Below are positions 1 to 64,000 of a DNA stretch of 64,000 nt, one piece after another. The stretch covers positions 13,391-77,390 of IMG/VR virus record IMGVR_UViG_3300031772_004865; one strand, 5' to 3'. The stretch's first letter is position 1, and every line of letters starts with the position of its first letter. Made by a program: the position numbers and the translations under genes. This DNA is from a virus. The notes beneath the pieces were generated by a model. It made no database searches and had not been told where the DNA came from. It worked only from the letters and a program-made list of their open reading frames with translations.

Positions 1-71
1 AATCATAAACAATTCCATTTGAAAATTTCATACGAATTGGAAACAGTCCTAAAATTGTCAATAATAATTTT

Positions 72-1082
72 CTAATTGAGTTCATTTAATAATACCTCCT
101 TAATTTTCTCATCTACTTTATTTTTTCCTAACCAATTAATTAACGATTCTTTTAATGTTATGTTTTCGGATTTAACCACAACTAAATTATTTAAAATTAT
201 AAATTCTTTTTTCTCCCTAAATAAAACAAATTTATCCTGATACTTCTGATAATAAGGAAGGAAATTACGATAATTTTCATAATCTTTAAATACTATACGA
301 ACCTTAGTTTTAGCAGGTAATTGGTCTAATTTAGTTAAAAGGTCGGATAAGACTAAATTTGAAGGGGAATTTGCCTTGTTTTGGCTTGTTTTAGGCATGT
401 TCTCGGCAGAAAGGTCATTTGCTATGACCTGATTTTGACTATTTTGAGGTAAAAGAAGAATTTCTTTATCTAAGTTGAATGAAATCATAGGGATAGGACT
501 ATTTAAGTCTATAAATCTCCATTCAGGGCGGTCAGTTTCATAACCTAAGCAAACTCCTACTTTTTTAGGAATATCTAAGTCATCTTTAAAATCAACATAT
601 CTTATACTTCCTAATTGGCAAACAGAGGAATTATTAATTATTTCATGATTATGTCCATGACCTAAAATTACATATCTATATTGTTTTAAAGTTTGGGAAT
701 CTATAGTTCCTCCATAATTTTTAGAAGATTGATTAACAATGAAGTGTCCTACAAATAATTTATTTCCATCGTGGTATTCCTTTACCACATTTATGGTATC
801 TTTGAGAATCCCAAAGTGATTTATAATACTTTCTGAATTTGTCGTACTCTCATGGCTATTGGCTGCAAGTAAGACAGTAGGTAGGTTTATTTTTTTGAGG
901 AAAGTAGAAAGACAATCTAATTCTTTTGAGGTAGGAATAATTTTATCAAAGGAATCTCCAGCAATAACTAATTTATTGATACAATATTTATCTTTAATTA
1001 TTAGTAATTCATCAAAAATAGAATTAATTTCTTCAAGGTCGGACTCAATTATATGGAAATCAGAACAAAACATTAAATTCAT
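72..1082 (-). CDS. SbcD/Mre11-like metallophosphoesterase nuclease subunit
   Basis: Motifs SDFH, GDSFD, ANSHE, GHF, LGHGH, GSI; lies in the recombination block. Confidence 0.75.
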   Translation of the reverse strand: MNLMFCSDFHIIESDLEEINSIFDELLIIKDKYCINKLVIAGDSFDKIIPTSKELDCLSTFLKKINLPTVLLAANSHESTTNSESIINHFGILKDTINVVKEYHDGNKLFVGHFIVNQSSKNYGGTIDSQTLKQYRYVILGHGHNHEIINNSSVCQLGSIRYVDFKDDLDIPKKVGVCLGYETDRPEWRFIDLNSPIPMISFNLDKEILLLPQNSQNQVIANDLSAENMPKTSQNKANSPSNLVLSDLLTKLDQLPAKTKVRIVFKDYENYRNFLPYYQKYQDKFVLFREKKEFIILNNLVVVKSENITLKESLINWLGKNKVDEKIKEVLLNELN

Positions 1083-1447
1083 TAAAGTCTTCTCCTTATT
1101 CGATTAGGTAATACAGAATTTATAAAATATAACATTATGTTAGGTCTTTTGAAATTAAAACATCCTCTCATTTTATAAGGATAAAACCAATAGATTTCCC
1201 AAAATAAATGAAACATACAAATCAATGCTAAAATTGCTGAACTTATAATAAATAAATCATAAATAATAATTCCATAACTTAATCTCACAAAATCATTTAA
1301 TAAAGCCAGATTAATAAATTTACGAGACATTGATTTAGCAGTTTTTGCTTTTTTAATTTTAGCTGCTTGGATACTATATTTTAAAGCATCTCCAATAGAA
1401 GTTAATACTAACAATCCACCTATTATATCTTTAATTAGTAGATTCAT
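1082..1447 (-). CDS. Small membrane protein, PQ-loop/SemiSWEET-like
   Basis: Three hydrophobic segments; IQAAKIKKAKTAKSMS resembles the PQxxKxxxxKS motif but lacks the Pro. Confidence 0.5.
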   Translation of the reverse strand: MNLLIKDIIGGLLVLTSIGDALKYSIQAAKIKKAKTAKSMSRKFINLALLNDFVRLSYGIIIYDLFIISSAILALICMFHLFWEIYWFYPYKMRGCFNFKRPNIMLYFINSVLPNRIRRRL

Positions 1448-1658
1448 CTTTTCCTCTTTTTAGTCCAGGAATCCAATTATTAAAATCACATACCAAATAA
1501 AAATGCCCATCCTCATCTTCTTTTTGCCTATAGAAGATACAAGATGGACAATTATCATTCCATTCTGGATTTACATTTATTTTAAATTTTTCACACCAAA
1601 TCATCATTATTTTTACCTCTTTGGGATGGGGAGATTTTTTTCTACCCCATCATTATAA

Positions 1659-1859
1659 CTATTTAGTTTCAGGTTTGCGTTCTGCTTTTGCTTTTCTAAT
1701 AGCAACTTTATCTGTTTCGCAAAGTAATTGATTGCTACGCATCGTGGAAAGGAATTTCACTACTACTTTTAATGCTTTAACAACCGATTTTGCACCTGCA
1801 TCTGTAGCTTCAGCCTCAATTACTTCTAAATCTTTTAAGGCACCTTCAACTGTTATCAC
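1659..1859 (-). CDS. Hypothetical protein
   Basis: GTG start after strong RBS AGGAGGATACAAAC. Confidence 0.6.
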   Translation of the reverse strand: MITVEGALKDLEVIEAEATDAGAKSVVKALKVVVKFLSTMRSNQLLCETDKVAIRKAKAERKPETK

Positions 1860-2001
1860 GTTTGTATCCTCCTTTTTCCAGAATTCTTTATTTCTTAGTT
1901 ACATTTAAATAAACATAAGCTGCCAATCCTCCTATTACGATACCAACTATTACTCCAACTACTACTCCTAAATTAAACATTTGCATTACCTCCTTTCTTA
2001 A

Positions 2002-2199
2002 TTATTTTTTTCTCCTACTTTCTTTTTGTGCTAATCGTTTTTTTGTACTTGGTTTAACATAATATCTTCTCTCTTTTACTTCTCGTATTATTTCTTCTGA
2101 TTCTCTTTTGAATTTTTTAAGCATATTTTCAAAGTTAGAATTGATTGGAATATTTTCTGGTAATTGAATCGGTTTTTTAAATTCTTTATTCTCTTCCAT
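2002..2199 (-). CDS. rpsU: Ribosomal protein bS21 homologue
   Basis: FENMLKKFKRE..IIREVKERRYYVKPSTKKR matches the bS21 signature. Confidence 0.85.
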   Translation of the reverse strand: MEENKEFKKPIQLPENIPINSNFENMLKKFKRESEEIIREVKERRYYVKPSTKKRLAQKESRRKK

Positions 2200-2201
2200 T
2201 G

Positions 2202-2780
2202 TTACTCCTTTTTGAGTCCAGCAAAAGCTAATAATAAAGCATCTGCAATATTGTCATCAATAATTTTCTCTTCTACTACATTACTTATCCATCTCATTAT
2301 TTCTTTTTTCTTATCTTTAGGTTTTGTACCCTTTCCTAAATGAGATTGAAATCCTACTAATTTACGTGCTGTAATAGGAAAGATTATTTTTCTTTCATTA
2401 AATCTATCATACAATTCGGCATAAGCAATTCCCTGTAATGCTCTCAAAAATCCAAAAGTAACTACATTCATCTTTAAAAATGAATTCTCTAATACTAATA
2501 ACATCGTTACTCCTTCGGGATTTGATAATTGTGTTTTTACCTCTTTTCTGATTAACTTTAAAAATGATTCTAAATGAGCATCGTATTTTTCATTTTTATC
2601 TTCTAAATCTTTTGGTAATGTAGGTAATTGTATTATAAATGTTTTTATCCATAATTTCTTTTTAAAAATAGAAATCATTGCGATTCCAGATTTAGTAGCA
2701 GTATCAATAGCAAGACAAAATATATTATCCTGAAGTTTAAATCCAAGATTCTTTTCAAGTTTCTTTAATGATTTAATCAT
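2202..2780 (-). CDS. ruvC: RuvC-like Holliday junction resolvase
   Basis: LAIDTAT.SGIA, VLE, PITARK, DNIADALLLA catalytic pattern. Confidence 0.8.
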   Translation of the reverse strand: MIKSLKKLEKNLGFKLQDNIFCLAIDTATKSGIAMISIFKKKLWIKTFIIQLPTLPKDLEDKNEKYDAHLESFLKLIRKEVKTQLSNPEGVTMLLVLENSFLKMNVVTFGFLRALQGIAYAELYDRFNERKIIFPITARKLVGFQSHLGKGTKPKDKKKEIMRWISNVVEEKIIDDNIADALLLAFAGLKKE

Positions 2781-2970
2781 TTTCTATTTGATTTAAAAAT
2801 CTTTCTATTAATTGTAATTTATTTCCTATTTCTATTAAAATATAACATAAATATCCATTAATTGTATATGTATCTTTTTCCCAAGAATCCCAAATTTTTA
2901 CTTCTATTGTATAATTATTTTGTGCCATCTATCTTCCTTCTCTCTTTTGGATTTAATATTCATTTTTTTA

Positions 2971-3810
2971 TTATTGTGCTTTTCCTTTTTTGTTTATATT
3001 TAATCCTTTAATTTCGTAAGAAGCATCATAATTAATATTATCTCCTTTTGGATAGGGCAATATTTTCCATTTAAGTGCTGCTCTCATTTCTTTCTTTTGT
3101 TTATAATTGCCAAGAAACATCAAATATCGGTGTTTTGGTGTAACTTTTATCGGTTCATAACCATTTTTTATAGCATTTTCTATACTTCCAGTACCTAATC
3201 TATTAAATATTACTTTCCTATGATACATTTTTCCATCTTTTCTAAATTCAATATCCCCACAACCCATTCCAGTATATAACCAATTAAGTGCCTGATAAAT
3301 ATAACCATGATGTCCTTGTCCACTATCAGAATAAGAAATAACTGTTATTGGTTGGGGCAATAACTTTAAACAAGAACTAACAAAAAAAGACAAAGTGTTT
3401 TTTGGTAATAATTCGTTTACAATTAATCGGTTAAGTTCTATACACCGATAATTTCCTAGTAAATTATTTAAAGAATTATTTGCACTCATTCCAAAGGTAC
3501 AAACTCCTTGCAAAATATTATTTTTATTATAAAGACCATAAGAATAAATGATAATAGCAGGAATTCTATGTGCATAGTGTTTATTTAAAAACCACTCATA
3601 AGTTAATTTCTTATCAATATTTTTAACAGAAAAATCTAATTTATTAAAATCATATACTTCTTCTTTACGTTCTTTTTTAATTGGAGCGGAGTTAGCGACT
3701 TGCACGCTACTCTCGGAACTGGAAGTTCCGCATGTCTTTTTCGACACTTCCCCTGCGAATTTAGTTTTAAGTTTTAATAATTCTTCATCACTTAATTTAG
3801 ATAAATCCAT
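2971..3810 (-). CDS. mom: Mom-like (GNAT-fold) DNA adenine hypermodification enzyme
   Basis: HY, GVCTFG, IELNRL, SFFVS, ISYSDSGQGHHGYIYQALNWLYTG, KHRY, LPYPK are typical of Mu Mom-family proteins; start overlaps the polymerase stop (TAATG). Confidence 0.8.
   Translation of the reverse strand: MDLSKLSDEELLKLKTKFAGEVSKKTCGTSSSESSVQVANSAPIKKERKEEVYDFNKLDFSVKNIDKKLTYEWFLNKHYAHRIPAIIIYSYGLYNKNNILQGVCTFGMSANNSLNNLLGNYRCIELNRLIVNELLPKNTLSFFVSSCLKLLPQPITVISYSDSGQGHHGYIYQALNWLYTGMGCGDIEFRKDGKMYHRKVIFNRLGTGSIENAIKNGYEPIKVTPKHRYLMFLGNYKQKKEMRAALKWKILPYPKGDNINYDASYEIKGLNINKKGKAQ
3682..3756 (-). tRNA. Non-canonical tRNA-Gly(UCC)-like element nested in the mom-like CDS
   Basis: 75 nt: GCAGGGG AA GTGT CGAAAAAG ACAT G CGGAA CT-TCC-AG TTCCG AGAG TAGCG TGCAAGT CGCTA ACTCCGC T CCA; canonical arm spacing, paired D/anticodon/T stems, U73, encoded CCA; acceptor stem has 2 mismatches. 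Confidence 0.8.
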
Positions 3811-6800
3811 TAAATTAATCCTCTTCTTTTAAGTTCTTCATTAATTTCTTTTTCGGTAAGATTATCCTGTTTCTTTGTTTTCTTTACTTTAATTTCTTTA
3901 ATCAATCCCAAATCCCAGCCTAATGCTTCAAAAATATTCTCACACTTTCCTATAATAGTCTTATCTATCATTTTCTTCCAATTTATATTTTTTACATGGT
4001 CAAATTGTTCTTCGTTATACGCAAGTACATTTTTATCTATTTCTTTTTCACTTGACTTTTCTTCTTTTTCTCCAGTATCTTTATTCTTCATACTTCTTGT
4101 TGCTCTACGAATTGCTTTTCCAAAAGGTTCTACATACAAATAATAAAATGTATCTCCTGCAACTTTATTAAATCCACATAATTCTTTTGAATATTCTAAT
4201 GCTCTGGTAAAAATAGGAGGAGATTTATAAACTGTAGTATTACTTATTTTACAAGGGAATCCAATTTCTGTAATAGATACGGTCTTAATCGCTTCTTTTT
4301 GTGAAACGATAAATTCTACAATCGCCTCTTGTGATTCATTATCGAGTATTTTATCTATTAATTTAGTTTGAAATTCTTGCATAAATTTACTGCTATCTTT
4401 TCTTTTTGCCTCAATTCCTTTTACTTCTATCTTTAATTTATTATCTTTGGTTCTTAATCTTCCTTTATAATGACAAAGTGCTACAATCAAAATCTGTTCA
4501 TATTTCCCTTCATAATCGAATTCAATTCCTGTTTTTTCTTTATTATATTTTTCTTTTGCCCATTGTTGAACTAATTGATTACATAATTCTAAAGGATTTT
4601 CTTTTGCTATTACCATAACTGAATCGGTATCCAAATAAATTACTTTTACACTACGCTTTCCTAATTCAATTTCAATGTAGTGTAACAAATCTCTAACTAT
4701 TGAAGTAATCGCACTTGCTATATTTACATTATAAAGTCTAAAAACTTTTAATGCAGTTACTCCAAATAATGAATTCACTAATGCTTTTACTGCATCGTAT
4801 TTCATTTGGAGGTCTTTTGCTTCAGGAGTTTCGGGGTCTAATGATTTAAGTTGTTTCTTTAAATAATCTTTTTTGATTATTAACTTCCTGGCTAATGTAG
4901 GTAATAAAGCATTTGAATTTTGTTTAAAATAAACAGGATACTTTACTTCATTAGTTTCTCGGTCAGTAATATCGATTTTCAATTCATTTTTATTAATGGT
5001 TAAATTAGCAATATCTAAACAAAAATCTATAATCGCCATTGGATAGGCAGAATTTCCAGAAATAAATACTTTCCCTTTTCTTCTCATAATTACAAAACCA
5101 TTTTTAACGGTTGGACACCATACTATACCAGAATATAATACTTTCTTTTTTTGCGGAGAATATAAATTAGTATAATGTTCATTATTAAAATAAACATTTT
5201 TTCTTCCATCTTCTTGGGTAGAATATCCTAATAATACTAATAAATATTGAAATCTATCTCTTGCTAATTTATCTTTAGCATTGTAATTATTTTTGTTCTT
5301 ATCTCCATCACCTTTCATTAATTCTTTAAATAAAATATTTAATTGTCTAGTAGATAGTTCTTTTAACATCCATAAGGGAATAACTTTATAATTATCTTCT
5401 AACTGGATGTAAGTTGAATAAAGCCATTTTAAATTCCAATCTAACTCTCCTTTTCTAATTCCTTTTCTATCATATTTAGAAACATTCCATTTCAATTGTT
5501 TAAATAATAAATCTATTTCCTTACAAAATACTGGATTGGCTTTAGAACTTTGACTAATATGATAAATATTACTTTTTACTCTACTATTGCCAAGTTCATT
5601 GTGTCCTTCTGTAATTATCCAAGCATGGATTTTTAATAATTCATCGGAAATAGGATAGTCTTTATTTCTTTTAAAGTTTGCAGAAAGAGGTAAAATAGTA
5701 TGATATGTATGAAAATCTTTAGCAAATGCGATTTGCCAAGAATCTTTTTTAGCTTTTTTATGATTATTATTAACAGTATATTTGTATAGAACTTTATGAT
5801 TCCAAGTTAATAATTGTTTAGTTTTACTATTTTCTAAACTATACATTTCCAAAATTTTAACTTTTTTAATATTTAAATATAGCATTTGTTGAAATTCAAT
5901 TAAATTTCTTTCTACACTAAAGGTTGCTAATTCTTCTTTTTCTTGTAACTCATTATATTTTTTCCATCCATCTATAGAAAGAATTTCTGTATCTTCAGAA
6001 TAGCATCCTAAATCAAGTTTATATAAATTTTCAAATCTTCCAGTATCACATTTTCTATAGGCTCCTTCGAACTCAATTTCTTCAATAAAATCTTCTCCAT
6101 AATGTTTGGAAGGAAGTACTATTCCTTTTGATTTAGCTTCTGATAATAACATCATATCTAATACTTTCGAATTCCAAACAATATCTTCCCAAAGACATTT
6201 TCCCATTCTACGAATTTCATCATAATAAGGGATAATCTTTTTTTCTTTCTCAATTCCAACCATTTTCTTGATGTCTTCTATGTTCTTCTCTTTTATTTCT
6301 TCAGTAATTTGACTAAAATCTGCTTTTTTATTTAAAGGAGTATTTAAGTATTTATGAGCAATAGAATCCAAAGCATAAGATACTTCTCCTTTATAAATTT
6401 TCTTAAATAAATCCAAATAATCTAATATACTTATTCCTGTAGGATAAGGAATCTCGTCTTCTTTCCTACCGTATCTCATCTTACTTATTGGAGAAATTAA
6501 TTCTGCTAATTCTAAATTCCATAATCTTTTTATCCGAGCAGCCAAATAAGGATAATCAAATTGGACAAAATTCCAACCTAAAATAAGGTCGGGTTGAGTA
6601 TCTTTAATATAACGAATTGCATTTTTTAATAAATCATCTTCAGCCATTTCTAATTTATCTTGTTTGTAATCCAATTTTTCAAATATTAAATCTTCAAGAT
6701 AATCTTTAATAAACCAATTTCGGATGGTTTTTTCTAATGAATTATAAATAGAAATTGAAGTAATTGTTTTATCGGGATTAAGATAAGAAGGCAATTCTTT

Positions 6801-7130
6801 TGTTTGAATTTCAATATCAATAAATAAATATTTAGTTGGAGAAGGAAGAATTTCACTTACCTTATCAATCATGTAACGTTTTGGATAAATAACATCTGCC
6901 TCATAAGAAGTATCTGTTTTCCGTCTTTTTATTTCTCCAGGTTCTCTGCAAGTAATTTTCGATACTTTTTTTCCGTCGATTGTTTGATAAATTCCTTTCG
7001 GGTCCTCTTCATAAAAATAAGGTTTAAAAATAGTATCCTGCATAATAGTAAGAGAACCATCCTTCTGTCTATTAAAAAGATATATCTTATTTCCTATATT
7101 GGCTATATTTTTTAAAGGATAATTAAGCAT
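3810..7130 (-). CDS. polB: Family B DNA polymerase with intein
   Basis: Exo motifs FIDIE and GWNFVQFDYPY; motif A YKLDLG^SAYP, motif B KALVNSLFG, motif C YLDTDS, KGIE. Confidence 0.95.
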   Translation of the reverse strand: MLNYPLKNIANIGNKIYLFNRQKDGSLTIMQDTIFKPYFYEEDPKGIYQTIDGKKVSKITCREPGEIKRRKTDTSYEADVIYPKRYMIDKVSEILPSPTKYLFIDIEIQTKELPSYLNPDKTITSISIYNSLEKTIRNWFIKDYLEDLIFEKLDYKQDKLEMAEDDLLKNAIRYIKDTQPDLILGWNFVQFDYPYLAARIKRLWNLELAELISPISKMRYGRKEDEIPYPTGISILDYLDLFKKIYKGEVSYALDSIAHKYLNTPLNKKADFSQITEEIKEKNIEDIKKMVGIEKEKKIIPYYDEIRRMGKCLWEDIVWNSKVLDMMLLSEAKSKGIVLPSKHYGEDFIEEIEFEGAYRKCDTGRFENLYKLDLGCYSEDTEILSIDGWKKYNELQEKEELATFSVERNLIEFQQMLYLNIKKVKILEMYSLENSKTKQLLTWNHKVLYKYTVNNNHKKAKKDSWQIAFAKDFHTYHTILPLSANFKRNKDYPISDELLKIHAWIITEGHNELGNSRVKSNIYHISQSSKANPVFCKEIDLLFKQLKWNVSKYDRKGIRKGELDWNLKWLYSTYIQLEDNYKVIPLWMLKELSTRQLNILFKELMKGDGDKNKNNYNAKDKLARDRFQYLLVLLGYSTQEDGRKNVYFNNEHYTNLYSPQKKKVLYSGIVWCPTVKNGFVIMRRKGKVFISGNSAYPMAIIDFCLDIANLTINKNELKIDITDRETNEVKYPVYFKQNSNALLPTLARKLIIKKDYLKKQLKSLDPETPEAKDLQMKYDAVKALVNSLFGVTALKVFRLYNVNIASAITSIVRDLLHYIEIELGKRSVKVIYLDTDSVMVIAKENPLELCNQLVQQWAKEKYNKEKTGIEFDYEGKYEQILIVALCHYKGRLRTKDNKLKIEVKGIEAKRKDSSKFMQEFQTKLIDKILDNESQEAIVEFIVSQKEAIKTVSITEIGFPCKISNTTVYKSPPIFTRALEYSKELCGFNKVAGDTFYYLYVEPFGKAIRRATRSMKNKDTGEKEEKSSEKEIDKNVLAYNEEQFDHVKNINWKKMIDKTIIGKCENIFEALGWDLGLIKEIKVKKTKKQDNLTEKEINEELKRRGLI
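5052..6005 (-). mobile_element. Intein (318 aa, LAGLIDADG-type) in polymerase motif A
   Basis: Starts CYSEDTEIL, ends VWCPTVKNG...FISGN before extein Ser; block B TWNHKV; endonuclease-like AWIITEG and LMKGDG; removal restores DLGSAYP. Confidence 0.92.
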
Positions 7131-7354
7131 TATTTCCCTTTATTGTATTCTTCAAACGCTTTATATAATCTTCCTTCTTTAGGTAATTTAGTCCAATCAT
7201 TATTTATACTTAATAATAATTGTTTGCATTTATTATCACAATGTAAAGTTTCTTTAATCCCTTTCATTGAAAAACAATTAACCAATTCATTTGGGTCTAT
7301 CGGTAAAATATACTTCCCACAAACATCACAAATTGCTCCTGAACTTGTTATCAT
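7130..7354 (-). CDS. Small Zn-binding hypothetical protein
   Basis: CxxC ... HCxxxC; AGGAG RBS; coupled to the polymerase. Confidence 0.6.
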   Translation of the reverse strand: MITSSGAICDVCGKYILPIDPNELVNCFSMKGIKETLHCDNKCKQLLLSINNDWTKLPKEGRLYKAFEEYNKGK

Positions 7355-7363
7355 TCTATCTCC

Positions 7364-7744
7364 TTATTTATAATCAATAATTAAATGAGCAGGAATCCAA
7401 ATTGCATCCCTCCCATTATCTATTAATAAATTCATCATTTTATTTGCTCCAACGGGGTTCATGCTATGAATATAACAAAGTGTATCTACTTGTAAATTAT
7501 TTTCAATAAGTTTTTTTATAAATTGATAACCTGTATTTTCTTCTGAAGAATCAACCCAATGACGACTATCCAAATCATAGTCAAGCATCATTACTTTAAA
7601 TTCATTAAGCAAACATGATTCATACGCATCCTTAACATTATCAAAAATAAATAATTCTTGATTTTTAAATAATTGTTTAAATTTTTCTATTCTTTCAAAA
7701 TTATCTTCGAGTATTAAAATTTTCATTTTAATTCTAATCCACAA
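7364..7744 (-). CDS. Cyclic-phosphate-processing receiver-like domain protein
   Basis: KILILED, LDYDL, TGY, IHSMNPVGA pattern; true start probably the internal MKILIL. Confidence 0.7.
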   Translation of the reverse strand: MWIRIKMKILILEDNFERIEKFKQLFKNQELFIFDNVKDAYESCLLNEFKVMMLDYDLDSRHWVDSSEENTGYQFIKKLIENNLQVDTLCYIHSMNPVGANKMMNLLIDNGRDAIWIPAHLIIDYK

Positions 7745-8355
7745 TTACCACATTGAGTTGATAAATTATTTTTTAGTGGACCATCACATTGACATGGAAT
7801 CCCATCAGTATTATCTACAGGAGTTATTAAATCTTTAGTAGTTGCAATATAATCTGCGGTATAAACACAAAGTTCTAATAAGGTATAATCTTTTATCTCT
7901 TTTTTTATTATTTGAGGAGTCCACAATCCCATGTGAAAACAAATACAATTATTTATTTTTTGTAGTATTTCATCATTAAATTCGTCGCTAATTATAAAAT
8001 AATTATGAGCATATACAGGATGATTTTCATAATCGGCATAAGTTATTTTAGGGTCTTCTTTTGGAGAAGGAACTTTAGCAATATCATGTAAAATAGTTGC
8101 AGATAAAACAATATCTCTATCTATTCCTTTTATTCCCCATCCATCGCACAATCTATTGGCAATATAAATAGTTCTTTTTACATGAATTAATAATCCACTT
8201 TTTATGCAAGTACATGTTGGATGATATTTTCCTGTAGAAGAAGCCATTCCAATAAAAAAATAATTTGGAGTATTATTTAAAGTTGATTTGGTAAAATTTT
8301 TAATTTCTTGATTTTGAATTAAATTAATTTCTTGTTCTAATACATTCTTATTCAT
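7723..8355 (-). CDS. HD-domain phosphohydrolase
   Basis: ASSTGKYH, GLLIH, LHDIAK, H, HMG, AD. Confidence 0.8.
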   Translation of the reverse strand: MNKNVLEQEINLIQNQEIKNFTKSTLNNTPNYFFIGMASSTGKYHPTCTCIKSGLLIHVKRTIYIANRLCDGWGIKGIDRDIVLSATILHDIAKVPSPKEDPKITYADYENHPVYAHNYFIISDEFNDEILQKINNCICFHMGLWTPQIIKKEIKDYTLLELCVYTADYIATTKDLITPVDNTDGIPCQCDGPLKNNLSTQCGNCGLELK

Positions 8356-9307
8356 TTTATTTCTTTATCCTCTTTAAAATAATAATCATATAAACTATAC
8401 TTAATATTAGAATATACACTATCAAAAGTTTGTTTATTTAATTGACAGAACTTATGTAAATTTTCAAAAGGAATAGTCATAGTTTCCTTCCCATAAGTAA
8501 TTTGTAATGGTTTTTTCTCATCAATACATTTTTGAATAATATAACTACGAACAGAGGCAAATCCTTTATAAAGTTTTTTGATTTTAACTTTTTTCATTTT
8601 ATTTTAATTATATATTTTTTAATTAAACATTCTATTATTAAACAAAATATGCCGAAATTAGAAATTCTAAAATCTATCCATAATTTTCCATTTTTAAAAT
8701 AACTCTTAACATCTTTAAAATAAAAAGGTAATTTAGCCATTATAATCCTATCTGTAAACGTTCTTGAATAATTTTATAATCTTTATCTTCATGTAATCTA
8801 TAGGTTAAATAAGCAATAACATTTCTGTTATCTTGATTATTTTCTTGGAAATCTACTCTTAACAATTCTACTATATAACCTATATAATAGTTTGGCTCGT
8901 TAATTTGTTTATTAAATAAATCAAATACATAATTTTTTACTGATTCTTTATAATTTTGGGCTTTTACCATTTGTTCTTGAGAAACTTCTATTCTATGAAT
9001 AAACATTATTTCCTCTTTTTTAATTTAGGACAAAATTTTTGTTCACATAACTGTGCTTTATTTTTTGGATGTATACAAAAAATAGAATTATCATATTGAC
9101 ATTGTTTAAAATTACATTTTTTCATTTTTAATTTACTCCTATTTTAATCTTTAAATGCTAATACAATTTTAGCACAATCAGATTTATTATATAAAGTATT
9201 GTACTTATCCACTTCTAATGCTTTCTGTTTTGCTTCTATTTCATTTTCAGCAAATACATCTAACTCTGTTTTACCTACAACTTTATAAATATGTATATGA
9301 TATTTCA

Positions 9308-10480
9308 TTATTCCTCCTGTTCGAATTCAATCCAATCTTTATACAAAGTTTCAATCTCAGAATTACTAGGTTTCCTAAATCCAAATTCATTATAAAAATT
9401 AGTTCTTACTTCCGTTTCTTCTGGTGCAGTTCCACTAATCTTTTTCTTTTCTAATCTGTAGCAAATTTCAAATCCTATCGGAAATGATTTATTTTTATCT
9501 CCTATTTTAAATTTATAAGTAGGCGCATCTGCCTTTGTGGCACGATATGTCTTAATAATAAGTGTCGCCCAATGAGCAAGTGCTTTACCACCACTTAATT
9601 TTTCTAATTTTATGTATCCTCCTAAATCCATTCTTGATTGTCCTATTAAAATAAAAGTTACATTACCTTTATAATTTCCTGAAGCATCCATTCTAAAAAA
9701 TTGACTTAAACGTCTTGCCAATAATGCCATTGTATCATCGCCTGTGCTTTTTTCTTCGCCTTTCTTGGTTTCCTGTTCACCTTCAGGAGAAAGAGATTGT
9801 ACTGAATCTAAAATTATTACATCGACTACCTTTTCTTTACTCATCTTAATTGCGGTATCTAATCCTTCTTCGGCATGGTCAAAATGACCAATTAATAATT
9901 TACTTCTATCTATTCCGCATTTATCTGCCCAAGAATTATCAAATGAAGTTTCCAAATCTAAATAAAGACAAGTCTTTCCTAATTTTTGAGCTTGAGCAAT
10001 CAAATAAAGTGCTGTAGTACTCTTTGTTGAACCTTTGTTTCCCCAAATAACAGAAAATGCTCCTGCAGGGAATCCAGTAATCATTTTATCTAATTCAGGT
10101 ATACCTGTAGGAATTCTTTCTCTTTCGGGTTCTTCAGAAGCAAAATGTATGATTTCATGTCCAAATTGTTTAGTTAATTCATTTATTGTTTTCTTTAGTT
10201 CAGGATTGATAGAAATTTCTTTTTCAGGCAAATTTGCATCACTTTGTTCCATTATTGGGTCTATTTCTTCTTTTTGGCTATCTTCTTTGCGACTTTTTAA
10301 TAATTTATGGCACAATGGAGGAGTTTTAATTAATTCTTTTTCCAAATTAATTCTTTCTAATTTACCTTCTTTGGCTTCTTGCAATCCTTTTTCTACTAAT
10401 TTTTTGGATTCCTTAGATAAAGGAATTATTTTATTCTTCTTTCCTTTTGCACCTTTAGTTCTACTCATTATTGCCTCCAA
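9308..10480 (-). CDS. recA: RecA/UvsX-like recombinase
   Basis: IPTGIPELD, Walker A variant GNKGSTKS, YLDLE, ILDSV, ARRLSQ, GGKALAH. Confidence 0.88.
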   Translation of the reverse strand: MEAIMSRTKGAKGKKNKIIPLSKESKKLVEKGLQEAKEGKLERINLEKELIKTPPLCHKLLKSRKEDSQKEEIDPIMEQSDANLPEKEISINPELKKTINELTKQFGHEIIHFASEEPERERIPTGIPELDKMITGFPAGAFSVIWGNKGSTKSTTALYLIAQAQKLGKTCLYLDLETSFDNSWADKCGIDRSKLLIGHFDHAEEGLDTAIKMSKEKVVDVIILDSVQSLSPEGEQETKKGEEKSTGDDTMALLARRLSQFFRMDASGNYKGNVTFILIGQSRMDLGGYIKLEKLSGGKALAHWATLIIKTYRATKADAPTYKFKIGDKNKSFPIGFEICYRLEKKKISGTAPEETEVRTNFYNEFGFRKPSNSEIETLYKDWIEFEQEE

Positions 10481-10887
10481 GAATTCTTCTGCATAAAATA
10501 TGATAGTTTCTTCCTTTTACATACTTATGACATCTTTTACAGGCAAGTTCATTTTCATCGGTATTATAAGTATTATGTCCTATTATTATGCAAACTAATT
10601 GCATAAAAGTATCTTCTAAAACATATCTTCTGCACCATTTATTAAATCTATATCTTAATGCATTTTCCCAACCTGCTTTAGTAAATAAATCATAACCTTC
10701 TCTACTTGGCATTTTCTAACTCCTTTTATTTAACATCTCTTCTATTACCTACTATTTTATTTCCTAAATATTTAATAACATCTGTAAGTTTTAATAATTT
10801 ATAATTACTAAACTTATTTAAATAGTATCCACTATACCAAATCAAATCTCCTATAAATATCCTTAATTTTAGCATTTTATTCCTCTC

Positions 10888-11223
10888 CTAATCCCAAAGG
10901 TTTCCCATGTATTTTATAAATAATTCCAATCCTTCTTGATATTCCTTTTTTTCTATTTCAGTTAAAATTCTCCCCTCATTTACCCAAATAAGATGTAATT
11001 TAAAAGCACGAATCATTTTATCTAATCTTTCATCTCGTTTTATTAGAGCAGTTTCATCATCGTATTTTTCGGCTAAATCAATAGGTATTCCATGTTGATA
11101 TTTTTTAAGATAAGTAATTCCTTCAGAAATTATTTCTGCTAAACAAATATCAAAATCCCAGGTATCTTCGTTAGCCCAACCTCTAATACCTCTTTGTATA
11201 AAATTACGTATTTTTCTAATCAT
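10888..11223 (-). CDS. Phage hypothetical protein
   Basis: RG..D.W..D..LA..I...GIP...LWD pattern familiar from phage proteins. Confidence 0.55.
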   Translation of the reverse strand: MIRKIRNFIQRGIRGWANEDTWDFDICLAEIISEGITYLKKYQHGIPIDLAEKYDDETALIKRDERLDKMIRAFKLHLIWVNEGRILTEIEKKEYQEGLELFIKYMGNLWD

Positions 11224-11555
11224 TTCTTCTCCTTTAATAATCTACAAAAATCAGCAAATGTTAGCATAATTAATTTGCCCTCTATCTCATTCTCTATAAC
11301 ATACAATGGTATTTTGGTACTATTCAAAGGAACTTGATTTAATAAATCCTGCCAAACTTTCTTACTAAAGAATTTTCCTTTATGATTCTTACATTCACTA
11401 TACACGTTTTTGGAAAGACAATCTCCTATTTCAGTATTCCTTTGTCCACCAGAAGAAGCCTTAGTAGGTCTTATAGGAGGATTTTCTTGAAAAATCTCCT
11501 GTAATTTTTCACAAACAAATTCTTCTAATTGTTTACCTTTTTCTTTATTAGTCAT
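11220..11555 (-). CDS. Hjc-like PD-(D/E)XK resolvase/nuclease
   Basis: KGKQLE, GD, ECKN, W, P. Confidence 0.7.
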   Translation of the reverse strand: MTNKEKGKQLEEFVCEKLQEIFQENPPIRPTKASSGGQRNTEIGDCLSKNVYSECKNHKGKFFSKKVWQDLLNQVPLNSTKIPLYVIENEIEGKLIMLTFADFCRLLKEKK

Positions 11556-11556
11556 T

Positions 11557-11889
11557 TTAAATTATCTTTTTTTTAGTTAGTTCTCTTCTTTCATCCATTC
11601 TTCTTAATATTTCAATCGGTAAATATTCGTTTAATAATGTGAATAAGTTTTCCAAATCTCCATGTCTGAATTGATTGGTATATCCACCTGGAAACTCTCT
11701 AACAACAGTAATATATCCATTTTTCCATTTTGTTAATCTAATATTTTTATTTCTATATATTTCAATTCTTTGTTCTCTATCTGAATATTTATAACATTCT
11801 TTAGAACAATATTTTCTATCTGGATTATCAGTAAAAAAGGTTTTTCCACATTTGATTCTTTTACATTTAATTGGAATTTTAATTTTCAT
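11557..11889 (-). CDS. Zn-finger hypothetical protein
   Basis: CxxxxCGK.F....KYCSKEC. Confidence 0.55.
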   Translation of the reverse strand: MKIKIPIKCKRIKCGKTFFTDNPDRKYCSKECYKYSDREQRIEIYRNKNIRLTKWKNGYITVVREFPGGYTNQFRHGDLENLFTLLNEYLPIEILRRMDERRELTKKKII

Positions 11890-13775
11890 TATATTGGATT
11901 ATTAGTTTCATTTAATTCTTTATTAAAAAAATTAAATTTACAATTTATTCGTTCCGTTTGATTATGTCCAAGAGGGTCTCGCATTTTATCTATAATCCAA
12001 TGACCTTCTATTCCATCACTAGGATTATTATATTGATACCTTGCAGCAAATGAAGCAAATGATTTAATTAAATTCACAGCAAAATAATCATCGTTTTCTT
12101 TTAATTGAGTAAAAACAATGAGGATTCCACCTTTACGCCTCATTTCATCAGCAAGATGTTTAAATACTGATTGTGTCATTGCAAAGTCTTCCCCTGTGTA
12201 CAACCAATCAATTATGGAAAAAGAATTAGGCACAATTTCTATTTGGGTAGGATTATCAATTGATTCTTTTGAAATATAATAATCTTTTTGAGTTAATCCT
12301 AATTTTTGAGCTATTTTTTCGTGTCTACTGCCTGATTCCAAAGAAATGTAATAAGGCATTATCTCATCATTTAATTTTTTGGCGTTTTCTTTAATTTTTT
12401 TGATAATATTCATAGCAATATGTGTTTTTCCTTTACCTGTTGCAGTTCCTAATAAAACAATATCTCCACTATGAAAATTAGCCACATTACTAAAATAAGG
12501 TATTTCGTATTTATATTCTGCAGAAAATTCTTGTGCCTCAGTAACCCATTCTATTTGTTGTTTTAGGTCATAACGACCTCTTCCTCTTCTAACTAATTTA
12601 CCTTCTTTATGTAATTTAGCTAAGTATTTATCTACAATTGCTCTTTTTAAATTAGTATGTTCCATTACATCTTTTGCAGAAATATCGCATTGCAATAATT
12701 TACAACATTCGTAAATCGCTTTTTCTTGAGTGGATTCTTCTGTTTCTTTATAACCTTCCAAACTTCCTATCATGCCTCTAATAGCATTTTGTGGCATGGG
12801 ATTTTCTAATAATTGAGTATTAAAAACACTTAAAGTAAATTCTACTTGCTCGGGAGTTAATTTATTAATAAGTATCCCCCCTAATTTAATAAAAGTATCA
12901 TTACAACATCCTATTAAATTATTATTTTTGAGTTTAGGTAATTCTCCTTTTTGTTGTGTCAAATCTTCTGACATTTTTTCTGTTTCTACCCTATCTACCT
13001 TATTGAGAAATAATAACTTAGATTTGACATTTTCAGGTACATTTTTTATGTCAGAACCAAGATTTACCCAAGTATAATTAAGATTATTAATCTTTGAAGG
13101 AGAACATAAAATTTGACCTCCATCATTCCTAATATCAATAGTAACTCCAGCAATTTTTGAGGTTTGTTTTATTTCTTTATCATACTTAAAAATAAAATGC
13201 TTTCCATGTGGGGTATTTTGAATTAATGTTTTTGATGCAGTTAATTCTTTATAAATTTCTTCGTATTCTCCCGAAGGAGCAACTTTTAAATCAGCATCTA
13301 TTACAGTAATTCCACTAACTTCTCCTGTTCTAATACCTAAATTAAGACCACCTTCTATCCACTTTAAAATCTCCGATTTATCTTTATGAGTTTTATTGGT
13401 CCAATCTTTTTCTAAAGGAATTTTTCCATTTTTAGCAATTGGAAGGAAAGACCAACCATATTTTTGATATAATTCTAACTCTGGATAATTATCTAATTTT
13501 AAAGAATTAATTAAAAAATCCATAACTTCTCCATCAGTCATTGGTTTATTTTCTAATAATCTAACAATATCGTATACATTTCCTTTCCAATTACATTGAA
13601 GACAATAAATCTTATTATCAGTTCCTGGAATAGTTGTGGCAGTTGGTGATTTTCCTTTATATTTATGTTGACCAATATTAGGACAAGTAAATAGGATTTG
13701 TCCTTTCTTTTGGGTCTTCTCAAATTCAGGAAGTTTAATTTTTAAATATTCTAAAAATTTAGTAAAATCAATCAT
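11889..13775 (-). CDS. Primase-polymerase (Prim-Pol) fused to P-loop helicase-like domain
   Basis: N-terminal Zn finger; NLGIRTG..SGITVIDAD, TPHGKHF, IDIR..GG; C-terminal GTATGKGKT, ISLE, IIDW. Confidence 0.85.
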   Translation of the reverse strand: MIDFTKFLEYLKIKLPEFEKTQKKGQILFTCPNIGQHKYKGKSPTATTIPGTDNKIYCLQCNWKGNVYDIVRLLENKPMTDGEVMDFLINSLKLDNYPELELYQKYGWSFLPIAKNGKIPLEKDWTNKTHKDKSEILKWIEGGLNLGIRTGEVSGITVIDADLKVAPSGEYEEIYKELTASKTLIQNTPHGKHFIFKYDKEIKQTSKIAGVTIDIRNDGGQILCSPSKINNLNYTWVNLGSDIKNVPENVKSKLLFLNKVDRVETEKMSEDLTQQKGELPKLKNNNLIGCCNDTFIKLGGILINKLTPEQVEFTLSVFNTQLLENPMPQNAIRGMIGSLEGYKETEESTQEKAIYECCKLLQCDISAKDVMEHTNLKRAIVDKYLAKLHKEGKLVRRGRGRYDLKQQIEWVTEAQEFSAEYKYEIPYFSNVANFHSGDIVLLGTATGKGKTHIAMNIIKKIKENAKKLNDEIMPYYISLESGSRHEKIAQKLGLTQKDYYISKESIDNPTQIEIVPNSFSIIDWLYTGEDFAMTQSVFKHLADEMRRKGGILIVFTQLKENDDYFAVNLIKSFASFAARYQYNNPSDGIEGHWIIDKMRDPLGHNQTERINCKFNFFNKELNETNNPI

Positions 13776-14437
13776 TATTTTGCTCCTTTACTCATATTTT
13801 CTTCAGCCCATAAGGGTTGGAGATTTTTCCAATTAAAACATTTATGCTGTTCGCTTAATTTAAATAAATCAAATAAAGCACATGGTTTAATATGGTCTAT
13901 GTGCCATTTACCCATGTTCTCCCACGTCATTCCTGTCTTAAATAGTTTCTGTAAATGTTGTTTTAAATGGTCAATAGAACAACCAATTAATTTCATAGTA
14001 ACTTCAGATTTAATATTTCTTTTTAATGCATACCAAATTCTACTTCTTAAAACACGTCTTAATTTAAAATTAATATCGGTTTTCATTCTATTTTTTATAT
14101 AACGATTAAATTCTTTTTTATGTTTATTTTGATAAATTTTTTGTTGTTCTAAAAGTTTTTTTCTATGAATTTTATAATATAATTTACTTCGTTTTTTATT
14201 ATATTCTTTTCTGTATTCATTAAAACATTCCTCAGAACAAAATTTTTGATTACCATTGTAAAGAATGAATTCTTTTTTGCAAATTAAACAAAATTTAAAT
14301 TGTTTGGGTCTTGGTAAATATTGTTGTTTTATACATTCTCTACATCGACAAGTTAATCTATCTTTCTGATTTTTATCGCAATAGAATTCTTCTATAGATT
14401 TTATAATTTTACATTTACTACAAATTTTATTTTTCAT
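13775..14437 (-). CDS. Free-standing HNH endonuclease
   Basis: N-terminal CxxC modules; GMTWEN.GKWHIDHIKP...NLQPLWAEEN. Confidence 0.8.
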   Translation of the reverse strand: MKNKICSKCKIIKSIEEFYCDKNQKDRLTCRCRECIKQQYLPRPKQFKFCLICKKEFILYNGNQKFCSEECFNEYRKEYNKKRSKLYYKIHRKKLLEQQKIYQNKHKKEFNRYIKNRMKTDINFKLRRVLRSRIWYALKRNIKSEVTMKLIGCSIDHLKQHLQKLFKTGMTWENMGKWHIDHIKPCALFDLFKLSEQHKCFNWKNLQPLWAEENMSKGAK

Positions 14438-14443
14438 GTTACC

Positions 14444-15010
14444 TTATTCTGCTCTTAACCAGTCTAAAAATAAATCTGCAATTAATTTAGTAACTTCTGC
14501 CAATGCCTCTGGAGATTTATCTTCTAATTGAATAGTTGAATTGCTTACTACCGCAGCAGCAGCATTTAAAGCATTACCACGTTGAATTTGTGCAGTTTTC
14601 TCAGGATTATTATAATTTCCAGGAGTCCAAGTTGTTCTTTCTTTGCCTGTATCTTTTTCATCAATTACTTGTGTTTGTGCAGGATTCTTTTTATTACACA
14701 TAAAACATTTTTTATACTTCCCATCTTTTAATTCTGCACCGCAATCTGTACAATTAAATCCAGTTGCAGTTTTAGTTTCTTCTTTTTTCTGTTCGAATTT
14801 AACTTTTTCTATTTTAGAAACATTACGAAATACTCCATTCTTCACAAAAGTAATTTCAACTGTATCTCCTTTTTCTACCTTAGCCAAATCATCAAGAATT
14901 TCCTTATTAGTAGTATACCATTGGTCTTTGTCTCCTGCAATTTTGAATCCTTTTTTATTTGTTGCTTTGTAATCTATTACTACTGTAAGTGTTTCTGTTT
15001 TTTTCTCCAT
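14444..15010 (-). CDS. Putative ssDNA-binding protein (OB-fold plus Zn ribbon)
   Basis: Beta-rich N terminus with KGDTVEI; CxxC..CxxC; replication context. Confidence 0.45.
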   Translation of the reverse strand: MEKKTETLTVVIDYKATNKKGFKIAGDKDQWYTTNKEILDDLAKVEKGDTVEITFVKNGVFRNVSKIEKVKFEQKKEETKTATGFNCTDCGAELKDGKYKKCFMCNKKNPAQTQVIDEKDTGKERTTWTPGNYNNPEKTAQIQRGNALNAAAAVVSNSTIQLEDKSPEALAEVTKLIADLFLDWLRAE

Positions 15011-15365
15011 TTATTCCTCCCTTAAATTAATATCAAATTCTTTTGACAATTTAACTATCTTACCTACTACCTCTGTAGTAAATTCATCTATATGGAAATA
15101 AATTTCTCCATCTAAAGGTTTACCAGAAATAACCAGATAAACTTCATTATCATTATCTTTTACTATCTTTGCTTTGTTCATAAATTCCTCCTATTTAATT
15201 GTATCACATCCAAAAGCCATTCCTTTATAAATATGATAATAATAATTTTCTTTATAAATTCCAGTTCCTCCACAAATCTTACATTCACTTTGAGGAATAG
15301 GTTTACCTCCAATCTTAGAACAACAATAACAAGAATATTTTAACACTTTTTTAATTACTTTTAAT

Positions 15366-16106
15366 TTATTCATTTAATTTATAAAGTTTTCTAATTTCCT
15401 CTCTTATTGAATTAAAAGGTATCTTACTAATATAGAGATTCTTTGGCATCAATTTATCCAATTCTTCTTTAATTGGTTGTTCGATTTCTTGAGGTAATTG
15501 TGTTAGGTCAACAATTCTCTTTCTAATTTCAAATTCTGCTTCAGACGAAGGTTTGGTAAGTAAATTATCTGAAATATCTCCTTGAATCTTCTCAAGTAAA
15601 ATTTTCATAGGAGTTTTTATATCTTTAAATTTTTTAGAAATTGGAGACCAAATTTTTGTATTAGGAAAAATTGCTAATTGTTCTAAATCTCTATCGCTTG
15701 AGCAAATAACAATTTCTTTATCCTTATAATATCTACAAGCAACTGAAATAATATCATCCGCTTCAGAACCCCAAATCCTTACCCAATGAAACGATAAAGA
15801 TTGTTCTAATTTAGGAATGTAATTATTAAAATTTTCATATCGTTGATGCCACCATTCTGCACTTTCCTTTTCTTCACGTAAATCTTTTCTTTGTGCTTTA
15901 TAGGAATGGTCAAGAGATTTGCGCCAACTTTTTCCGAAATCACATGCCATTATTATTATATCTTCCAAATCAATTTGTAATTTTTTGAGGTCTCCAATAA
16001 GCATACGAGTAAATGTATAAACTTCTGGTACTTGTTGAGTTTTTCGATAAGAAAAAATAGCTCGATGCATATAAAACCCTATATCCATTAAAATTACTTT
16101 ATTCAT
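15366..16106 (-). CDS. 5'-3' exonuclease / T4 RNase H-like flap nuclease
   Basis: ILMD, SWRK...YKAQR, EADDII, SSDRDL.QL, GD.SDN. Confidence 0.88.
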   Translation of the reverse strand: MNKVILMDIGFYMHRAIFSYRKTQQVPEVYTFTRMLIGDLKKLQIDLEDIIIMACDFGKSWRKSLDHSYKAQRKDLREEKESAEWWHQRYENFNNYIPKLEQSLSFHWVRIWGSEADDIISVACRYYKDKEIVICSSDRDLEQLAIFPNTKIWSPISKKFKDIKTPMKILLEKIQGDISDNLLTKPSSEAEFEIRKRIVDLTQLPQEIEQPIKEELDKLMPKNLYISKIPFNSIREEIRKLYKLNE

Positions 16107-16800
16107 TTTTGGTATCTCTTTCTTTTATATTACATGGTTTGCAAGTTGTAAATAAATTATTCTTTCTACAATCTTTTCTATTCCTATTTTTATGATGTAC
16201 TTCTAAATTTCTTCCATATTTTTTAAAATGTTCTTTTTTAGTCATACCACAAATAACACATTTATTGTGGTCTCTTTGACGAATTTCTTCTCTTAATTTA
16301 ATAGTAAATTTTGAAGAATAAGGTTCAGTTCCTTTTCCATCTTTATATTGAGGATGATTTTTACCAGAATTGTTCATTATTCCAGTTTTGTATCTTCGTT
16401 TATTCTCACAAGAATGACATCGTTTAACATTATAATTAGTTAATTGTTTACCACAATCTATACACTTCGGTTTTCCACCTTTAAAATTTCCGTTATTTTT
16501 ACCTATTAATTTTATTCCAAACATACCATTCTTTTTACCTACATTTATTTCTTTTTCAATTAGAGTTCTACTTATCTTATCTTTAGTTATTTTAGTATGA
16601 TGTTTTCCTTTATTCCAAGGAATCCATCCTATTTTACCTTTCATTGGATTGCTATTTGGATTTATTTTATATTGATAAATTCTTGCATGATGGCGACATC
16701 TTTTTGAAGTATAGTCTTTTAATTCTATTCCACAGTCAATACAATGAGGCAAATGTTTTTCTTTTCCTATTACTTTTTTCTTTTTCATTTTATCCTTCAA
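16099..16800 (-). CDS. Zn-ribbon/NUMOD-array HNH endonuclease
   Basis: CIDC..KRC repeats, PWNKGK motif, IRQRD..C..CGM...VHH...N..T.C..CN. Confidence 0.8.
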   Translation of the reverse strand: MKDKMKKKKVIGKEKHLPHCIDCGIELKDYTSKRCRHHARIYQYKINPNSNPMKGKIGWIPWNKGKHHTKITKDKISRTLIEKEINVGKKNGMFGIKLIGKNNGNFKGGKPKCIDCGKQLTNYNVKRCHSCENKRRYKTGIMNNSGKNHPQYKDGKGTEPYSSKFTIKLREEIRQRDHNKCVICGMTKKEHFKKYGRNLEVHHKNRNRKDCRKNNLFTTCKPCNIKERDTKNE

Positions 16801-16963
16801 TTTCTATAGAATTAACAATACACATTTTCTTCTCTATTTCCCATTTAATTATATGTACTAATTCTGCTAATTCATTTTCAGATAACAAACCTTGTCTATA
16901 ATTAACTCTAATTTTTAGAGTTTTAATAAATTTTTCTTTTCCTTCAAATTTTATAATCATTTT

Positions 16964-17422
16964 TTATCCTTGTGGCGGTATCGGTTTCTTCAAATAATTT
17001 AATTGTGATTGAACTGTCATGATTTTTTGTCCACAAACTTTACTATAAGCAGCAAATAAATTCGCAGTCCTTAAATAATCTAAATTATTTACTTTGGACA
17101 TAGCTTTTGCTACTTCATCTGTCGGAGATTTCTTTCCACCTTTACCGTCATCTACTAAATTATTTTTGGCATTTAATAATTCCCTTGCTTCATTTACTTC
17201 TGAATAAGCATCTGCAATCAATGAAATGATAGTTACTTCACTATGTAGCCCCGTTAATACATTTAGGGCGACTTTTAAATCTGCTTCTTCGGTTAATTGA
17301 TTTCCTTTAAATTGTGATTGATAATCTTCGATAGTATCGATGGTATCTTTAATTGTAATCATCAATTTATTAATTCCTTCAATTCCTTCTTCAAAATAAT
17401 TTTTTAGGTCTTCATAACGCAT
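16964..17422 (-). CDS. Helical hypothetical protein (possibly UvsY-like mediator)
   Basis: All-helical character and position only. Confidence 0.3.
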   Translation of the reverse strand: MRYEDLKNYFEEGIEGINKLMITIKDTIDTIEDYQSQFKGNQLTEEADLKVALNVLTGLHSEVTIISLIADAYSEVNEARELLNAKNNLVDDGKGGKKSPTDEVAKAMSKVNNLDYLRTANLFAAYSKVCGQKIMTVQSQLNYLKKPIPPQG

Positions 17423-17847
17423 TATTTACCTCCTGTAATTATAAAATCTCTTTCTTCTTTTTTTAAATAATTAGGTAAATCATTTAATTCTTTAGGAAGT
17501 AATCCTCGTTCAATTAATTCTTCTGTATGTATCATTGCTCCTACATTCCAAATCGCAGCAGCCAAATGGTCTTCATCTCTCTGTCCTTCTAAATGCTTAT
17601 AAAGATGTCTTACTGCACTATCAAAATAACGAGATAATGGTTGACCTTTTTCCCAATTTCTATCTCCATACTTAACTGCTCCATTCTCAAAATGTTTAGC
17701 TAATCTTTGAAGCATAAGAGGACTAATTAAATCATATCTACCTTTTCCAATATTGGTATCCCTCACGCTACCAGTCTTGAATTCTTGCCTTTTTCCTGAA
17801 TCTTTTACTTTATCAAATTTAGGCATGTGTCTCCTTATATTTTTCAC
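17422..17847 (-). CDS. dATP/dGTP diphosphohydrolase-like (DUF5664)
   Basis: F.TG.VRD...GK.RYDLI, GAVKYGDRNWEKG, SA.RHL, EDHLAA..WN. Confidence 0.82.
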   Translation of the reverse strand: MKNIRRHMPKFDKVKDSGKRQEFKTGSVRDTNIGKGRYDLISPLMLQRLAKHFENGAVKYGDRNWEKGQPLSRYFDSAVRHLYKHLEGQRDEDHLAAAIWNVGAMIHTEELIERGLLPKELNDLPNYLKKEERDFIITGGK

Positions 17848-17991
17848 AATTTTTGCATAATATTATAATATTTCTATCAAATTTATCTTTTCTTATTCTT
17901 AATAATTTTTTAAATTTCATACACTTCCGATTTAAAGAATTAAAAAATCTACAAAATGAACTTGGGTCTCCTTCAATAGCACAAAATAACA

Positions 17992-18636
17992 TTATTTTTT
18001 CTCCTCTATTTTTTCTTCTTTAATTTCTTTTAATTTATACTTATCTCGAATGAACGTACATGCCTCATTAATACTGTAGAAAATTTCGCCCCCAGATTTC
18101 ATAACTTCATCAATTAATGTAGAATTTTCTTCTGTTTTAGGATGGTCTGGAAGAATTAAATAAATTGGTATATTAAATAGATAACATGTATGCACTTCAT
18201 TTAATGTTCCTACGGTTTTTACATCTTTCGGATAATAAACAATAATAAAATCTGACCTAACTGTTGCCTCATAATCTCCCCAATACTGAAAATCAGTTAA
18301 ATAATTTCCTTCTAATCTTGCTTTTTCATAAAGATAAATAAGTAATCTAATTTTATCTAATTTAAGAGTATCTATTTTTCCCCACCAAATCTTACTCATT
18401 TCTGTTGCAAAAATATCCCAATGTCCACCCTGTTTTAATCCAGTAATGTATTCAACTTGTTTACCTGATTCTTTACCTACTTTATTGGATTCCTGGTCAA
18501 CAGGGTCATAGATTCCTAAATCAAAGGAAGTCAATTTTTCTGCAACTTCTTTTCTCCAAGATTTCATTTCTTTATTAGAAACAGATTCAATTGCTCCAGC
18601 CAAGTACGAAGTATATTTTAATCTTTTATTTTCCAT
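17992..18636 (-). CDS. Nucleoside 2-deoxyribosyltransferase-like / nucleotide N-hydrolase
   Basis: YLAGAI, WR, YDP, SDFIIV, GT..E, IPIY. Confidence 0.7.
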   Translation of the reverse strand: MENKRLKYTSYLAGAIESVSNKEMKSWRKEVAEKLTSFDLGIYDPVDQESNKVGKESGKQVEYITGLKQGGHWDIFATEMSKIWWGKIDTLKLDKIRLLIYLYEKARLEGNYLTDFQYWGDYEATVRSDFIIVYYPKDVKTVGTLNEVHTCYLFNIPIYLILPDHPKTEENSTLIDEVMKSGGEIFYSINEACTFIRDKYKLKEIKEEKIEEKK

Positions 18637-18839
18637 TTTTTATCCTATTTTTGTTTTAATTTTGATAGTATCTCTAAATTTTTTATAATGTAATTGTTTT
18701 CTTCTAATCCAAAGACCACATATATCATTAGGAGAGGTATAAATATCTGTATTTCCTCTACTGTGTATTTGACATAAACAATTATCTTCTAATTTCTTAT
18801 ATTTTTTCCAGTATTTGCAGGTATTGCAAGTTTTTCTCA

Positions 18840-19715
18840 TTAATAATTAACTCCTTCTAAAAAATTTCTAATAGTAAGTAAATCTATTGCTAATCCTAAT
18901 GAACTTTCGGGAACAAATTTTGGTTCGGGAATAGGTTCTGGTTTTTTCTTTGCTACACTATAACCCATTACATTACTTGGTACTCCAATTAATTCTCCTT
19001 TTGAATTATAAAGTCCACCCCCTGAATTTCCGTAGGTAGTCGTGTTATCACTAATATAATATCCATCTTGTTTATTGCAAATTATTCCTTTTGAAATCGT
19101 TCTCCAAATTCCTAATGGACTTCCTATGGAATAAACTGTATCTCCTTTTTGTGGTTCTATTTCTGCTAAATTAACTACGGTTAAATTCTCATCTACTATA
19201 AAAATTTCTAATAATGCTAAATCATGTTCTTCATCTGTTTTTATGATTTGAGCACCATAAGCGGTCATTCCTGCAATAGAATTTCTTTCGTCTTTTTTAG
19301 AATAAGCAACTGTAACCCCCAATGATATTCCAATTTTATTTAATTTATCTATTTCAGCAATTACATGATAACACGTTAGAATATACATTCTATTTTCTGT
19401 TTTCTTTATTACTGTTCCTGCGCCTTCTCCACGAAAAGTACTTACAGATACATCGCTATTTAATAATTTAATTAGGTCGGGTTGTTCGATTTTATTGGTT
19501 TGAATTTGACCTAATAATTCAGTCTCATTATTAATAAGTTGATTATAACTATAATTTAAAAAAGTAATTTCACTTTCCAAAGAACTAACAGTATTAATCA
19601 TATCCAATCTTAAACTTACCAATCCAATAACTAACCCAATTAAAGTACCAACTAAAACTACTCCTAATGTTATTCTTATTACTATTCTTGCTATTTTCAA
19701 TAATAATTTAATCAT
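18840..19715 (-). CDS. Membrane-anchored trypsin-like serine protease
   Basis: N-terminal TM; ILTCYHV, DLALL, GNSGGGL catalytic triad. Confidence 0.88.
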   Translation of the reverse strand: MIKLLLKIARIVIRITLGVVLVGTLIGLVIGLVSLRLDMINTVSSLESEITFLNYSYNQLINNETELLGQIQTNKIEQPDLIKLLNSDVSVSTFRGEGAGTVIKKTENRMYILTCYHVIAEIDKLNKIGISLGVTVAYSKKDERNSIAGMTAYGAQIIKTDEEHDLALLEIFIVDENLTVVNLAEIEPQKGDTVYSIGSPLGIWRTISKGIICNKQDGYYISDNTTTYGNSGGGLYNSKGELIGVPSNVMGYSVAKKKPEPIPEPKFVPESSLGLAIDLLTIRNFLEGVNY

Positions 19716-20020
19716 TACTTTCCTCCTGTAATTATATCATTTCTTGGATTTTCTTTTGCATATTCTGAAACTACAAATCTTAATAAACATTTTAATTCAC
19801 AAAAATGATAGACTTCATTATCAAGTTCACTACCAAATCCAAAAGAAATAGTAATGGGAATTCCTAGATGTTTAGTGATAAGATTATCACCACAGGTATC
19901 ACATTTAAATATTTTCATTTCTTCTCCTCTACTTTACAACTATCAGTTTCCTTATCATAACCTTTACATAATACACAAACTCATTTTGTTCCACATAACA
20001 ATCTCTTATCCAGCAGTATA

Positions 20021-20758
20021 TCATTTTATTTCCTTGAAATTTTTTAAAATACTATTTATAATTGCAATTCCCCCCTGTACCATCTTCTGCCCTTCCATTT
20101 TCTTAGGTAATTCCAAAGCTAAAGAATATTTTATTCCTAATTTTTCTAAAAATCCTTCTACTCCAATATCATACTTGGGAGGAATAATAACTCCATTTTT
20201 TAATGGTGTTTTATAAATTGTTTTTGATTTAAGATAAGGAATAATATTATCATTTTCTATTAATGCTTTTTCTGCTATCAAAGGAAGATTTTCAGATTTA
20301 TGTTCATAACAATAAACTTCACTCTTTCCTGTATCTCCATGTATATCTAAAATTAAATCCGCAGTTCGTGGAAATTCTTCAAATAAAATAGCGAGTTCAG
20401 GTACTTTTGAATTTTTCATAAAATGAGTATCATTGTTTGTTTCTTGTCTATTACCATTATTTCTATAATTTTTTTCATAACCATAAGGATTGCAAATTGG
20501 AAATACATAATAATTAAAATCAGGAAACATTACAGGTTGTTTTAACCAATGTAATAAAACATTAATTGCATAATATTCTTCTCCATGATGCCCACCTGTT
20601 AAGATTACAGTTTTCTGTGCCATCTTAGAAACTAATTTCAATACTAACATTGGATAAATTTTATCATAAGAAACATATCCCATAATCTCAATTTTATATG
20701 GAAGATTAAGGTTGATTATTTCAGTTACGAGTTTGTTATATGACCTTACTGTTTTCAT
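20021..20758 (-). CDS. M14 Zn carboxypeptidase / deacylase-like
   Basis: GGHHGEE, NPYG, R.N, LDIHG, C-terminal LELP. Confidence 0.75.
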   Translation of the reverse strand: MKTVRSYNKLVTEIINLNLPYKIEIMGYVSYDKIYPMLVLKLVSKMAQKTVILTGGHHGEEYYAINVLLHWLKQPVMFPDFNYYVFPICNPYGYEKNYRNNGNRQETNNDTHFMKNSKVPELAILFEEFPRTADLILDIHGDTGKSEVYCYEHKSENLPLIAEKALIENDNIIPYLKSKTIYKTPLKNGVIIPPKYDIGVEGFLEKLGIKYSLALELPKKMEGQKMVQGGIAIINSILKNFKEIK

Positions 20759-21435
20759 AATATCTTTAACGATTGTAATTTTATTTTATTTAATATATCT
20801 ATTTTTATTTTTGGATATAATTTTCTAAATAAATTGAATTTATTTTGTGCGTCATCTCTCCAATAACCTTTTATCTCAATATAAGTATTTATTTTCGGAA
20901 GATAAAAATCTGGAGTATAAGTACAGTTACCTAAATCAAAGGTTTTAGATTCGTATTGCCATTTAATTTTGTTTTTATCTAACCACTTGGCATAAGCAAC
21001 TTCCCATGTACTGCGCATTAAAATATTCTTATATTTAATTCTTTTTCCATGAGTGGCAACTCTGCCAAACATTGTAGCATTTTTTCCTACTGCAAATTTA
21101 TACCAACATTCCTGACATCTCGTATATTGGGTTGCAATTATTTTTTTACAATCTATACAATGATTAATAAGATGTTTTCTTCTTTTTTGATTCCGTAATG
21201 TTAAATCGGGTCTTTTTTTACCTTTCATAGGATTTTCATCTATTTCATAAGCACATTGTCGGCATCTTTGTTTTCCATATAAAAATGTACCCAAACTTAT
21301 TTCATTTTTATGACAAATAATACAATAATGTTTTGTTTTTCCTCTTTTATGAGCAAATTTATTAGAACAAATTTTACAATATCCTAATATAGACCATTTA
21401 GTTATTTCTTTTTTACAAATTTTACATTTTTTCAT
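20755..21435 (-). CDS. Zn-ribbon-array PD-(D/E)XK endonuclease
   Basis: CxxC repeats then MRSTWE...YE...YTPDFYL...IEIKG. Confidence 0.8.
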   Translation of the reverse strand: MKKCKICKKEITKWSILGYCKICSNKFAHKRGKTKHYCIICHKNEISLGTFLYGKQRCRQCAYEIDENPMKGKKRPDLTLRNQKRRKHLINHCIDCKKIIATQYTRCQECWYKFAVGKNATMFGRVATHGKRIKYKNILMRSTWEVAYAKWLDKNKIKWQYESKTFDLGNCTYTPDFYLPKINTYIEIKGYWRDDAQNKFNLFRKLYPKIKIDILNKIKLQSLKIL

Positions 21436-22130
21436 TCTCGTTCCAATGATTCTTTTACAAAATTAAGAGTAAAATAAATTCTATCTTTTAGTTCTTTATA
21501 ATTAAGTGTTGCTGTATATAGTCGAAATTCAAGAGTTCCATAATCAGACTTTTTTAAATGTGAAGCATTTAAACTCATATATTTTTCGTCAAGATAAGAA
21601 TATCCACTAAAAGACCAATCTTCAGTATTAGTACGGAAATCATGTATTTGTTTTTCTGTTAATTTGGTAAGATTTTCTCTTGGTAGTAATTTACATGTCG
21701 ATTCCATTCTATTTTTATCTATTTTAAATCTTTTAATAAAAAATCTTTGCTTATGTACAAATTCTTTTATAATTTCTAATATTTGTTTATCGGTTAAATT
21801 TTTAACATTCACATGAATATGTAAACCACATGTTTTTCCAATTTTAGCTCGATGTACTCGCAAAAGAGCCAATATTTCTTTAAGTTGAAGTAAAGTTTCT
21901 TCATTATAATAAAGTTTGTTACTATCTTTTGGTTTTATTTCCAAACCATTTTCTAAACTTCCATCAAAATCTGTCCACCAACCCCGAAGGGTTCTGTTTC
22001 TTTCAATAAGTTTTTGACTATCTTTACTTATAGGTAATTCCACTTCGATTTCTGGAGCAAATCTAATAGATTCAATTTTAATTAATTTAATTTTATCTTT
22101 TTTATTTATTTTATTCTGTTTTCTTTTCAT
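21432..22130 (-). CDS. Amidoligase (COOH-NH2 ligase, Amidoligase_2-like)
   Basis: EIEVE, DGSL, GLEI, CGLHIHV, KY.SLN, TLEFRL. Confidence 0.82.
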   Translation of the reverse strand: MKRKQNKINKKDKIKLIKIESIRFAPEIEVELPISKDSQKLIERNRTLRGWWTDFDGSLENGLEIKPKDSNKLYYNEETLLQLKEILALLRVHRAKIGKTCGLHIHVNVKNLTDKQILEIIKEFVHKQRFFIKRFKIDKNRMESTCKLLPRENLTKLTEKQIHDFRTNTEDWSFSGYSYLDEKYMSLNASHLKKSDYGTLEFRLYTATLNYKELKDRIYFTLNFVKESLERE

Positions 22131-22372
22131 TATTTTTCCTGTCTTACTCTAAGAAAATTTCCCAAAGCACACGCTAAAGCGTAATCCATAATCATTATAT
22201 TTGAATTTTTATCCTTAAATGCCACATCCAAAATTAATAAATAAATAGTCATGTAAATAAACATAAGAAGGGAAGATAAATATTTTTGTTTTTTATTGGC
22301 AGAAAGATTCCATCCAGTATAAAGATAAGTTTCTATAGTGCCAAAAATAAATATTCCTAATATTTTAATCAT
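22130..22372 (-). CDS. Small membrane protein
   Basis: Three hydrophobic segments. Confidence 0.5.
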   Translation of the reverse strand: MIKILGIFIFGTIETYLYTGWNLSANKKQKYLSSLLMFIYMTIYLLILDVAFKDKNSNIMIMDYALACALGNFLRVRQEK

Positions 22373-22649
22373 TTTCTTTCTTTATTTTCTGTGCCAAGTT
22401 AATCAAGTCGTGGTCTATTCTGTGTAATTCTTGTAAATCTTCTTCTATTTGATTTTTAGTAAAACTTTGTACTTTATGTCTTATAAGAATACAATCCAAT
22501 TCATCAATTAATCCTTCTACTTCCATTACAATTTCTCCTATTCTTTTAGCATCATTATAAAATTCAACATAATTAGGATTGCAAGATTGATAAGGTATTC
22601 CTAATTTTTTACAAATTTCGACAATAGTAGCACTAATATTTTTATCCAT

Positions 22650-22991
22650 CTATTCCACATCCCCATTTTGGTCGCATTTGAGGTCTTCATACTTCGCAAT
22701 TTCATCATTATAACTTGCACAAATATCTAACAAATCGTCGACTTCAATATTTAATCTTCTTTTAATTTCTACATAACATCTTATTAGTGCACCTGTCATG
22801 TCATTGTATTTTTGATAGTTTATTTTCTCTCCAGCAAAAAATTGACCTATAAAACATTCAATTACACTTTTATCAACTCCACAATGTTTAACATAAAAAA
22901 ATATCTGATAATTAAGTTCCCCTGCTGTTAATGCAGGTTCTCCATTTCTTAATTTCTCACGTCTATCTGATTTAGATTCAATGTAAGGCAA
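22650..22991 (-). CDS. Conserved phage hypothetical protein (MPYI...GELNY family)
   Basis: MPYI..R, TAGELNY, YEDLK...NGDV. Confidence 0.6.
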   Translation of the reverse strand: MPYIESKSDRREKLRNGEPALTAGELNYQIFFYVKHCGVDKSVIECFIGQFFAGEKINYQKYNDMTGALIRCYVEIKRRLNIEVDDLLDICASYNDEIAKYEDLKCDQNGDVE

Positions 22992-23887
22992 TTTACTTTC
23001 CTCCTAATTCTTTTAATAAATCATCAAAAGTTTCTTTTCTTATTTGACCATCTTTATAAAAATTTTGCCAAAAATGTCTCCTCATTTGTCGAGAAATTCC
23101 TTGCTTCTGCATTTTGGTATCTAAATATTGTAACATTTTTAGGCATCGTTGGAGGTCTTTTTTAATTTGATTATAATTATCGTATTGTTTTTTTTGTTTT
23201 TGAAATTCAGGGTCAAATTGTCTAAATAATTCTTTATAGAGTTTTAATAATTCCAAAAAATATGATTTCCCTAATGCTTGAAAAAATCTTACTAATTCAT
23301 TTAACTTTCTTTTTTTCTTTAATTCAACCCTAAGATACCTTAATAATCCTAAATGTAATTGAACTATTCTAAACATTTCTCTCCTTTGCTTCTTTTTCTT
23401 TAATCTCTCGGCACCTATCACATATTCCTACAGTAATTATCTTCCCTTCATGTTTGACTTGAATTGGTCTCATAACTGAAATGGGAAGTGATAATCCGCA
23501 AACTATACATTGTTTAAATTGCATTATTTATCCTTTTGTATAATTTTTATATCTTTTTTCAGGTTCAACGCATTTTAGGAGATAAATTGCAATTTCAATA
23601 TGTTCTGGAATTTGATATCTTAAATTCGTTAAAGTATCAGCATAATCTCGAAAATTCTTTAATGCTTCTTGAACTTGTTCATAAGTATATCCTGAAGTTT
23701 CAATACTAATTACAATACCATTATAAATTAATTTTTTATTATCGTTCATTCTTTCTCCTTACAATTATCGCACTTATTTTTTTCTCTATACATACAAGGA
23801 TTTAAAATATTTTGTGGTTTATAAAATAAGCAATCCTCGCACAATTGTTCACTTACTTCTCTTTTCTTTTCTGGACAGTATCTCATT

Positions 23888-24547
23888 TTAAAATTTCCAT
23901 TTTCCAAATAATCCTATTCTATTATCTCCACAATATCCTTTTCCATATCCTATCATTATATCAAAATTATCTGTAATATTATATCCGACTCCTAAATATG
24001 CTCCTAAATTAGTCAAAAATGCATTAGCATTAGCCTTGAAAAATTTAAAAAAATCTATACCTGCTCCTGCTTCAAATCCTGTTTTTTTCTCTCCTAAGCT
24101 TCCTCCTGCGGTTACAAAAGGTTTTAAATGAAATCCATAGGGTCTCAAATTTTTCTTTAGATTCTCAAAATCTTTTACTGTCAATTTCTTTAATATTGTT
24201 TTCTTATCACTATCTAAAATTTCCATCGTTCCATCTTTTAAAATATGTAAATAATGGTCATTTAAACTTACTATTTCTTCTTTTCCATGCCAATCTAAGA
24301 CAGGTTGAACTCCTTGATGTCCTTGCCAATATCCATAACCAAAAATACCTAATGCAATTATTGCTATAACAATTGCTGTCTTAATAAAATGAGTTAATAA
24401 TTTCATAGGTTGTAGGTCATAACTTAATTTATTTTTTATAGGTCTCGAATCGTAAGAAGATTGGGGAATTAAAGTTTTTTTCAATGCTAATAATTCTTTA
24501 ACCTTATTATCAATTTCTTCAGGTGTAGGTTTGATTTCTTCGGGCAT
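23888..24547 (-). CDS. Membrane-anchored protein with beta-strand-rich C terminus
   Basis: One TM helix; alternating Gly/aromatic strands ending GKWKF. Confidence 0.5.
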   Translation of the reverse strand: MPEEIKPTPEEIDNKVKELLALKKTLIPQSSYDSRPIKNKLSYDLQPMKLLTHFIKTAIVIAIIALGIFGYGYWQGHQGVQPVLDWHGKEEIVSLNDHYLHILKDGTMEILDSDKKTILKKLTVKDFENLKKNLRPYGFHLKPFVTAGGSLGEKKTGFEAGAGIDFFKFFKANANAFLTNLGAYLGVGYNITDNFDIMIGYGKGYCGDNRIGLFGKWKF

Positions 24548-24833
24548 TTTAATCTCCTCTTTTTCTAATATAAATCAAATATCCAATACAAATTATTACT
24601 ATTACTACTTCATACCATTTAATCATTTTACTCCTTTTAATAATCCAATATAGTAATCTAATGGTTTTAGTTCTTTTCTTTTTACTTCTTGTTTGGTATT
24701 TGGATTGATTTTATTTGGATGATTTTCTCTTTCTAATAAAAGTTTTTCATACCATTCAGTTAATTTATTTATTTTATTTTGATAACAAGATAAACTTCTT
24801 TCTTTACCTATTCCTCGTTCAGCCATTTTGCTC

Positions 24834-25628
24834 CTAATTTAAAAGTGAGGCGTAAAGGTTCTTTTTTGAATTACCTTTATTATTAACATTATTTTGGTAA
24901 AGAACGACATCTACGCCTCGATTAATTTTATTCCTTATTAGATTAGTATAAAATTCTTGCCAATAAGTTCTGTTATAGTTGGCTTTTACATTACAACTTA
25001 AACATAAAGTAATTAAATTATTTTCTTTACAATTTTGTTTATTGTAATCTATATGATGAACATGTAATATTTGACCATTAACTATCAAATGTTCCTCTTC
25101 AGTCATACCGCAGTTTTGACAAATGTGATTATCTCTTTGTCTAATAGATTCTTTCAATTCATCTGTAAATTCAATAGTATATGGTAAATAACTTCTCCCA
25201 TCAATCCAATTATGATTTAACTTTCCTGTTAAATGGATATCATACATAGGATTATTATTACCTTCCATTTGAATACTATGATATTTATCTGCACATTCTC
25301 TACATCTTATTGCTTTATAATCTTGAATTTCTTTACCACATTCGCAAAAATGCTTCTTTAATGTTTCTCCTATTTTAAAATTGGCATTATTTTCTGGTAT
25401 TTGAGACCATTTAACATAGCATTTCCAACATCTCTTTGCATTATAATTATTTAATTCTTTATTGCAATCAATGCATTTAGGCTTACCTGTTTTAAAATTA
25501 GGATGAAATTTGCCTTTTACAATAATTTTTGCAATATTTTTTAAATAACATTGTTTACAATATTTACCTTCTTGATATTGAGCATGTCTACCTAACTCTT
25601 TTTTACAAATTGAGCAATACTTTTTCAT
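24834..25628 (-). CDS. Zn-ribbon-array HNH endonuclease
   Basis: CxxC repeats; PY..EF..ELKESIRQRDN..CQNCGMTEEEHL...HHIDYNK.NC. Confidence 0.85.
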   Translation of the reverse strand: MKKYCSICKKELGRHAQYQEGKYCKQCYLKNIAKIIVKGKFHPNFKTGKPKCIDCNKELNNYNAKRCWKCYVKWSQIPENNANFKIGETLKKHFCECGKEIQDYKAIRCRECADKYHSIQMEGNNNPMYDIHLTGKLNHNWIDGRSYLPYTIEFTDELKESIRQRDNHICQNCGMTEEEHLIVNGQILHVHHIDYNKQNCKENNLITLCLSCNVKANYNRTYWQEFYTNLIRNKINRGVDVVLYQNNVNNKGNSKKNLYASLLN

Positions 25629-26653
25629 TTAATTTTTTCTCCTAAATCTACAAAATATATGAATGTAGTTACTCTTTGTTCATTAACCCCAAAAACTATT
25701 TGAATTGGTTCACTATGTTTTGCCATAGAATCAGATAAACTATCTCCTCCAACTGTCGACCCTCCTCTTATAACTCGCACATTATCACAATCACTAATTG
25801 CAGCGTGATGATAATGACCATAGATAATTCCTTCAACATTGTATTGCCTTGCCCATTCATTTATTTTTACTCTACCAGCAGCAGAATCTACTTGTTCTGG
25901 GCATATATGTCTCATCAGAAATTTATGCCCCCTAATATCAAATACAATATGTTCTGTTTCCGCAAATTTAATTTGTAATTTCGGATTTTTTAGAACTAAT
26001 TTACTCCAAAAATCTAATATTTCGTAAACCATTAAATCCCAATTACTCGCAACATCTGTATCTTTTGCTGTTCTTCCATGATTTCCTCTAATTCCTATTA
26101 CTCGAACTGGTAAATTTCTTTTTAATAAAGATACTATTAATTTTGTAAGAACATCAATGACTAACATGACTTGGGCTGGAGGAGCTACTTCTTGTTCAAA
26201 TGCTTGGGTTAGATAAATATTTTCTCCATTGCATAAATCTCCATTCAATAACAGAATTACTTCTTTAATAGGAACACCTTTACTAATATTATTATCCAGT
26301 AATTTTAAAATTTGTTCACATAAACGATTGATTCTATTCCTAAAAATTTCTTCATTATAAATTATTTCTCCCTCTTGATTTTTTACGATTTTTCCAGCAT
26401 GAAAATCTGTAAGTTGAATTACAAGTGTATCTCCTTTAATATCAATCTTACTTTGTGTTGCAGGTTTATAAGGAGTTACTTCTGCTAATTCTTCTTTTAA
26501 AGATTGAATAATTAATTTAGATAAATCCACTTTTTCTTTTTTATTAGGTTTAATTTCTTTACTTTCTGTAAATTTAGAATAACAAGGTCTACATCTCATT
26601 GCTTGAGGATGAATTTTAACTCCACAATCAATACATTTATTCATCTTAATCAT
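25625..26653 (-). CDS. Calcineurin-like metallophosphoesterase with N-terminal Zn ribbon
   Basis: TDFHAG, NGD, GNHG, H, GHYH; N-terminal CIDC..RCRPC. Confidence 0.8.
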   Translation of the reverse strand: MIKMNKCIDCGVKIHPQAMRCRPCYSKFTESKEIKPNKKEKVDLSKLIIQSLKEELAEVTPYKPATQSKIDIKGDTLVIQLTDFHAGKIVKNQEGEIIYNEEIFRNRINRLCEQILKLLDNNISKGVPIKEVILLLNGDLCNGENIYLTQAFEQEVAPPAQVMLVIDVLTKLIVSLLKRNLPVRVIGIRGNHGRTAKDTDVASNWDLMVYEILDFWSKLVLKNPKLQIKFAETEHIVFDIRGHKFLMRHICPEQVDSAAGRVKINEWARQYNVEGIIYGHYHHAAISDCDNVRVIRGGSTVGGDSLSDSMAKHSEPIQIVFGVNEQRVTTFIYFVDLGEKIK

Positions 26654-26845
26654 CTCCTCTAATTTTATTTGAAAATCTTTGCTCCATAAAAAATAAATGT
26701 ATTTACTAATGCTAATCCTAAATTAATAATTGTTAGGCTCCACATACTTGGATTTTTTAAAGATAATATCAAACAACAAATCCCTGCAATTAAAAATCCT
26801 AAAACTGTTATAGGTTGAACAAAAGTTAAAATAGTTTGTATCATT

Positions 26846-27058
26846 TTATTCTTCTCCAAAAAGTGAAGGATACAATTTCTTTATTCCAATTCCATAGATT
26901 TCACTTAATTTAACTAATTCTTCGTTAGTAGGCATAATCTTTCCAGTCTCCCATTTAGAAATTAAAGTATCAGATACTTTCATCATAGAAGCAACATCCC
27001 ATTGAGTTAATTTTTTTGATTTTCTATAAACTGATAAAAAATTCATGTTACTCCTCAA
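26846..27058 (-). CDS. XRE-family HTH regulator
   Basis: R...LTQ.DVA....VS...ISKWETG...P. Confidence 0.9.
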   Translation of the reverse strand: MRSNMNFLSVYRKSKKLTQWDVASMMKVSDTLISKWETGKIMPTNEELVKLSEIYGIGIKKLYPSLFGEE

Positions 27059-27173
27059 AAAATCTTATTTGAATAAATTTGAACATAAAAAAACTTACAA
27101 TCTTTAACATTTATCATTATCTCATTTTGTTACTTCAAGCCTTTTTTGGCTCATCTTCATTCTCTTTGTCCTT

Positions 27174-27224
27174 CTATATACTATTAACGGAATTTTTGGC
27201 ATTTTGTAACATTTATTTTTGTAT
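27174..27224 (-). promoter_or_regulatory. Putative phage-sigma promoter, copy 1
   Basis: ATACAAAAATAAATGTTACAAAA-N9-TTCCGTTAATAGTATATAG; same as 45762-45812 outside the spacer; overlaps the sigma gene stop. Confidence 0.75.
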
Positions 27225-27809
27225 CTTTTCTCTAATCCTTGCAACTATTCGAGATATAGTCATTTTTGTAACACCTAATTCTTCACCTATTTCCTCGTAA
27301 CTAAGATTTAAGTTGCCTTGCTTTAAATTCCAAACTTCTTGTTCAATTTCTGTTAATTCAGGATAAAATTCTATTTTTACTTCTTCAGGAGTAGATATAT
27401 TGTCTGCAATATTTACTTCTTCTTCTCCTTCATCATTTTCTACTGTCTTATAAATTGATTGTGTTTTAAAATGTTTATAAAATTCCATATCCATAAATTT
27501 TGGTTGCCAATGTTGTTGTTCAAATCGACTATTTAGATAATGAGAAAATGGTGCTTTTGGTTTGAAATCATTTATCCATTCAATTATTTCTAAACTTAAT
27601 TGTTGAATTACATCATCTAATTCAACTTGTTTGGTATCTACTAATCTAAATTCAATACCTTGATATTTAAAACTTTGTTCAAAAAATACATACTTTGCTT
27701 TTTCCACAATAGTTGGATAAAGTATTTTAAAAATCTGGTCTAAAATCTTTTTATCCTTTTTCTTTTTATATTGTTTTACTAATTGGTCTAATTCATTCAG
27801 TTTTTCCAT
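27213..27809 (-). CDS. Phage sigma70/ECF-like sigma factor
   Basis: Region 2-like DDVIQ...F.P..PFSHY and region 4 HTH LTEIEQEV...LSYEEIGEELGVTKMTISR. Confidence 0.8.
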   Translation of the reverse strand: MEKLNELDQLVKQYKKKKDKKILDQIFKILYPTIVEKAKYVFFEQSFKYQGIEFRLVDTKQVELDDVIQQLSLEIIEWINDFKPKAPFSHYLNSRFEQQHWQPKFMDMEFYKHFKTQSIYKTVENDEGEEEVNIADNISTPEEVKIEFYPELTEIEQEVWNLKQGNLNLSYEEIGEELGVTKMTISRIVARIREKIQK

Positions 27810-28520
27810 TTTGTTCCTCCTTTAGTTTTTTTTGCCTTTCTATTTCATCTAAATTTAGGATTTTAAGTCCATTTTCTCTTAAATCTCCAACTATCAAATC
27901 TTTATCTTTTTCAGTTTCACCAAGATAGGTAACTTCTTCTTTATGTTTTTGTATGATTGTAATTAATTCTTTTTCAATACTATCTCCTGCTTTCTTTCCA
28001 TTCTTCTGTGCGAGTTCTATCGCTTCTAAATATATTGAGATGTTCATTGCAAATAATTTATTCATTTAGTTTTCCTTTTTTTCTTAATTCTTCTTCAAAT
28101 TGTTGATGTTTTTGACAAGTTATCGGAATAAATAAATTTCCTTTTTCTATTTCAAAACTTTTTCTACAATTATTCTGGCATCTTTTATTCTTTTCATTTA
28201 TATAAAAACATTGATTTAATTTTTCCCACCAATAATCTCTCATTTCTCCTCCAAATCTTGTTCATAACTTTTTTTCGCTAATGGATTTTCGCAGTCTTCT
28301 TCCTTCCCAAAACAATTACATTTATCCTGCAAGCATCTACAAATTCCTTCATTATGGTATTCATAATAATAAGGACAAGGAAATAAATCCCATTCATATC
28401 CACAAAAATGCAATTCAAAACAAAATACCTTTTTCTCAATAATTAAATAATCACAGGAGTCTATATTTATCCATTTCTTACAATTATTACAATAAAATTG
28501 GTTTTTAGATTGATTTAAAA

Positions 28521-28814
28521 TCATTTATTCCCCTTTTTCCGATTACATAAACGATGAGTAAACTGTAAGTTATTTAAATTATAGTTTCCACCTTTACTTT
28601 TAGGTATTATATGGTCAATATTTCTTCTTTTACCTAAAAAAGAATTACATAGAGGACAGAAATTTAACTTTTTATTATTTATTTCATACCAAAGTATAAG
28701 GCACTTTTTCAAAGTAATTATTCCTTTACTATAACCAAATTCAAGTGCTTTTCTTATAATTCTTTTATTATATTTTTCTATTAATTTATTTAACATTTTA
28801 TTCCTTTTCTGCAA
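28521..28814 (-). CDS. Small HNH endonuclease
   Basis: CPLC, IDHIIPKSKGG, NLQ..H..CN..K. Confidence 0.85.
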   Translation of the reverse strand: MQKRNKMLNKLIEKYNKRIIRKALEFGYSKGIITLKKCLILWYEINNKKLNFCPLCNSFLGKRRNIDHIIPKSKGGNYNLNNLQFTHRLCNRKKGNK

Positions 28815-29135
28815 ATAATTTTACTTGTTTCCAAATAATATTTGCTATCTCTTTTTTCTTAAAAGTATTACCTAAATCAATATGTAATAAATTAGCATAA
28901 TCTTTTAATTGCGAAGTAGTCATTTCAAAATAAATGAGTTCTTTTGTTAATTTTTTCATTTTATTCCTCCCGATAACTTTGTATGCACTTATTACAAGTA
29001 AATGCTTTATAATCAATTTCGGGGTCATCTCGCCATCTCAATGCTCTTCCTAAAAAGAATAATTTATACTTTCCACACATTATACAATATCTTAATCCGA
29101 TTAGGGTAAGTAATTTATTTTTCATCTTTTATCTC

Positions 29136-29960
29136 CTATCCTACCAGTTTTTTGTAATTTTCTTTAATAGTTTTTTCATCTGGATTAATATAAATCATTG
29201 TGGTGGTTAAACTTGCGTGCCCAAGCAATTTACTTACCGTATTAATATCTACTCCTTTATTATAAATTAAATTACGGGCGAAGGAATGTCTTATTAAATG
29301 ACTGTAAATATTTTTTCCTAAATATTTCTTTAATAATTTCATAATATAATGCACTTTTCCCAAGGTCAAATTAAAAGCATTTATTCCTTCTTCATTCTCA
29401 CTAATAAAATAATCTTGTATTTCTTTTTTGACTTTTTCTGGATAACAAATTATTCGTTCTTTATCCCCTTTCCCATAAAGTTTAGCTGAATTTTCCTCTA
29501 AATTAAAACTACTTCTTTTAATAGTAAGTAATTCATTCTTCCTACAACCAGAATAATACATAAAATCTATTACTGCCCTTATCTTTGTCGGTGTCATTTT
29601 ATTACTAAAATAAGTAATTAAATATTTTTTTGCTTCTTCAATATCTTTTTCGGTTAAATACTCTGGTATCTTTTGTTCAGTTTTTATTAATTTAATTTTA
29701 TACCACTCGTTTTGTTCTTTTGGAATTTGTAAAAAACCAGAATAATAACTTCTTCCTGCCAAAATAAATTGATTTCGGGATTTCAAAGAATACTTACTAT
29801 TAGTTATAAAAAAATTAGTAATAACATCCTGCGATACTATTTCAATTTTCTGTTCTTCCATATAAGATAACCAAATTCTTATAATATTAAAATAATTTTT
29901 GCTCTGACCTCTTGCAGTAAGATAATCTAAATATTTATTTAATTGCTCTTGATTAGTCAT
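29136..29960 (-). CDS. Tyrosine recombinase (XerC/D-like integrase)
   Basis: SGCR..E, GKGDKER, HLIRHSFA, LLGHASL.TT.IY. Confidence 0.92.
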   Translation of the reverse strand: MTNQEQLNKYLDYLTARGQSKNYFNIIRIWLSYMEEQKIEIVSQDVITNFFITNSKYSLKSRNQFILAGRSYYSGFLQIPKEQNEWYKIKLIKTEQKIPEYLTEKDIEEAKKYLITYFSNKMTPTKIRAVIDFMYYSGCRKNELLTIKRSSFNLEENSAKLYGKGDKERIICYPEKVKKEIQDYFISENEEGINAFNLTLGKVHYIMKLLKKYLGKNIYSHLIRHSFARNLIYNKGVDINTVSKLLGHASLTTTMIYINPDEKTIKENYKKLVG

Positions 29961-30354
29961 TTATACCTCTTTTTTCTATCATTTTTAAAGCGAATTTATC
30001 TGCTCTATTTTGAAAGTAATCATATTTATTTACAAAATTATTGGAGGTCATATATCCTTTAGTATAATCAATAGCGTGTCTTAATTCGTGCAATAATACA
30101 AAACTATAAATTTGCCCCTTATTTTTAAAACTAAACTTTTCATTTCCCCAAGCAAGATGAATTAGTAATTCTTTAATTTTTTTAGTATTTATAAGATGAT
30201 TTGAAATTTTGCTTTTTTTAAATAATGTTATTTTATTATTATCCAAATTAAATTTCCCATCGTCGTCTCCCAATTCCTGAATAACTAATTTAGTTTTTAA
30301 TTTATATCTTTTCTTATAATACTTAAATAATTTCATTAAATTTTCTTTATTCAT
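29953..30354 (-). CDS. HExxH metallopeptidase-like protein
   Basis: LLHELRHA ... ADKFA. Confidence 0.6.
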   Translation of the reverse strand: MNKENLMKLFKYYKKRYKLKTKLVIQELGDDDGKFNLDNNKITLFKKSKISNHLINTKKIKELLIHLAWGNEKFSFKNKGQIYSFVLLHELRHAIDYTKGYMTSNNFVNKYDYFQNRADKFALKMIEKRGIND

Positions 30355-30854
30355 TTTAGTCTCCTGACGGTATATCTTTTTCCGAAAGTCCTAAAATAAT
30401 CATTAGTTCCCCAACATAAATTGCCATTGACAATACAAAGGTTCTCAAATATTGTGCATTGGTATCAGTATAATGTAAAATAAGAGTATTTAATAAGTGG
30501 TCTATTGATTCTACTACTTTATTAAAATCATCTAAATCTGAAATATGAATTGAAAGTGATTTTTTCCCTATCATTTTATTCTCCTAACAATTAACAAACC
30601 CATCTTCGTCCTTTTCCCCTTCAATCATATCCCTCAAATCATTTAATAACATCCTAACACTATCCAATTCCCCATAAGCCCCTAAAGTGCTTTTTTCATC
30701 ACTTATTTGGTCGCAATCATCTCCACAATCTACGCATTTATGTTCAGGGTCTTTTTTAAATCCTAAAAATCCATAAACAAAAATTACTTCATTCTTATTA
30801 GAAGCACAATAACGACGAATATTTTCGATAATATCTTTTAGTTCAGGACTTAAA

Positions 30855-31454
30855 TTATTTTCTTCCATTATTTACCTCCTGTAATAAAATTTTAAATATT
30901 TTAGTTTTAAATTTATCTTTTGTTTTACCCACGTTATGAATATAAGAATGACAATTTCTACATAATGTTATTAAATTCTTAATTTCAAAAATTAATTGCC
31001 AATATCTGTTCTTATCTTTAATATGATGAACAATTAATCCTTTATTTTTACCGCATAATTGACATTCATAATTGTCTCTTTCTAATACTTTTTCTCTTAC
31101 TTTTTGATATTTGCCACTACAAAGAATAGAGGAATAATTATGTAAAACTAAATATCTTTCTGTAAATTTACTTTTACGAGGATTTTTCAAAACCGATTTT
31201 CTAATCTTATCTTTTAAATTATTGGACATTTTAATTCCACTACGAGGATTTCCTTTTCCTTTATATTTTTTACTTCGTTCTTTAAGATTACAGTTATAAC
31301 ATCTTTTGTTTCCTAAATGAATTTCTTTACCACAGTTGATACAATATTTGTGTTTTTTATTTTGATGTATTAAATCCATATAACAATTCCAACACATTTT
31401 ATATTTAGATTTTGTTAATAATTTTTTACAGTATTTACAATATGATTTATTCAT
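30855..31454 (-). CDS. Zn-ribbon-array HNH endonuclease
   Basis: CxxC repeats; VLERDNYECQLCG...VHHI...NLITLC..CH. Confidence 0.85.
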   Translation of the reverse strand: MNKSYCKYCKKLLTKSKYKMCWNCYMDLIHQNKKHKYCINCGKEIHLGNKRCYNCNLKERSKKYKGKGNPRSGIKMSNNLKDKIRKSVLKNPRKSKFTERYLVLHNYSSILCSGKYQKVREKVLERDNYECQLCGKNKGLIVHHIKDKNRYWQLIFEIKNLITLCRNCHSYIHNVGKTKDKFKTKIFKILLQEVNNGRK

Positions 31455-32466
31455 TAATCTCCCTTAACAATAATTTCCCTTTTTCTGTAATTAATCTTCC
31501 TCTTGCTAACCTACTTAAATATCCTTCAGAAATTAAAAAACTTTCCTGTAATGTTTGAAAATCTTGTTTAGTTTGTTGAGTTATTATAGCCAAAACTTCG
31601 ACCCCCACAGGTTTATTTATTTCTGCCAAATGTTTCAATACAATTATATCATCTGTCGTAAGGGAATTTTTTACAATTCTATGGGCTTGTAAAACCTGAT
31701 TGATATTTTTACATACCATATAATCGTCGAATAAAGAAATAGAATTTCTTGGATTAAATCTGGTATTAACAGAAAGAATATCATAAATTTCTTCGGGAAC
31801 ATCTGCCTTATAAGTTTGAGAATTATATTGTTTTAAAATTAATTTTATATCTTCTTTTTGATAATGCTCTAAATTTATTTGGCAACCACATCTATCTACC
31901 AAAGGACTGAATTTCTTTTGAAGTGTATTTTTTTCTGTCGTTGCGCCTACAAAAATAAACGCCCTAACTTTAATATCTCCTAAAGGTAAAAGATAATCTT
32001 CCAATAAAGGATACATAAATTCTGCCATTTCTTTTGGTAAAGAATGAATTTCATCAATAAATAAAATATGGTTTCCCCCTTCCTCATTTTCAATAAGAAA
32101 ATCTTTTAAATTTTCCATAGTAAAACTTCCACCAATATAAGTATGAATTTTAAAATCCAAATGATTAGCAAGTATATAAGCAAGGGTTGACTTACCTGTG
32201 CCTTGAGTTCCAGAAATAATAAAATGGACAAATTTTGTGGTCATTATCTTTTGAAGATTTAATCTTACCAATTCCTTTGCCCTATCTTGACCTATGTATT
32301 GTTCTAAATTTTGCGGTCTAAATTGATAGGTCATAGGTTTCACTTGATTAGAATGATAAATTTCCTTATCTTTTTCTTCTGATATAAGGTCTTTGTCGGT
32401 ATCTTTTTTCTTCCCCCAAATCAAATCACCCATTCCAAAAATAAATGCTAATGCTTCGTCAAACAT
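31447..32466 (-). CDS. ruvB: RuvB-like AAA+ branch-migration ATPase
   Basis: RPQNL..YIGQ, GTQGTGKST, LFIDEIH, GATT, PL.DR, PR, C-terminal PVGVE.LA...E.FLI..GYL.R..RGR. Confidence 0.85.
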   Translation of the reverse strand: MFDEALAFIFGMGDLIWGKKKDTDKDLISEEKDKEIYHSNQVKPMTYQFRPQNLEQYIGQDRAKELVRLNLQKIMTTKFVHFIISGTQGTGKSTLAYILANHLDFKIHTYIGGSFTMENLKDFLIENEEGGNHILFIDEIHSLPKEMAEFMYPLLEDYLLPLGDIKVRAFIFVGATTEKNTLQKKFSPLVDRCGCQINLEHYQKEDIKLILKQYNSQTYKADVPEEIYDILSVNTRFNPRNSISLFDDYMVCKNINQVLQAHRIVKNSLTTDDIIVLKHLAEINKPVGVEVLAIITQQTKQDFQTLQESFLISEGYLSRLARGRLITEKGKLLLREINE

Positions 32467-33447
32467 ATTATTTACTCCTTTTTTTATTTGATTATTTTTT
32501 GAAGCAAATCAATAATTATAGATAATTTAGAAGAAATTTCTATCAATCCTAATATAATCATTAACCAACCAATAAATTTTATCATTTCATCTCCTTTATT
32601 AAATTCTATATTTTTTTATAACTTCTTGAATTTCTTTTTCTAATTTAGATTTATCTTCATAACTTATTATAAATTTTTCATTTAATTCTATTTCTGCTTC
32701 AAAATAGTCTAATCTTTTTATTTTCATTTTATCTCCTTATGGCATTTGTGGTTGTTTTTCATAATCATAAATTAAACATTTTTGTTCGTCATTAACTTTA
32801 TAACCTACATCATAATCACTCATTCTTACCCAAATATCCCTGTTCTTATATCTTATTGATATTACTTTTATATCTTTAATAAATGTAACATTAAAATCCC
32901 CAAATTTTTTTCTTATTATCATTCTATCTTTTTTCATAATCTTCTCCTTTTAGCTCTATAAATATATCTTTTTTAATTTCTATGGGTATTCCACGATAAT
33001 TATTTTTTGTATTATACCACGAATTATCCATAATCGGCTCAAGTTCCAATTCAGTAAATAATTTATCTTTTGTTTCTTTATTCATCAGGATTAGGTTAGG
33101 GTAATTATTATTTTTTTGATAATAACCATTTATTTGACTATCCAAACAATCTAACATAGTTCCCATACCTTTGTTTCCTGCCTTAATTTTGGTCATTGTA
33201 GCCTTTTCCTTGCCTTTATCTTATAAAGGGGGTAATAATCTCTTATTTTACTTAATTTAGCCCAAATTACCCTACTTATTACCCTACTTTGCTTTTCTTA
33301 ATTGACTTGCTTGATAACATTCCTTTTCGTTTCCATATTCATCTATCAACAAATAATAAGTCATTTTTGGTAAAACTTCTACTTTTTTAACAAAATAAAC
33401 TTTATCACTTCCTAAAAAATTAACTTTCTCTCCTTTAATATATCTAC

Positions 33448-34050
33448 TCATTTCATCTCCAATAATTTTACTCTATCATCTATTAATTGTAAAAATTTCT
33501 TTTTATTTTTAGTAAATCTTTCTATTTTTAAAATTAAATATTCTAATTTTCTTTGAAAACCTTTAAAAAAATCTTCTCGTTCTTGTGTCCAATCAATTAC
33601 AGTATATTTATCATTAATATAAAAATTATTTTCATTTTCGTATGTGTAGTTTTTTTCACCATTAATATCTGTTTCATATCCAATAGTCCATTCTAATCCT
33701 AAAGCAGTTCCCTCTGTAAAACTAATGTCCTCTTTTCTAAATATACATTTATTTCCCATTTTATCAAATATATAACAAGTAGATTGAAAATTATATACAA
33801 TTACTTTTCTTATTTTGCTAATTCTTTCCTTATAATCTTCTAATTTCTTTTTAAATGCCCTTTCTACTTCATCTAAAGTTTTTGCAAATACTTGTTCTTC
33901 TCTATAAAATTTTGCTATTCTTTCAGGTAAATCTATGGTAAATACCCCATTTTTTGCAGATACTTTAATTATTTTAGTAAAATAACCAAATTTATCTCCA
34001 CTTTCCTTTAATTCCTTTCCCAAATAAATGTTCTCTTTTTTAACTATCAT
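33448..34050 (-). CDS. Hypothetical protein
   Basis: 200 aa ORF with AGGAG RBS. Confidence 0.6.
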   Translation of the reverse strand: MIVKKENIYLGKELKESGDKFGYFTKIIKVSAKNGVFTIDLPERIAKFYREEQVFAKTLDEVERAFKKKLEDYKERISKIRKVIVYNFQSTCYIFDKMGNKCIFRKEDISFTEGTALGLEWTIGYETDINGEKNYTYENENNFYINDKYTVIDWTQEREDFFKGFQRKLEYLILKIERFTKNKKKFLQLIDDRVKLLEMK

Positions 34051-34071
34051 TGTATCTCCTTTTATTCAAAT

Positions 34072-34114
34072 AAAAAACCCGACTACCTATCATTGAGCCG
34101 ATAGATAATCGGGT
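34072..34114 (-). terminator. Intrinsic terminator
   Basis: 15 bp stem ACCCGATTATCTATC/GATAGGTAGTCGGGT (2 G.U pairs, minus-strand specific) plus U tract. Confidence 0.85.
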
Positions 34115-36407
34115 AAATGAATTTCTTAAATCTGCGCCCTAATGAGTTCTCTTTTTTAGTTCAGAGAAGTAATTAAGGACTTTATTTAATTATTTTATTC
34201 TTTTAATGTAACTTCTTCTAATTGAAATTTTTGTTTTAGTAAAACTTTATGCCAAACTACTTTTACTTCTGCAACTTGTTTAGTATTTGAATGATAAGGA
34301 TAATATCCTTTTTCATCAAAAGCAACATAACCATAACCTAAACAAGAAGGACAATTCAAATCTGCGGTATCTGTTTTTACTATTCCGCTTCCTTCACAGT
34401 CAGGACAAACATCAAAATCAATTAACTTTTTAATATTCATTTTTTCATCTCCTTTTCTTAATCAATAATATACGCCTTATAATCAATATGTTCTTTAGCG
34501 TATTCTAATTCTTTTTGAGTTAATTCACAATCGTTAAGCATATCAAACCACGAATAAATCTCAAATTGGCAATCCAATGCTTTTGCTACTTTGTTTAATA
34601 CATAATCTTTATCTACCATTTTACTCTCCTTTATTATTCTACTTCTATTCGTTTTCCACTTTTATCATCAATCATATAAAGTTTATCACTTGACATTAAA
34701 TTACTTTGTGTTTTATAATCAATTCTTCTTACATAACAGGTATTACATTCTGAACAATGATAAGAAATATTATACCACTCTCCTCTATCATCTACATCAT
34801 CTTCTATGAGAGTTACACAACCATTTTTCTCGTAACATTTTTCATTATGACAATTAAACATCTTACTCTCCTTTTTCTAATTTCTCAACTGCTTTTTCTA
34901 TTCCTTTTAGGTGTCTTTTTAATTCAATTAGTATATCTTTTCTTATATCAAAATCTTCTCTAATAATACTTAAATCTAATTTATGTATTCTCCAAGTGCT
35001 ACCATTATTATCTTTTTCTTTTAGTTCTACATCAAATTCATTATCTTCTGCTGTATAAGGCACAAATAAATATAATTCTGTTTTATCCTCTGATAAAAAA
35101 TAATCTGTCGTTCCTATTTGCCAAAAGGTTCTATCGCCCTCATAAGTTTCTCTTTTAAATAATTTCATTTTAAGTTCCTTTCTTATTTACCTAATACAAA
35201 ATTTCTATATTCTTCTCTTGTTTTAAATTGAGGAATTTTTGCCCAATTACTCCCATTATTACACATTAAACAAACATAGGTAATAACTTTAGTATTGTAG
35301 TTTTTACAAGTAATACAACCTTTTTTTAATTCTAATACTTTTTTCATTTATAATTCCTTTCTTGTTATACTAATTCCCATAATTTTTGCGTCTTGTAATG
35401 CGTCTTTTATTGTTCTATATCCTTGCTGTGATAATAATATAAAACTATTATGATATATCATTTTTTTATAATCAAATATCCTATAATCTTTATCACATTT
35501 ACAACAACCATTTTCAAGAATTATGCCTGTTTTTTTCATTTTAATTTCTTTCAAATTCTGTAAAATTACAATCGTCATATTTATCTTTTAAAAAACTTAA
35601 CACATCATCTCTATCTGGTATATTCATAAACATAGCAATAACACTACCATTACAAACAATACCATAAATTAAATCATCTTCATTAAAATTTATTTTTTTC
35701 ATTTTACTTTAAATCCTCTTTTTTCTAAAATCTCACGATAAATTCTATAACACGCTTGGTTCTTATGTCTTTCTATTAATTCTATACAACCCTCTAAACC
35801 CAATTTCTGTATCCATTCATTTAAGTAATTTTCTGCTTTTTTATAAATATCAAATTTAACTACTTCATCTAAATTCCTCACTTCCATTTTATAACTACAT
35901 AAAAAGCAATTCCTATACATTTCAGGTTCTTGTATAAGATTTATTTCTTCCACTTCAATTACTTCTCCACAATGTCGGCACTCTAATTTTATAAGCATTT
36001 TAATTTCTTTTTAATACTGCTATTATATCCCCTTTATAATTTCCTGTATTTTTCGCATTATGCTTTACATAAATATCTCTATAACCTTGTCCAAATTGAT
36101 TTACCATAGATAATACTTTAACATTTTCTTGTCCATAAAATAATAGATAACATCTAATCGCTTTATATTCATCATAAGCATTATCGCTATTTCTATATCT
36201 TTCTTTAAAATCATATCCTTTAATTTTTCTTGCCATTTTTATTCCTCTCTTAAAGTTAATTCTCTTTCTATTTCTAATAATTCCAATAAAGCCCGATGTT
36301 TTTCTTTTGGTAAATAATCTAAAATTATTTTTCCTATCTTTTCGTGCATTTTCATTAAATAATTTGTATTTACTTTATTATAAATTCTTCTCATTTTTTC
36401 TCCTTTA

Positions 36408-37469
36408 TTAAAAATTACCACTAACATTTAATCCATTAGCACTTATACTAATACTTTTTGTATTTCCTTTAGTATCTACCACTTTAGTAATAACAGGAGA
36501 ATTACCAATGCTCTTTTCTAAATTAAATAATCTTGTATTTGTTTTTTCAATTAATTTTTCTTCGTATGATTTACCTATCTTTACAATTATCCTTACTCCT
36601 GCCTCATCTACGCAACCTCTGGTAAAATTTTGGCTTACATAAGGCAATACTGTTAATCTTTTAGTATCTAAAATCCTAACCTCTACCTGCGCCTTAATCT
36701 GTGTGCGTTCAAGTTTTCCTACTCTATCATTCAGGTTATTTATTCTACTTTCGTGGTCATTCAAAATTTGTGAATGATTATTCACTATAACATTGGTATT
36801 ATTTACTCTATTATTTAAATAATTGTCGCCTACTATCCTATTATCTGTTTCTGTATTAATATTATTTTGCAAAGTATTATCTGCATTTTTTCTTTCAGAA
36901 GTTTCGGTATTAATATTTCCTTGCAATAAATTATCTCCTGCGGTTCTATTATCTGTTTCTATGCCTAATAAATTAAATAAATTATTATCACCTAAAATCC
37001 TATTACTAACCTCATCTATTAAAGAATTATTTAATTGAGTATCTGCATTTTGTAAATTAATAACAGTAGTCGGGTCAACATCTAATCCTCTATCGCCCTT
37101 ATCTCCTTTATCCCCTTTGTCGCCCTTTTCTCCTTGTATGCCTTGTTCTCCATTAAGACCATCTTTTCCGTCTAAACCATTCATTCCGTCAATACCGTTT
37201 AATCCGTCAACTCCATTTAAACCATTTTCTCCATTAAATCCGTTAAGACCGTCTATTCCTGCTATCCCCTGTTCTCCTTTTAATTCAGGAACAGTAGTAA
37301 TATTAACCCAACTACCTACATCATTACCACCGTTTTTTATGCCTGTATTAATCAAGATGTAACCTTTATTTCCGTCATTATTATCTTTTACATTTTCGTA
37401 ATTTCCCTCACCAAACGCCAAAGATGTAAATAAAAATAATCCGATTACTACAAAAATTAACTTTTTCAT
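36408..37469 (-). CDS. Secreted collagen-repeat / trimeric coiled-coil protein
   Basis: Signal peptide MKKLIFVVIGLFLFTSLAFG; about 20 Gly-X-Y triplets; repeated ET..R...DN.LQ.NI. Confidence 0.7.
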   Translation of the reverse strand: MKKLIFVVIGLFLFTSLAFGEGNYENVKDNNDGNKGYILINTGIKNGGNDVGSWVNITTVPELKGEQGIAGIDGLNGFNGENGLNGVDGLNGIDGMNGLDGKDGLNGEQGIQGEKGDKGDKGDKGDRGLDVDPTTVINLQNADTQLNNSLIDEVSNRILGDNNLFNLLGIETDNRTAGDNLLQGNINTETSERKNADNTLQNNINTETDNRIVGDNYLNNRVNNTNVIVNNHSQILNDHESRINNLNDRVGKLERTQIKAQVEVRILDTKRLTVLPYVSQNFTRGCVDEAGVRIIVKIGKSYEEKLIEKTNTRLFNLEKSIGNSPVITKVVDTKGNTKSISISANGLNVSGNF

Positions 37470-37897
37470 TATTCCTCCTTATTTTATAAATCTGCAAATG
37501 CCTGTAAAATTTCTTCGGTTATTTTTTCGTCTGCTTCTTTATTTCCCTCAATATCATAAATAGTATTATCAAAATAATCAGGGTTCGTATTATGCGTATG
37601 CTGTAAAGTATATTCTTTTCCTTTGTATTCTACTGCATAAAATTCTTCTCTACTCATTAATTCAAAAATAGGTTTTTCCATTATCCTCTCCTTTTTATAA
37701 TATCAGTTATTAAATCTTCCAAATCATACCAAACTGTATTACCATTTTTACAGTCAAACATTTTTTCGTTACCCATATACTCGGCAATACTCTCTAAAAT
37801 ATCTATTGCTTTTTCTCTTGCGATTTCTAATCCTTTTGGTTTCATTTTATCTCTCCTTTACTTATAGTATAACATATTTTAGGTCATTAAACCAAAT

Positions 37898-38062
37898 TTA
37901 TTTTTTTCTTGCCTTTGCTATTGCCTTTCCCCTGTCTTTCAAATCCAAATAATGCCTAATCTTAATTGCCCTATCCAAAGTGGCTAACATAGAATTTTTA
38001 AATGTTTTACCTGCTCTTTTTTCTTTTAAAACCTGTATATATGCTAATTCAAATAAGTTCAT
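37898..38062 (-). CDS. Small hypothetical protein (paralogue of 41885-42043)
   Basis: MNLFELA...LDRAIKIRHYLD; translated by hand, not in the ORF track. Confidence 0.55.
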   Translation of the reverse strand: MNLFELAYIQVLKEKRAGKTFKNSMLATLDRAIKIRHYLDLKDRGKAIAKARKK

Positions 38063-38073
38063 ATTTAATTTAA

Positions 38074-38670
38074 TCATTTTATTTTTAAGTATTTTATTGC
38101 TTTTAATAATAAATCTTTATTATCATTAAAATTACCAAGTCCACGATTACATTTACCGCATAATAATCCTCTTATTTTTTTAGTTATATGATTATGGTCT
38201 ATTCCTAATCCTTTATTTAAAGGTAGATTTCCACAAATTGCACAAACTCCTTTTTGATTTCTTAATATTTGATTATATTGTTTTATAGTAATTCCATAAC
38301 GATACTGTAATATATAATTTAACCTTTCTTCTTTATGTTTTTGACTATATTTTTTCATATATTCTTTAATTTCTTTTTTATTATTTTTTTGATATAATTG
38401 TTTTTCTTCTTTGTGTTCTTCTCTATATTTTTTATGATATTTATTTCTTTCTACCTTATGTTCTTGATAATATTTTTCGTTTTGTTCTTTATGAGTTTTC
38501 TGCCATTTTTTTCTTTGTTCTAAAATTTCTTTTTTATGAGTTAAACGATATATTTTCATATATTTTTTTATAAACTGATTATAACATTCTTTTGAACAAT
38601 ATTTGTTATTGTTATTCCCTTTTTTAATAAAAATTTTACTACAAATTTGACATTTAACTTGTTTTTCCAT
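38074..38670 (-). CDS. Endonuclease VII-like homing endonuclease
   Basis: YGIT...Y......Q.G.CAIC...IDHNH....RGLLC..CN.GLG. Confidence 0.88.
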   Translation of the reverse strand: MEKQVKCQICSKIFIKKGNNNNKYCSKECYNQFIKKYMKIYRLTHKKEILEQRKKWQKTHKEQNEKYYQEHKVERNKYHKKYREEHKEEKQLYQKNNKKEIKEYMKKYSQKHKEERLNYILQYRYGITIKQYNQILRNQKGVCAICGNLPLNKGLGIDHNHITKKIRGLLCGKCNRGLGNFNDNKDLLLKAIKYLKIK

Positions 38671-39978
38671 TAAAAATTTATCCTTTCTTCTAATCCTGTC
38701 GCTAAATTTCGTATTCTTCCTTGCTTTATGCCCTCTTTTTCTGCCATTTCTAATATATATAATTCTGCTTCTTCTTTATCCTCAAACGCTTTACCTTTAA
38801 TTTCTCCTGTCTTGGTAATTACTCCTGCGTGATATTTCATTTTATTCACTCCAATTTGATAATTCAAATCGCCATAAGAATTTATTTTTAAATCCTATTC
38901 TTTCTAACTTAAACCATAACCATTTAATACATAACCCTTTGTATTGCTTATACTTACCTATATTGAATTTTGTAATTTTTATTTTAAGCATCTCATTTTT
39001 TAAATTAAAAAAGTTAATAAGCACTTCTAACACTATTTATTCTACCTATACCCTCACCTATCGGGTCATCAGGGATTTCTTCATTGTCTATATTCTCATA
39101 AACTCTAATACACGCCTTGCCTAATTCTTCTAATAATCTTACTTTTCTTCCTGTAACTTCTTTAGAAAAATCACTTGCAAATATACTACCTCTTAATCCA
39201 CCGCCTAAATAATTACAACCTGCGCCAAAATTAGTGGGTAATTGATATTCGCTTATATCCAATGCCATAGCAACATCTTTACCAGAAAAACCTAAATTAC
39301 CACCCCTATAACTTATATCACAAATAATACGCCCTATACCTAAATCTTCTAAATCATCATAGGTCTTTACTTTTTTTAAATCTTTTAATGTTATCATTTT
39401 TATCTTCTCCTTTTTTTATTCTGTTACAGTTTCAAACATTTTACCACATTTACTACACTCTAAATGATAATTTCTTGTAATTAAATCTATTATATCATAT
39501 CCATTATTGATAATTTCAGCATTACAACATTCACTTTTTAATTCCTCAACTCTCCATTCACCATACTGCAATAAATACTCTAATTGTTTCTTGGTAGTAT
39601 CTATTTTCCAAAATTTAAAATAATCCCATATACTCAATTCATTATCTTTATCGTCTGTGCCTGTAAAATCAATATCGTGATAATCTGCTAATTCCTCTAC
39701 TATATCTTCTAAAGTTTCAAATATTCTATTTTCTTTCGTGCCTACGCCCTGCAAATCAATTATTTTATACATATTTTACTCCTTTTTATTTCCATTATAA
39801 AAGTTTAATAACTCTGCATTATTAAAAATATGGTCAGCATAATCCGTTCCAGAAGAAATATTAAAATCTTCTAATAATTCTTGATGTTTTTTTGAAGAAA
39901 ACTCTCTATATAAATTTACTAATTCTTGATATAATAAATTTAATTTAAACCATAATTCTTTCATTTTATCCTCTCCTT

Positions 39979-40641
39979 TTATATTTCTGTTTCTAATGCT
40001 TTCTTGGCTTCTAAATATCCAAAATATCCACCTGTTTCTTGTTCTATCTGCTCTTTATCTTTATTATAAATTTCTTTTACAATACAATAACAATCTCCCT
40101 CTAAATATTGACTGTAAATTTCTACTTCTTGCATTAAATATTTTTCTGCTTGAGATTTCTTAATTCCCCATTTTTTTAAATTCTCTTTTGTCAAATAAAT
40201 AAACCCTACTTGTCCGCAATCCCAATCTTTATGCTGTCCAAATCTAAATGTTTTCATACTAATTCCGCTATGGTCATATAAATATAAAGGTAATATACAT
40301 ACTAATCCCATTTCAATTTCTTCAAATAATTCTTGTATTGTATAGTTTCCGTCATTATCTTTACTTGATATTATATTTAATTCTTCTGCAAGAGATAAAA
40401 CAAAATCTTCATAACTACTATAATTATGCTTATCTCCTAAAGAATATCTGCTATGAAAACATATCATAGTAGAATAATTCTCATCTTCTCTTGGGTCTAT
40501 CGGGTCATTATCAAGAGTTAAATATCGTGCTTCAAATCCTGTTTTAGTCTTAACAATTTTTAAACTACTTTCAATAGGTTCAAAAGTAAATTCAAATCCT
40601 TGCTCATCTGTATATTGTGTAGTTACTGTTTTTTTAATCAT
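39979..40641 (-). CDS. Conserved phage hypothetical protein
   Basis: LPLYLYDHSGISM...WDCGQVGFIY...YL.G.CY pattern. Confidence 0.6.
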   Translation of the reverse strand: MIKKTVTTQYTDEQGFEFTFEPIESSLKIVKTKTGFEARYLTLDNDPIDPREDENYSTMICFHSRYSLGDKHNYSSYEDFVLSLAEELNIISSKDNDGNYTIQELFEEIEMGLVCILPLYLYDHSGISMKTFRFGQHKDWDCGQVGFIYLTKENLKKWGIKKSQAEKYLMQEVEIYSQYLEGDCYCIVKEIYNKDKEQIEQETGGYFGYLEAKKALETEI

Positions 40642-41009
40642 TTTATACCTCGCTTTTTATTTAAGTGGTATTCTAATTCTTTTACACTAAATTTATTAAG
40701 GTTAATTTCTAACTTCTCAAAAAGAGGGTCTAATTTCTTAATCTCGGCAATTAATTTATCTTTTTCTGGTTCAGGCGCAGTTAAATCTGTTCTTTGTTTT
40801 TTAAGTGCCTTAATCCTATGCTCTAATTCAATTCTCTCTGGTGTTCCTGCTCTACATTGTAATTTAAGTTTTCTTAATGCTCTGATTTCTTTTTTTAATT
40901 CTTTAGGATTAGTAATTAAAGTATTCCCCTTTTTTATTTCTAATGCCTCATCACTTAATTTAGATTTATTTTTACTGCCTATCGGTCTACCTCTTGCCAT
41001 TATATACAC
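40638..41009 (-). CDS. AT-hook-like DNA-binding protein
   Basis: RGRPIGSKNK; likely start at the internal Met (41000) after AGGAG. Confidence 0.5.
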   Translation of the reverse strand: MYIMARGRPIGSKNKSKLSDEALEIKKGNTLITNPKELKKEIRALRKLKLQCRAGTPERIELEHRIKALKKQRTDLTAPEPEKDKLIAEIKKLDPLFEKLEINLNKFSVKELEYHLNKKRGIK

Positions 41010-41022
41010 TCCTTTTAGTATA

Positions 41023-41051
41023 AGTATAACATAGAATAGTTACCAGAGCAA
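41023..41051 (-). promoter_or_regulatory. Early sigma70 promoter (weaker -35)
   Basis: TTGCTC-N17-TATACT with extended TG. Confidence 0.6.
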
Positions 41052-41266
41052 ATTATTATTGACAATGCTCGGTTATAATTGCTATTTCGTTTTTATGTAT
41101 TTTGCCATAACAACCACAATTCATTTCGGCTTTATGTCCACAATTTTGATATTTTCCGTCTTTTATCCAAACTTGTTTTTCATAGTCATAACTTAATTTT
41201 GTTTTATCTTTACTATAATAATTTCGGCTCATTTTCTCTCACCCCCTCTCTTTTAGTTTCTAATTA

Positions 41267-41295
41267 AGTATAACATATATCTTGTTAATTGTCAA
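41267..41295 (-). promoter_or_regulatory. Early sigma70 promoter
   Basis: TTGACA-N17-TATACT, extended -10 TG. Confidence 0.88.
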
Positions 41296-41884
41296 GTTTA
41301 TTTTTTCTTTATAACTTATTGTCTTACAATAACTTACAAGATTTAGAAAAAATAATTTTTTAATTATTTTTAATTTTTCTGGTCTGCTCATAAATTATAA
41401 AACTATAAATATAAAACCCTAATATAAGTAAAATCATTTTAACCTTTACAATATAATTCTTTTTTTAATGTTTCGTGTCCGTCATCTTTAGAGTTTATAT
41501 ATATAGTAACTAAATTTTTTGTATTACTAACTACTAATATAAGGTCAATATCCTCGCTATAATTTAACCTATAACAAATCTTTTCAGGTTCTTTAGTATC
41601 GGTTAAATAATATTCAAAAATCTGGTCTGTCGCTAATTTTACGCCCTTAATAAATCTTAAAATTGCCTCAATGCCTATTGTCCTATATTTTAAATTGTCT
41701 AAACTATGAGAAGTCCACCGCCAATTTAATCCGTTTAATTGCTCGGTTATGGTTTTTAAACTGCGCCAATGTTCTGGTTCAGTATATACTTTTTTATGGT
41801 ATCTTAACATCTTGCTTTACCTCTCTTAAAATATACCCTCTAACTGCCTCGCCTTGCGCTTAACTCTGGTCTGGTCAATACTTA

Positions 41885-42043
41885 TTACCTGCCTTTTTTA
41901 TATCTGTTTTCTAAAACCTTTTTATTTCTTGTCTGTATATCTAACCACTTGCGAATAGTTATTGCCCTATCTATAATCAAGGTCTGGCTCGGCTCTCGGT
42001 TTTCTCGCCTTAATTCCAATTCTGCTAAATTAAATAGGTTCAT
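41885..42043 (-). CDS. Small hypothetical protein (paralogue of 37898-38062)
   Basis: MNLFNLA...IDRAITIRKWLD; RBS GAGAGG. Confidence 0.55.
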   Translation of the reverse strand: MNLFNLAELELRRENREPSQTLIIDRAITIRKWLDIQTRNKKVLENRYKKGR

Positions 42044-43176
42044 AAATTACCTCTCTTTTTATTAGATATTTTTATCTTTAAATTGTTTTAAAAATTTTTG
42101 TTTTTCTTTACCTATAAAATTGTCCTCAATTATTCTCAACAAAACGCTTTCAAATTCGTAACTTGCAACTTCAAATCCGTTTTTGTGTAATACTGCCAAA
42201 TGTCTAAATCCATATCTTGTATTTTCCCAATTACAAACTACATTGTAAACCTTATTTAAATTAAAAATTTTCATTTCGCCCCTCTCTTTTTTATACGGTC
42301 TTTAATATCTCGCCTTTAACTGATAAATAACCCCTGTCAATTAAATTCTGCGCCTGTCTGCCATAACTACCCTGTAACGCCCACGCCTTGCCTGTCTTAA
42401 TTAAGTGGCTAAATAATCTTAATACTTCTTGCCCTCTTAATTCCCCTTGCTCGTATGTTATTATTTTATCAATTAGTTTCATCTTAAATCACCCCCTTAT
42501 ATTATATGCCTTACCTTAAAATAGTTTAACCTTGCCCTTGCTATGGCTTAAATTTTTAATAAGTATCAAGTTTTAGCTCTATTCCGTCTATAAAATCTCT
42601 TTTAACGCCTCTGTCGTCAATAAACCACTCTCTTTTTTCTTGCCAAACTCTTATGTTATAGTCTGCCAAAAATTCATTTAACCTTGCCTTTGTAGTAACG
42701 GTTTTATATCCTCCCGAGTTTAATATAATTTTACCGCTTGTTATTTTTAAAATATCCGTTGTATATAATCTAACTGTAAAATCACCATTGTTATATTTTA
42801 TCACCCTGCAAGACTTACTTATTAATTTACTGCTTAATATCCCTTGTTCTGCTAATTGCTTGGCTCTTGATACTTTTTTAAATTCATTAATATAGACTTG
42901 GAATTGTCCGACTTCTTTTATTCCGTAAAAATAACCTGCCTTAACCTTTGTTAAAAATTGGTCAAAAGTTAAAGCCAATTCATCACTTGCCCCAAAACCG
43001 CTATTGTCCACAAAAAAAGTTTCCGTCAATTCATATCCTAACGGAGTAACATCACCTATAACTTTACAACCCTTTACGCCCAAATCTTTGTCGCTTTTTG
43101 CTCTATACATTTTTGCCCCCTTTGTTATTTACTTCTGCATTTTTCAAAGGATAAAATGCAACCCTTAATATACTAA

Positions 43177-43205
43177 AGTATAACATATATTCCTTACTTT
43201 GTCAA
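43177..43205 (-). promoter_or_regulatory. Early sigma70 promoter
   Basis: TTGACA-N17-TATACT, extended -10 TG. Confidence 0.88.
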
Positions 43206-44597
43206 GGTTATTTTATTTATTATTTTTATGCGCTTAAATAAATTGACTATCTCTACCTTACCTATATTATATATAACGCCTTTATAATGCCTCTTAATAT
43301 GCCTTAACGCCTCGCTTATGCTATGGCTCTTTAAATAACCTTTACTATCTTGGCTTATATTATATAATTGACTTGGCTCTATCTCTACTATATACAAAAA
43401 TTTACTACCTCTTAATAACGCCTCTGGCTCTGGCTTGGTATAATAAAACGCCCTCTTTACATTAGTTATATTTTTATCATTAGAAGTAAAATAATTACTA
43501 CCATAAAAATCTGGCTTAATATAATCCTTTATATCTGTATTGCTATAATGATAAAGTTTAATCAATTTATACCTCTACTTTTTAAATATACTATATCCTG
43601 CCTCTGTAATTAAATCTCTTATATCTTGCGGAATATAACTTAATAAATTTATATCTGCCTCTATAATAGATATAACTTCTTTTATTGCTTGTCTACATTT
43701 AAAAGAATACTTATCCCCAAATAAATTATAATAAGGGTTATCTTTTAAGGTTATATCTTTAAAATCCTTGTTATCCCTTATAATTTTTATTGCTTCTCTT
43801 AAATCTTTTATATTAATCATTTTATCCCCTCTTATTTATAAAATATTTCTTTAAAATACCTGTTACCCTCTTTATATATAGTAACTCCACCGTATACGCT
43901 TAACGCCTCTTTAATCTCGGCTCTTAAATTACTTCTTAAAACCTCTTTATAAATTCGGTTCGGCAATACTTCAATTTTATCTTGCTCATAGAATATAAAT
44001 CCCTTGCCTTGCTCTTTATAATGTCCAGAGATAAAAAATAATGCCTCTTGCTTATGCCAATGTTTTAAGAATTGTAATTCTTTTAAGGCATAAGAATTGT
44101 TTTGTCCTTGCCCGTAAATAAATCTTAAAGGTAATACTTTTAAATAATCATAGTAAATCTTATTGGTATTTTTAGAATACCAAAAACCTCTTGCTTTAGT
44201 TTTACCTTGTGTTTTATCTTGTGGGATAAATACTTTAATCATTTTAATCGCCCTCTTTTAATGCGCCTTTGCTATAATATAATTGGCTCTCCAATTCTCT
44301 ACCTCTTAACCAATTAACCGCTAATTTATTAAGTGCTGTATTCTCTGCCTCTTTATCATTTAAAATGTTACCTAAATAAACAGACTTATGTTTTAATAAA
44401 TGCGCTTGATTAGTTCCCTCTAAAATAAATAATTGACTGTCAATAAATAATCCTGCTTCAATAATATCTTGCGGATTATAACCTCTTGCCCTTGCAAGTT
44501 CCCAATGGTGTAGAGTATCGCTTTTAAAATGTTTTAGGTCTTTAGTTATAATGTATTTTAATTCTCTCATTTTATCCCCTCTCTTAACTTCTAATTA

Positions 44598-44626
44598 AGT
44601 ATAACATAAATAAAACCAAATGTCAA
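44598..44626 (-). promoter_or_regulatory. First early sigma70 promoter
   Basis: TTGACA-N17-TATACT, extended -10 TG, directly upstream of the first leftward gene. Confidence 0.9.
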
Positions 44627-45172
44627 GGTAAAATAATAAAATAAATTAACCTCTATAACTAATAAAAAATCTATGGTATAATACTATAAATAAAATGCCT
44701 ATAATAAAAAATAAATACTTGCTTGCTGGCGCAATTTATAAACGCCAAAAATATACCTTAAAAAACCGCTTTAGTTATAATACTAAATTATAAAACTACT
44801 ACCTCATAAATAACTATAACTTATTATAAATAAATAAGTTATAATCAACGGGTGGGGTTAGGATTAGCAAAAAAGGTCTTTTTGGCTCGGAAGATACCGA
44901 CTGTAGGAAACTATCGATTTAATAAAATATATCTCTTTTCGCCCCAATCATTTATATTTATTTTCCCCCATTATATTTCATTATTATTAAATCTATCTTA
45001 TCGGTGATTATTATATTCTATTATTTTTAATATAACATTTTGAATTTATTATAGTTAAATATTAAATATGGTAAAATCCCTTCGGTGAAATGCTCATGAG
45101 GGGCTCGGAGCCTGGTCGGTGGGTTATTTTTAGCAAAGATACTATAAGATAGTATTTAATTATCTTATTTTA

Positions 45173-45452
45173 TCTACCTTATTGAAATCATTAGAGTTAA
45201 GTCATTTCTACCTCAATCTTATTAGTTTCTACCCTATTATATATAGGTAAGGAGAATTAGTAAAGGACTAAATTATACTTTCTACCTACTTCTACCTTAT
45301 TTAGGGTAGATACTAAATTAGCAATCTACCATTTCTACCTTTTAGAATCTACTCTATCTACCATTATTAATACCAATAGGTTATGATTTCTATCTTAATA
45401 TCTACTAATTTATACCTATTCTTCTTTGCTTATTCTACTTTAGAAAGGTAGA
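45173..45452. repeat. TCTACC iteron-like repeat cluster
   Basis: TCTACC at 45173, 45207, 45228, 45281, 45291, 45325, 45334, 45357; inverted GGTAGA at 45305, 45447; TCTACT at 45348, 45401, 45434. Confidence 0.75.
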
Positions 45453-45545
45453 TGTCGTGCCGAGATGCTTCCTCCCAACCCTCCTTCATTTTACCATAAG
45501 ATTTAAGATTGATTTATTCAGGAAGAAATACATGGTAAGAGTAAG

Positions 45546-45597
45546 GCGTAAAAGTTAGTTTTAGAACTTTTACGCTGTTACTTACGAAGTAAGTAAC
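45546..45597. repeat. Two adjacent perfect inverted repeats
   Basis: GCGTAAAAGTT-N8-AACTTTTACGC and GTTACTTAC-GAA-GTAAGTAAC. Confidence 0.85.
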
Positions 45598-45761
45598 TAA
45601 TAACTTAGATAGATAATGATAAGATAGGGGGTATGGGGGGAAGAGAAGAAGAAGGAAGAGAGAATTTCTTCATTAGAATGGTTTATTTTTTAGGCTAATA
45701 TGGCAATTATTTAAAATATTTATAGGAGTATTTGTAATCTATTAGTATTATTATAGATAGA

Positions 45762-45812
45762 ATACAAAAATAAATGTTACAAAAAAGGAATTTTTCCGTT
45801 AATAGTATATAG
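45762..45812 (+). promoter_or_regulatory. Putative phage-sigma (late) promoter, copy 2
   Basis: Same 23+19 nt bipartite motif as 27174-27224; heads the structural arm. Confidence 0.75.
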
Positions 45813-46446
45813 GGGCAGTTAATGCTTCAATGCCAATAATAATCCGAAAAGGAAAAAGGGGTTCACAGCGAATACTTGCTCCTAAATGTAGTTAAGATAT
45901 TGGGTTATGTCTTTTTACCTGCTATTTTTATTGGCAGACAAGTCATCCTATAAGGTTATTGGATTGGGGTTTCCTGGTCGACTTATAGTGATGTAACTAT
46001 GGGTGCTTACTGATTATCGGGAGGCACCCGATTGATACTTCCTCCTAATTTGACTGCTTATTTAGCGATAAGCCTCGAATTAGGTTATTTATGACCTCGA
46101 AAGGTGAGTCGTGTCTATCTGGTTGCAACCAGGACAAGCCGAGTAGAAAAGATAAGGATTATCGTATAGACTAGAATGGTTTAGCTAACTATTTAATAAG
46201 ATAATCCAATTAATTTTCAACCAGCTTATTATCAAACGATAGTAAGTCTAAAGCTCAAGATAAAGTTCGAAAGGATTTTGTTTTGGGCTTTTTTATTTTA
46301 TAGGGTTAAGGGAATTTTACCTCTTCCATAAATTGTAAGTTTAAAATGGGAACTTATTAACCCTACCACAAATCCTGCTTCCGTAGCCAGCCATAAAGTT
46401 GATATGCATAATATCCGCAGCAGGTAAAACTTTTTTATTATTGTGG
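45810..46446 (+). ncRNA. Large structured non-coding RNA candidate (class unknown)
   Basis: More than 10 helices with G.U pairs, crossing pairings and a GAAA tetraloop; begins at the promoter; no ORF. Confidence 0.65.
46250..46298 (+). terminator. Intrinsic terminator-like hairpin
   Basis: AAGCTCAAGATAAAGTTC-GAAA-GGATTTTGTTTTGGGCTT plus T run. Confidence 0.65.
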
Positions 46447-46454
46447 AAAATCAA

Positions 46455-46598
46455 ATGATTAAAAAATATGATTTTATAGATAGAATAATTTATTTAATTA
46501 AAAAAGAATTAGAAAAATCTCTTTCCGAAGAAGATACACTTGAAGAGATGAATAGATGTTTAGAAAAAACTTTAAATAAAATAGTAAGGGGAAAATAA
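46455..46598 (+). CDS. Small hypothetical protein (47 aa)
   Basis: MIKKYDFIDR...IVRGK; ends 2 nt before the next gene. Confidence 0.45.
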   Translation: MIKKYDFIDRIIYLIKKELEKSLSEEDTLEEMNRCLEKTLNKIVRGK

Positions 46599-46600
46599 AA

Positions 46601-46963
46601 ATGTTAGAATCAACTAATTTAATTATTAAACGAGGAGATTCTTGGAGTAGAACAATCTATTTCGAAGACGAATATAATGCTAGAATAAATATAACAGGGT
46701 GGATTATTTATTTTTTAATAAAAGTGAAAATAGACGATTTAGATAATGCTACTGATGTAATTCCAGCAACAGTAACTTTTTCTAATCCTATCGATGGAGA
46801 AGCTACAATACAATTAACTTCGACACAGACAAATGTTTTAGGTAATCGTTTATTTGGAATAAAAGTTATTACTGATAAAATGATAGGAATTACAAAAGAA
46901 GCGATTACTGTTTTGGAAGGTACTATTGTATTTACTGACCGAGTAGTCCAGGCGGTGTCCTAA
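46601..46963 (+). CDS. BppU-like adaptor (baseplate/fibre attachment) protein
   Basis: IKRGDS...INITG..I.F.IK...G...I.LT..QT pattern. Confidence 0.65.
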   Translation: MLESTNLIIKRGDSWSRTIYFEDEYNARINITGWIIYFLIKVKIDDLDNATDVIPATVTFSNPIDGEATIQLTSTQTNVLGNRLFGIKVITDKMIGITKEAITVLEGTIVFTDRVVQAVS

Positions 46964-47208
46964 TGTCAGATAAGATTATATGTAAAATTTTCGACGAACC
47001 AAAAATAAAAGTAAAAATCTTCGATGAACCTAAAATAGTTATTAAATTTACTGAACAAGGTTTAAAAGGAGATAAAGGTGCAACTGGTCCTGCAGGAACT
47101 ACAGACCATGCGTTATTATCTAATTTAGATTATGCTAATTCGGGGCACATTGGTTTCCAGAAAAAAATGATTTATGACCCAGATTACAAAACTTATTTAG
47201 TAGAATAA
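46963..47208 (+). CDS. Short collagen-motif fibre-associated protein
   Basis: QGLKGDKGATGPAG; DHALLSNLDY..SGH. Confidence 0.6.
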   Translation: MSDKIICKIFDEPKIKVKIFDEPKIVIKFTEQGLKGDKGATGPAGTTDHALLSNLDYANSGHIGFQKKMIYDPDYKTYLVE

Positions 47209-47280
47209 AAAGATAATTAAGTTTCTTTACGAGACTAATTTTTTGAATTTAATAATTTTTAGAAGAGGAGGAAAATCCAA

Positions 47281-47928
<648 letters not shown>

Positions 47929-47942
47929 TTAATTTTTAATAA

Positions 47943-48623
47943 ATGAGGGAAAGACTTTCTTTCCCTCCCAAAAATAAAATGAATAATAAAGGAAATTTAA
48001 AACATGGAGAAACACTAAAAAAACATTATTGTCTTGATTGTGATAATGAAATAAGTTATAACACATGGTCTTATGGAAAACAACGTTGCAGAAGTTGTGC
48101 AGCAAAAGAAAATTTAAAAAATCCAAAAAATCATTCAGGTTATATAAATGGTAAATTTAGCGACAATCCAAATCATTGTATAGATTGTAATAAAATAATA
48201 AGTCCAACTACAAAACGATGTAAAAGTTGTAATACAAAATATTTACATAAAATTGGTATTCTAAATAGTAAAGATGAAAATAATCCAAATTTTGGTAATC
48301 ATAAATTAGCAGGTAAGAATCATTGGAATTGGATAGATGGTCGTTCTTATGAACCTTATACTGAAGAATTTAATAAAGAACTTAAAGAATTAATTCTCAA
48401 ACGAGATAATTATGAGTGCCAAAACTGCGGTATGACTCAAGAAGAGCATTTAATAGTAATTGGTCGAATATTAACTATTCATCATATTGATTATGATAAG
48501 AAGAATTGTAAAGAAGAAAATTTAATTACAACTTGTCTTTGGTGTAATACTAGAGCAAATTTTAATCGAACTTATTGGCAAAAATTTTATATAAATAAAC
48601 TTATAAAAAGAGGAATAAAATAA
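47943..48623 (+). CDS. Zn-ribbon-array HNH endonuclease
   Basis: Same C-terminal domain as 24834, 50614, 58005. Confidence 0.85.
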   Translation: MRERLSFPPKNKMNNKGNLKHGETLKKHYCLDCDNEISYNTWSYGKQRCRSCAAKENLKNPKNHSGYINGKFSDNPNHCIDCNKIISPTTKRCKSCNTKYLHKIGILNSKDENNPNFGNHKLAGKNHWNWIDGRSYEPYTEEFNKELKELILKRDNYECQNCGMTQEEHLIVIGRILTIHHIDYDKKNCKEENLITTCLWCNTRANFNRTYWQKFYINKLIKRGIK

Positions 48624-48624
48624 A

Positions 48625-49836
48625 ATGTCCACTAAAAAAGTTCCCGTAACTGAAAATTTTCCTTTCCAGCAACCAGTAAAGGATAAAGACCTTAGTGCTC
48701 CTCCTGCAGCAACTAAAGGGCATCGTTACATTGTTGCAGCAACTGGTTCAGGGGATTGGACTGGTCATACTGGAGATATTGCAATTGGAAATGGTAGTGG
48801 ATGGGATTTTGTTACAAAAGCAGAAGGATTAATTACTTGGATAGAGGATGAGAATCTTTATTATTATTTTGATGGTAGTAATTGGATAGTTTCTAATCCT
48901 TTTAATAAAACTATTTCTGGAGAAATTATTGGATTAACAGATAAACCAACTCCATTAGATGCAGATGTTGCATTAATAGAAAGTGTAGCAGATACAAATG
49001 CAAAAAGAAAATTAACTTGGCTTAATATAAAAAATACCCTTAAAACTTATTTTGATGGAATTTATAAAGCAACTTTTGCTTATACAGCAGAAGATGTAGC
49101 AAATAAAGAAAATACTACAATAGATACTAGTACCACAAAATATCCGACAGTTAATTTATTAAAAACAGGAATAGATGCTAGAGTAAAAAATAATGGTACA
49201 GTTAATCCTACTAATTTATTAAGTAATGGGGATTTTGAAAATTGGAGTGCTGGAGCAAGTGCTGCTCCTGATAGATGGATATTTTATACTTCTGGAACAG
49301 GAACAATAGAAAGAGAAGCAAGTGTAATTAAGTTAGGAACTTACTCGGTTCAATTAAATGTAGCGTTAAATGACGTAGCCACGCAAATATATCAAAATGT
49401 TGCTACTGAAAAGGGCATTGCTTACTGGTTGGGTCGTAAAGCAACTTTAGGCATATGGGTATGGGCTTCGGTTGCAAGTAGAGTAACTGTAAAAATAAAC
49501 TACGCAGGGGCGACCGATGAAACTACTTCTACTCCTCATTCTGGGGGTAGTGCTTGGGAATTTTTAACAGTAACCGCAACTATTCCTGCTGACGCTTCAA
49601 GAATATGGGGAGTGGTTTATGTTTCTACTGGTGCAGCTACAACAGTTTATGCAGATGGTGCAATGTTAGTAGAAGGTGAAAGTATATTTGCATTTAGTGA
49701 GGGAATAACTCCAATTCCTTTAGGAACAGCAGCAGCAGTTTTAACAGCAAATAAAGGTCCAGCAGGTTGTACAGCAGTTACTGGTTGGATAGCAATAAAT
49801 ATTGGGGGAGTTCAAAGATTCATACCTTATTGGTAA
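48625..49836 (+). CDS. Fibre / receptor-binding protein with carbohydrate-binding-like domain
   Basis: DUF2793-like N terminus (G.RYIVA..G.G.W.G); NLLSNGDFENW CBM-like start. Confidence 0.7.
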   Translation: MSTKKVPVTENFPFQQPVKDKDLSAPPAATKGHRYIVAATGSGDWTGHTGDIAIGNGSGWDFVTKAEGLITWIEDENLYYYFDGSNWIVSNPFNKTISGEIIGLTDKPTPLDADVALIESVADTNAKRKLTWLNIKNTLKTYFDGIYKATFAYTAEDVANKENTTIDTSTTKYPTVNLLKTGIDARVKNNGTVNPTNLLSNGDFENWSAGASAAPDRWIFYTSGTGTIEREASVIKLGTYSVQLNVALNDVATQIYQNVATEKGIAYWLGRKATLGIWVWASVASRVTVKINYAGATDETTSTPHSGGSAWEFLTVTATIPADASRIWGVVYVSTGAATTVYADGAMLVEGESIFAFSEGITPIPLGTAAAVLTANKGPAGCTAVTGWIAINIGGVQRFIPYW

Positions 49837-49877
49837 ATTAAAGAAATATATATTACATTTAATATAGAAAAGGAATT

Positions 49878-50624
49878 ATGGATAATTTAAAACGAGAAGT
49901 AAAAAAAATTCGTAACCTAAAACAAAATCAAGGGAAGTCAGAAGAAGAATTGAATTCTCTTGCCAAAGAAAGTTTAGAGAAAAATGAAATTACAAATTCT
50001 TTAACTTTTTGTTTACCAGAAGAAAAAGAATTTGCTACTAATTTATTAAATAAATATTTATTAGAATCTTCTATAACTTCATTTTCAGAAAAAAATACTT
50101 TAAGGAATTTAATAGATTTAGAAATTTTATTAGAAAGAGTTAAAAAATTTATTAATAATGAACAAAGCAAAGCAAATCCGACTATTCCTTTACAATTTTT
50201 AGAACAAGTAACTGAATTAACAAATCAAATAATAGAAATAAAAGAAGGATTAGGATTAGTATCAAAAAAAGACGGAAAGAACGACGCCTCAAAAGTAATA
50301 GATGATTTAACAGAGAGATTTCATAAATGGATAAATAAACCAGAAAACCGAAGTAATTACGAATTTCAATGTCCTAAATGTGCAGAAATATTTTTAATTA
50401 GAAGAAGATTAGATAAAGAGAAAGATGAAGTTGTTGACCATCCTTGGTTTATTGACGGAGGTATTTTATTTAATAAAGCAATTTTTGAAGATTTAGAATT
50501 AGGAAAGATTTCAGAGGACCAAGCAGCACGTTTTTTAAATGCTACACTTGATTATATAAAATGGATTAGGCAAAATTATCCACTAAATCAAGATAAAAAC
50601 GAAGAAACAGAAAATGAAGAATAA
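49878..50624 (+). CDS. Probable terminase small subunit
   Basis: Helical protein upstream of TerL, separated from it by an HNH gene; position only. Confidence 0.4.
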   Translation: MDNLKREVKKIRNLKQNQGKSEEELNSLAKESLEKNEITNSLTFCLPEEKEFATNLLNKYLLESSITSFSEKNTLRNLIDLEILLERVKKFINNEQSKANPTIPLQFLEQVTELTNQIIEIKEGLGLVSKKDGKNDASKVIDDLTERFHKWINKPENRSNYEFQCPKCAEIFLIRRRLDKEKDEVVDHPWFIDGGILFNKAIFEDLELGKISEDQAARFLNATLDYIKWIRQNYPLNQDKNEETENEE

Positions 50625-51198
50625 AAAAGGCAAAAATAATTCAAATTATAAAGACGGTAGAACATTAAAAAAACATTATTGCATAGTTTGTAAAATAAAT
50701 GAAATAACTTATCATACTTGGCTTCTTGGAAATAAGACTTGTCTTCATTGTTGCAAAATAGGTGATAACAATCCGAATTATAAAAATGGAGATACTTTAA
50801 AAAAATACTACTGTAAAGAATGTGGAAAAGAAATAAGTTTAAATAATGCACTAGATGGTTTAGGAAGATGCCCTTCTTGTTCTAAAGTGGGAGATAAAAA
50901 TGGTAATTGGAATAACGGTTCTTCTTTTGAACCTTATTCTATTGAATTTACTGAAGAATTACGAGAACAGATTCGCAAGAGAGACAATTATATTTGTCAA
51001 AATTGTTCTATGACGGAAGAAGAGCATTTAATAGTAGTGGGTAAAGTATTATCTATTCATCATATCGATTATAACAAAAAAAATTGCGAAGAAGATAATC
51101 TTATAACAATATGTTTATCTTGTAATTCAAGAGTAAATTTTAATAAAGAACATTGGCAAGAATTTTATACTAAATTATTAATAAATAAATATGATTAA
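50614..51198 (+). CDS. Zn-ribbon-array HNH endonuclease
   Basis: CQNCSMTEEEHL...HHIDYNKKNC. Confidence 0.85.
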   Translation: MKNKKGKNNSNYKDGRTLKKHYCIVCKINEITYHTWLLGNKTCLHCCKIGDNNPNYKNGDTLKKYYCKECGKEISLNNALDGLGRCPSCSKVGDKNGNWNNGSSFEPYSIEFTEELREQIRKRDNYICQNCSMTEEEHLIVVGKVLSIHHIDYNKKNCEEDNLITICLSCNSRVNFNKEHWQEFYTKLLINKYD

Positions 51199-52834
51199 AA
51201 ATTTAACTGAAGAAGAACAATTTTTTGTAGAATGTTTTTATAATGCTCGTTGCTTAGTCGAATCTACTTTTAGTAAAGGAACGCCACGCAACTGGAATGA
51301 CTTTAAGCCATGTATTAAACTAAGAATTTACCAACGCCCTTTTTTAGGTTTCGATTCTGCGATAGAAGATGATGACCGATTATCAGAAGTTGAAAATTTT
51401 CGTAGAAGAATTGAATTAGGAACCAGAATTATTATTTGTGCAAGAAAAATAGGAAAAACATTTATTGCTTTGGTTGCTAATATTTTATTAAAATTAATTC
51501 ATTATAAAGATAAAGAAATGACTTTGGCTTCATACGATGAGAAACATGTTAATAAAGTATTAGATGATGTTAAGGAATTTTTTGTTTATCATAATTTTTA
51601 TAAAATTTATAAACAAACAACCAGAGGCAGTCCAGAATATTTAATAGAAACAAAAAATGGTAATAAACTTTTTGGTATAAATGAAACCGTTAAAGGAAAA
51701 TCCCCTGGAGAAAATTGGTGGGGACATCATACTTTTATTAATTTTCAGGATGAAATTCAAGCAGAAACAGAAACAGCTTATTCTCATAAAATAGATGCAA
51801 CTAGTGATTTTGGAGTAATGGAAATTTTATGTGGAATTCCTCTTATTACTAAAGTATCTCCTTTAGGAAGAACTATAAGAGATAGAAATAACAAAAAAAG
51901 TTTAATTAGATTACCCCAATATGTTAGTCATCTTTGGGATGATAAAACTAAAGAAAGTAGAATTAGAGATTATGGAGGTCAAGAATCTGCTGGTTACAGA
52001 ATAAATGTTGCTGCTGATTTAATTGAAGGAGCTTCAGGGGCTTTCGATATGGATAGGGTTAAAACTAATTATAATAAGAAAAGAATAACAAAAAGATTTG
52101 AAGTTACCAAAAAAACTTTTAAAGATTTCAAATCTTTCTTAATTATAGAACCAATTATTAATGCCGATAGAATTTATGTGGTATCCGATATTGGAGATTC
52201 TGCTGCAACTGAAATTAATGTAATTGCTAAAATAAATAATAAGTATCATTTAATTTATAATATAACTACTTATAAATTATCTTTGACTCAAGAATTACCC
52301 GATGTAATGGAATGGATTTTTAGAAGAGTTAAAGGAAATTTTTTGAGTGTAGACTGCACAATTATGGGAAAACCAGTCTATGAAATTTTAAGTAAAAGAT
52401 TAAATGAAATAATTAAAGATGAAAAAGAAAATGTAGTAAAAGTTATTAAAAGAGTTTTTTGGTGTGCATTTAATGAGGACATAGTTACTGGTTTCGAGAA
52501 AGACGATAATAATAAAACTATTAGAGATAATAAAGGCAATGCTACCGAAAAAAAAGAAAATACACTAATTTTTTCTGTTAGAAGATTAAATGAATTATTT
52601 TATGATAGGAAATTTGATATACCAGACGACGATTATAAATTTGATAATCAATTTGCTTCTTATGTAAGTACTATTTCAGGAAGTAGAATAGTTTATGGGT
52701 CTACTACTGAAGACCATTATGTACAGGCATTTCAAGTATTCGCAATCTTAGAATGGATGACAGAACAATTGCCGACATTAAATCCTATGTTAGAAAAACA
52801 AAGTCCACCAATGGGGCTTTTTCAAGGATTATAA
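51191..52834 (+). CDS. terL: Terminase large subunit
   Basis: YQ, Walker A ARKIGKT, Walker B FQDE, RNase H-fold nuclease SDIG...VD...DH. Confidence 0.8.
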   Translation: MIKNLTEEEQFFVECFYNARCLVESTFSKGTPRNWNDFKPCIKLRIYQRPFLGFDSAIEDDDRLSEVENFRRRIELGTRIIICARKIGKTFIALVANILLKLIHYKDKEMTLASYDEKHVNKVLDDVKEFFVYHNFYKIYKQTTRGSPEYLIETKNGNKLFGINETVKGKSPGENWWGHHTFINFQDEIQAETETAYSHKIDATSDFGVMEILCGIPLITKVSPLGRTIRDRNNKKSLIRLPQYVSHLWDDKTKESRIRDYGGQESAGYRINVAADLIEGASGAFDMDRVKTNYNKKRITKRFEVTKKTFKDFKSFLIIEPIINADRIYVVSDIGDSAATEINVIAKINNKYHLIYNITTYKLSLTQELPDVMEWIFRRVKGNFLSVDCTIMGKPVYEILSKRLNEIIKDEKENVVKVIKRVFWCAFNEDIVTGFEKDDNNKTIRDNKGNATEKKENTLIFSVRRLNELFYDRKFDIPDDDYKFDNQFASYVSTISGSRIVYGSTTEDHYVQAFQVFAILEWMTEQLPTLNPMLEKQSPPMGLFQGL

Positions 52835-52849
52835 AAAAGGAGTTAAATA

Positions 52850-54604
52850 ATGAACATACAGGACATGTTTTATGGGCGAATGTTAGATATGCTTCTTTGG
52901 ACAAAAGCTATAACTGTATCCCAAGATTTCCATACTCAATGTGGATATGTGGATGATGTAATTTCTAATGACATAACGGGAATAGTAAACACTATTTTAG
53001 ATTATGCAATTAATTCTGCTTCTTCCGCTAATTATAAAATAGAATGTTCTAATCAAGTAGTCGAAGACATTTTAAATAAATGGTTATCTTCATTAAATGA
53101 TGAATTACTTGGTACCATTCCAACAGGAACATCTAATTTAGCTAAAGAATACTTTCAGGAATTATGGAAAGGAAGTTCACTTTGTGTATTGAGAGCAAAG
53201 GATTGGAAAGAAGTTGATTTTAGTGGGAATAAGATTTTAGTTCCCAAGGCATTATATTTTGCAAATGGTTCATCTATTTATGTTGACCGACCCGATACCA
53301 AAAATTTTAAATTAGGGTCCGATAAATATTATTTAGATTCCTCAAAAAGTGATAAAATGCAAATTCCTAATGCTAAAGAAGAAATAATTATTCAGAAAAA
53401 TGGTACTCGGTGGCATGATGAATATCCAATTCCTTATTTGGTAAGAAATGGTATTTATAAAAATCATAAAGCATTACAGGTTTTAAGTGATAAAGGCGAT
53501 GAAGTAATTACAAAAGCACTTCCTTATTTATTTTTATTAACAATGGGAAGCGAATCAATGGCTAATGCTGGAATTAATTATAAAGTAGAAGACTTAAAGA
53601 AATTTCAGACAGAATTTAAAGCAGATTTAGAAAAATACAAAGGCGAAAAAGGTAAATTACCTGCTCTCGTTGATACTTGGGATAAAAAATATTCTCATTT
53701 AATTCCCGATTTCCGCCCAATTCTTTCTCAAGATTTATTTGTACAAGGTTATCGAGCAATTTTAGCAGGATTAGGATTTATAGATTTATTGGAAATTTCT
53801 ATTTCTCGTCAGGAAACCAGATTAAATCCTAAACCATTTATTTCTAATGTAAATGCTGGAGTAGATGGATTTAAATCTATACTTACCGATTTAGCTAAAT
53901 TAATTATTATAAAAAACATTGAAAGTCATCGTAAACTTTTTAGTGAAAATAATGAAATTACTGTTGTAGCAAGTCCACTAAGAATAAATACCGAACAAAT
54001 CTTAGACATCATACGGTCAGGATTTGACCGAGGTTCATTAAGTATTCGTACTTTTATCGAATCTATGGGATTTGATTATGAAACAGAAATGACTCGCAGA
54101 CAAAAAGAATTAGATGAAGGAATAGAAGATTTAATGTATCCTCACCTTCTTCAAAATAGAGAAGATATTCCCGATAGGATGGGAATTCCTGCAAAGCCTA
54201 AAAATGATAAGAATTTAAAAAATAAAACAGGTCCAGAAAAACAAAATTTTAAAGCTGAATTAGAAGAAAAACTAATAGCAAAATGTAAAAAATGTGGACA
54301 TGAATTTGATTATCTCTCTGTTCAAGAAGCAGGAATGGGATATGTAAAATGCCCTAAATGTGAAGAAGCAGTTACTCAAGAAGACTTGATTGATTCTTCT
54401 TTAAAAGAAGATTTAGAAATAGCACCATATACTAAAACTAATTATCCTTCTTATTTAAATAAATATCCTGAAGGAGCTAGAAACGTTTGGATAAGTACTT
54501 GGAATAGTGTTTATGAAAAAACTCACGATGAAGCAAAGGCATTTAAAATTGCTTGGAGTGCATTACAAAAATATATGAATAAATTAAAAGAAGATAAAAA
54601 ATAA
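52850..54604 (+). CDS. Portal protein with C-terminal Zn ribbon and ChaB-like domain
   Basis: Position after TerL, size; G.LS.RT..E..G.D...E..R; tail YPEGARNVW...WNS......DEAKAFKIAWSA. Confidence 0.7.
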   Translation: MNIQDMFYGRMLDMLLWTKAITVSQDFHTQCGYVDDVISNDITGIVNTILDYAINSASSANYKIECSNQVVEDILNKWLSSLNDELLGTIPTGTSNLAKEYFQELWKGSSLCVLRAKDWKEVDFSGNKILVPKALYFANGSSIYVDRPDTKNFKLGSDKYYLDSSKSDKMQIPNAKEEIIIQKNGTRWHDEYPIPYLVRNGIYKNHKALQVLSDKGDEVITKALPYLFLLTMGSESMANAGINYKVEDLKKFQTEFKADLEKYKGEKGKLPALVDTWDKKYSHLIPDFRPILSQDLFVQGYRAILAGLGFIDLLEISISRQETRLNPKPFISNVNAGVDGFKSILTDLAKLIIIKNIESHRKLFSENNEITVVASPLRINTEQILDIIRSGFDRGSLSIRTFIESMGFDYETEMTRRQKELDEGIEDLMYPHLLQNREDIPDRMGIPAKPKNDKNLKNKTGPEKQNFKAELEEKLIAKCKKCGHEFDYLSVQEAGMGYVKCPKCEEAVTQEDLIDSSLKEDLEIAPYTKTNYPSYLNKYPEGARNVWISTWNSVYEKTHDEAKAFKIAWSALQKYMNKLKEDKK

Positions 54605-55257
54605 TGGCAACTCAGAAATGGTTAGAAGAACACAAAAAACCATGTATTGACTGCGGAATATTAGTTTCATATAGAAGTTTGAGATGTTATTCTTGTGATA
54701 ATAAAAATAAATATAACTTAGGATTAAAGATACCCTGGGAAGGTAAATTTCAAAATATAGTTACTAAAGAATTATTAATTGAGTTATATGTAAACCAAAA
54801 GAAAAATATATTGGAAATCTCTAAAATATATAACTGTGGTAAAAGTACAATTGCTAATTATTTAAAAAAATATGGAATACCATTAATTCCTTGGATAAGA
54901 AAATCTTGGATAGAAAGTATGACAGGAGAAAATTCTCCCAAATTTGGTAAACTTCCTTCTCATGGGAAAAAGATAAAATATAAAGGTATTTGGATGCGTA
55001 GTAGTTGGGAAGTTGCCTATGCCAAATGGTTAGATGAGAAAGAAGTTAAATGGCAGTATGAATCTGAGACTTTTAATTTAGGTAAATGTACTTATACTCC
55101 AGACTTTTATTTACCTGAAACAGATACTTACATCGAAATAAAAGGTTGGTGGAGAGATAATGCTAAAAAGAAATTTAATTTATTTAAAAAATTATATCTT
55201 TTTAAAAAGATTACAGTTTTACAAAAACAAGATTTGAAACAAATGGAGGTTTTATAA
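54604..55257 (+). CDS. Zn-ribbon/HTH PD-(D/E)XK endonuclease
   Basis: MRSSWEVAYAKWLD...YTPDFYLP..IEIKG, near-identical to 20755-21435. Confidence 0.8.
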   Translation: MATQKWLEEHKKPCIDCGILVSYRSLRCYSCDNKNKYNLGLKIPWEGKFQNIVTKELLIELYVNQKKNILEISKIYNCGKSTIANYLKKYGIPLIPWIRKSWIESMTGENSPKFGKLPSHGKKIKYKGIWMRSSWEVAYAKWLDEKEVKWQYESETFNLGKCTYTPDFYLPETDTYIEIKGWWRDNAKKKFNLFKKLYLFKKITVLQKQDLKQMEVL

Positions 55258-56945
55258 TGAAAAAAACATGTAATAATAAACTATTGGCTGCTTCATTAAT
55301 GGAATGGACTTTAAATTCAGAAACTACATTTATAGAAGCTAAAGATAACAAAGAATTAATCGAAATCGCTAAAAAATTTGAAATAGTTATTCCGAGTCCA
55401 GACCTAGCTTTATTTAAAACAATTTATGCAGAGATAGATAAAGTAAATTTAAATAATGTAATTCTTCCTAAAAAAGCAGTAGAAGAAGGATTACCAACTC
55501 TTCGAGCAAAGCAAGTTAATTGGAACCATGAAGGTGCACATCAAATTGCAGGACACATCCTAGATGCCAAAATAGAAAATAATAAAATTATAATTTATGG
55601 AGTATTATTTAAATCATTATTTCGTGAAGAATTTGCTACTGTTGAAAAACTTTTTGCAGAAAAAAAATTATTTGTTTCTTATGAAATTTATAATCGAGAT
55701 GAAAGTGGTAATTCAGTTATCCACGATTTAGGAAATGGAATACGAAGTGTTTCTCCAATAATTTTTCATGGATGTGGTATGTTATTATTAGATGAAAATA
55801 CAGGGAAACCTATTCCTCCAGCATGTCCTAATGCAATGGTAACTTTATTAGCTAATAAGAAAGTAATTGAAGAAGCAGAACAAATAATCGATAAGGTATT
55901 TGAAAAAGATAGTCGACTTATTTATGCAGAATTAATTGCTATTGAAGAGCAAGAACCCTGCACCAGGTGTAAAACCTGTACTTGTTTTGAAAAGGAGGAC
56001 AAAAACATTATGGCAGAAGAAATAAAGATTGAAAATGGTCCAAATGAATTAATTGAAGATGATTATGAAGGTGGAGAAATTGAAGATGCAAAAAAATTAA
56101 CAACTGAACAGAGAAACGCATTACCTGATAGTGATTTTGCGTTGATTCAAGAAAAAGACGGAAAAAAGATTCGTAGATTTCCAATCAATGACGAAGCACA
56201 TGTTAGAAATGCTCTTGCCCGTTTACCACAGGCAAAGGACATCTCTGAAGAGGAAAAGAAATCAGCATTAGCAAAAATCCTCAAGAAAGCAAAAGAATTA
56301 AACATGACTGAGTTGTTAAAGAAATATGAAAAAGCTGAAGAAGTTATTGAAGAACCGAAAAAAGAAGAAATTAAAATAGAAGAAATAAAAATCGAAGAGA
56401 CTCAAGCTGCTGAAGTCAAACCCGAAGAGGTTGTGAAGACCACACCCGAAGAGACTAAAGTTGAAGCCGAAGTCAAACCCGAAGTTGTAGCACAAGTAGC
56501 AGAAACACCTGTTACTGAAATAAAATTAGTAAAAGAAGTGGTACAAGAATCTGTAATTACTACTTACATTCCAAAAGAAGATGGTACAGGAAATACATCG
56601 GAACGTAAAGGCGAAAGAAAAACAACTCGCTATTATTCTGATGGTAAAGAGGAAGTAAGTACAGAGGAATATACAGTTGTAGATACTTATTCTTTAGCAC
56701 AATTAGAAGAAAAAGTTAATATTGTTAAAGCAGAAAAAGATATTGAAATTACAAATCTAAAAAATGAACTTGCTGCGAAAGCACAAGAGATTGTAGAATT
56801 AACTAAACCTAAAGTTGAAATAGCAAAGGTTGAAAAACCCGAATTAGATGTTGGTAATGTTGAAAAAGCAAAAGATGATAAATACAAAAAAATTCATGAT
56901 GAAGTAAATGAAAGAGCATTTGGAAAGAAAAAAGATAAGAAATAA
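55257..56945 (+). CDS. Prohead protease/scaffold protein
   Basis: VNWNH...GHI...VSYE protease-like; LT..QRNALPDSDFA...FPI.D.AHVRNALAR domain; acidic scaffold tail. Confidence 0.7.
   Translation: MKKTCNNKLLAASLMEWTLNSETTFIEAKDNKELIEIAKKFEIVIPSPDLALFKTIYAEIDKVNLNNVILPKKAVEEGLPTLRAKQVNWNHEGAHQIAGHILDAKIENNKIIIYGVLFKSLFREEFATVEKLFAEKKLFVSYEIYNRDESGNSVIHDLGNGIRSVSPIIFHGCGMLLLDENTGKPIPPACPNAMVTLLANKKVIEEAEQIIDKVFEKDSRLIYAELIAIEEQEPCTRCKTCTCFEKEDKNIMAEEIKIENGPNELIEDDYEGGEIEDAKKLTTEQRNALPDSDFALIQEKDGKKIRRFPINDEAHVRNALARLPQAKDISEEEKKSALAKILKKAKELNMTELLKKYEKAEEVIEEPKKEEIKIEEIKIEETQAAEVKPEEVVKTTPEETKVEAEVKPEVVAQVAETPVTEIKLVKEVVQESVITTYIPKEDGTGNTSERKGERKTTRYYSDGKEEVSTEEYTVVDTYSLAQLEEKVNIVKAEKDIEITNLKNELAAKAQEIVELTKPKVEIAKVEKPELDVGNVEKAKDDKYKKIHDEVNERAFGKKKDKK
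56010..56945 (+). CDS. Nested in-frame scaffold protein (internal start Met252)
   Basis: AAAGGAGGACAAAAACATT-ATG in frame within 55257-56945. Confidence 0.65.
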   Translation: MAEEIKIENGPNELIEDDYEGGEIEDAKKLTTEQRNALPDSDFALIQEKDGKKIRRFPINDEAHVRNALARLPQAKDISEEEKKSALAKILKKAKELNMTELLKKYEKAEEVIEEPKKEEIKIEEIKIEETQAAEVKPEEVVKTTPEETKVEAEVKPEVVAQVAETPVTEIKLVKEVVQESVITTYIPKEDGTGNTSERKGERKTTRYYSDGKEEVSTEEYTVVDTYSLAQLEEKVNIVKAEKDIEITNLKNELAAKAQEIVELTKPKVEIAKVEKPELDVGNVEKAKDDKYKKIHDEVNERAFGKKKDKK

Positions 56946-56989
56946 AATATAAAAAGATAAGTAACAAAATTTTTTAGGAGGATACAAAC

Positions 56990-57934
56990 ATGGCTGACAG
57001 ACCTACAATTGAAATAGCAAGAATTATAGGTTCCCCTATTGATGTTAATTTTCCTGTTCCTGCTGACTTAGTAGAAATTTGTAACATCGAACCTGTACTT
57101 CCAGTTGGAGAAAGAGTTTATACTTTCGTTCCTGATGATTCTAATGGTGTGGATACTATTTATACTTCTGGTTCAGAAGGACAGATAGTTCCAATTAAAG
57201 TAGGATTGGGTAATGTAACTGAAATTTTCCTTTCCTATATACAGTCAAAGTTAGAGTATGTATTGGTTCAGGAATTAGCAGAATCTCCCGACCAAGGTGC
57301 TTTAGCAAGACGTAAAGTTTCTATTTCTAGAGCTATGGATAAAATAGAGTTAAAAAGAGCATTAGACTTGATTTTAGCTCTTAACGGTGCTACAGGTATT
57401 CCAGACCAGTCAGTTATTAGAACAACTGGTGAGGACATCTGGGATTTAATCGTTGCTATGGTTCGTAAAGTTGAAAATTACGGTACTGACTATGTACTTT
57501 TAGCTGGTACTACTGCAAACGCAGAAATTGAAGATTATGATAAAGCCCAGGTTGGTAATTTTAATTACAAAATGGGAATTAGTGAAATGTTAGCAGAAAA
57601 AGGTATTAAAAAAATAAAGATACTTGGAAACATCAAGTTAGATAGTGGTTCTGATTTACCTATTTTAGCTGTTAATAAAATGATTTTGGTTGCTAGAAAT
57701 TCTAATCTACTTGGTGGAAAACCAATCGCCTTCGTTAGACGACAGATTAGAGATTTAGTTGCCAATGCTGGTGGAACAGTTGATGTAAAAGAAAGAGCAT
57801 TATATGTTGCTGAAACTCCTACACCTTTGTATTCTGGTACTACATTAACCCACGGATATGGTCTCTTTGGATTTGAGTCTCTTGTAGAGGCAATCTTGAA
57901 CTACAGGGCAGTTTGTTGGGCTGCAACATCATAA
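56990..57934 (+). CDS. Major capsid protein (probable HK97 fold)
   Basis: Follows the scaffold; strong RBS; 314 aa; hairpin downstream. Confidence 0.7.
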   Translation: MADRPTIEIARIIGSPIDVNFPVPADLVEICNIEPVLPVGERVYTFVPDDSNGVDTIYTSGSEGQIVPIKVGLGNVTEIFLSYIQSKLEYVLVQELAESPDQGALARRKVSISRAMDKIELKRALDLILALNGATGIPDQSVIRTTGEDIWDLIVAMVRKVENYGTDYVLLAGTTANAEIEDYDKAQVGNFNYKMGISEMLAEKGIKKIKILGNIKLDSGSDLPILAVNKMILVARNSNLLGGKPIAFVRRQIRDLVANAGGTVDVKERALYVAETPTPLYSGTTLTHGYGLFGFESLVEAILNYRAVCWAATS

Positions 57935-58004
57935 TTTTAATTTGATTAAAAGGAAGAGGTCAATTTGACCTCCTCCCCACAAAAATTAATCAGAAAGGAA
58001 TTAT

Positions 58005-58670
58005 ATGAAAACTAAAATTTGTACAAAATGCAATAAAAGAAAAAATATTAACAAATTTTATAAAAGAATAACAGGAATAATATTTTCTGAGTGCAAAGAT
58101 TGTAAGAAAGAATACAATAAAATCCATGATAAACATAAATGTTTAGATTGCGATAAATTAATTTGGAACGGGTTTGAAAGGTGCAGACATTGTGCTAGAG
58201 TTTATCAATATAAAATAAATCCAGAAACGAATACATTTTTTGGGAAAAAAGGAGACCAATCTCCTGTTTTTAAAGGTGGATGGAAAAGTTTTTGTATTGA
58301 CTGCGGTAAAAAAATAGATTTTAATGCAAAAAGATGTAGTCATCATGCTAAAATTTATTTATATAAAGACCCAAGAAATCATCCAAATTACATAAATGGG
58401 GAAAGTAATTTTCCTTATCCAATAGAATTTACTGAAAGTTTAAAAGAATCCATTCGTGATAGAGACAACCATGAGTGTCAAAATTGTAATATGACCGAAG
58501 AAGAACATCTAACAGTTTATGGTCAAGTTCTTCATGTTCATCACATAGACTATAATAAAGAGAATTGTAATGAAAATAATTTAATTAGTTTATGTGGTGG
58601 TTGTAATACCAGGGCAAATTATAATCGTAGTTATTGGACAAATTTTTATAAAGAAAAAGTATTAAAATGA
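58005..58670 (+). CDS. Zn-ribbon-array HNH endonuclease
   Basis: CQNCNMTEEEHL...HHIDYNKENC. Confidence 0.85.
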   Translation: MKTKICTKCNKRKNINKFYKRITGIIFSECKDCKKEYNKIHDKHKCLDCDKLIWNGFERCRHCARVYQYKINPETNTFFGKKGDQSPVFKGGWKSFCIDCGKKIDFNAKRCSHHAKIYLYKDPRNHPNYINGESNFPYPIEFTESLKESIRDRDNHECQNCNMTEEEHLTVYGQVLHVHHIDYNKENCNENNLISLCGGCNTRANYNRSYWTNFYKEKVLK

Positions 58671-59122
58671 TAAGACAATTAACTTTAAAAGACAAAATTT
58701 CAGTATATGATTTTATTTCTCGAACTAAGGATGTTTGGGAAGATTTTTACATTACCACTAATAAGAGTAGAGTATTTTTAAAAGGAAATTTAAAGTTAAT
58801 TGAAAAAATATTAAAGTACCAAACCGCAGTAGCACTTGAAGAATCAGGAGAAATAAAAGCAGTACTTATTATATATAGAGAGAAAACTTTTCGTCCTTAT
58901 GTTCGAATTTTATCAGAAAAAAATGATTACATTTATGATATGTTTAAGTATTTAAATTGGAATTTTAATTGCGAATTATTTATTAAGTGCAAAAAGACAA
59001 ATCCAGTTTCAAAAATAGCCCAAAAGTTTTTCTTTAATTTTATTGGCGACAGAGGTAGCGAAATTTTATTAGTTAGACAAAAAAGGGAGATTAAAAATGA
59101 CAAATCTATTAATCAAAGTTAG
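58667..59122 (+). CDS. Hypothetical protein (possible GNAT-like fold)
   Basis: MIRQLT..D start and N......K..F pattern; weak. Confidence 0.3.
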   Translation: MIRQLTLKDKISVYDFISRTKDVWEDFYITTNKSRVFLKGNLKLIEKILKYQTAVALEESGEIKAVLIIYREKTFRPYVRILSEKNDYIYDMFKYLNWNFNCELFIKCKKTNPVSKIAQKFFFNFIGDRGSEILLVRQKREIKNDKSINQS

Positions 59123-59900
59123 AGACATACTGGCGGACAATTATAAATTTAATTCAGAAACTCAAGAATATTATACTTCTAAGATTTTTTCTTTACAGGA
59201 TGCTAATATAGATTCTATTTCTTTATTAGTGTATAAGAATGGAGCAATTATACCTACAGTAAGTGCTTCTTGGACTAGAACAGGAACAGTTGTTACAATT
59301 ACAAAAACAGCACATGGACTTATTGATGGAGATGTAATAACCTTAACTATTTCTAGTGTAATAGTAGCACTACCGTTGGGAACCTATACAATAACAAAAT
59401 TAACTGCTGATACATTTACAGTAGTTGGATTAAGTGCAGGTGCAACAAGTGGAACTTGTACTTATAATAATTATTCTTATTCCACAACAAATGGAAAAAT
59501 AACTATAGTTGGAACTTTAACTGAAGGAGAAGATTCATTTACATTTACTTATAATGCCTATGAAAAATATTCGGATGCAGAATTACAAGGTTATATTAGG
59601 TCTGCTCTTTATTATTTAACTGCAGAGAAATATAAGACTTTTAAAATTTTACCTCCTACAAGTATCTTTCCGACTCCAGCAGAAGACGAAGAATGTTTAA
59701 TTGCAATAATCGCTGCGATTTTGATAAAGGGTTCTATTAGGCAATATAGGACTCCAGAAATTACTATTACATTTGGTGAAAATTTATCTACAGAGCAAAA
59801 AATAAAACAAGCAATAAATCAATTTTCTAAGACCTTTGGTACTATAGAATATACAGACCTTAGTGAAGAAATATCTGTAGAAGAGGACGATGACGACTAA
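59097..59900 (+). CDS. Head-tail adaptor-like protein with beta-rich insertion
   Basis: VRDILAD...YSDAEL..YI..AL; insertion TVVTIT..AHGL..GD. Confidence 0.55.
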   Translation: MTNLLIKVRDILADNYKFNSETQEYYTSKIFSLQDANIDSISLLVYKNGAIIPTVSASWTRTGTVVTITKTAHGLIDGDVITLTISSVIVALPLGTYTITKLTADTFTVVGLSAGATSGTCTYNNYSYSTTNGKITIVGTLTEGEDSFTFTYNAYEKYSDAELQGYIRSALYYLTAEKYKTFKILPPTSIFPTPAEDEECLIAIIAAILIKGSIRQYRTPEITITFGENLSTEQKIKQAINQFSKTFGTIEYTDLSEEISVEEDDDD

Positions 59901-60086
59901 TGCAACAACCACAGAATGTATATTTAGTTTGGGATTACTGGTTTAATAATAATACTTATTATGCTATTTATGAAAAAGAAGTAGATGGTAAGTTATATTT
60001 TTCAGAAGCAAAAGCAGAAAAACCAAAATTATTAGAAAATAAAAAGAAATCAAATTGGTTTATAAAATTATTAAAAAGGAAAAATA

Positions 60087-60464
60087 ATGGATAAAAGAAT
60101 AGAAATTTTTCGATTATTAAAACAAGAAGAAAAACTCACTAAGGTATTAATTTATTGTGCAAAGGAAACTGTAGACGACCCATATGAGAAGACCACAACC
60201 AAAAGTTTTCTTAATCCAATTACTATTGATGCTTTGGTCCGAGATATAACACCAGAATCTCTCGTATGGCGTTATTTTGGGCAAATTTTAATGGGAAGTA
60301 AAGAATTAATTTGCGAGAAAAAGCATTTAAATACTTTGAAATCAGCAGATAAAATAAAAATTGGAGATAATTATTATAAAGTAAGAAAAGATGACAGTAA
60401 AGGTTGGGCAATTCAAGAGAGACAAGATTATATCATAGTTGTAACGGAGTTAAAAAATGCCTAA
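60087..60464 (+). CDS. Head closure/stopper-like protein
   Basis: Position and size; D.IKIG..YYKV. Confidence 0.45.
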   Translation: MDKRIEIFRLLKQEEKLTKVLIYCAKETVDDPYEKTTTKSFLNPITIDALVRDITPESLVWRYFGQILMGSKELICEKKHLNTLKSADKIKIGDNYYKVRKDDSKGWAIQERQDYIIVVTELKNA

Positions 60465-60990
60465 TGGAAGTTTTCAAGTAACAATTACTAAAATAGGTAA
60501 AGACCCAGTACAATGGATAAGAGAAGTTACTACAAGAATTTATCCAGAAGTACAAAATCAAATAGTTCTCCAAGCAGAAATTACTGCAGAAATAATGAAA
60601 ACTATATTATTAAATTCTGGTTATAAATTAGAAAAATTAGCAAATGCAATAAATGTAGATGTTTTAAATTCTACAGCAGGAGTAAGTGTAGGAATAGGTC
60701 GTATAGATGGGATGCCTGTAGGTGTTAGTGGAAATCATTATTACGAGGCATTTAATGATGGATTTAAAGTAACTCAAGCAAATGTTGGCTATTTTGGAGA
60801 TAGTTTTCGTGCTCCAGAATCAGGTGGTTGGGGAGAAACATGGCATCATACAGGAAAAGGTTCTGGATTTCATTTAATGCAACCAAATAAAGTAATTGAC
60901 CCTCTTAGATTTATTGATATGGGGTATGATTCTTTAAAAAGAAATATTGGAGAACAAATTGATAAATATATGGAGGAACTAGGGAGATAA
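60457..60990 (+). CDS. Tail completion / neck protein
   Basis: Position in the neck module. Confidence 0.4.
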   Translation: MPNGSFQVTITKIGKDPVQWIREVTTRIYPEVQNQIVLQAEITAEIMKTILLNSGYKLEKLANAINVDVLNSTAGVSVGIGRIDGMPVGVSGNHYYEAFNDGFKVTQANVGYFGDSFRAPESGGWGETWHHTGKGSGFHLMQPNKVIDPLRFIDMGYDSLKRNIGEQIDKYMEELGR

Positions 60991-60991
60991 C

Positions 60992-61462
60992 ATGTATAGA
61001 AATTATAGAAATATCGAGGCTTCACTAATAGATTATATTACTTATGAATTAGCACATGCTAGTCCTCCTTGGATAATTCGTGTTGAAAAATCTTTTGCAG
61101 AAGTATATAAAGGAACCCTTCCTTGTATTTGTATAAGTGAAGAAGATTCAGATGTTAAACGAAGAGAAATAGGAAGTAATTCTTATTGGGAAGATATTTT
61201 AGTTTCTATTAGAATTTTTGCTACTTCCGATGGACAGAGATTGGATTTAGCTGCTTGGATGCTTTCAAAAATTATGCCAGGAACTAATTATTATGAATAT
61301 ACAATTACTAACGGAGTAGTTTCTTCTAAAACTTTAAAAGGTACTATAAATGTATTATCAATAACTGCAAACAGAAAAGAATTGCGAGCAACTGATAATT
61401 TAGATGTTATGGACCGATATAGACACATACTGTCTTTCAAAGTAAGAGTAGCATTAAGTTAA
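60992..61462 (+). CDS. Tail terminator-like protein
   Basis: LPCICI motif; position before the tail tube. Confidence 0.5.
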   Translation: MYRNYRNIEASLIDYITYELAHASPPWIIRVEKSFAEVYKGTLPCICISEEDSDVKRREIGSNSYWEDILVSIRIFATSDGQRLDLAAWMLSKIMPGTNYYEYTITNGVVSSKTLKGTINVLSITANRKELRATDNLDVMDRYRHILSFKVRVALS

Positions 61463-61472
61463 GGAGAATAAT

Positions 61473-61688
61473 ATGATTGCTATTATTAAAGAATATTTGC
61501 CTTTAATTGTTTTAGGATTTAATGTTGCTATGTTTATAGTTATAAAATTTAATGATATGCATCATCTTCAATTACGTTTTGATGAATTAGTAAAAAAATT
61601 AGATGGAATAGATAAAAAATTAGATTCCGATTCTGAACGTATTGCTAATATGGAAGGAAGATGTTCTGCAAATCATCCTAAAATATAA
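61473..61688 (+). CDS. Small TM plus coiled-coil protein (holin-like)
   Basis: One TM then heptads ending ERIANMEG. Confidence 0.45.
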   Translation: MIAIIKEYLPLIVLGFNVAMFIVIKFNDMHHLQLRFDELVKKLDGIDKKLDSDSERIANMEGRCSANHPKI

Positions 61689-61888
61689 ATAAAAAAACTA
61701 ATGATAAAGATAGAAATTATTGAATTAAGTATTTCCAAGATAAAATAATTAGTAAGGTAATTGAAATAAAAAAGATAACTTAGTAAGGAATAAGATAATA
61801 TCTGTTTTTAGGGCTATGAAGAGTCCAAAAACCAAAAACAGAGGGCTTATGAAGAGCCTAAAACAAAATTTTTTAGGAGGATACAAAT

Positions 61889-63142
61889 ATGGATAGTATG
61901 ATACATGCGAAACTTTGTCAACCACGTATTTTTCCACAAAATAGTGCGAGACAACCTGAACAAATTAATCGAGCCCAGGACATCGGTGGAGACCTAACGC
62001 TTTCTCAAGATAAACTTTTTGAAATAGGTAGAGATGGAAAATTAGGAGTAAAGAAAAATATTCCTACATTAGCTTATCCTTTAACTCAGTATGAATATGG
62101 GTCAATGGATTTTTGGTATGCTTTAGCCAATGTAATAAATCCTGTAACAGGAGCCGATAAATTTATTGAGTTAGATGATTTAACTACTACAATGGTAGAA
62201 ATTTCTGCTTATTTAACGGATGAGGATAATATTTTTAAGGGAACTATTTGGTTTCCTAAATTAAGAGTTGCTGGATTTTCTTTAAATATTGGAGACCCAA
62301 ATGCTGCAGTTCAGAGAAAGTTTGATTTAGTTGGTGAAGATTTTAAAATTTTACCTACAAAGTATTTTGCTTATGCAGAAGGTACAGTTGGAGTATTAGG
62401 AACAGGAGTAGATTATACTCTTCATTTTGGTGCAACTGGAGAAGCCCCTATACCTATTGCTTATTCTGCTACTGAATACATTTTCAAAGTATTAAGAATT
62501 AGAAGTGGAATATGTACTGAATTAGTAGAAACTTTAGATTGGAGTTATTCCGACGGTACAAAATTATTAACAGTATTGAATTGTTTGACAAGTGATTTAA
62601 TAAAGGTTTATTATGAAGCTGCGACTGCTTATGCAACTTTATGGGCAGATAACAATACTGACCCAGATGCTTTATTTGCAGAAGATTGTGTAATTTACAT
62701 GAAATGCGGTAATGGTACTGAATCAAAGATTTATCTTTTACAAAGTGTTGGAATTGATGTGGCTTTGGAAAGAGATGATAAGAAACAAATTGGCAGTACA
62801 GAAGTAGCTCAGACAGGTGTAAAAGGTAAAACAGTAACAGTAAAATTAGATAGATTTAATGCTGGTTTTTCACTTGAAACTCTTTTGGCATCTGATACAG
62901 TTTATCCTTATATTAACCCAAGAGATTTTAGTGATGAAATTCAGTTGAGAGTTGAGATTTACAAAAAGGTATCGGGGGTGGCTGTCTTTGCTATGGGATA
63001 CCTAATTACAGGATTATCTCCTACTGCTCTCGGAACTAGCCAGGCTATAGAAGACTACAACAAGGTAACTAACAGTTTAGAGTCAGATAATTTGAAGATT
63101 TCTTCTGACCTTACTGAATTAGCATTTATTACAATACCATAA
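61889..63142 (+). CDS. Major tail tube-like protein
   Basis: Same leader as the capsid gene; beta-rich with two E.(I)G repeats; follows the neck module. Confidence 0.6.
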   Translation: MDSMIHAKLCQPRIFPQNSARQPEQINRAQDIGGDLTLSQDKLFEIGRDGKLGVKKNIPTLAYPLTQYEYGSMDFWYALANVINPVTGADKFIELDDLTTTMVEISAYLTDEDNIFKGTIWFPKLRVAGFSLNIGDPNAAVQRKFDLVGEDFKILPTKYFAYAEGTVGVLGTGVDYTLHFGATGEAPIPIAYSATEYIFKVLRIRSGICTELVETLDWSYSDGTKLLTVLNCLTSDLIKVYYEAATAYATLWADNNTDPDALFAEDCVIYMKCGNGTESKIYLLQSVGIDVALERDDKKQIGSTEVAQTGVKGKTVTVKLDRFNAGFSLETLLASDTVYPYINPRDFSDEIQLRVEIYKKVSGVAVFAMGYLITGLSPTALGTSQAIEDYNKVTNSLESDNLKISSDLTELAFITIP

Positions 63143-63224
63143 TTAAAAAATAAGAGGGAGCACTTAATCGTCTCCCTCCCAAAAGAAATAAATTGTAAGG
63201 TAAGGAATGGAAAATAAAATTCGC

Positions 63225-63257
63225 AGAGCCATCCTATCTTACTGGATGGCTTTTTTG
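63225..63257 (+). terminator. Intrinsic terminator
   Basis: AGCCATCC-N9-GGATGGCT plus T run. Confidence 0.75.
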
Positions 63258-63484
63258 CTTTATAAGGAGAATAAGAATGATTCTAGGACTATTAACAAAA
63301 GGTATTTTAAGAGAAAAATCAGAAGTTATGGTATCTACTGTAATTGAACTTCCTTTAAATATAGGACTTAATTTATCTGAATCAAATATTAAATTAGAGG
63401 TAGACCGAGAATCTCAAATAGCATTAGAAATCGATAAAGAATTAGATTTAAAATTAGAAGTAGAACCAGAATAAAGGAGATAAT

Positions 63485-63815
63485 ATGATTGAGATTAGAC
63501 GATTAATAAAGGGAGAACAGAAGATTTTAAAGTTAACTTTAACTGATAAAGATACTAAATTGCCTGTTAACCTCACTGGATGTACTTTAGAATTTAAGAT
63601 GCAACTTCAGGGGGGGGGGGGCAAAAATGATTATAAAAACGGACTCCCAATTTGATAAAACTCAAGCAGCATTAGGAATAATTAAATTTACTCTTACTTC
63701 AGACGATTTAGATACTGTAGGTAAGTTTGATTGTCAATTAAAGATAACTTTTCCTAATGGAGAAATAGATAAATCAGAACAATTTAATATTTATGTAGAT
63801 AAATCGATAATTTAA
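63485..63815 (+). pseudogene. BppU-like adaptor gene split by a G12 tract
   Basis: MIEIRRLIKGE...PVNLTGCTLEFKMQLQ, G12 at 63610-63621, then a shifted frame MIIKTD...GIIKFTL..DLDTVGKFDCQLKI; G11 or G14 fuses them. Confidence 0.75.
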
Positions 63816-63825
63816 GGAAAACAAA

Positions 63826-64000
<175 letters not shown>

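Follow-up and report, generated by a model that had tools for sequence, protein, structure and literature searches.

The Mom-like open reading frame (ORF) occupies 2971..3810 on the minus strand of the window (the whole 64,000-nt stretch of viral DNA analysed) and encodes 279 aa. Directly upstream lies the gene of a family B DNA polymerase (PolB; 3810..7130, minus strand), whose stop codon is overlapped by the Mom ATG (TAATG). The two genes are probably co-transcribed and translationally coupled, and the Mom locus of this sediment phage lies inside the replication module. The ORF matches the Pfam Mom family PF25680 over aa 59-255 (E 9.8e-36; 123.7 bits against a curated cut-off of 27.1), PHROG 1384 (E 7.5e-53) and, by phmmer, the Mu Mom structure 8bv8 (E 1.6e-10). 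A linker and a Mom catalytic domain of GNAT fold occupy 2971..3681 (minus strand). In the phmmer alignment to 8bv8, residues H58, Y59, R111, S124, D149 and Y159 of Mu Mom are conserved here as H78, Y79, R128, S141, D162 and Y172, whereas R151 aligns with G164, and this arginine is not kept. The AF2 model of the protein is confident over aa 55-255 and has a pLDDT below 50 over aa 16-52.

A tRNA-like element in the Mom reading frame

Between the leader codons 1-18 (MDLSKLSDEELLKLKTKF; 3757..3810, minus strand) and the linker lies a 75-nt tRNA-Gly(UCC)-like cloverleaf at 3682..3756 of the minus strand, which takes up codons 19-43 of the Mom ORF (AGEVSKKTCGTSSSESSVQVANSAP), that is, nt 55-129. In the element numbering, position p corresponds to window coordinate 3757-p, and all arms given below are on the minus strand. 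The acceptor stem is built in the fold from the 5' strand GCAGGGG (positions 1-7; 3750..3756), with G1 and C2 invariant, and the 3' strand ACUCCGC, which is followed by the discriminator U and an encoded CCA (positions 65-75; 3682..3692). Its 7 bp are G1-C72, C2-G71, A3.C70, G4-C69, G5.U68, G6-C67 and G7.A66. The D arm (positions 10-25; 3732..3747) has a 4-bp stem and an 8-nt loop, CGAAAAAG, without G18G19; C14-G21 may add a fifth pair to this stem. The anticodon arm (positions 27-43; 3714..3730) consists of a 5-bp stem and the loop CUUCCAG, with the anticodon UCC at 3721-3723, and is followed by a variable loop of 4 nt. The T arm (positions 48-64; 3693..3709) has a 5-bp stem and the loop UGCAAGU, with G at position 55. 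With stems of 7, 4, 5 and 5 bp and 7-nt anticodon and T loops, the element has the layout of a cloverleaf, and the sequence-only reading, which had described it at 3682-3756 with anticodon UCC, G1-C72, C2-G71, U73 and CCA, was accurate in each of these features. On the other hand, conserved tertiary nucleotides are missing: A8 replaces U8, C14 replaces A14, the D loop lacks GG, and G55 replaces U55. The T loop thus reads G-UGC in place of G-UUC, with U54, C56, A58 and G53-C61 kept.

The element has a G+C content of 55%, compared with 28% for the window. Folded as a single sequence, the window copy has a minimum free energy (MFE) of -26.4 kcal/mol (z -2.6), and 4 of 200 shuffles fold equally well, a modest result. 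The centroid fold of a 205-nt context keeps the element as the sole structure. A covariance model of the element itself scores 94.8 bits on the window copy, its single match in the window, and in a search of 729 kb the one tRNA that this model matched was a genuine tRNA-Gly(UCC), at 40 bits.

Standard tRNA finders do not report the element. At default settings, ARAGORN makes no call in the window, in six related loci or on any of the 19 copies collected, and lowering its thresholds to 70% still leaves the window copy uncalled. With the Rfam model for tRNA, RF00005, searches over 91 nt and 111 nt give no match at E<=10; the model also finds nothing in four whole phage records and rejects all 19 copies. 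At 80% of the ARAGORN thresholds, 16 of the 19 copies are called as tRNA-Gly(tcc) in the exact register; such relaxed calls count only through their exact register and identity, because at this setting the program makes about one call per 2.5 kb. No other tRNA was found in the window phage or in its complete 101.6-kb relative. Searches of GenBank phages by blastn, with the locus and with the element, gave no match, nor did a DNA-pattern scan of genome contigs for the element. Promoter-like sites around the locus are at chance level (10 found, 9.1 expected). No RNA run is listed among the runs containing the locus. DNA contigs from four sediment runs confirm the letters of the window, and Logan contigs break within the element. 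Homologues present only in Logan are P0003, P0038, P0121, P0122, P0126 and P0127, and P0038 has the most divergent peptide.

Covariation among the homologous elements

The alignment comprises 15 distinct homologous 75-nt elements from related uncultured phages. These variants were gathered by a DNA pattern that fixes columns 7-11, 13-18, 33-37 and 70-75, so their invariance cannot count as evidence in its own right; the covarying stem columns were all left free by the pattern. Across the 15 variants, 95.4% of the stem cells are paired, whereas shuffles reach 76.9% and slid registers 35-51%. Compensatory change on both sides is seen in 14 of the 23 pairs, the covariation score was reached by none of 500 shuffles, and the cloverleaf is the MFE fold in 14 of the 15 variants. 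The pairs G1-C72 and C2-G71 are invariant in all 15, with G1 and C2 outside the pattern-fixed columns, and acceptor positions 3-6 covary freely with positions 66-69 (element numbering). In the D stem, 13 variants have G-C at pair 12:23 and the other 2 have A-U, and all 6 pairs of the anticodon arm change on both sides. Positions 32:38 are always Watson-Crick (C-G in 10 variants, A-U in 4 and U-A in 1), which leaves a UUCCA pentaloop. An RNA from the antisense strand is ruled out by the stems of the 15 variants, in which the sense strand has 18 G.U cells against 1 A.C cell.

At the codon level the pattern is that of an RNA rather than a peptide. The codon-position entropy is flat in the element (0.58/0.59/0.54), compared with 0.66/0.44/0.83 in the adjoining Mom domain. 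Codon differences within the element number 897 non-synonymous against 212 synonymous, with up to 7 residue types per codon; the compensatory stem changes alter the encoded peptide, and the 25-residue peptide is predicted by AF2 to be disordered. The sequence-only reading had named conservation at the protein rather than the RNA-structure level as grounds for giving up its proposal; the compensatory changes, the flat entropy, the codon differences and the disorder place the conservation in the RNA structure. The comparative evidence of pairing and covariation is decisive, the single-sequence fold being only modest.

Identity between phages ends exactly after CCA. In addition, two divergent members, L017 and L015, which the model rather than the pattern detected, retain C35, C36 and the U discriminator, and another relative (L114) has the canonical T loop UUCAAGU. 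Judged from these comparisons of sequence, the element is a real, selected RNA, derived from tRNA-Gly, that lies in frame in the 5' portion of the mom mRNA. It is bounded by G1 and CCA and retains the glycine identity set.

Thermodynamically, no other of the 15 variants is as weak as the window copy, whose acceptor stem is also the weakest. The MFE fold of this copy departs from the cloverleaf, with 13 of the 21 pairs present and part of the CCA end paired. The mismatch A3.C70 is unique to this copy among the 15 variants, and together with G5.U68 it looks like a mismatched hybrid of two acceptor-stem types. On the other hand, G7.A66 is present in all 15 variants and is therefore a clade feature rather than a mark of decay. 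Consequently, an earlier caveat that both mismatches could betray a decaying copy retains its force for A3.C70, in what is the weakest copy, and loses it for G7.A66.

Genomic contexts and comparable systems

In all, 17 distinct variants of the element were found in at least five kinds of context, in keeping with the earlier expectation of comparable folds at other Mom-family genes. Several Mom subfamilies have the element in frame at their 5' end; in related phages the leader codons and the element are conserved jointly as one 5' module. In the complete 101.6-kb genome (L095), it forms the linker of a PolB-Mom fusion, an ORF of 1066 aa in which the element lies about 800 codons from the start; PolB is also directly upstream of the element-bearing ORF in L083, L104 and L112. 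In L015 the element is intergenic and untranslated, lying 28 nt before a tandem array of four Mom genes, and in L017 there is a stop codon in the peptide frame and a candidate start codon within the anticodon stem. One copy lies in a mini-ORF of 45 aa that no Mom domain follows. The element in front of the Mom gene of L111 is identical to that preceding the DruA-like gene of L119, and for a related DruA-like protein with the element, from L113, the best PDB fold is Mu Mom. In L083, a 224-nt 5' module is duplicated before two Mom paralogues of only ~40% identity, whose 86-nt 3' flanks are also identical. More generally, N-extensions are 72-98% identical, compared with 40-59% for the Mom domains. 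Except for L104, a 3.6-kb contig without a Mom domain, every longer contig has the element at a Mom or DruA-like gene. In the contigs surveyed, the element thus travels with Mom-fold enzymes. It is nevertheless rare among them: a scan of 79 further viral Mom loci with the element models matched only L017 and L015, no match was found over 33 genomic Mom loci, and the window phage has a second Mom paralogue without the element.

A comparable locus has a prior description, which the sequence-only reading had missed. A 76-bp tRNA-Gly-like 'pseudo-tRNA' locus was found in a mom homologue of the ssrA-specific genomic islands of Dehalococcoides (McMurdie et al., BMC Genomics 2011, PMC3146451). By description, that locus and the present element both form a full tRNA-Gly-like cloverleaf of ~75 nt in the opening 150 bp of a mom-homologous gene, with high 3'-end conservation and an anticodon of the DCC type, UCC in the present case. 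However, the Dehalococcoides locus belongs to bacterial integrative islands, whereas the element here is found in an uncultured AT-rich phage, where it is coupled to PolB within the replication module. The 2011 authors assigned no function to their locus and took Mom for a methylase-type resistance gene (PMC3146451).

A functional analogy is with the non-proteogenic (NP) tRNAGly of staphylococci, a lineage confined to that genus (PMC7826273), so they are a model for the element by function and not by membership. They lack G18, G19, U55 and C56 (PMC4574755), which agrees with the loss of the D-loop GG that the sequence-only reading had named for them. In S. aureus, EF-Tu binds them weakly and FmhB prefers them (PMC7826273, PMC4574755); NP1, NP2 and NP3/NEW are the glycine donors for FmhB/FemA/FemB. 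The S. aureus RNAs and the present element are both tRNA-Gly(UCC) species that keep the GlyRS determinants and lack G18, G19 and U55. In contrast, the S. aureus species are free-standing chromosomal genes with an experimentally shown function, for which the acceptor is a peptidoglycan precursor, whereas the element here lies inside an mRNA, keeps C56, has A8 and G7.A66, and would serve DNA as its presumed acceptor in a function deduced by analogy.

Tymovirus 3' tRNA-like structures (TLS) and the thrS operator are likewise tRNA-shaped folds borne by messenger or viral RNA. The tymovirus TLS lies at the 3' terminus, where it is valylated in place, and its acceptor is pseudoknotted; the Tymo_tRNA-like model shares a GUGCAA T loop, and it was the best, non-significant Rfam match of one relative (15.5 bits, E 0.2). 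The thrS operator mimics only the anticodon arm of tRNAThr, at a ribosome-binding site, whereas the element is a full cloverleaf within a coding region, with an internal CCA.

A putative glycyl carrier and its alternatives

It was reported that Mu Mom transfers glycine from Gly-tRNAGly to the N6 of adenine in double-stranded DNA (Silva et al., Nat Commun 2026, PMC13219725), which confirms the donor named in the sequence-only reading, Gly-tRNA. Mu Mom discriminates against Gly-tRNAAla, all three host isoacceptors serve it, and recognition mainly of the 3' end was suggested (PMC13219725). That paper is silent on tRNA-like RNAs, the 2011 locus and DruA. Mu Mom and the window Mom belong to the same family, PF25680, and the chemistry presumed here is that shown for Mu; Mu, however, lacks any tRNA-like element and relies on host tRNAGly of any isoacceptor type, whereas the window phage has the element in the Mom ORF.

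Against this background, we propose with moderate confidence that the element RNA is a dedicated, probably non-decoding glycyl carrier of Mom, cut from the mom mRNA. The polB-mom transcript would fold locally into the cloverleaf, and host tRNA-processing enzymes would cut a fraction of the transcripts, with RNase P acting at G1 and 3' trimming ending at the encoded CCA. A host bacterial-type GlyRS would then glycylate the released RNA through G1-C72, C2-G71, U73, C35 and C36. This identity set is complete in the window copy; the same determinants are cited for S. aureus tRNAGly (PMC7826273), and the GlyRS identity elements claimed earlier (C35/C36, U73 and the first two pairs) match them. Finally, the Mom-type GNAT would take the glycyl group from the CCA end to modify adenine N6 in the phage DNA. 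Translated transcripts would yield Mom with a disordered 25-residue linker, and processed transcripts would yield the carrier and no Mom. Since it lacks U8 and the elbow nucleotides of the D and T loops (G18, G19 and U55), the element is probably used poorly by EF-Tu and the ribosome. It would then be a private carrier of glycine, out of competition with translation. Acting in trans, it could also serve the element-less Mom paralogue of the window phage. The earlier proposal of a private glycyl-donor RNA and its enzyme in one dual-coding locus is thus partly supported.

Several observations count against a carrier. Because any host isoacceptor serves Mu Mom and recognition of the 3' end is suggested, a private carrier is not obviously needed, and with the element detectable in only 3 of the 80 viral and none of the 33 genomic Mom loci sampled, most Mom enzymes do without such an RNA. 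Cutting the element out would sacrifice the mom message, so the design looks costly and needs partial processing; in L095, polB would lose its stop codon and mom its start. The window copy, with its weak acceptor stem and an MFE fold off the cloverleaf, is a further point against a carrier.

An alternative that we consider unlikely, though the best placed of those weighed here, is that the element is a cis-acting tRNA mimic in the intact mom mRNA, regulatory and never a carrier of glycine. It might bind Mom (autorepression by substrate mimicry, as with ThrRS and thrS), bind GlyRS, or recruit RNase P to limit a potentially toxic enzyme. The self-destructive nature of excision for the message speaks for such a mimic, as do the placement of the element after the only start codon and ahead of the catalytic domain, the candidate start codon within the anticodon stem in L017 and the movement of element and leader codons as one 5' module. 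Mu mom is, moreover, a tightly regulated gene. However, an internal copy lacks the free CCA-Gly end that is presumably what Mom recognizes. Conservation stops at CCA, and the discriminator and the GlyRS acceptor pairs, which a translational operator does not need, are kept. Nor does cis regulation suit the intergenic copy before four Mom genes, the copy in the middle of the 1066-aa fusion ORF, ~800 codons from its start, or the one in the 45-aa mini-ORF, which no Mom domain follows.

It is quite improbable that the element is an ordinary decoding tRNA-Gly(UCC) that supplements GGA/GGG reading in a 28% G+C genome and lies beside mom by chance. Phages often carry tRNAs matched to their own codon usage, and the element has UCC in a 7-nt loop, U33, A37, an encoded CCA and a full cloverleaf. 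Watson-Crick-type 32-38 pairs also accompany G+C-rich anticodons in tRNAs (PMC6720975), so the always-paired 32:38 was dropped as proof of a non-decoding role. On the other hand, the rejection of all 19 copies by the Rfam tRNA model and by ARAGORN at default, A8 for U8, the absence of G18G19 and the presence of G55 all speak against decoding. The element is also the sole tRNA-like gene in the complete 101.6-kb genome, is located within an ORF and, in every longer contig (L104 being the exception), sits at Mom or DruA-like genes, where a codon-usage helper has no reason to be.

A recombination linker for swaps of Mom/DruA cassettes, or a decayed tRNA relic, in either case with no present RNA function, is highly improbable. 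It would account for the identical 224-nt 5' and 86-nt 3' flanks around the ~40%-identical L083 paralogues, the identical element before the L111 Mom and L119 DruA-like genes, the N-extension that is better conserved (72-98%) than the Mom domains (40-59%), the breaks of Logan contigs within the element, and the resemblance of the window acceptor stem to a hybrid of two types. However, a homology block needs identity and not compensation, whereas 14 of the 23 pairs covary and the stems have strongly diverged; in a relic, pairing would be lost, yet 14 of 15 variants have the cloverleaf as MFE fold. As the sole explanation, linker or relic is largely refuted by the covariation, and either can hold alongside a carrier. 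An attP or integration site was rejected, given a locus within the replication module, a full tRNA-like structure rather than a 3' fragment, and stems that covary between phages.

Finally, the idea of a selected 25-residue linker or motif with an incidental RNA fold is refuted: the frame is open in all ORF-embedded copies and the EVSK and AP residues are constant, yet the codon-position entropy is flat, non-synonymous differences exceed synonymous ones with as many as 7 residue types at a codon, pLDDT stays below 50 over aa 16-52, and the element is untranslated in L015 and has an in-frame stop codon in L017.

If the element is a glycyl carrier, it may, more tentatively, be part of a portable two-part DNA-hypermodification module, in which the mRNA is split between translation of Mom and processing of the carrier, and the carrier moves between Mom and DruA-like GNAT genes. 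DruA-like enzymes are relatives of the Druantia defence protein; were the carrier shared with their genes, they too would be glycyl-tRNA-dependent transferases, which would give a handle on the biochemistry of the DruA family. Only in 2023-2026 was Mom shown to be a GNAT that moves glycine from a charged tRNA onto DNA, and the element would bear on how Mom-type enzymes choose their tRNA and compete with EF-Tu. If the carrier proposal is true, Mom would be the first DNA-modifying enzyme to bring its own aminoacyl carrier, the 'pseudo-tRNA' noted in 2011 would gain a function, and the idea of the staphylococcal non-proteogenic tRNA would extend to phages. The element is also a natural case of simultaneous coding and RNA-structure constraint, with what would be a built-in choice between making the enzyme and making its cofactor.

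The element and its setting in the window

In the window, which has a G+C content of 28%, the tRNA-Gly(UCC)-like element spans positions 3756..3682 on the minus strand, where codons 19-43 of a 279-aa Mom-family ORF (2971..3810, minus) form an island of 55% G+C. The ORF belongs to a minus-strand replication module arranged in the order primase, helicase/recombinase, nucleases, family B DNA polymerase (PolB; 3810..7130, minus), Mom ORF and RuvC-like resolvase (2202..2780, minus), and its ATG overlaps the PolB stop codon (TAATG). The Pfam Mom match is confined to aa 59-255, and the 1220 Mom homologues are mostly approximately 220 aa long, without the first 45-55 residues. T4-like cyanophage polymerases share only about 26% identity with this PolB. 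tRNA detection over the whole parent IMG/VR virus record (77.4 kb) gave no call.

Several other features of this record were observed. Outside the window, approximately 6.7 kb from the first Mom gene, lies a second paralogue of the family (209 aa; G000:C1:9648-10277, minus strand; L160 849-1478), which has neither the N-terminal extension nor a tRNA-like element. The PolB ORF comprises 1106 aa, compared to 746 aa in a relative, with an insertion of approximately 330 aa at about 5000-6010 (minus strand). As this insertion begins with Cys and ends with GN/S within a DxxSLYPS-type motif, it appears intein-like with a homing-endonuclease-like middle; Pfam returned no intein domain in the PolB ORF at E<=0.001. 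G+C content in the window peaks (up to 68%) at 47281-47928 (plus strand), in a gene for collagen-like Gly-X-Thr repeats that contains a 66-nt tandem repeat in 4.7 copies; its product is probably a tail-fibre protein.

All of the features listed by the sequence-only reading were found in the fold of the element: stems of 7/4/5/5, anticodon UCC, G1-C72 and C2-G71, the mismatches A3.C70 and G7.A66, a D loop without GG, the T loop UGCAAGU, and a discriminator U followed by an encoded CCA. Within a 205-nt context, the element is the sole structure surviving in the centroid fold, and its single-sequence fold z-score is -2.6. The database checks proposed in that reading gave nothing for this copy: ARAGORN made no call at any threshold down to 70%, and the Rfam tRNA model fell short of E 10. 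Taken alone, the window copy is weak evidence against chance. On the plus strand, positions 3714-3739 (the antisense of the anticodon arm plus the complement of the D-loop A-run) resemble an intrinsic terminator, which is probably incidental.

Covariation and descent from tRNA-Gly

A protein search limited to residues 1-58 of the Mom ORF identified ten additional Mom proteins sharing this N-terminal extension, which is 72-98% identical, whereas their catalytic domains are only 40-59% identical. In the DNA of the first relative (L001), the D, anticodon and T loops are identical to those of the window copy, while four of the five anticodon-stem pairs are changed on both sides and G3-C70 replaces A.C. 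By pattern scans of viral and metagenome contigs, 15 distinct 75-nt elements were gathered, including the window copy. The scan pattern fixed columns 7-11, 13-18, 33-37 and 70-75, so the constancy of the D loop, anticodon and CCA is imposed by it; the covarying columns were free. Stem cells are paired in 95.4% of cases (shuffles reach 76.9%, slid registers 35-51%), both-sided changes occur in 14 of 23 pairs, and the covariation score was reached by none of 500 shuffles. Comparable folds with covariation, which the sequence-only reading had suggested seeking at Mom homologues, thus exist. The strong preponderance of G.U cells (18) over A.C cells (1) implies that the sense strand is the RNA.

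The window copy is the weakest of the 15, with a cloverleaf energy of -13.5 kcal/mol versus -19 to -26 in the others. Its minimum free energy fold retains 13 of 21 cloverleaf pairs (20 of 21 in each of the other 14), as pairing between G4-G7 and C71-C74 is possible. The 5' acceptor strand of this copy, GCAGGGG, is elsewhere partnered by ACCCUGC (4 variants), and its 3' strand ACUCCGC by GCGGAGG (6 variants); two transitions, or a crossover within the element, would produce this mixed stem. The element has the same letters in contigs of three sediment runs, so the mismatches are not an assembly error. The caveat that they could mark a decaying copy holds only in part: this copy is the weakest and has A3.C70 where L001 has G3-C70, but G7.A66 is kept in 15 of 15 variants. 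Logan contigs from four sediment runs tend to break off inside the element (window 3700-3737), and minor variants within it (A56G, A57G, G50A/C51G) agree with other family members, implying that several phage strains present together have the element in common and that it interrupts their assembly.

The element descends from tRNA-Gly. At 80% thresholds, where false calls occur about once per 2.5 kb, ARAGORN reports tRNA-Gly(tcc) in the exact 75-nt register in 16 of 19 copies. One relative (L114) has the canonical T loop UUCAAGU, and a covariance model of the elements, run over 729 kb, matches a genuine tRNA-Gly(UCC) at 40 bits and no other tRNA. Among the 15 variants, pairs 3-6 covary freely and G1-C72 and C2-G71 are invariant. 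The GlyRS identity set named from the sequence (G1-C72, C2-G71, C35, C36 and U73) agrees with the determinants of glycylation that PMC7826273 cites for tRNAGly of S. aureus. On the other hand, the element departs from decoding tRNAs in having A8 for U8, C14, no G18G19, G55, and the invariant G7.A66 mismatch, and its use as a decoding tRNA is poorly supported. Positions 32:38 always form a covarying Watson-Crick pair (C-G 10, A-U 4, U-A 1); as a departure from decoding tRNAs this is no more than suggestive (PMC6720975). Staphylococcal non-proteinogenic tRNAGly, to which the D-loop GG loss had been likened, is likewise marked by loss of G18, G19 and U55 (PMC4574755).

The selected entity is the RNA, and the encoded peptide is a passenger. 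Codon-position entropy is flat in the element (0.58/0.59/0.54), whereas in these phages the neighbouring Mom domain has a coding signature (0.66/0.44/0.83). Codon differences in the element are 897 non-synonymous versus 212 synonymous, with 6-7 different residues at some codons, and an AlphaFold2 model built on the family alignment has pLDDT <50 across aa 16-52, which lack secondary structure, beside a confident Mom domain. The element is untranslated in L015, a locus with an intergenic copy, and this frame contains a stop codon in L017, a divergent Mom locus. Conservation thus lies at the RNA level, and a protein motif is a poorly supported explanation.

Genomic contexts and possible module exchange

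Several Mom subgroups have the element in frame at their 5' end, and two DruA-like (PF14236) proteins are likewise preceded by it in frame; it also precedes a split Mom. In L017, it overlaps the Mom ORF start, with anticodon ACC and without CCA. In L015 (887-3747), a single intergenic copy lies 28 nt before the first of four tandem Mom genes, which follow a DNA methyltransferase gene. In L104, a contig of only 3.6 kb, it occupies a 45-aa mini-ORF (626-763, minus) between PolB and a RuvC-like gene and is not followed by a Mom domain; either Mom has been lost there, or the putative carrier works for an enzyme whose gene lies at another site. Among Mom loci, the element is not universal: the models detected it in only 3 of 80 viral Mom loci sampled and in none of 33 genomic Mom loci. 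The sole default ARAGORN tRNA call in those 33 is a canonical tRNA-Gly(UCC) (L132 52-124), located 2.9 kb upstream of the gene for a Mom homologue; its contig is binned as Nanoarchaeota.

An 86-kb phage (L083) carries the element twice, ahead of two tandem Mom paralogues that are only about 40% identical. Their 224-nt 5' modules (6960-7183 and 8013-8236), comprising the final polB bases, leader codons and element, are near-identical, as are their 86-nt 3' modules (7886-7971 and 8903-8988); this layout looks like exchangeable cassettes. For one DruA-like protein, the translated element is the sole sequence similarity to the Mom profile. Compared with 350,542 PDB chains, the predicted fold of the DruA-like protein of L113 (pLDDT 84) matches Mu Mom 8bv8 best, above generic GNATs. 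L111 (Mom) and L119 (DruA-like) have an identical element and, in addition, each an upstream hairpin, with identity ending exactly at CCA; a similarly sharp 3' boundary is found among Mom loci. The hairpin, 6 nt upstream of the element, is ACAGG-UAAA-CCUGU in L111 (~335-360) and ACAGGG-UAAA-UCCCUGU in L119, which has one extra stem pair. Taken together, the identical flanks of the L083 paralogues, the case of L111 and L119, and the hybrid stem of the window copy suggest that the module is also a crossover point for enzyme-cassette swaps; that it is a mere recombination linker is poorly supported.

A possible glycyl carrier for Mom

Silva et al. (bioRxiv 2023; Nat Commun 2026, PMC13219725) showed that Mu Mom uses Gly-tRNAGly as the donor of the glycine it attaches to adenine N6 in dsDNA, in line with the sequence-only reading; it takes all three E. 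coli isoacceptors and rejects Gly-tRNAAla, and the paper makes no mention of tRNA-like RNA, phage tRNA or DruA (PMC13219725). On balance, we lean towards the element being a dedicated glycyl carrier. tRNA-processing enzymes would excise it from the mom transcript, host GlyRS would charge the released RNA, and a Mom-type GNAT would use the charged carrier, which EF-Tu and the ribosome would probably accept poorly. A given transcript would then provide the enzyme or the carrier, but not both. The main rival, a cis-acting mimic regulating mom expression, is unlikely: the 5' position fits it, but the preserved acceptor identity and CCA boundary, and the intergenic and mid-ORF copies, do not.

A tRNA-Gly-like locus inside mom is already known as an arrangement, since McMurdie et al. 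(2011) described a conserved 76-bp locus (anticodon DCC), contained in the first 150 bp of a mom homologue in Dehalococcoides ssrA islands and a deep-sea fosmid, with no function given (PMC3146451); the window element is 75 nt, has UCC and belongs to a phage. In the literature searched, no paper ties such a locus to the use of Gly-tRNAGly by Mom. What is new against the literature found is the occurrence in a phage, the strictly in-frame dual coding together with the coupling to PolB, the element's transfer among genes for Mom and DruA-like proteins, and the hypothesis of a glycyl carrier for Mom. In L095, a genome that is complete at 101.6 kb, has direct terminal repeats and contains one element copy and no other tRNA, PolB and Mom are fused in a 1066-aa ORF (4181-7381, minus) with the element as in-frame linker; such a fusion would hold the DNA-modifying enzyme at the replicase.

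Follow-up and report, generated by a model that had tools for sequence, protein, structure and literature searches.

In the thrU-tyrU-glyT-thrT-tufB operon of E. coli, as in the tRNA punctuation of mitochondrial genomes, tRNAs are co-transcribed with mRNA and released by RNase P. Tighter combinations also exist: tmRNA and the 3' tRNA-like structures of plant RNA viruses join tRNA-like and messenger functions in one RNA, and the plant viral structures, which can be aminoacylated, have been discussed as switches between translation and another fate. The locus described here resembles the tufB operon and the punctuation model in that one primary transcript would hold both a tRNA and an mRNA and be cut by tRNA-processing nucleases. 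It differs from them in where the tRNA lies, since in those systems it sits between coding regions and leaves the mRNAs intact, whereas here it sits between the start codon and the catalytic domain of one gene. tmRNA and the plant viral structures differ in another way, as they function uncut from the coding region and are not donors for a DNA-modifying enzyme.

That gene belongs to the mom family, and Mom is an enzyme that disguises DNA. In phage Mu, mom is controlled by Com, by C and by Dam/OxyR. Control of Mu mom is not exerted via a nested RNA, unlike what is proposed for our window (the whole stretch of viral DNA that was analysed, 64,000 nucleotides long). The use by Mom of glycine from a charged tRNA on DNA was shown only between 2023 and 2026, when Mu Mom was found to move glycine from Gly-tRNAGly to adenine N6 in double-stranded DNA (Silva et al., bioRxiv 2023; Nat Commun 2026, PMC13219725). 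Glycyl transfer is followed by an on-base rearrangement, and R111 and S124 are both essential in Mu Mom (PMC13219725). As the donor of Mom is a charged tRNAGly, it becomes understandable that a glycine tRNA should travel with a mom gene. The window enzyme is of the same family as Mu Mom (PF25680) and keeps the catalytic Arg and Ser. Mu Mom differs in that it accepts any host tRNAGly isoacceptor and has no tRNA of its own; the terms 'tRNA-like' and 'phage-encoded tRNA' are absent from the report that describes it (PMC13219725).

Two described RNAs come close to the element itself. A conserved 76-bp tRNA-Gly-like 'pseudo-tRNA' was reported within the first 150 bp of a mom homologue in the ssrA genomic islands of Dehalococcoides (McMurdie et al. 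2011, PMC3146451). No function was proposed for it (PMC3146451), and the report predates the discovery that Mom uses Gly-tRNAGly. Going by its description, it shares with our element a tRNA-Gly-like fold of about 76 nt in the 5' part of a Mom-family gene. The setting differs, being bacterial genomic islands and not a polB-linked phage locus, and no processing conflict was proposed. The second parallel is provided by the non-proteogenic tRNAGly(UCC) of S. aureus, which carry TGC or TGT in the T loop, serve the Fem transferases (FmhB/FemA/FemB) and bind EF-Tu poorly (PMC7826273). They are reserved for donating glycine to tRNA-dependent aminoacyl transferases, outside translation (PMC7826273). 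The window element resembles these RNAs in its UCC anticodon, its aberrant D loop and a T loop that reads TGC where TTC would be usual. It departs from them in the T stem, where the staphylococcal RNAs have A49-U65, U50-A64 and A51-U63 (the weak EF-Tu set) and the window has U49-A65, A50-U64 and G51-C63. The staphylococcal RNAs are, moreover, reported only in staphylococci and come from free-standing genes that are not nested in an ORF. By analogy, we suggest that the window element works like a staphylococcal non-proteogenic tRNAGly without being a member of that group. In our survey of the literature, we found no paper tying these RNAs to the tRNA-dependent chemistry of Mom or raising a processing conflict.

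Layout and reading frame of the mom locus

The features of the locus, given as window positions, are as follows.

3810..7130, minus strand: family B DNA polymerase gene (polB), 1106 aa; its TAA (3812-3810) overlaps the mom ATG
3819..3826, minus strand: Shine-Dalgarno-like GAAGAGGA, 8 nt ahead of the mom ATG and inside the final polB codons
3808..3812, minus strand: TAATG, with one base common to the polB TAA (3812-3810) and the mom ATG (3810-3808)
2971..3810, minus strand: whole mom-family ORF, 279 aa, stop TAA
3757..3810, minus strand: leader MDLSKLSDEELLKLKTKF, mom codons 1-18; predicted helix over residues 8-24
3682..3756, minus strand: non-canonical tRNA-Gly(UCC)-like cloverleaf, 75 nt, equal to mom codons 19-43 in frame 0
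3721..3723, minus strand: anticodon TCC, in the loop CTTCCAG (3725-3719), the same in all copies
3698..3704, minus strand: T loop TGCAAGT, in which the triplet TGC replaces TTC
3637..3681, minus strand: linker, codons 44-58, with no in-frame ATG, GTG or TTG and no stop
3046..3636, minus strand: Mom catalytic domain, residues 59-255; Pfam PF25680

Profile comparisons identify the ORF at 2971..3810 as a Mom-family enzyme with its catalytic residues kept. The Pfam Mom profile PF25680 matches residues 59-255 over its whole length (1-202 of 202; E 9.8e-36) with a score of 123.7 bits against a cut-off of 27.1, and phrog_1384 ('Mom-like DNA modification protein') matches residues 45-275 (E 7.5e-53). 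A profile built from 40 homologues matches Mu Mom itself (PDB 8bv8, E 5.5e-24). In the alignment to that structure, R128 of the window protein, within the motif ELNR, falls on R111 of the Mu ELNR, while S141, which lies 13 residues further on and is invariant in the 40 homologues, falls on the Ala of the S124A crystal, the position of Mu S124. The product of the gene upstream matches PF00136 (E 3.4e-25), PF03104 (E 6.5e-16) and phrog_262.

An AlphaFold2 model of the 279-residue protein (mean pLDDT 85) shows a confident Mom fold. It has a helix at residues 8-24; the leader is modelled with pLDDT of 74-86, and residues 23-44, almost exactly those encoded by the element, are predicted to be disordered (pLDDT <50). 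Most Mom homologues are about 219 aa long and are without this N-terminal extension, which is common to the relatives P0004, P0005 and P0039. The genome also holds a second Mom gene (G000:9660-10259) that is without the element, of which there is one copy in the whole genome; an element-less Mom gene of this kind fits a tRNA-like donor acting in trans.

The preliminary description of this DNA had placed the mom ATG upstream of the cloverleaf and coupled it to the polB stop, and this was borne out by the ATG at 3810, the TAATG overlap and the GAAGAGGA motif ahead of it. It had also put the next in-frame Met inside the catalytic domain, which is where we find it (ATG codon 108). Allowing GTG and TTG does not change this, as the earliest in-frame start past the cloverleaf is then TTG codon 100, again inside the domain. 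Apart from the ATG at codon 1, the remaining in-frame starts ahead of these are GTG codons 22 and 36, both of which lie within the cloverleaf. Rare start codons between the element and TTG codon 100 are limited to ATT, at codons 44 and 65, and no Shine-Dalgarno sequence was found at either. A promoter and terminator scan gave no excess over shuffled sequence (11 found, 12.1 expected), and its single 'terminator' was the antisense of the anticodon arm.

The same arrangement could be followed in a set of six AT-rich related phages in which the element comes after polB (the window, L028, L029, L102, L077 and L026, the last with two copies), giving seven genes. Frame 0 is free of stops in 7/7 of these genes between the leader ATG and a point past the domain start, whereas the other frames hold 5-19 stops, and it stays open although the linkers vary in length and sequence. 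The motif AGAGGA stands at the equivalent place in L028, L029, L102 and L026, and the arrangement of AGAGGA, spacer and ATG is conserved in the polB-linked lineage. In L026 it was copied together with the leader, as part of a 224-nt unit comprising the last polB codons with their Shine-Dalgarno sequence, the ATG, the leader and the element, which is repeated before another mom paralogue that differs from the first. The polB of L077 lacks a stop and continues in frame through the element into the Mom domain, making an ORF of 1066 aa. The proteins of the window and L028 share 40 of their first 43 residues and are far more diverged beyond them, with 42% identity overall. As judged from these alignments, leader and tRNA form a conserved module joined to mom cassettes that have diverged. 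The comparison also supports the view that translation of mom must enter upstream of the element, and that RNA structure is under selection while the element is being translated.

The nested cloverleaf and its RNA family

The element (3756..3682) carries G1-C72, C2-G71, U73 and an encoded CCA, and forms an island of 41-47% G+C in surroundings of about 25%. Folded by itself or as part of a 271-nt context, it takes up a cloverleaf with four arms; its anticodon loop, with U33, has 7 nt, its T stem 5 bp and its T loop 7 nt. The canonical elbow nucleotides (U8, G18-G19 and T54-Psi55-C56) are missing, with AA at positions 8-9, a D loop of GAAAAA that has no GG, and a T loop of UGCAAGU. ARAGORN called no tRNA in the window, and Rfam RF00005 matched neither the element (at E<=10) nor the copies in its relatives. 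A blastn search of locus and element against cultured phages gave nothing useful, the one weak match being to a Klebsiella phage tRNA-Gly (E 0.2).

The bacterial GlyRS identity set for tRNAGly comprises G1:C72, C2:G71, G3:C70, U73, C35 and C36. From this set the window copy has G1-C72, C2-G71, U73, C35 and C36, and at 3:70 it has A.C, against A-U or G-C in its relatives. The window copy is the weakest of the family, and this A3.C70 mismatch occurs in it only. The mismatch is accompanied there by G5.U68, the pair of them arising from two changes in one codon (CCT to TCC), and within the element the window and L028 are identical but for two bases. According to ViennaRNA, the window copy is more stable by 4 kcal/mol in a slipped fold (-26.4 kcal/mol) than in the canonical acceptor fold (-22.4 kcal/mol). 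In the slipped fold G4-G7 pair with C71-C74 and U73-C74-C75 are buried; the canonical acceptor pairs are given a probability of <=2%. In all five relatives the canonical acceptor fold is predicted. Given this weak predicted acceptor stem, maturation of the tRNA-like RNA of the window may be poor.

Pattern scans on the two loops recovered related DNA from IMG/VR, from JGI metagenomes and from one Streptomyces genome, yielding about 21 distinct cloverleaf sequences, and a covariance model (R1) was built. Family members score 60-89 bits against R1; the window, at 84.4 bits, was among the seeds, so that its match is partly by construction. The CTTCCAG loop was likewise demanded by the search pattern, and its invariance is not an independent test. 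Across 16 distinct family members in the model-fitted alignment, 92.9% of cells pair, the figure for shuffles being 62% and that for slid partners 33-47%; 18/22 pairs covary, with both sides changing. The six nested copies can be aligned without gaps, and here 94.7% of cells pair against 33-48% with partners slid, with compensatory double changes in 8/22 pairs. Every copy has U73, CCA, G1-C72 and C2-G71, and this holds for the copies from the first scan, in which they were not required. ARAGORN calls three distant members of the family tRNA-Gly(tcc), and the exact loop pattern occurs in 1/185,579 species genomes, a Streptomyces. On this comparative evidence, the cloverleaf is a real member of a covarying tRNA-Gly(UCC)-like family with a TGC T loop.

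Other origins for the conservation were considered and rejected. A cause at the level of the peptide was rejected, as residues change wherever the stems covary and the peptide is predicted to be disordered. Since the residues change in this way, the constraint acts on the RNA, and the frame is merely kept open. Origin as an integration site or tRNA fragment was also rejected, given that the cloverleaf is complete and its stems covary.

Linkage of the RNA to mom across lineages

A Mom-family ORF on the same strand contains, or is within tens of nt of, 18 of the approximately 21 distinct elements. Two more (L081, and L096 of Streptomyces hokutonensis) immediately precede a gene that joins 'Phage DNA adenine methylase-like domain 1' to 'Phage GNAT-like domain', and the last (L106) sits beside a canonical tRNA in a tRNA cluster on a 3.3-kb contig. 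Searching with R1 in the opposite direction, 0/24 Mom loci that had been gathered by protein similarity alone carry the RNA. In the sequences surveyed, then, the tRNA-Gly-like RNA marks a subset of mom genes and is not general to them.

Its position within this linkage varies. In six loci (L091, L103, L070, L078, L111 and L037) mom overlaps the RNA with its 3' end, read in another frame, and its stop falls 5 to 95 nt beyond the tRNA 5' end; in L037 and L070 the RNA is followed directly by the ribosome-binding site of the next gene. In L108 it lies 33 nt after the mom stop. Elsewhere it precedes the ATG, in the mom 5' UTR: in L042 the ATG is at +7, and L100 offers several possible starts, its ATGs lying 51 nt downstream. 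By this comparison, the feature common to the lineages is tight linkage in cis and not nesting behind a start codon. As other lineages carry the RNA at the mom 3' end, in the 5' UTR or after the stop, 5' nesting is not needed for its function and may have arisen incidentally through compaction or cassette exchange. The coupling to polB, which the preliminary description had linked to modification during replication, fares in a similar way. It is present here, in the form of TAATG, but is limited to one lineage, while other lineages place the RNA elsewhere around mom.

Translation and tRNA maturation as possible competing fates

Taken by analogy with the known glycine donors, the nested RNA is most likely a private glycine carrier for Mom-type glycyl transferases that is ill-suited to the ribosome. 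In the mechanism that we propose, Mom would be translated from the ATG at 3810, using the conserved Shine-Dalgarno sequence at the end of polB and coupled to polB termination. The ribosome would run through the nested 75-nt tRNA-Gly(UCC)-like gene, and a disordered 25-residue linker would result. Host GlyRS would charge the nested RNA, and Mom-type transferases would use the glycine. Maturation of the tRNA, by RNase P at 3756 and 3' processing at about 3682, would cost mom its only usable start codon. The two products would then compete for each transcript, with ribosome occupancy keeping the cloverleaf unfolded on one side and folding and processing proceeding on the other. Of these steps, we infer the charging by GlyRS, the use of the RNA by Mom, its processing from the transcript and any regulatory benefit.

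That a transcript is either translated through the tRNA or cut to release it was the central proposal of the preliminary description, and it stands in part. A glycine acceptor needs a free CCA and Mom starts only upstream, so that a transcript giving up its tRNA by maturation would no longer be an intact mom mRNA. The exclusion follows logically, and the comparison supports both an upstream-only start and a selected RNA structure. The proposal is weakened by the weak acceptor stem, by the variable position of the RNA elsewhere and by a conceivable frame-neutral excision with religation (see below). Against competition also stand the absence of the RNA from all 24 of the other Mom loci, which together with the ability of Mu Mom to work with host tRNAs makes a private donor optional, and the rejection of the element by ARAGORN and RF00005. 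Weighing this evidence, we put forward only tentatively, at a little under an even chance, that the competition between tRNA and mom mRNA is physically real in this phage. Because the acceptor stem of the window phage is weakened, the balance there probably lies towards translation, to judge from the predicted folds. As for the role that had been suggested for cutting, namely setting the ratio of enzyme to donor or limiting a toxic enzyme, one can only conjecture.

Other readings make the conflict disappear. The nested RNA may no longer be matured in this phage, in which case the element would serve as a translated flexible linker or as a cis tRNA mimic that tunes mom translation by binding Mom, GlyRS or another tRNA-binding protein, with glycine supplied by host tRNAGly. 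The weakened acceptor of the window copy, predicted to slip and sequester the CCA, is consistent with this, as are the predicted disorder and linker-like nature of the encoded peptide, the rejection of the element by tRNA finders and the use by Mu Mom of all host tRNAGly isoacceptors (PMC13219725). We nevertheless regard it as unlikely, given that the stems covary within the nested lineage itself, that U73, CCA, G1-C72 and C2-G71 are retained in every copy, that a difference of two bases from L028 would make any decay very recent, and that the presence of the second Mom paralogue points to a trans-acting donor. Alternatively, Mom could start downstream of the element, for example at the ATT at 3681 (the first codon after the CCA) or on a processed 3' fragment; in that case the tRNA could mature without loss of Mom synthesis, much as for tRNAs co-transcribed ahead of an mRNA. 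Several copies do have ATT or ATA codons after the CCA, the first mom of L026 has an in-frame TTG-ATG 33-36 nt past the element, G+C-rich relatives have an ATG past it (at +7 in L042, and 51 nt downstream in L100), and a typical Mom of about 219 aa would begin near window residue 55. The polB-linked lineage, on the other hand, has neither a Shine-Dalgarno sequence nor a conserved start codon past the element. Its upstream Shine-Dalgarno sequence, ATG and leader are conserved and have been duplicated as a unit, and the frame is open in 7/7 genes, the polB fusion included. We think a downstream start improbable on these grounds, and more so than a loss of maturation.

Both products could also be obtained from one transcript if the tRNA were excised like an intron and a phage RNA ligase rejoined leader and trailer. 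Such a cut would be frame-neutral (75 nt, or 72 nt plus CCA, from codon position 1), would leave a 3'-OH on the leader and a 5'-phosphate on the trailer, and would yield a shorter mom mRNA plus the tRNA. The element is indeed 75 nt long and starts at codon position 1 in six of the six nested copies, although read-through translation demands a length divisible by three anyway. A 223-aa ORF of the PF09414 RNA-ligase family with the motif KIDGTNG is encoded nearby on the same strand (G000:12619-13098), and the complete genome holding L077 has a homologue; the 86%-complete genome holding L026, by contrast, gave no ligase match, and phage RNA ligases are usually put down to tRNA repair. A search of the genome for RtcB (PF01139) gave no match. 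No pairing between leader and trailer that would hold the ends together is predicted, and we know of no bacterial precedent for tRNA excision with religation of the mRNA. Excision seems to us very improbable.

Returning to competition between translation and maturation, a stronger version of it would make the in-frame nesting an evolved kinetic switch, which times or limits a toxic enzyme and supplies its donor. Under high translation, ribosomes coupled to polB would keep the cloverleaf unfolded and Mom would be made, in the relative L077 as a PolB-Mom fusion at the replisome. Under low translation, the cloverleaf would fold, RNase P would cut and the mom message would be destroyed, and the released carrier could serve Mom that had already been made, including the second paralogue. 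In a variant of this reading, the phage RNA ligase would rejoin the message after frame-neutral excision, so that one transcript yields both products. We hold it to be rather unlikely that the nesting evolved as a switch of this kind. What is new here is the idea of the switch itself, together with a case that has no downstream start codon.

Glycine tRNAs tied to mom genes suggest that many phages bring their own donor, perhaps shielded from EF-Tu and the ribosome. RNAs nested in this way, such as the tRNA-Gly-like element of mom, are missed by annotation pipelines. The window offers a clean case, in which the frame of an enzyme and a tRNA gene occupy the same 75 bases with no alternative start codon, and it raises the questions of whether a bacterial mRNA can be both message and tRNA precursor, and of how ribosomes and RNase P compete for it. 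If the competition proposed here is true, it would amount to a new way of controlling a toxic DNA-modifying enzyme.

The polB–mom junction

The boundary between polB and mom differs among the phages that carry the tRNA-like element. In L077, a complete genome of 101.6 kb (IMG/VR UViG_3300033148_004210) with the element at 4904-4978 on the minus strand, polB has no stop codon and its frame continues across the tRNA-like element into the Mom domain, giving an ORF of 1066 aa. As read from the sequence, this ORF is a PolB-Mom fusion in which the tRNA serves as the linker. The polB of the window (3810-7130, minus strand) encodes 1106 aa, compared with 746-771 aa in the relatives L026 and L029. Its exonuclease domain (aa 60-257) and polymerase domain (aa 694-1013) are separated by about 300 additional residues, which gave a weak match to phrog_85 (aa 366-472) and no other, and which may represent an inserted domain or an intein.

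Additional mom copies and neighbouring genes

A 224-nt direct repeat is present in L026 (IMG/VR UViG_3300032069_000005), with copies at 6960-7183 and 8013-8236 standing ahead of two consecutive mom paralogues that differ from each other. The repeated segment takes in the polB tail, where the Shine-Dalgarno sequence lies, together with the ATG, leader and tRNA-like element; the arrangement looks like cassette gain through recombination at the leader-tRNA module.

The phage from which the window derives (G000) also encodes a second Mom-family protein (L112, G000:9660-10259, minus strand), 3.1 kb before the window start. This protein is 31% identical to the first Mom and has its own short N-terminus, and its gene carries no tRNA-like element. 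Just outside the window, on the strand shared by polB and mom, lies an RNA-ligase-family ORF of 223 aa (PF09414, motif KIDGTNG; L115 1441-2112, minus strand, G000 about 12559-13230). It adjoins two ORFs, one SbcC-like and the other coding for an Mre11/SbcD-like phosphoesterase.

In the relative L028, two ORFs follow the tRNA-bearing mom on its 3' side (1699-2373 and 2604-3290), one DruA-like (PF14236, E = 2e-11) and one with a PAPS-reductase domain. More DNA-modification or anti-defence genes may cluster downstream of mom in this relative.

The tRNA-like element in other settings

In L096 (Streptomyces hokutonensis NZ_JBHYWD010000037.1, 3034-4416, minus strand), and in the same arrangement in L081, a tRNA-Gly(UCC) of the same type, with the TGC T loop, lies directly 5' of a gene whose 461-aa product joins PF22555 (DAM-like-phage1) to PF22559 (GNAT-phage-like); a PAPS-reductase-domain gene is adjacent. 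Such PF22555-PF22559 fusions may constitute a second tRNA-dependent family of DNA modifiers.

In four loci from G+C-richer phages (L037 [1607-1704], L070, L078 and L111), the mom ORF traverses the tRNA-like element in another reading frame, with its stop codon 7-22 nt past the element. The GGAGG ribosome-binding site of the next gene begins immediately past the CCA, or no more than a few nt from it, in L037 and L070. In these phages, 5' maturation of the tRNA would take away the stop codon of mom.

Follow-up and report, generated by a model that had tools for sequence, protein, structure and literature searches.

The window analysed here is a stretch of 64,000 nucleotides, corresponding to bases 13391-77390 of a 77.4-kb virus record from IMG/VR that is estimated to be 69% complete. 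The GC content of the window is about 28%, and the gene content of the contig is that of a phage. An arm of genes on the minus strand, extending to 44570, encodes a family-B DNA polymerase, a Prim-Pol, RecA-like and RuvB-like proteins, and a Sigma70_r4 protein (27213-27809). The virion genes lie on the plus strand and begin at 46443/46456. The first of them, ORF51 (46456-46598, plus strand), is a small ORF of 47 amino acids counted from its ATG, the coding part of which can be aligned in all relatives. It is followed by an adaptor-like gene of 120 amino acids (46601-46963, plus strand; phrog_1084), for which 15 homologues were found.

The two arms are separated by 1.9 kb devoid of ORFs, of which a structured RNA unit occupies the right-hand third. 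Between 45558 and 46443, the plus strand has no ORF of 30 amino acids or more. The left part of the gap displays an iteron-like TCTACC array and AT-rich repeats. Directly upstream of the RNA unit lie the iteron array (45170-45450), a purine-only tract (45628-45665), and palindromes, a setting that is kept in the relatives G001 and L064. The octamer GGTAAAAY is over-represented (20 occurrences against 9.2 expected), with an inconsistent position relative to genes.

Relatives of this phage were retrieved through its proteins and through the RNA itself. Four related records in IMG/VR (G001-G004) were reached from the terminase-like protein (51191-52834), at 70-80% amino acid identity, and 20 sediment contigs were reached from homologues of the adaptor-like protein, followed through one metagenome scan. 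A search of viral contigs with a pattern of the 5′ domain of the RNA yielded only one further contig, L064, and a pattern search of the collection yielded only G003, plus chance matches in coding sequence. The sequencing runs listed are 15 in number, all of sediment DNA. Homologous units were found in nine other sediment-phage contigs (L045, L046, L047, L050, L054, L062, L064, G001, and, in part, G003). A 1.8-kb non-coding gap in G004 turned out to be an artefact, as an ORF runs off the contig end. Among GenBank phages, neither blastn of the region nor tblastn of the terminase-like protein returned anything, and when the RNA was compared by blastn with records G001-G004, nothing beyond short words matching by chance appeared.

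The RNA unit is preceded by a putative promoter at 45762-45812 (plus strand), which reads TGTTAC-N16-CGTTAA followed by TAGTATATAGGGG and is supported by its conservation and by a second copy in the genome. The transcript would start at about 45808-45812. This segment is repeated at 27224-27174 on the minus strand, in the form of identical blocks of 23 and 19 nt that flank a variable spacer. The second copy starts at the sigma-gene stop and leads into the replication/accessory arm from 27174. Hence, the proposal made in a preliminary description of this DNA, that the RNA starts at a putative phage-sigma promoter, holds at the level of sequence. The promoter part TA(A/T)TAGTATATAGGGG is kept in all relatives. 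In G001, a different sequence precedes the 5′ domain, and it likewise recurs once, downstream of that phage's own sigma-gene region. G000 and G001 each possess one duplicate of their promoter, in a sequence specific to the phage. Each of four relatives encodes one Sigma70_r4 protein. Within a phage the two promoter sites agree in sequence, and from one phage to another they diverge, as would be expected if each phage used its own sigma factor to recognise them.

Adjoining the promoter on its upstream side, the box TATTTGTAATCTATTAGTATTATTATAGATAG (45720-45761, plus strand) is near-invariant in an alignment of the window with L045, L046, L047, L054, and L062. This box may belong to the promoter as an upstream element, or it may be a tandem second site resembling a promoter. 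Aligned sediment DNA displayed nothing other than mosaic variation among strains and the promoter's second copy.

The preliminary description had regarded 45810-46446 (637 nt) as a candidate for a large and ornate RNA of the plus strand. Folding of the plus strand of this segment gave -187.4 kcal/mol and a z-score of -6.9 against dinucleotide shuffles, which beats chance, and the minus strand gave -140.2 kcal/mol (z of -2.2). For 45810-46296, the plus strand reached -152.6 kcal/mol (z of -6.4), compared to a z of -2.3 for the minus strand. This bias between strands, together with the G.U pairs in the terminator described below (5 of 19), agrees with the assignment to the plus strand. In sliding windows of 120 nt, the plus-strand signal peaks at 45961-46080 and 46141-46320. 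From promoter to terminator, the RNA measures 486 nt in the window and 445, 357, 464, 499, 471, and 295 nt in six relatives, with plus-strand z-scores of -6.4, -5.7, -6.2, -5.4, -2.8, -6.8, and -4.3 in the same order. The minus-strand values of these six relatives, whose plus-strand scores span -2.8 to -6.8, were mostly much weaker.

All nine local helices that had been read from the letters alone are present in the minimum-free-energy folds of 45810-46297 or 46296-46371. Those folds contain helices 45810-19/45874-84, 45944-54/45982-93, 46001-07/46023-29, and 46044-53/46075-84, the latter with an inner 46056-62/46067-73. They also contain 46120-31, 46156-63/46200-07, 46224-33/46238-47, 46250-68/46273-91, and 46301-08/46358-65. 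Meanwhile, the two long-range pairings suggested earlier did not withstand comparison. A helix crossing the first one, 45831-39/45928-36, is a perfect 9-mer, yet it is not conserved, and its partner segment is absent from three relatives that retain the 5′ domain, which are those that replace the cassette concerned. In the minimum-free-energy fold, the 45928-36 side is engaged by a local hairpin (45919-24/45932-37). The match 45913-23/46419-29 is likewise a perfect 11-mer that is not kept in L047 or L062. We consider it unsupported because of this loss, because the terminator lies between its halves, and because a rival local stem, 46374-79/46419-24, is conserved and covaries (CCUGCU/AGCAGG, CCCGUU/AACGGG, AUCUGC/GCAGAU).

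The idea of one large fold also had to be given up, since the relatives display RNAs of 295-499 nt that are mosaics of cassettes with few constant parts. The 637 nt resolve into a 486-nt RNA that ends at 46296, a hairpin in a tRNA slot, and a separate small motif. These results support a predicted unit of about 486 nt, namely a plus-strand, non-coding, and heavily structured RNA that is conserved from promoter to terminator. In G001, an ORF of 42 amino acids lies inside the unit, indicating that the transcript is not always non-coding.

The first constant element, domain B (45810-45886, plus strand), is an irregular 78-nt hairpin with highly conserved loops, defined by covariation and by our model R2. 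Its helices are 45810-19/45874-84, 45823-26/45867-70, 45832-34/45860-62, and an apical 45843-45/45851-53 with a GAAAA loop. Model R2 found a single match in each of the window, L045, L046, L047, L054, L062, and L064 (74-102 bits). The copy in G001 is diverged (30 bits), and its outer helix is rewritten as GAGAAUAA/UUAUUCUC. In the model-fitted alignment, which holds few sequences, 91.7% of cells are paired and 7 of the 19 pairs display compensatory changes. The loops are conserved beyond what pairing requires. Domain B occurs once per phage and only within this RNA unit. In GTDB genomes, a search with its core pattern gave three chance matches, all inside coding sequence, and hence no lead to a host. 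A candidate boxA, UGCUCCUAAAU, was rejected: it forms the 3′ side of the outer helix, is paired there, and changes by covariation instead of staying constant.

The second constant element is hairpin C (45998-46039, plus strand). It consists of a GGGUGCU/GGCACCC stem, a 2x2 internal loop (UA/GA), a CUGA/UCGG stem, and a following CGAUUGA. Model R1 found one match per phage, always in this RNA, in the window, L045, L046, L047, L050, L051, L062, L064, and G003. All cells (100%) are paired, 5 of the 11 pairs are compensatory, and none of 500 shuffles was equally good. Covariation among homologues is seen in both constant hairpins, in the form of compensatory changes (7/19 and 5/11 pairs). A pattern search for hairpin C in viral contigs returned no match. 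A T-box was considered and rejected: the Rfam search gave no RF00230 match, hairpin C has a 2x2 internal loop instead of a 7-nt bulge, and it stands 210 nt from the terminator with exchangeable modules in between. A GNRA-receptor pairing (CCUAAA/UAUGG) was discarded as well, given that both segments are already part of conserved helices.

The remainder of the RNA is made up of hairpins that come and go among relatives. Variable block 1 (45887-45997, plus strand) includes the hairpin 45919-24/45932-37 and a composite hairpin 45941-54/45982-98 with an inner 45962-68/45973-79. It is common to the window, L047, L062, and L050, with its pairs kept (A-U to G-C at 45963/45978), and L045, L046, and L064 have unrelated hairpins in its place. 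Hairpin D (46044-46084, plus strand), which in the minimum-free-energy fold has 10 outer and 7 inner base pairs and a UUAG loop, is shared only with G003 (L006:2786-2830), where it shows compensatory changes, and is missing from the other relatives. Variable block 2 (46090-46210, plus strand) contains a GAAA-capped hairpin (46094-46105), 46120-31, and 46156-63/46200-07 with an inner 46174-81/46187-94. It is shared with L054 only, with a G-C to A-U change at 46122/46129, and different hairpins take its place in other relatives.

Ahead of the terminator, the alignment and the minimum-free-energy fold delimit a single-stranded conserved UUUUCAACC followed by a hairpin, 46224-33/46238-47 (together 46211-46247, plus strand). 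The motif UUUUUCAACC is retained in L045, L047, L050, and L062. The hairpin has two unrelated forms, and L047, L050, and L062 carry a different one from the window at the same place. The version of this hairpin and that of the terminator assort independently, which rules out an attenuator-type alternative pairing between the two. Across the reliably aligned pairs of the window fold, 18 were compensatory and 15 were one-sided changes that keep the pair, against 12 that were broken, several of the latter at replaced hairpins or register shifts. Viewed through its alignments, this RNA is a mosaic with constant ends and a constant hairpin C, and with a variable middle of cassettes exchanged among related phages. 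The swappable hairpins of the middle account for the 1.7-fold range in RNA length (295-499 nt).

The unit ends in a predicted intrinsic terminator (46250-46297, plus strand) that consists of a 19-bp stem with a GAAA loop (-21.5 kcal/mol) followed by UUUUUUAUUUU. A terminator scan independently picked 46250-46291 and the T run. The terminator is present at the same place in every relative, with a conserved base, AAAGCU...AGCUUUUUUU, at least four unrelated stem sequences, and in each case a canonical tract of 6-8 U. In L064, the ATG of the adaptor-gene homologue (32% identity, E of 3e-8) follows the U tract after only 35 nt, which include a ribosome site, and in G001 the next ribosome site follows about 12 nt past the U tract. 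Such short gaps leave no room for a promoter between the terminator and the first gene in these two phages. In the window, the terminator lies 160 nt from ORF51.

Between the terminator and ORF51, the minimum-free-energy fold contains a branched hairpin, UAGGGUUA/UAACCCUA, followed by ACCA (46301-46369, plus strand), which is conserved in L044, L045, and L046. The same slot, 60-110 nt downstream of the terminator, holds a tRNA-Thr(UGU) in L050, L051, L054, and L062. ARAGORN called no tRNA in the window. A tRNA origin of the hairpin was rejected, since ARAGORN did not call it and Rfam gave no RF00005 match at E up to 10; its resemblance to a tRNA is limited to its slot and the 3′ ACCA. The small motif further on, motif H (46374-46424, plus strand), lies just before the ribosome site of ORF51 and outside the terminated RNA. 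Its stem, CCUGCU/AGCAGG, encloses a conserved CGUAGYCAGYC and a variable inner hairpin. The stem covaries between the window, L046, L047/L048/L050, L051/L062, and L054, and the motif is missing from L044 and L045.

Searches of Rfam placed the RNA in no known family. With cmscan, no family reached the gathering score in the whole window, a permissive scan of 44400-46700 (E up to 10) gave only chance matches with E above 2, and the ten homologous loci (E up to 0.1) gave tRNAs only. The preliminary description had been unable to assign a class, and this stands. A 6S-like RNA was rejected, with no match to the model. Comparative analysis indicates that this is a real, uncatalogued, and clade-restricted family of phage RNAs, predicted to be a modular leader ending in a terminator and not a single ornate RNA.

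What might such a leader do? We tentatively favour a cis-acting role, in which the long leader would serve as a gate to the virion operon in a manner similar to the pR′-6S-tR′ region of lambda or to put RNAs, and we rate this reading somewhat below an even chance. Under this gate, the phage-specific promoter at 45762-45812 would drive a hairpin-rich non-coding RNA of 486 nt (45810-46296), with initiation by the host RNA polymerase, probably with the phage sigma factor. The polymerase would normally halt at 46291-46297 and free a discrete RNA, and only a terminator-resistant polymerase would proceed into the tRNA slot and the virion genes. Resistance might come from domain B or hairpin C acting directly on the polymerase, as put does, or from a phage factor bound at one of these two elements, following a logic like that of N or Q. 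We infer termination in vivo, read-through, and any factor involved. The preliminary description had offered a structural, a packaging, and an antitermination role, of which antitermination is the best fit to the anatomy; no sign of a packaging or structural function turned up.

The case for the gate comes from the way in which the virion genes would have to be transcribed. A search for RNA polymerase (PF00623) gave no match, while 14 of 14 controls were detected, and no polymerase was found among the large ORFs with a Pfam match in the complete relative G001. With no room for a promoter in L064 and G001 and no recognisable phage polymerase, the virion arm, along with the tRNA where a relative has one, should be transcribed by a bacterial-type polymerase that crosses the terminator. 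A gate in cis is favoured on these two grounds, the terminator abutting the first virion gene in those phages and the lack of a recognisable phage RNA polymerase. Domain B and hairpin C, being conserved and present once per genome, are the obvious candidates for a read-through element.

Known leaders offer partial parallels. The late leader of lambda comprises the promoter pR′, the 194-nt 6S RNA, the terminator tR′, and the antiterminator Q. As in lambda, the promoter here stands directly before the late/virion operon, the predicted product is a discrete non-coding RNA ended by termination, and an intrinsic terminator that must be overcome lies between the promoter and the first late gene, here in all relatives. 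The RNA differs from that of lambda in its length of 300-500 nt, its density of hairpins, and its conserved 5′ domain, and its promoter, apparently sigma-specific, has a second copy on the other arm. A further difference is that no Q-family gene (Phage_antitermQ, PF06530) was found above the cut-off in G000-G003 (G000 being 69% complete), the single match being one of 15 bits on the sigma-like gene of G003. In a lambda-type Q unit, the promoter holds a Q-binding element and a sigma-dependent pause lies close to it; direct reading of the first 25 transcribed bases here revealed no convincing -10-like repeat.

The put RNAs of phage HK022 are cis-acting antiterminators of about 70 nt with two stem-loops, which act on RNA polymerase without a protein. 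The likeness is that a conserved structured RNA follows right after a phage promoter, upstream of a terminator, with one copy per operon, and that it could act in cis. The RNA differs from put in that domain B is a single irregular 78-nt hairpin at the predicted start, with hairpin C about 110 nt further on.

Several observations count against the gate. No NusG/LoaP-like antiterminator was found, and, to our knowledge, cis antitermination elements need far less than the 200-400 nt of exchangeable hairpins that lie here between the 5′ domain and the terminator. The independent assortment of the terminator and the hairpin ahead of it, and the 42-amino-acid ORF within the unit of G001, also weigh against the gate. 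The promoter also heads the replication/accessory arm, so the RNA may be a middle-stage product with a role of its own. In addition, the gap of 160 nt between the terminator and ORF51 in the window makes a separate, unrecognised late promoter possible there.

A stable RNA that stands alone and acts in trans, in the niche of GOLLD and ROOL, is the next alternative, which we regard as somewhat unlikely yet as a serious rival. The terminated product of 300-500 nt could serve, for example, as a scaffold, decoy, or sponge, with the hairpin cassettes as specificity modules and the virion genes expressed through leak-through or an unrecognised promoter. The RNA has its own promoter, shared with the replication arm and not a late-only signal, and a strong terminator that is always present. 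Its folding z-scores are very strong, the conservation of the domain B loops exceeds what pairing needs, and tRNA-Thr lies directly downstream in L050, L051, L054, and L062, as near GOLLD and ROOL. These two RNAs are often found near tRNAs and in prophages (PMC5737381).

The preliminary description had itself been reminded of ROOL and GOLLD, a comparison that is apt for the context (a phage whose relatives carry a neighbouring tRNA) and fails for membership, given the lack of a covariance-model match and the different architecture. As in GOLLD (RF01998) and ROOL (RF03087), this is a large structured phage RNA with an adjoining tRNA in relatives and a tolerated internal variable region. There are also several differences, of which the first two weigh against a trans-acting RNA of this kind. 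Neither covariance model matched the window, 44400-46700, or the ten homologous loci, and no other Rfam family did so at E up to 10. The multi-stem junctions with pseudoknots of GOLLD and ROOL are replaced here by a core of just two constant hairpin domains, and no multi-junction core or pseudoknot is conserved. Measured against the architecture of ROOL, the conserved parts are domain B, hairpin C, and the terminator, and neither of the two candidate long-range pairings is conserved. The length varies 1.7-fold by exchange of cassettes, and the unit always heads the virion operon. The position of the terminator against the first virion gene in L064 and G001 also argues against a role in trans, as does the finding that antisense matches to the conserved domain B loops are not enriched in the window.

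A related proposal is that the RNA represents a new class of large modular trans-acting phage RNA, adjacent to tRNAs, in which a constant 5′ domain, a hairpin, and a terminator frame swapped specificity cassettes. We consider this class rather doubtful. Its cassettes might, for instance, dock proteins of the host or the phage, or act as decoys for them.

The unit could also be an mRNA 5′ leader that serves processing or stability only, through protection of the 5′ end or cleavage by RNase III, E, or P along with the tRNA, and takes no regulatory decision. The apparent terminator would then be a stabilising 3′ or processing hairpin. In line with this, the unit invariably heads the virion operon and shares its strand, a tRNA or the tRNA-slot hairpin comes next, G-rich hairpins of a similar kind stand after abundant virion genes (57950 and 63150), and the unit of G001 contains a small ORF. 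Stability alone would require neither the sequence conservation of the domain B loops nor that of hairpin C, and the terminal hairpin carries a canonical 6-8 U tract in every relative, which together make this reading improbable.

Finally, a transcript linked to replication, as an origin-activating or primer/R-loop RNA of the adjacent iteron origin, would suit the iterons, purine-only tract, and palindromes directly upstream (conserved in G001 and L064) and the promoter shared with the replication-gene arm, but it is highly improbable, as transcription leads away from the iterons, the purine tract precedes the predicted start, and we know of no R-loop primer, such as those of ColE1 or the T4 origins, with a defined terminator or conserved RNA hairpins.

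Whether the RNA acts as a cis gate or in trans, some features are concrete: the exchange of cassettes between fixed ends, a hairpin C that occurs once per genome and is backed by five compensatory pairs, and promoter pairs that match within each phage. Models R1 and R2 could seed an entry for a new RNA family. If the RNA acts in trans, it would be a new family among the few large tRNA-adjacent phage RNAs of unknown function, and, should its cassettes work as proposed, their exchange within one structured RNA would be a new mode of phage RNA evolution. If the favoured gate is true, a clade of uncultured sediment phages would time the expression of its virion genes by means of an unusually long modular leader and a phage-sigma-type promoter, with no known antiterminator. 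This would point to an undescribed antitermination partner or to a mechanism based on RNA only.

The region immediately upstream of the promoter of the structured leader RNA displayed features of a candidate replication origin. An array of iteron-like TCTAC(C/T) boxes (window 45170-45450) is followed by two abutting palindromes (45546-45598) and then by a 38-nt tract made only of purines (45628-45665). The iteron part of this array is kept in the complete related virus G001 and in a further related viral contig (L064).

Downstream of the RNA, the position just 3' of the terminator was occupied by a tRNA-Thr(UGU) in four relatives from sediment contigs (L050:1364-1439, L051:281-356, L054:3077-3152, and L062:1639-1714), and this tRNA was precisely missing from another, L047. 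In the window, a branched hairpin with an ACCA end (46301-46369) stands in its place. More distant relatives (L059 and L060) carried the same tRNA immediately 5' of the adaptor-like gene. Perfect G-rich hairpins, of the type GGAAGAGG...CCUCCUCC and with no U tract, lie 3' of two virion genes of the window (57945-57975 and 63150-63185); hairpins resembling these were found 5' of the tRNA in L058-L060.

Ahead of the first small ORF in the virion arm, the 5' untranslated region contained a small covarying motif (46374-46424), in which a CCUGCU/AGCAGG stem encloses a conserved CGUAGYCAGYC and a variable hairpin. This motif was present in some relatives and missing in others, and it had no match to any Rfam family. 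The sequence GGTAAAAY occurred at 20 sites in the window versus 9.2 expected, with five copies clustered in a 1.9-kb non-coding region (44627, 45070, 45488, 46314, and 46423); its placement relative to genes was checked and no consistent one was found. Near-identical 30-nt stretches (CAAAATTTTTTAGGAGGATACAAAYATGG) were also observed at 56966-56995 and 61866-61895, each 5' of a virion gene. The two genes behind them are unrelated (BLASTP E 0.41), and the stretches resemble a strong context for translation initiation, or a promoter-proximal element, that both genes share.

Small ORFs occur in or near the RNA in relatives: G001 encodes a basic 42-aa product (MGRGRKK..., L027:14359-14487) between the 5' domain B and the terminator, and the related virus G003 a 66-aa product containing an AT-hook-like KRGRPVGSKN (L006:3289-3489) just 3' of the hairpin C and D counterparts in that virus. 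Elsewhere in G001, the family-B DNA polymerase (L030:15813-19301, minus strand) displayed intein/LAGLIDADG signatures, and a 616-aa ORF (L032:3522-5372, minus strand) joined a phage-integrase domain to a LAGLIDADG-like domain. In the window, the ORF for a collagen-like tail fibre (47281-47928) contains a GC island of 60-64%, versus about 28% for the genome.

The promoter of the RNA had exactly one further copy per genome, just 3' of the phage Sigma70_r4 gene, both in the window's own phage (27174-27224, minus strand) and in G001 (pair at 14040-14085 and 101440-101500, minus strand). The two promoters match each other within a phage and differ between the two phages, a pattern suggesting that each phage's sigma factor has its own specific promoters.
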